DNA of 8,719 nt from Candidatus Nanopusillus sp. (GTDB taxonomy: Archaea; Nanobdellota; Nanobdellia; Nanobdellales; Nanobdellaceae), in the NCBI GenBank assembly GCA_028275775.1, contig JAPWTZ010000017.1:1-8719 (forward strand), in the 5' to 3' direction. Under the pieces are notes generated by a model that saw only the letters and a program-made list of their open reading frames with translations, made no database searches and was not told where the DNA came from. Shown here piece by piece: positions 1-8,719 of this stretch (positions are counted from its first letter, which is position 1; each line of letters starts with the position of its first letter). Position numbers and translations under genes: made by a program.

Positions 1-726
1 TCTAACATATTTAAAAAGAAAAATGACAACAAAAATGTTCAAAACATTAATTTTATACCTCAACAAAATATTGTAAACCAAAATTATACATCAGAAATAA
101 AAAATATTATTAACTCTATTGAAGGTTTAGCTAAAAGTGTGAGAGAATTGGAGAATAAAGTGTCTGAAATTTCTAGCAATATATCAAATATAAACTCTAT
201 AGTAGAAAGTCATCAAAATGAAATAAATAGCATTAAAAATAACTTAGAAAAAGTTTTTTCTGTATATGAAATGTTAATAAAAAATTACAATCCGTTTGTA
301 GAAGAAGAAAAAAAGGAAGAAATATCGAATGTTCAAGTTATAAATGAAAAAAAGATAGAAAATTCAGAAAATAATATATTACCATTGAACAAGCTTGATG
401 ATAATCCAACTACTTCTTCAATTGTAATTGGTTGGTTGGCATATTTAGTTAAAAAATCAAATATAGAAGAAGTAGATAATGCATTAGATTATTATGAATC
501 TATCAATTGGATAACCGAAAAGGTAAAAATAAAATTAAAGGAATATTTAAATGGATTGAAAAATGTTGAAGGTGAAAATAAAAAACTATTACCAATGGAT
601 CACATAGTAAGTTTATATATAATATCAAAATTGGCTCAAATAAATAGTTCAAATAGTATAGAAAGATTAAAGGATTTGTATAATGAGCTAATTCAGAAAG
701 GTTATATATCACCTATAAAAAGATGA
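1..726 (+). CDS. flaD: Archaellum accessory protein of the FlaC/FlaD/FlaE (ArlC/D/E) family, 5'-truncated by the window edge
   Basis: I translated the frame of the 139..726 ORF by hand back to base 1 and found no stop (SNIFKKKNDNKNVQNINFIPQQNIVNQNYTSEIKNIINSIEGLAKS-VRELENK...). There is no in-frame ATG, so the GTG at 139 is probably internal. The coiled-coil segment ending ...LEKVFSVYEMLIKNYNPF resembles the FlaC_arch signature (YE...NPF). The C-terminal LPLNKLDDNPTTSSIVIGWLAYLVKKSNIEEVDNALDYYESINWITEKV matches the Arch_fla_DE signature (WLxfL...ALdYYexigWIsexV). It lies directly upstream of flaH and flaI. Confidence 0.85.
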   Translation, partial: SNIFKKKNDNKNVQNINFIPQQNIVNQNYTSEIKNIINSIEGLAKSVRELENKVSEISSNISNINSIVESHQNEINSIKNNLEKVFSVYEMLIKNYNPFVEEEKKEEISNVQVINEKKIENSENNILPLNKLDDNPTTSSIVIGWLAYLVKKSNIEEVDNALDYYESINWITEKVKIKLKEYLNGLKNVEGENKKLLPMDHIVSLYIISKLAQINSSNSIERLKDLYNELIQKGYISPIKR

Positions 727-1106
727 TAAGGGAATTAATATATGTGTTTATTTTATTTATAACAGGATATCTAGTATTAAGTACATTTTTTAACTTTTAC
801 TCTTCAGCAGGAAAAATAATTGCAGATGGAATATCAAATATAACAACTCCAACACATGGAACTCAGGTAAGTTATATAATAAACCATTATAACTCTGGTG
901 ACTATTCAATATTATATTTAGTACAAAATATTGATCCTTCAAATTGTATAAATAGTATAAAAGTTGGAAATACAGTAGTTAACTTCACATATAAAGTATT
1001 AAATCAGTATACAATAGAATTGAATATAAGTTATCCAGTGAATACAGGGGATCGTTTAACAGTAACATTCTGTAATGGCCAATCTTCTTTATATTATCTC
1101 AGCTAA
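723..1106 (+). CDS. FlaF/FlaG-like (ArlF/ArlG) archaellum stator-type protein: N-terminal TM helix plus a small beta-rich domain
   Basis: 127 aa. The N-terminus MIRELIYVFILFITGYLVLSTFF is a single hydrophobic helix, and the rest is rich in T/S/N/V/Y. Its position between flaD/E and flaH is where flaF/flaG sit in euryarchaeal fla operons. The start overlaps the upstream stop (ATGA at 723-726). I cannot tell F from G by sequence alone. Confidence 0.6.
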   Translation: MIRELIYVFILFITGYLVLSTFFNFYSSAGKIIADGISNITTPTHGTQVSYIINHYNSGDYSILYLVQNIDPSNCINSIKVGNTVVNFTYKVLNQYTIELNISYPVNTGDRLTVTFCNGQSSLYYLS

Positions 1107-1108
1107 CA

Positions 1109-1813
1109 ATGGCAGAATATATTAATATCTATTTAGATAGGGATGAATTTTCAAATAGAATTGGGGGTGGAATTCCAAAAGGTAGTATATTTATAATTGA
1201 AGGAGAAAATGGAACTGGAAAAAGTATTATATGTCAGAGAATATTATATGGGGCTTTATTAAACAATCATACTGCAACATATATTTCTACAGAATTATCT
1301 GTTGTAGATTTTATTAAACAAATGGAATCTTTAGGTTATGATATAAAAGATTATCTACTAAATCAAAAATTATTATTTATACCAACACTAAATTTATTTA
1401 ACAGAATAAAGGAGAGAGAGAATTTAATATTTGAATTAACAAAAGAAAAATCTAGAAAATTATTAGAAAATGAGTTAATAATATTGGATTCTTTATCATA
1501 TCCATTAATAGATGGATTAAATAAGATGGATTCAGTAAGATTAATTGAATTTTTAAGTAAAATAAAAAATTTAGATAAAACGATTATTTTAACATACAAT
1601 CCTTCAGAAATAAATAAGTTCTTTGTAAGAAATATAAGGAGAATTGCAGATATATACTTTAATTTAAGGTTTTCTTCTATTGGAGAATCATCATTATTAA
1701 AAATAATAGAAATAAAAAGATTTAGATATCCAATGGGGGTATATAATACATTAATACCATTCAGAGTAGAGCCAAATATAGGGCTAATAATTGAAATATC
1801 TTCATATGTATAA
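1109..1813 (+). CDS. flaH: Archaellum protein FlaH (ArlH), a KaiC/RecA-like ATP-binding protein
   Basis: 234 aa. Walker A GENGTGKS follows IPKGSIFIIEG, and a Walker B-like hydrophobic strand ends in D (LIILDSLS). Size and position immediately upstream of flaI are typical of FlaH. Its TAA stop shares one base with the flaI ATG. Confidence 0.9.
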   Translation: MAEYINIYLDRDEFSNRIGGGIPKGSIFIIEGENGTGKSIICQRILYGALLNNHTATYISTELSVVDFIKQMESLGYDIKDYLLNQKLLFIPTLNLFNRIKERENLIFELTKEKSRKLLENELIILDSLSYPLIDGLNKMDSVRLIEFLSKIKNLDKTIILTYNPSEINKFFVRNIRRIADIYFNLRFSSIGESSLLKIIEIKRFRYPMGVYNTLIPFRVEPNIGLIIEISSYV

Positions 1814-3489
1814 TGCCTGAACAAATACAAGAAACAAAACAGGAATATATAATAAAAAGAGAAAACACAAAAGTAATAACTAATGATATAACTACATCAT
1901 TTGATGAAGCATTAAATAAATATGAACATCTTAGAAATTATATTAATGAAATATCATTAAAAATAGGACCTCCTGAATGGATGACTTCTCTAGATTTTTC
2001 TTTAAGATCTAGAACTGAATTTAATATATTATATCCTGTTGGAGATCCAATATTTATTCATATATATAAATTACCATCTGGAGAAGCATTATATAATGTA
2101 ATAGAACCAGAATTAAATGATAATGAAAAGAAAAAATTAGAACAAATACAAACAAAAATTGTTAAATATGCAATAGAAGACATTAACTTTAATAATGTTG
2201 AAGAAGTGAAAAGATACATAATTGATCTTTTTAATAGGGTTATTGATTTTAAGAGAAGAAGATTATTTTCTGATAAAGTATATATAAAAAATCAAGAAGA
2301 ATATGATAAATTATTATATTATTTAATTAGGGAAAGATTTGGTTATGGATATTTAGAACCATTTTTAAGAGATCCTTATTTAGAGGACGTACATATTTTA
2401 GGTTTAGGTCCAATTTATGTTGTACATAAAATATTTGGAATGCTTAAAACAAATAGGGGATTTAAAAATGAGGAAGATTTAAATAAATATATAATTAAAT
2501 ATTCACAAATAGTTGATAGACCTGCATCAGAAACAAGACCAATAGTTGATGCAATATTACCAGACGGTTCAAGAGTTAACTTTATATATGGTAAAGATAT
2601 ATCTTTGCACGGATCTTCATTTACAATAAGAAAATTCTCTACAAAACCATTGAGTATAACACAACTAATTTCATTTGGTACAATTTCCCCAGAAGAAGCT
2701 GCTTATTTATGGTTAGCAATTGAAAATGGAATGAACATAGTAATATCTGGAGAAACAGCATCGGGAAAAACTACACTATTAAACGCATTAGCTACATTTA
2801 TTAAACCTGATGCAAAGGTTTATTCTGTAGAAGATACTCCTGAATTAAATATACCACACAATATATGGCAAAGGTTAATTACAAGAGAAGTTGGAAAAAG
2901 TGCAGATGTATCAATGTATGATCTATTAAAAGCAGCATTAAGATCTAGACCAAATTATATATTAATAGGTGAGATAAGAGGTAAAGAAGGTTATGTAGCA
3001 TTCCAGGCAATGCAAACAGGTCATCCTGTTATGACAACATTCCACTCAGGTAATATAGTTTCATTAATAGAAAGATTGACCGGAGAACCAATAAATATTC
3101 CAATTACATTTATAGATAACTTAAATATTGCTGTATTTACAACATCTGTAACAGTGAAGGGAAGATATGAAAGAAGAGTAACAAATATATATGAAATAGA
3201 AAAATATATTGCAGAATTAAAGAAAGTTGCTGTTAGAAATGTATTTACATGGAATTCTGTACAGGATAAACATATGTTTATTGGAAAATATAATAGTTAT
3301 ATATTGGAAAAGAAAATTGCACCATTAATGAAAATTGATGATAAAAGAAAAATATATCAAATATTAGATTATAGGGCTAAGATATTAAAAAAGATGGTTG
3401 AATATGAGATATTTGATTTCTTTGAAGTATGGGAAATACTGAAGAATTTCTATATAAATGGACCTTCATCATTACCATTTTCAGTATAA
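1813..3489 (+). CDS. flaI: Archaellum assembly/motor ATPase FlaI (ArlI), type II/IV secretion ATPase superfamily
   Basis: 558 aa. Walker A GETASGKTT is at nt 2749-2775 and Walker B/Asp box is PNYILIGEIRG. The His box region is MQTGHPVMTTFHS. The conserved YLEDVH and PDGSRVN motifs are typical of FlaI/VirB11-like hexameric ATPases. Confidence 0.95.
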   Translation: MPEQIQETKQEYIIKRENTKVITNDITTSFDEALNKYEHLRNYINEISLKIGPPEWMTSLDFSLRSRTEFNILYPVGDPIFIHIYKLPSGEALYNVIEPELNDNEKKKLEQIQTKIVKYAIEDINFNNVEEVKRYIIDLFNRVIDFKRRRLFSDKVYIKNQEEYDKLLYYLIRERFGYGYLEPFLRDPYLEDVHILGLGPIYVVHKIFGMLKTNRGFKNEEDLNKYIIKYSQIVDRPASETRPIVDAILPDGSRVNFIYGKDISLHGSSFTIRKFSTKPLSITQLISFGTISPEEAAYLWLAIENGMNIVISGETASGKTTLLNALATFIKPDAKVYSVEDTPELNIPHNIWQRLITREVGKSADVSMYDLLKAALRSRPNYILIGEIRGKEGYVAFQAMQTGHPVMTTFHSGNIVSLIERLTGEPINIPITFIDNLNIAVFTTSVTVKGRYERRVTNIYEIEKYIAELKKVAVRNVFTWNSVQDKHMFIGKYNSYILEKKIAPLMKIDDKRKIYQILDYRAKILKKMVEYEIFDFFEVWEILKNFYINGPSSLPFSV

Positions 3490-3564
3490 TTAATAAATTT
3501 TTCTTGAGATTAATTTAATTATGGATCGGTATTAAAAAGGCAAAAATTTTTGTTATAAATAATT

Positions 3565-4839
3565 ATGATGGATAAGAATATTATAAAATTACTTTTATGG
3601 AAAAAGCCAACAATAGAAGTATTAAATGAAGAAAAGGTAAATAAAATAAATAATTTCAGACATTATATAGGATATGAAATATCAGGATATGTCCATTTAG
3701 GTACTGCAGTTGTATCTGGATATAAATTAATTGATTTTATGAATTTTGCAGAAACAGAAATATTTTTAGCAGATTGGCATTCAGTAATAAATAATAAATT
3801 AGGAGGAGATCCTGAAGTAATTAAAAGAATTGCAAAAGGATATTTTACTGAAGCAATGAAACAAACAATAAAATCTTTAGGTGGAGATCCTGATAAGATA
3901 AAATTTGTTTTAGCATCAGAAATATATAATAATGATTATTGGGCAGAAGTAATTAAAATTGGAAAAAATACTACATTAAATAGATTATTAAGATCTGTTA
4001 CAATTATGGGAAGAAAATATGAAGAATCGATGCCATCTGCAAATTTAATATATCCATTAATGCAGGCTGCAGATATAATATTTCAAAAAATAAATATTGC
4101 ACATGCCGGAATTGATCAGAGAAAGATTCACGTAATTACAATTGAATATGCTGATAAAATAAATTATGATTTAATTGCAGTACATCATCAATTAATAACA
4201 AATCTACAATTACCATATGAAACATTCCAAAAATTAAAATCTGGAAATATAAAAGAAGCTAAGGAAGAATTATCTGAACTAAAAATGTCAAAATCAATAC
4301 CAGGTTCTGCAATATTTGTTCATGACAGTCCTTCAGAAGTTATTGATAAAATAAATAAAGCATTCTGTCCTCAGAGGGAATTGGAATTCAATCCAATATG
4401 GGAAATAGTTGAATATTTAATATTTAGGGATCAAGAAGGTTATGGAATAATAAAATATTTGTATGAAAATAATTTATATAAAATAGAAAATATTGAAAAT
4501 ATAAATTATGACATATATGATGAATTAAAGAATAATAATAAAATAAATTGGAATGAAGTATATAAAATAATTGATAAAGAATCCAATGAATTATATAAAT
4601 ATTCATATAAAGATATTGAATTTGAAATAATTAATGAAAAAACTGGGGAAAGAAAAATATATAATAATTTATGGGATTTAAGAAAAGATTGGGTTGATGG
4701 AAAAATACATCCAATGGATTTAAAGAAAGCTGTTGGAAAATGGTTGGCAAATAAATTGGAACCTGTATATAAATATTTTACTGAAGGACCTGGTAAGAAA
4801 TATAAAGAAGAATTGGATTCTGTTAAGATCACTAGGTAG
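3565..4839 (+). CDS. tyrS: Tyrosyl-tRNA synthetase, archaeal type, with lineage-specific insertions
   Basis: Class I aaRS signatures are present: HLGT (a HIGH variant, nt 3694-3705) and an exact KMSKS (nt 4282-4296). From memory it is collinear with M. jannaschii TyrRS: YIGYEISG vs YIGFEPSG (Tyr32 equivalent kept), LADWH vs LADLH, TTLNRLLRS vs TTLKRARRS, IYPLMQAADI vs IYPIMQVNDI (Asp158 equivalent kept), IDQRKIH vs MEQRKIH, DSPSEVIDKINKAFCP vs DSPEEIRAKIKKAYCP, HPMDLKKAV vs HPMDLKNAV. Confidence 0.9.
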   Translation: MMDKNIIKLLLWKKPTIEVLNEEKVNKINNFRHYIGYEISGYVHLGTAVVSGYKLIDFMNFAETEIFLADWHSVINNKLGGDPEVIKRIAKGYFTEAMKQTIKSLGGDPDKIKFVLASEIYNNDYWAEVIKIGKNTTLNRLLRSVTIMGRKYEESMPSANLIYPLMQAADIIFQKINIAHAGIDQRKIHVITIEYADKINYDLIAVHHQLITNLQLPYETFQKLKSGNIKEAKEELSELKMSKSIPGSAIFVHDSPSEVIDKINKAFCPQRELEFNPIWEIVEYLIFRDQEGYGIIKYLYENNLYKIENIENINYDIYDELKNNNKINWNEVYKIIDKESNELYKYSYKDIEFEIINEKTGERKIYNNLWDLRKDWVDGKIHPMDLKKAVGKWLANKLEPVYKYFTEGPGKKYKEELDSVKITR

Positions 4840-4873
4840 TTTCATTTATAAATTTTTTTATCAATGATAATTT

Positions 4874-5209
4874 ATGAAGATTGACAAAATGATTAACAAT
4901 TTGATCATGTTAATTGTTTTGTATAGATTACATGCAAAAAAATTACTTAATAAAATCCAGGATAACGAGGCAAAAATGTTATTGTTAATGTCATTTAAGG
5001 ATAATGATATATTAAATATTCTGGAAGATATTGTTGATAGAAAGAAAATATTTGATGAATATATAAGGAATAATCAAATAAAGAAAGCTTATCTAGTATA
5101 TAAAGATATTGAATATAAATATAAGCTAGCCGAATCAATATTATATAATAGAATTGAAGATTTAGTTAAAATAAGGGCTTTAGATATTGTAAAATCTAGA
5201 AGAAATTAA
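4874..5209 (+). CDS. Hypothetical small protein, predicted mostly alpha-helical and K/E/I-rich
   Basis: A 111-codon ORF is unlikely by chance in a genome where stop triplets are compositionally favoured. A TATA-like TTTATAAA at 4845-4852 is centred about 26 nt upstream of the ATG. I recognise no motif. Confidence 0.5.
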   Translation: MKIDKMINNLIMLIVLYRLHAKKLLNKIQDNEAKMLLLMSFKDNDILNILEDIVDRKKIFDEYIRNNQIKKAYLVYKDIEYKYKLAESILYNRIEDLVKIRALDIVKSRRN

Positions 5210-5427
5210 TCTTTTCTTTTTACCCTATATAAAGGTATTTTTCCTTTATATGATAAATATATGTAGACATCTATAATAATTAATAACAATATAATCAACG
5301 CTGACATATAATATAAATTTTTATTTGGCGAATTAATCAGTGTATTTATTATTATTGTAATAGTTATCAATGTAATTATTAAAGTAAGATAAACTTCATA
5401 TTTCGTTGCGTATAATTCTTCTTCCAT
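5206..5427 (-). CDS. Hypothetical small membrane protein with two predicted TM segments
   Basis: 73 aa with two hydrophobic stretches (VYLTLIITLITITIIINTLI and MSALIILLLIIIDVYIYL) and a basic C-terminus (RVKRKD). An AT-rich TATA-like stretch lies upstream of the ATG. It is short and compositionally biased, so confidence is only moderate. Confidence 0.4.
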   Translation of the reverse strand: MEEELYATKYEVYLTLIITLITITIIINTLINSPNKNLYYMSALIILLLIIIDVYIYLSYKGKIPLYRVKRKD

Positions 5428-5456
5428 TAATAATTGTTCTATAAAATATTAAAAAA

Positions 5457-5505
5457 TCTGAGCTCAAGACCCTCATCATTTATCAGCCGATGAGTTTTTC
5501 TTCAT
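5457..5505 (-). ncRNA. Candidate archaeal C/D box sRNA (2'-O-methylation guide), 49 nt
   Basis: The minus strand reads 5'-ATGAAGA(C)-aaaactcatcgg(12 nt)-CTGA(D')-taa-ATGATGA(C')-gggtcttgagct(12 nt)-CAGA(D)-tttttt-3'. The canonical 12-nt guide spacing occurs twice and the internal D'/C' pair is perfect. The terminal C and D boxes each deviate at the position that normally forms the U-U pair of the k-turn (U to A in both). An oligo-T follows immediately (5451-5456), and a TATA-like TTTTTAAATA (5528-5537, minus) is centred about 27 nt upstream. This is the only relatively GC-rich patch in the intergenic region. Confidence 0.5.
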
Positions 5506-5563
5506 TATAAAGATATTATAAAAATTTTATTTAAAAAGCCATAATAGAAATGATAAAAATAGA

Positions 5564-6499
5564 TTATGATTGCTTATTTTCCAAATCTATATAATTATAT
5601 TTATTTAGATAATATTTTCTTAATTTATCCCTAAAGAATATATATAATAATGTATGGGTAATTCTTTTTATAATATTACTATCTATTATTGTCAAATATT
5701 GAATATATTCTTTTATGGATATTTTATAATTTGTATTATAAACAGTATTTAATTCCATTTTTAATCCTATCAAATAATTTAATACTCTTTTACATTTTAA
5801 TCTTTCATAAATATATATAAAATCTTTCAAATGTTTTTCAAGACTATCCTTACTAAAGCTAGTACTTGCACTTAGATTATGTCTTCTGTAGTACGTTAAT
5901 TCATCTTTTATCTTTATTATTTTACCTTTAGTTTTAAAATAACACATTAAACTATTATCAACAACAAAATATATATTCCTTAAATATTCCACCAGTTCAT
6001 CCTTATTCTTTGTATGAAATATTATTCCTACTGTTCCACCGACGCTTACTAAATCAAATATCTTTTCCTTAATTCTTTTTATCATACTTTTACTTTCTTT
6101 AATTATATTTCCATTTATATCTATTGGAATTAATCTATGTGCAATCATATATTCTTCATCCTTAATATTTTTTACAATTTCAAATATTCTACTAATTTTA
6201 TTTTCAGTAAACATATCGTCATCATCTAATATAAATATTAAATTACTTGAAGAAACTTTAATTCCTTCAGAATAGTTTCTTCCAACATAATGATCAGGAT
6301 CGTTAGGATCTAAATTTATTATTTTATAATTAGGAAAATTTTCTTTAATATAATTATCTATTTTTTCATCTTGATAATATTTTACAACAATTACTTCAAT
6401 ATCATTTAAATCTATTCCTTTTTGATTTTTAATACTTTTTAATGCATCTAAAATATATTTTTTTCTTTTGTAATCAATAATTATTACTGAAGCTTTCAT
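5564..6499 (-). CDS. Family 2 (GT-A fold) glycosyltransferase
   Basis: 311 aa. The N-terminus ASVIIIDYKRKKYILDALKSIKNQ...IEVIVV matches the typical GT2 beta-alpha-beta start. An acidic DxD-type motif lies in LIFILDDDDMF. Confidence 0.8.
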   Translation of the reverse strand: MKASVIIIDYKRKKYILDALKSIKNQKGIDLNDIEVIVVKYYQDEKIDNYIKENFPNYKIINLDPNDPDHYVGRNYSEGIKVSSSNLIFILDDDDMFTENKISRIFEIVKNIKDEEYMIAHRLIPIDINGNIIKESKSMIKRIKEKIFDLVSVGGTVGIIFHTKNKDELVEYLRNIYFVVDNSLMCYFKTKGKIIKIKDELTYYRRHNLSASTSFSKDSLEKHLKDFIYIYERLKCKRVLNYLIGLKMELNTVYNTNYKISIKEYIQYLTIIDSNIIKRITHTLLYIFFRDKLRKYYLNKYNYIDLENKQS

Positions 6500-6790
6500 A
6501 AGAGAATATAATAAAAAATAAAGATTTTTAAATTATTTTTAGATTTTGAAAGTGTGTTTTAGATTAACTTTGTAAAGGCGGAATATATTTAATGAAAAAA
6601 TTTCAAGAATTTTATATCACGTTTTAATATTTAAACTATTTAATATACTATCAAGAGAACTTAAATATGGGTCAATTTAGATTGTTCTTTAAATTAATAA
6701 GTTGTAAATTTTTTATCTTTGATTTTATAATTATAAATATTTTGCTTTTAAAAAATTTACTTATTAAAATATACACAATTATAGTATAAT

Positions 6791-6807
6791 TTTATAATGT
6801 TTTCTTA
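6791..6807 (+). promoter_or_regulatory. Putative promoter of paralog A: TATA-like TTTTATAA followed by the conserved TTTTCTTA element
   Basis: TTTTATAA (6791-6798) lies 23-30 nt upstream of the ATG at 6821. TTTTCTTA (6800-6807) starts exactly 21 nt upstream of that ATG, the same distance as the identical 8-mer upstream of paralog B. The AT-rich background makes TATA calls weak on their own. Confidence 0.35.
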
Positions 6808-6820
6808 TAATGTTAATAGT

Positions 6821-7537
6821 ATGAGTGATCAAACATTATCTTATAATCACAAAGAAGGAGAGTTTATAATTAACAGTGGATTATTACTAAGACCTTTGAA
6901 GAGCTTAGAGGAGGTATTATATAATATAATTTTTGATGAAGCGTTATTTAATATAGCCAAAAGGAGAGTTGATATAAGCGATATAATGGGAGCATATATA
7001 GATATGTTGGCATTGGTCCGTGTCCAGCCAGAAGAACGTAATGCTGATAGACCAAAATTTAGGGGTGAATATTTACTTTCCCTAGACTTTTTAGATCCAC
7101 TTTTCCTACAAGTTTTAGATCCCACAAGCCGTAAAGTTGTTTCATGTAAATCATCAGGAGGTATATCACAGTCAGATATTATTAAAATTACATGTTTAGA
7201 TTTAAAAAATGATAGTTCATATGAAATCCTTTATCCCATGGAAAATATGCGTAATAGTCTATTAGATATGCTATATTTAATACATAGAAGAGGAATGGAG
7301 ATATTTAAAGATCCTGATATTTCTAAAAAAATTGATGATAAGACCCCAATTCTTTATGGGTTATATATTAAAGCAAAAATGTATTTAACCCAAAAACCAA
7401 ACGAGCCAGACATAAAAATTTATAACAGAACACCAATATTCGGAATTTTTGAGTATAATAATGGAAGGTCTGAAATTACTATAAAGTATGAACTTATTAT
7501 ACCGGGTTATCTTTTTGTTCCTATTCTTAAAAGTTAA
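6821..7537 (+). CDS. Uncharacterised protein, paralog A of a tandem pair (the ORF track starts it at 6797; 6821 is preferred)
   Basis: Long ORF. Starting at M9 (6821), the N-terminus MSDQTLSYNHKEGE aligns residue for residue with paralog B, MDGQTQSYNFERKL. Further shared blocks: ISDIMGAYIDMLALV vs MDHLNIYMELLDTG, FRGEYLLSLDFLD vs YKGEYTGKCHFTAD, KNDSSYEILYPMENMRNSLLDML vs KKNKSYEIKSYELRDIGKIIRDL, and C-termini YELIIPGYLFVPILKS vs LRLIPLPYSK. I recognise no known domain. Confidence 0.75.
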   Translation: MSDQTLSYNHKEGEFIINSGLLLRPLKSLEEVLYNIIFDEALFNIAKRRVDISDIMGAYIDMLALVRVQPEERNADRPKFRGEYLLSLDFLDPLFLQVLDPTSRKVVSCKSSGGISQSDIIKITCLDLKNDSSYEILYPMENMRNSLLDMLYLIHRRGMEIFKDPDISKKIDDKTPILYGLYIKAKMYLTQKPNEPDIKIYNRTPIFGIFEYNNGRSEITIKYELIIPGYLFVPILKS

Positions 7538-7588
7538 AAATTTTTATGAATTTTATACCATAATCCCAACATTTTTAAATAGTTTTTT

Positions 7589-7604
7589 CTTTTAAATTTT
7601 CTTA
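7589..7604 (+). promoter_or_regulatory. Putative promoter of paralog B: TATA-like TTTTAAAT followed by the conserved TTTTCTTA element
   Basis: TTTTAAAT (7589-7596) lies 22-29 nt upstream of the ATG at 7618. TTTTCTTA (7597-7604) starts exactly 21 nt upstream, mirroring the arrangement at paralog A. Confidence 0.35.
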
Positions 7605-7617
7605 CGTTATATAACAT

Positions 7618-8205
7618 ATGGATGGTCAAACACAATCTTACAACTTTGAAAGAAAATTAGAAATTAGCTCTAAAATATCACGGCTATTAGAAACACTAGA
7701 TATAAAATTACAAGAAATGGCTAGAAAAATGAGAGGTAATATAAAAAATATGGATCATTTAAATATATATATGGAGTTACTAGATACAGGAGGAAAAGAA
7801 AAAACTTTCAGTATCAATACTGGTAGGGTATCCCTTATGAATTATAAAGGAGAATATACTGGAAAATGTCATTTCACAGCAGATGATTTATTAACAGATA
7901 ATATTCTATGTAATACTACAAAAAAGAATAAATCTTATGAAATAAAGAGTTATGAACTAAGAGATATAGGAAAAATCATCAGAGATTTATCAAATATTAT
8001 TAATGAAAGGAAAAATTCACCCAATTCGTCATATTGGTTGATATTTTATGCAGATATAGCCAACTATTTGCCATATAGCAATCCAAGAATAGTAATAGAA
8101 AAGGAGAAATCATTTCTAGATAACGCAGATATAATAATGATCTCCTATAGTACTTTTAGATCCCATATTTGTTTGAGGCTTATTCCTTTACCATATTCAA
8201 AATAA
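7618..8205 (+). CDS. Uncharacterised protein, paralog B of the tandem pair
   Basis: 195-aa ORF ending in tandem stops (TAATAA). It shares the N-terminal Q-T-x-S-Y-N motif and several collinear blocks with the upstream 6821..7537 protein. I recognise no known domain or catalytic motif. Confidence 0.75.
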   Translation: MDGQTQSYNFERKLEISSKISRLLETLDIKLQEMARKMRGNIKNMDHLNIYMELLDTGGKEKTFSINTGRVSLMNYKGEYTGKCHFTADDLLTDNILCNTTKKNKSYEIKSYELRDIGKIIRDLSNIINERKNSPNSSYWLIFYADIANYLPYSNPRIVIEKEKSFLDNADIIMISYSTFRSHICLRLIPLPYSK

Positions 8206-8264
8206 TAAGAATTTATTTTTTAGTAGCGTATTATATTATTTAATGTATGAAAGATAAATAGAAA

Positions 8265-8719
8265 TTAAATATTATATTTTTCTAGATCTTTTAAATCAAA
8301 TAAATATAAGTTATTTTCTTTAATTCTTTCTTTAAAACTCTTTGCAAATATTATATAGTATTTATTTTTTATATCTAAATTTATATATTCGGATTTTTCT
8401 TTTAAATCTTCCAATATTTCTTTTGGATTTATATTATCAGAATGTTTACATTCTATTAAATATATATCTTTTGTATTTTCACTATATGCAACTAAATCTA
8501 TTTCTTTATCTTTATACCACCATTTTCCAATTTTTGTAAATTTAAATAATCTGCTTTTTATTAAAAATTGTTTTGCTATATCTTCAAAAACGTATCCTAA
8601 ATATCTATTATAATCTCTTTTAATATCATTAATATCAAATATACCTTCTTCTATAGAACTTAAATTTGGATAAATATATCTAAACCAGAATCTAATAAAG
8701 TTATCATTTATATAATATC
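8265..8719 (-). CDS. Archaeal ATPase family protein, C-terminal DUF234 domain; 5' part lies beyond the right window edge
   Basis: This is absent from the ORF track because no start lies in the window. Hand translation of the minus strand from 8717 gives 150 codons without a stop, ending at TAA (complement of 8265-8267): YYINDNFIRFWFRYIYPNLSSIEEGIF...YLGYVFEDIAKQFL...FTKIGKWWYKDKEIDLVAYSENTKDIYLIECKHSD...YYIIFAKSFKE. This matches the DUF234 signature (dnFlRFWFrfv.P; G..FE; iGrWW...EIDiva; l.ECKw) found at the C-terminus of Arch_ATPase (PF01637-type) proteins. Confidence 0.85.
   Translation of the reverse strand, partial: YYINDNFIRFWFRYIYPNLSSIEEGIFDINDIKRDYNRYLGYVFEDIAKQFLIKSRLFKFTKIGKWWYKDKEIDLVAYSENTKDIYLIECKHSDNINPKEILEDLKEKSEYINLDIKNKYYIIFAKSFKERIKENNLYLFDLKDLEKYNI

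Follow-up and report, generated by a model that had tools for sequence, protein, structure and literature searches.

A probable recombining family of tandem gene cassettes restricted to the archaeal Nanopusillus lineage

We consider it fairly probable that genes A and B, two adjacent genes in an 8,719-nt stretch of DNA from a Candidatus Nanopusillus MAG (the window, meaning the whole stretch that was analyzed), belong to a redundant family of tandem cassettes which is restricted to Nanopusillus and undergoes birth-and-death evolution combined with recombination. This family comprises at least four subfamilies (A-D), whose products are soluble and about 190-245 aa long, and stands outside every described family. 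Each cassette is autonomous, being equipped with its own TATA box, an TTTTCTTA(C) element, the tail M-D/S-x-Q-T-x-S-Y-N and an oligo-T run after the gene. The genomes of Nanoarchaeota rank among the smallest of any cells, and most of their lineage-specific genes are unexplained; the A/B family would offer a compact case of genes that such a genome keeps duplicating, shuffling and discarding.

Gene organization

The features of the region are listed below by their positions in the window, with the strand given in brackets.

6790-6797 (+): TATA box of gene A, TTTTATAA, 24-31 nt 5' of ATG 6821; kept in A, C and D homologs
6800-6807 (+): TTTTCTTA element of gene A, promoter-proximal and family-specific, starting 21 nt before the ATG
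6821-7537 (+): gene A, subfamily A, 238 aa plus stop; ORF from 6797, motif-bearing ATG at 6821
6821-6847 (+): codons 1-9 of A, MSDQTLSYN, carrying the shared tail motif M-x-x-Q-T-x-S-Y-N; pLDDT about 36 for residues 1-10
7145-7195 (+): two invariant Cys codons of A, C109 (TGT, 7145-7147) and C125 (TGT, 7193-7195), seen in alignments A3, A4 and A6
7541-7545 (+): oligo-T run directly after the A stop codon, TAAAAATTTTTATG, a likely archaeal terminator
7590-7597 (+): TATA-like box of gene B, TTTTAAAT, 21-28 nt 5' of the ATG
7597-7604 (+): TTTTCTTA element of gene B, starting 21 nt before the ATG
7618-8205 (+): gene B, subfamily B, 195 aa plus stop; in-frame stop two codons 5' of the ATG
7618-7644 (+): codons 1-9 of B, MDGQTQSYN, shared tail motif
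Within 7618-8205 (+): invariant Cys codons of B, C84 (7867-7869) and C98 (7909-7911)
8216-8221 (+): T6 run after the B stop codon, a likely terminator
8265-8719 (-): convergent gene, 3' part only, running off the window; encodes an archaeal ATPase whose C-terminal domain is of the DUF234 / Mrr-like nuclease type
8273-8333 (no strand): 61-nt segment, present once in the window; the junction at which cassette C is absent from the window strain

For gene A, the start codon was corrected to 6821. Many automatic calls take the ATG within the TATA box; the position of ATG 6797 inside this box counts against the 246-aa call. The cluster of gene A contains NCBI and JGI members which were likewise called at 238 aa and are named hypothetical protein. 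The oligo-T run following the A stop codon would make A a monocistronic unit. Genes A and B are separated by an intergenic gap of 80 nt; this spacing, together with the homology of the two genes and with the TATA box and oligo-T run that each of them possesses, led to the rejection of a type II toxin-antitoxin pair.

Family range and homology

About 25 sequences of the A/B family are known, every one of them from the Nanopusillus lineage. Eight matches for A and eight for B were obtained among 5.8 billion clustered proteins and six among 1.84 billion representatives, and all members originate from hot-spring-type metagenome contigs or Nanopusillus MAGs. An earlier note on this DNA had regarded the family as unrecognised, which is borne out by all collections searched. 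In Pfam, neither gene A nor gene B obtained a family at E<=0.1, and when 20 family members were searched one by one, six different families appeared, each matched by only one member (E>=0.014). Searches of NCBIfam, PHROGs and PADLOC gave nothing better than E>=0.079 for the family, the family profile had no match among PDB sequences at E<=10, Foldseek returned no significant match for the predicted structures, and no description of the family was found in the literature. A metagenome locus scan using an N-terminal four-sequence alignment as query yielded nine loci, four of which (L011-L014) were rejected as family members; they contain an unrelated GC-rich ORF with MDGQTQSYTF, which was taken as a chance match. 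An origin from phages, plasmids or viruses was rejected as well, since no relatives turned up when phage and plasmid records were searched with tblastn and IMG/VR was scanned for the motif.

The same note had described A and B as diverged relatives of each other. On the pair alone the signal is marginal, with E=0.12 in a direct BLASTP comparison, and the control against shuffled sequences is borderline, as the local Smith-Waterman alignment reached z=3.0 with 29 of 2000 shuffles scoring as well, and the global alignment z=1.0. As this pairwise signal is insufficient alone, profiles and bridging sequences were used, and it is these which carry the homology. Alignment of the extended A and B subfamily profiles with hhalign resulted in 93% probability and E=2.5e-7 over 176 collinear columns; subfamily C bridges both in the same type of comparison (A-C E=5e-23, B-C E=6e-30), and so does sequence P0019, which matches A at 8e-15 and B at 1.4e-12. 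At the level of sequence profiles, A and B are thus confirmed as diverged paralogs. Across 19-20 sequences, two Cys and a number of hydrophobic positions never vary. The similarity of the C-termini (LIIPGY / LIPLPY), which had been adduced as a further sign of relationship, is present but weak.

The shared 5' block

In subfamilies A, B, C and D, a 5' block from about -32 to +27 is kept on independent contigs, the conserved parts in all four being the TATA box about 28 nt 5' of the ATG, the position of TTTTCTTA and the first nine codons. Columns T50-T52, C54, T55 and T56 are invariant in an alignment of 10 sequences (A10). The earlier observation that the same 8-mer begins exactly 21 nt before both ATGs (6800-6807 and 7597-7604), with a TATA-like box upstream (6790-6797 and 7590-7597), holds, and a recount of the N-terminal codons again gave 20 of 27 identical nucleotides, corresponding to six of nine residues (MSDQTLSYN in A vs MDGQTQSYN in B). 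Conservation of the block across four subfamilies also supports the view that the duplicated unit consisted of gene plus promoter. With the TATA box at this spacing, a leaderless or near-leaderless mRNA would be implied.

In the window as a whole, the TTTTCTTA 8-mer is not enriched (five copies vs 2.9 expected, with 35 of 200 shuffles reaching five). It is missing from five other window promoters, which have the same TATA spacing, and an extended, over-strict TTTTCTTA pattern gave zero matches. For the 5' block, RNAalifold predicted neither a consensus RNA structure nor any pairs, and Rfam gave no match for the window. Counts from a sigma-70 and intrinsic-terminator scan were at shuffle level, the underlying models being uninformative for an archaeon.

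Within the coding part of the block, codons 2, 3, 8 and 9 change silently (GAT/GAC, GGT/GGC, TAT/TAC, AAT/AAC) with their residues kept, while codon 6 is free at its first two positions, a pattern typical of a peptide motif. On balance, this renders it unlikely that the block acts purely at the DNA level, as promoter, regulator site (TTTTCTTAC) and leaderless mRNA start with a functionless encoded peptide, even though several observations would suit such control: conservation is continuous from -32 to +27 (83% in the non-coding vs 85% in the coding part for B vs C), the block travels as one unit between paralogs, and the lack of predicted RNA structure is as expected of an open leaderless 5' end. 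The codons CAA, ACA and TCT, moreover, show no silent variation in most members, for which, however, the pronounced A/T preference in the codon usage of a genome with 23% GC can account. The extreme N-terminus itself turned out to be less strictly conserved than had been claimed: intact A-type members of L010 and P0017 have the motif deleted, P0008 and L017 have a shortened version, and subfamily D has a diverged one (MDDRITYYN). The earlier note's suggestion of a processing or targeting signal at the N-terminus is favoured by the silent codon changes and by the disorder of the tail in both models; intact members without the motif count against it, as does the movement of promoter and first codons between paralogs by recombination, which could by itself keep the tail similar.

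Recombination, cassette turnover and evolutionary rates

Evidence for such movement comes from genes whose parts have different relatives. In general, 5' blocks are 60-97% identical between genes with bodies of 16-34% identity. The B genes of contigs L004 and L016 share bodies of 96% identity with 5' blocks of only 72%, the block of the L016 gene being 88-89% identical to C-type blocks. At the opposite end, the last 158 nt of B from L004 are 88% identical to gene C' of L002, the rest of the body reaching about 33% (protein). In L001, three copies of a 51-nt block (repeat D1) are found at 61-86% identity. Judged from these mosaics, both the 3' module and the module of promoter plus tail have been transferred between subfamilies.

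Copy number varies along with gene structure. Contig L001 is 96% identical to the window at the nucleotide level over 8.3 kb, and its array consists of psi-A, an intact B and an intact C. This extra C cassette is bracketed by a 61-nt direct repeat (D3; 11327-11387 and 12175-12235, 848 nt apart, 98% identical) and is absent from the window, where the flanks are 96% identical, which amounts to gain or loss of a copy at the repeat. Flanking DNA is 88-96% identical between strains whose cassettes are present or absent, disrupted or mosaic. All three marks of a cluster that evolves by paralog recombination, i.e., shared nucleotide blocks, mosaic gene parts and copy gain or loss at a repeat, were found.

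The family also evolves rapidly. In the more diverged strain pairs, dN/dS amounts to 0.81-0.92 for A and 0.63-0.86 for B compared to 0.04-0.17 for eight neighbouring genes (Fisher tests, p=7e-5 to 4e-19), and amino-acid change relative to silent change is about eight times faster in the A/B family than in these neighbours. When partitioned, the family-variable columns display an omega of about 1.05-1.10 and the core columns 0.5-0.66; these values do not demonstrate positive selection and fit plain relaxed constraint as well as diversification.

A decaying orphan family under relaxed constraint, heading for loss in a shrinking genome and sharing its 5' similarity merely as a by-product of gene conversion, would display just such an overall dN/dS of 0.6-0.9 with about 1.05-1.1 in non-core columns, as well as recombinational exchange of 5' modules. 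Disrupted copies are likewise on record, namely psi-A in L001 (nonsense codon plus 1-nt deletion) and psi-D, frameshifted or internally deleted, in L002, L015 and L017, with the reservation that the contigs compared are short metagenome assemblies of mixed strains in which some 'pseudogenes' may represent homopolymer or assembly errors. Nevertheless, decay appears decidedly unlikely, as four subfamilies at 20-30% identity have retained their length, predicted secondary-structure order, two Cys and hydrophobic core, and core columns evolve more slowly. At least one intact member exists in every examinable contig, TATA box and TTTTCTTA are intact wherever upstream DNA was examined, and a very small, gene-dense genome would be expected to lose useless DNA quickly. 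Even if the family were only decaying, it would still document recombination-driven cassette turnover in an archaeon, while the two comparable cases drawn from the literature are both bacterial (PMC2568036, PMC9484751).

Predicted structures and protein type

As the earlier note had proposed, the structures of both proteins were predicted and compared with known folds. AlphaFold, using a 19-sequence alignment, produced confident models for A (pLDDT 82.3, pTM 0.81) and B (pLDDT 81.3, pTM 0.80). Protein A is predicted to comprise a disordered tail (1-12), a helix (19-47), five strands, a second helix (141-162) and four strands; for B, the same order is predicted with a tail at 1-12 and helices at 18-41 and 111-131. 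The consecutive predicted strands E105-114 and E120-127 of A hold C109 and C125, which would probably be joined by a disulfide.

With both models, Foldseek searches of PDB and BFVD gave no significant match to a known fold. The weak matches of B in PDB and BFVD are dominated by the MHC class I-type alpha1-alpha2 platform (MHC-I, ZAG, MICA, CD1 and MHC-like proteins of herpesviruses and poxviruses), which recurs for A in PDB. Like this platform, the A and B models possess two long helices and a nine-stranded antiparallel set in two halves, but the elements follow each other as helix-five strands-helix-four strands instead of four strands-helix-four strands-helix. An MHC class I-like fold was rejected, the best E values of 4e-4 to 3e-3 being not significant at TM-scores of <=0.33, an rmsd of 11-24 Å and 5-10% identity; the resemblance of the models is at most an analogy of shape, without membership. 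An archaeal type IV pilin or archaellin-like identity (archaellum genes lie nearby) was rejected as well, in view of the polar N-termini MDGQTQSYNFERKLEISSK and MSDQTLSYNHKEGEFIINS, which are devoid of a hydrophobic stretch, and of residues 18-47, which are modelled as an amphipathic helix packed within the globular fold.

Neither A nor B contains a Sec, Tat or class III signal or a transmembrane segment, and we know of no archaeal export route for a tail of this kind. These points, together with the deletion of the motif in the intact A-type genes of L010 and P0017 and with positive selection not being demonstrated, make it quite improbable that the family consists of exported or displayed proteins whose tail serves as non-classical targeting or export signal and whose bodies contact host, virus or competitor. 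What speaks for export is that the organism is an obligate ectosymbiont, that the tail is disordered in both models with its residues kept despite synonymous codon changes, and that the bodies change fast around a conserved Cys pair. In addition, Nanoarchaeota populations carry significantly more non-synonymous SNPs in hypothetical proteins (PMC6142677).

More speculative still, and improbable to our mind, is an archaeal contingency locus, in which the portable promoter and the M-D-G-Q-T-x-S-Y-N tail would form a new archaeal targeting or docking signal that delivers exchangeable platform-fold proteins (a fold unmatched in PDB and BFVD) to one machine or site, possibly the host-contact zone of the ectosymbiont, so that strains would differ in the variants presented to host, virus or competitor. 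If true, the tail would be a candidate for a new archaeal targeting signal.

Array composition and possible function

Arrays of type A-B occur in the window, L005, L006, L004 and L007, with A-B adjacency also in L008. A-C arrays without B are found in L010, L017 and L018, L016 contains a B-D array, and in L009 a single C lies between unrelated genes, adjoined by VapBC. An obligate two-gene module was rejected, as intact A and B fail to co-occur in L001, L010, L017, L018, L016 and L009. The suggestion that A and B were retained as a co-dependent pair, forming a heteromer or two-component unit, is very improbable: despite the A-B adjacency in six contigs including the window, and although most arrays with both flanks visible hold two intact members (A+B, B+C, A+C, B+D), at least four subfamilies exist and the partner is not fixed (psi-A-B-C, A-C, B-D, C alone), with a disrupted A beside intact B and C in L001, no B in L010, L017 and L018, a single member in L009, and a separate promoter and oligo-T run for A and for B.

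In a redundant cassette family with birth-and-death evolution, the array would instead hold redundant, interchangeable variants of one activity, co-regulated via the shared promoter module and acting without a fixed A+B complex, while the conserved tail might provide a common handle docking the variable bodies to one shared partner. This activity could lie in inter-organism conflict or host interaction and be immunity-like or recognition-like, a role that we infer only from analogy and from the accessory/defence-type neighbourhood. If an interaction with host, virus or competitor proved true, the family would offer a handle on strain-level specificity in archaeal symbiosis.

This neighbourhood includes genes for GT2, the DUF234 ATPase, VapBC, a 72-aa membrane protein and an unassigned protein of >366 aa. 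In the ATPase, DUF234 was detected at E=1.3e-25 and Mrr_cat at E=0.0019. The ATPase_2/DUF234 gene lies beside or between cassettes in related contigs, with family cassettes on both its sides; the contigs compared are so closely related that their shared gene order says little about a functional tie to this ATPase. Roughly 10 kb around the array contain no recognisable toxin, secretion or partner gene.

Comparison with known systems

In Mycoplasma, likewise host-attached and with a minimal genome, the variable surface lipoprotein families vsp, vsa and vlp form arrays in which a conserved 5' region, consisting of promoter and N-terminal coding part, is joined to a variable body. Their conserved N-terminus is a lipoprotein signal peptide, and variation is achieved via site-specific inversion or repeat slippage. 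In contrast, no invertase and no inverted or internal repeats were noticed around A and B, the formal search having covered direct repeats in L001.

A second parallel is provided by the esaG and tipC immunity arrays of the T7SS in firmicutes, in which inter-paralog recombination accounts for copies being lost and gained from one close strain to another (Garrett et al. 2022, PMC9484751). These are strings of non-identical tandem paralogs for small proteins, with blocks of homology towards the ends of the genes (in tipC at both the 5' and the 3' end), which resembles the A/B family. They differ in being bacterial instead of archaeal, unrelated in sequence, and adjacent to a known polymorphic toxin and secretion system, none of which occurs in about 10 kb around the A/B array; a conserved N-terminal tail is not mentioned in the abstract of that paper.

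The third comparable system is the lpl cluster in the nuSa-alpha island of S. aureus, whose tandem paralogs evolve by recombination at a shared block (Tsuru and Kobayashi 2008, PMC2568036). The two families are related neither in sequence nor in fold, as lpl genes encode bacterial lipoprotein homologs, while A and B are without signal peptide or lipobox. Moreover, the lpl block is located centrally in the ORF, whereas the block described here comprises the promoter and about the first nine codons, with a 3' module that is exchanged separately. Both systems nevertheless consist of same-strand tandem paralogs with a conserved nucleotide block as recombination site and with incongruent histories within one gene, and both display strain-to-strain rearrangements and copy-number differences along with a presumed role in host interaction.

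Genomic context and a closely related strain

GC content in the window ranges from 18 to 31% per 500-nt window (mostly 20-27%), and the genes are arranged as follows.

139-726: FlaC/D/E-like gene
Between the FlaC/D/E-like gene and FlaH: 127-aa ORF
1109-1813: FlaH (KaiC-like)
1813-3489: FlaI
3565-4839: class Ib Trp/Tyr-tRNA synthetase
4874-5427: two small unassigned genes, a 111-aa ORF (plus) and a 73-aa membrane-like ORF (minus), the end of the latter overlapping the former by 4 nt
5564-6499, minus: family-2 glycosyltransferase (GT2), preceding gene A and then gene B
8265-8719, minus: 3' end of a gene convergent to A and B, the product ending in a DUF234/Mrr-like domain

A FlaJ-like membrane gene follows FlaI neither in the window (1813-4839) nor in the syntenic contig L001, the tRNA synthetase gene coming straight after FlaI. 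The 111-aa and 73-aa ORFs are conserved in close strains, where purifying selection acts on both (dN/dS about 0.1). Contig JAPYVP010000018.1 of the Candidatus Nanopusillus sp. RSNP5 MAG matches the window at 98% identity with 8.4 kb aligned, gene B being 100% identical. This identity is patchy along window 1-8404 (L005 2379-10783): the FlaC/D/E gene, the 127-aa ORF, FlaH and A are likewise 100% identical, with lower values for the tRNA synthetase (94.7%), the 73-aa ORF (92%) and GT2 (97%), dS being 0.12-0.29 in these. Such a pattern suggests either an inter-strain recombination tract or co-existing strains merged in one chimeric assembly.

An orphan family with four subfamilies

The sequence features on which the earlier note had based a tandem pair of diverged paralogs are present: the starts MSDQTLSYN (A, ATG at 6821) and MDGQTQSYN (B, ATG at 7618) agree in 6/9 residues and 20/27 nt. 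Taken as a pair alone, A and B are only marginally similar, and comparison with shuffled controls is borderline (BLASTP E=0.12, local z=3.0, equalled by 29/2000 shuffles). Their relationship becomes firm by means of profiles and a bridging sequence, hhalign giving 93% probability (E=2.5e-7) over 176 collinear columns. Searching 5.8 billion clustered proteins returned eight relatives of A and five of B, the latter rising to eight using a profile, while a full HMMER pass with the A profile over 1.84 billion representatives added four more. Among these, P0019 and P0020 are members of a third subfamily, C. P0019 aligns with the whole of A (E=8e-15) and also matches B (E=1.4e-12), and profile-profile comparison yields E=5e-23 for A-C and E=6e-30 for B-C. 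Invariant in the joint alignment are two cysteines (C109 and C125 in A, C84 and C98 in B) and a set of hydrophobic positions. Contig L016 revealed a fourth subfamily, D (226 aa, start MDDRITYYN), in which an internal duplication has doubled the N-terminal helix segment (HMM positions 1-34, then 16-209); of four copies observed, three carry frameshifts or internal deletions. Profile checks with every member against Pfam, NCBIfam, PHROG, PADLOC and PDB sequences gave no match, and public annotation reads 'hypothetical protein' only. The family is indeed an unrecognised one, an orphan restricted to this lineage with four subfamilies. A motif scan also brought up four contigs (L011 5871-5972, L012, L013, L014) with a 105-aa ORF starting with MDGQTQSYTFKQKL, which was rejected as a member; it is unrelated and GC-richer, and its similarity, confined to the first residues, is judged to be due to chance.

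AlphaFold2 models built on the 19-sequence family alignment confidently predict a common fold for A (pLDDT 82.3, pTM 0.81) and B (pLDDT 81.3, pTM 0.80): a disordered tail (residues 1-12 in each), then helix, five strands, helix and four strands, the two helices spanning 24-29 and about 21 residues, respectively. In the models the invariant cysteines lie on consecutive strands, so that a disulfide staple between them is likely. Foldseek searches of both models against PDB and BFVD gave no significant match (TM-score 0.33 or less, large rmsd). MHC-I-like platform proteins predominate in B's lists in both databases and recur in A's PDB list, the top six PDB matches of A being acetoacetate decarboxylase-like proteins (E=1.4e-4 to 3.3e-4, TM 0.15). 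The resemblance to the MHC-I-like platform is taken as a shape analogy, the order of elements being different.

The 5' block and the N-terminal motif

As noted earlier, both genes have a common 8-mer 21 nt before the ATG, TTTTCTTA at 6800-6807 (A) and 7597-7604 (B), and a TATA-like octamer upstream (6790-6797, 7590-7597). The 8-mer is not enriched in the window (five copies vs 2.9 expected), and its absence from all five other window promoters marks it as family-specific. An alignment of ten A/B/C genes from independent contigs, 100 nt long and spanning the start, revealed one conserved block from about -32 to +27, with the consensus TTTATAA(A), TTTTCTTAC, (T)ATATAAYAT, then ATG GAY GGY CAA ACA NNA TCT TAY AAY; the promoter of D is laid out likewise. 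The centre of the TATA box lies about 25-28 nt upstream of the ATG, a spacing typical of TATA box and transcription start in archaea, so that leaderless mRNAs are probable. Similar spacing occurs in at least two of the five other window promoters (orf111, GT2). No RNA structure or Rfam family was detected in the 5' region, and an oligo-T run follows both A and B.

Many automatic calls start A at 6797 (246 aa), while NCBI and JGI cluster members have 238 aa. The TATA spacing argues for 6821, the ATG at 6797 falling inside the TATA box. The in-frame extension MFSYNVNS (6797-6820) overlaps the TATA box and TTTTCTTA, and TCTTATAAT within it repeats the TCTTATAAT encoding S-Y-N 36 nt downstream. 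Translation in L010 and P0017 may have shifted to the equivalent upstream ATG once the motif was deleted.

The N-terminus had been described as strictly conserved. However, L010 and P0017 have intact A-type genes from which the motif is deleted, P0008 and L017 have a shortened version, and that of D has diverged. Retention of tail positions 4, 5, 7, 8 and 9 (Q, T, S, Y, N), with 2, 3 and 6 varying, together with silent changes at codons 2, 3, 8 and 9, favours a peptide motif; equal conservation of the non-coding and coding halves, together with the loss of the motif in some members, favours conservation at the DNA level. The block moves as a unit: the B genes of L004 and L016 are 96% identical in their bodies and only 72% in their 5' blocks, the block being of B type in L004 (97% identical to that of the window) and of C type in L016 (88-89%). 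Probably, selection and recombination both shape it.

Array content and flanking genes

Family genes, each with its own promoter, occur in differing arrays (ψ, disrupted copy).

Window, L005, L006, L004, L007: A-B
L001 (96% identical to the window over 8.3 kb): ψA-B-C
L010, L017, L018: A-C, no B
L015: A-B, ATPase gene, internally deleted D
L016: B-D
L002: ATPase gene, C', frameshifted D
L009: lone C flanked by a membrane-protein gene and by vapBC
Subfamily D copies: L016 854-1534; L002 1285-1969; L015 1450-1881; L017 3009-3194
ATPase/DUF234 gene: window 8265-8719 (minus); L015 993-1454; L017 2544-2759; L002 1-396

Cassettes have thus been gained, lost, disrupted and recombined into mosaics at strain level. 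In ψA of L001, a CAA codon has become a TAA nonsense codon and 1 nt is deleted, and the extra C cassette there (848 nt) is bracketed by a 61-nt direct repeat corresponding to window 8273-8333. The last 158 nt of the L004 B gene are 88% identical to C' of L002, the remaining body only about 33% (protein). Together, array differences, ψA, direct repeat and 3' mosaic bear the signatures of birth-and-death evolution and inter-paralog recombination. The related contigs are short and come from metagenome assemblies in which strains are mixed, and the frameshifts could be sequencing or assembly errors.

An archaeal ATPase gene (PF01637) with a C-terminal DUF234/Mrr-like nuclease domain lies beside or between cassettes in several contigs, A-B or A-C being found to one side of it and D, with the gene for a 72-aa membrane protein, to the opposite side; in L017 it is truncated (about 71-88 aa). 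This arrangement may reflect either a functional link or shared ancestry. The conserved 72-aa protein (MDNNNKNKKF...) has two predicted membrane helices, a lysine-rich tail and no family assignment; its gene comes after D or the D remnant in two contigs (L002 2063-2281, L017 3300-3518). In L004, the DNA after B (2135-3409) lacks the ATPase gene and holds a plus-strand ORF of >366 aa with no Pfam match, and this difference marks the region downstream of the array as a variable spot. In L009, a VapB-VapC (PIN) toxin-antitoxin pair (531-1116, minus) is convergent to the solitary C-type gene.

Evolutionary rates and possible function

Eight neighbouring genes, compared between the window and close strains, show dN/dS of 0.04-0.17, while more diverged strain pairs give 0.81-0.92 for A and 0.63-0.86 for B, a highly significant non-synonymous excess (Fisher p from 7e-5 to 4e-19); the closest pair, window vs L006, gives 0.44 for A, with few differences. 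By this sequence-based measure, the family evolves fast. When columns of A were partitioned by conservation in distant subfamilies, omega was 0.49-0.66 in the core and 1.05-1.10 in the rest for the three more diverged comparisons (L004, L007, L008), the order being reversed in L006 (0.69 vs 0.40, about 20 differences). The family is therefore under weak constraint, and positive selection is possible. Variable positions are scattered over helices, strands and loops alike.

The cassettes are autonomous and have a promoter-and-tail module in common. We propose that family members would be redundant, co-regulated variants of one activity, the tail serving as a common docking handle. Their activity may lie in conflict or host interaction, as suggested by analogy to bacterial arrays, by accessory or defence-type neighbours (DUF234 ATPase, VapBC) and by the finding that, in Nanoarchaeota populations, non-synonymous diversity is elevated in hypothetical proteins (PMC6142677). 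The main rival to such variant cassettes is simple decay under relaxed constraint. Least supported is the fixed A+B heteromer which the adjacent pair had suggested, as the array partner shifts between close strains (A-B, ψA-B-C, A-C, B-D, C alone).

For the variant cassettes, the closest parallels are found in bacteria: birth-and-death evolution with inter-paralog recombination, as seen in the family array, has also been described for the lpl cluster of S. aureus (PMC2568036) and the esaG and tipC immunity arrays (PMC9484751).
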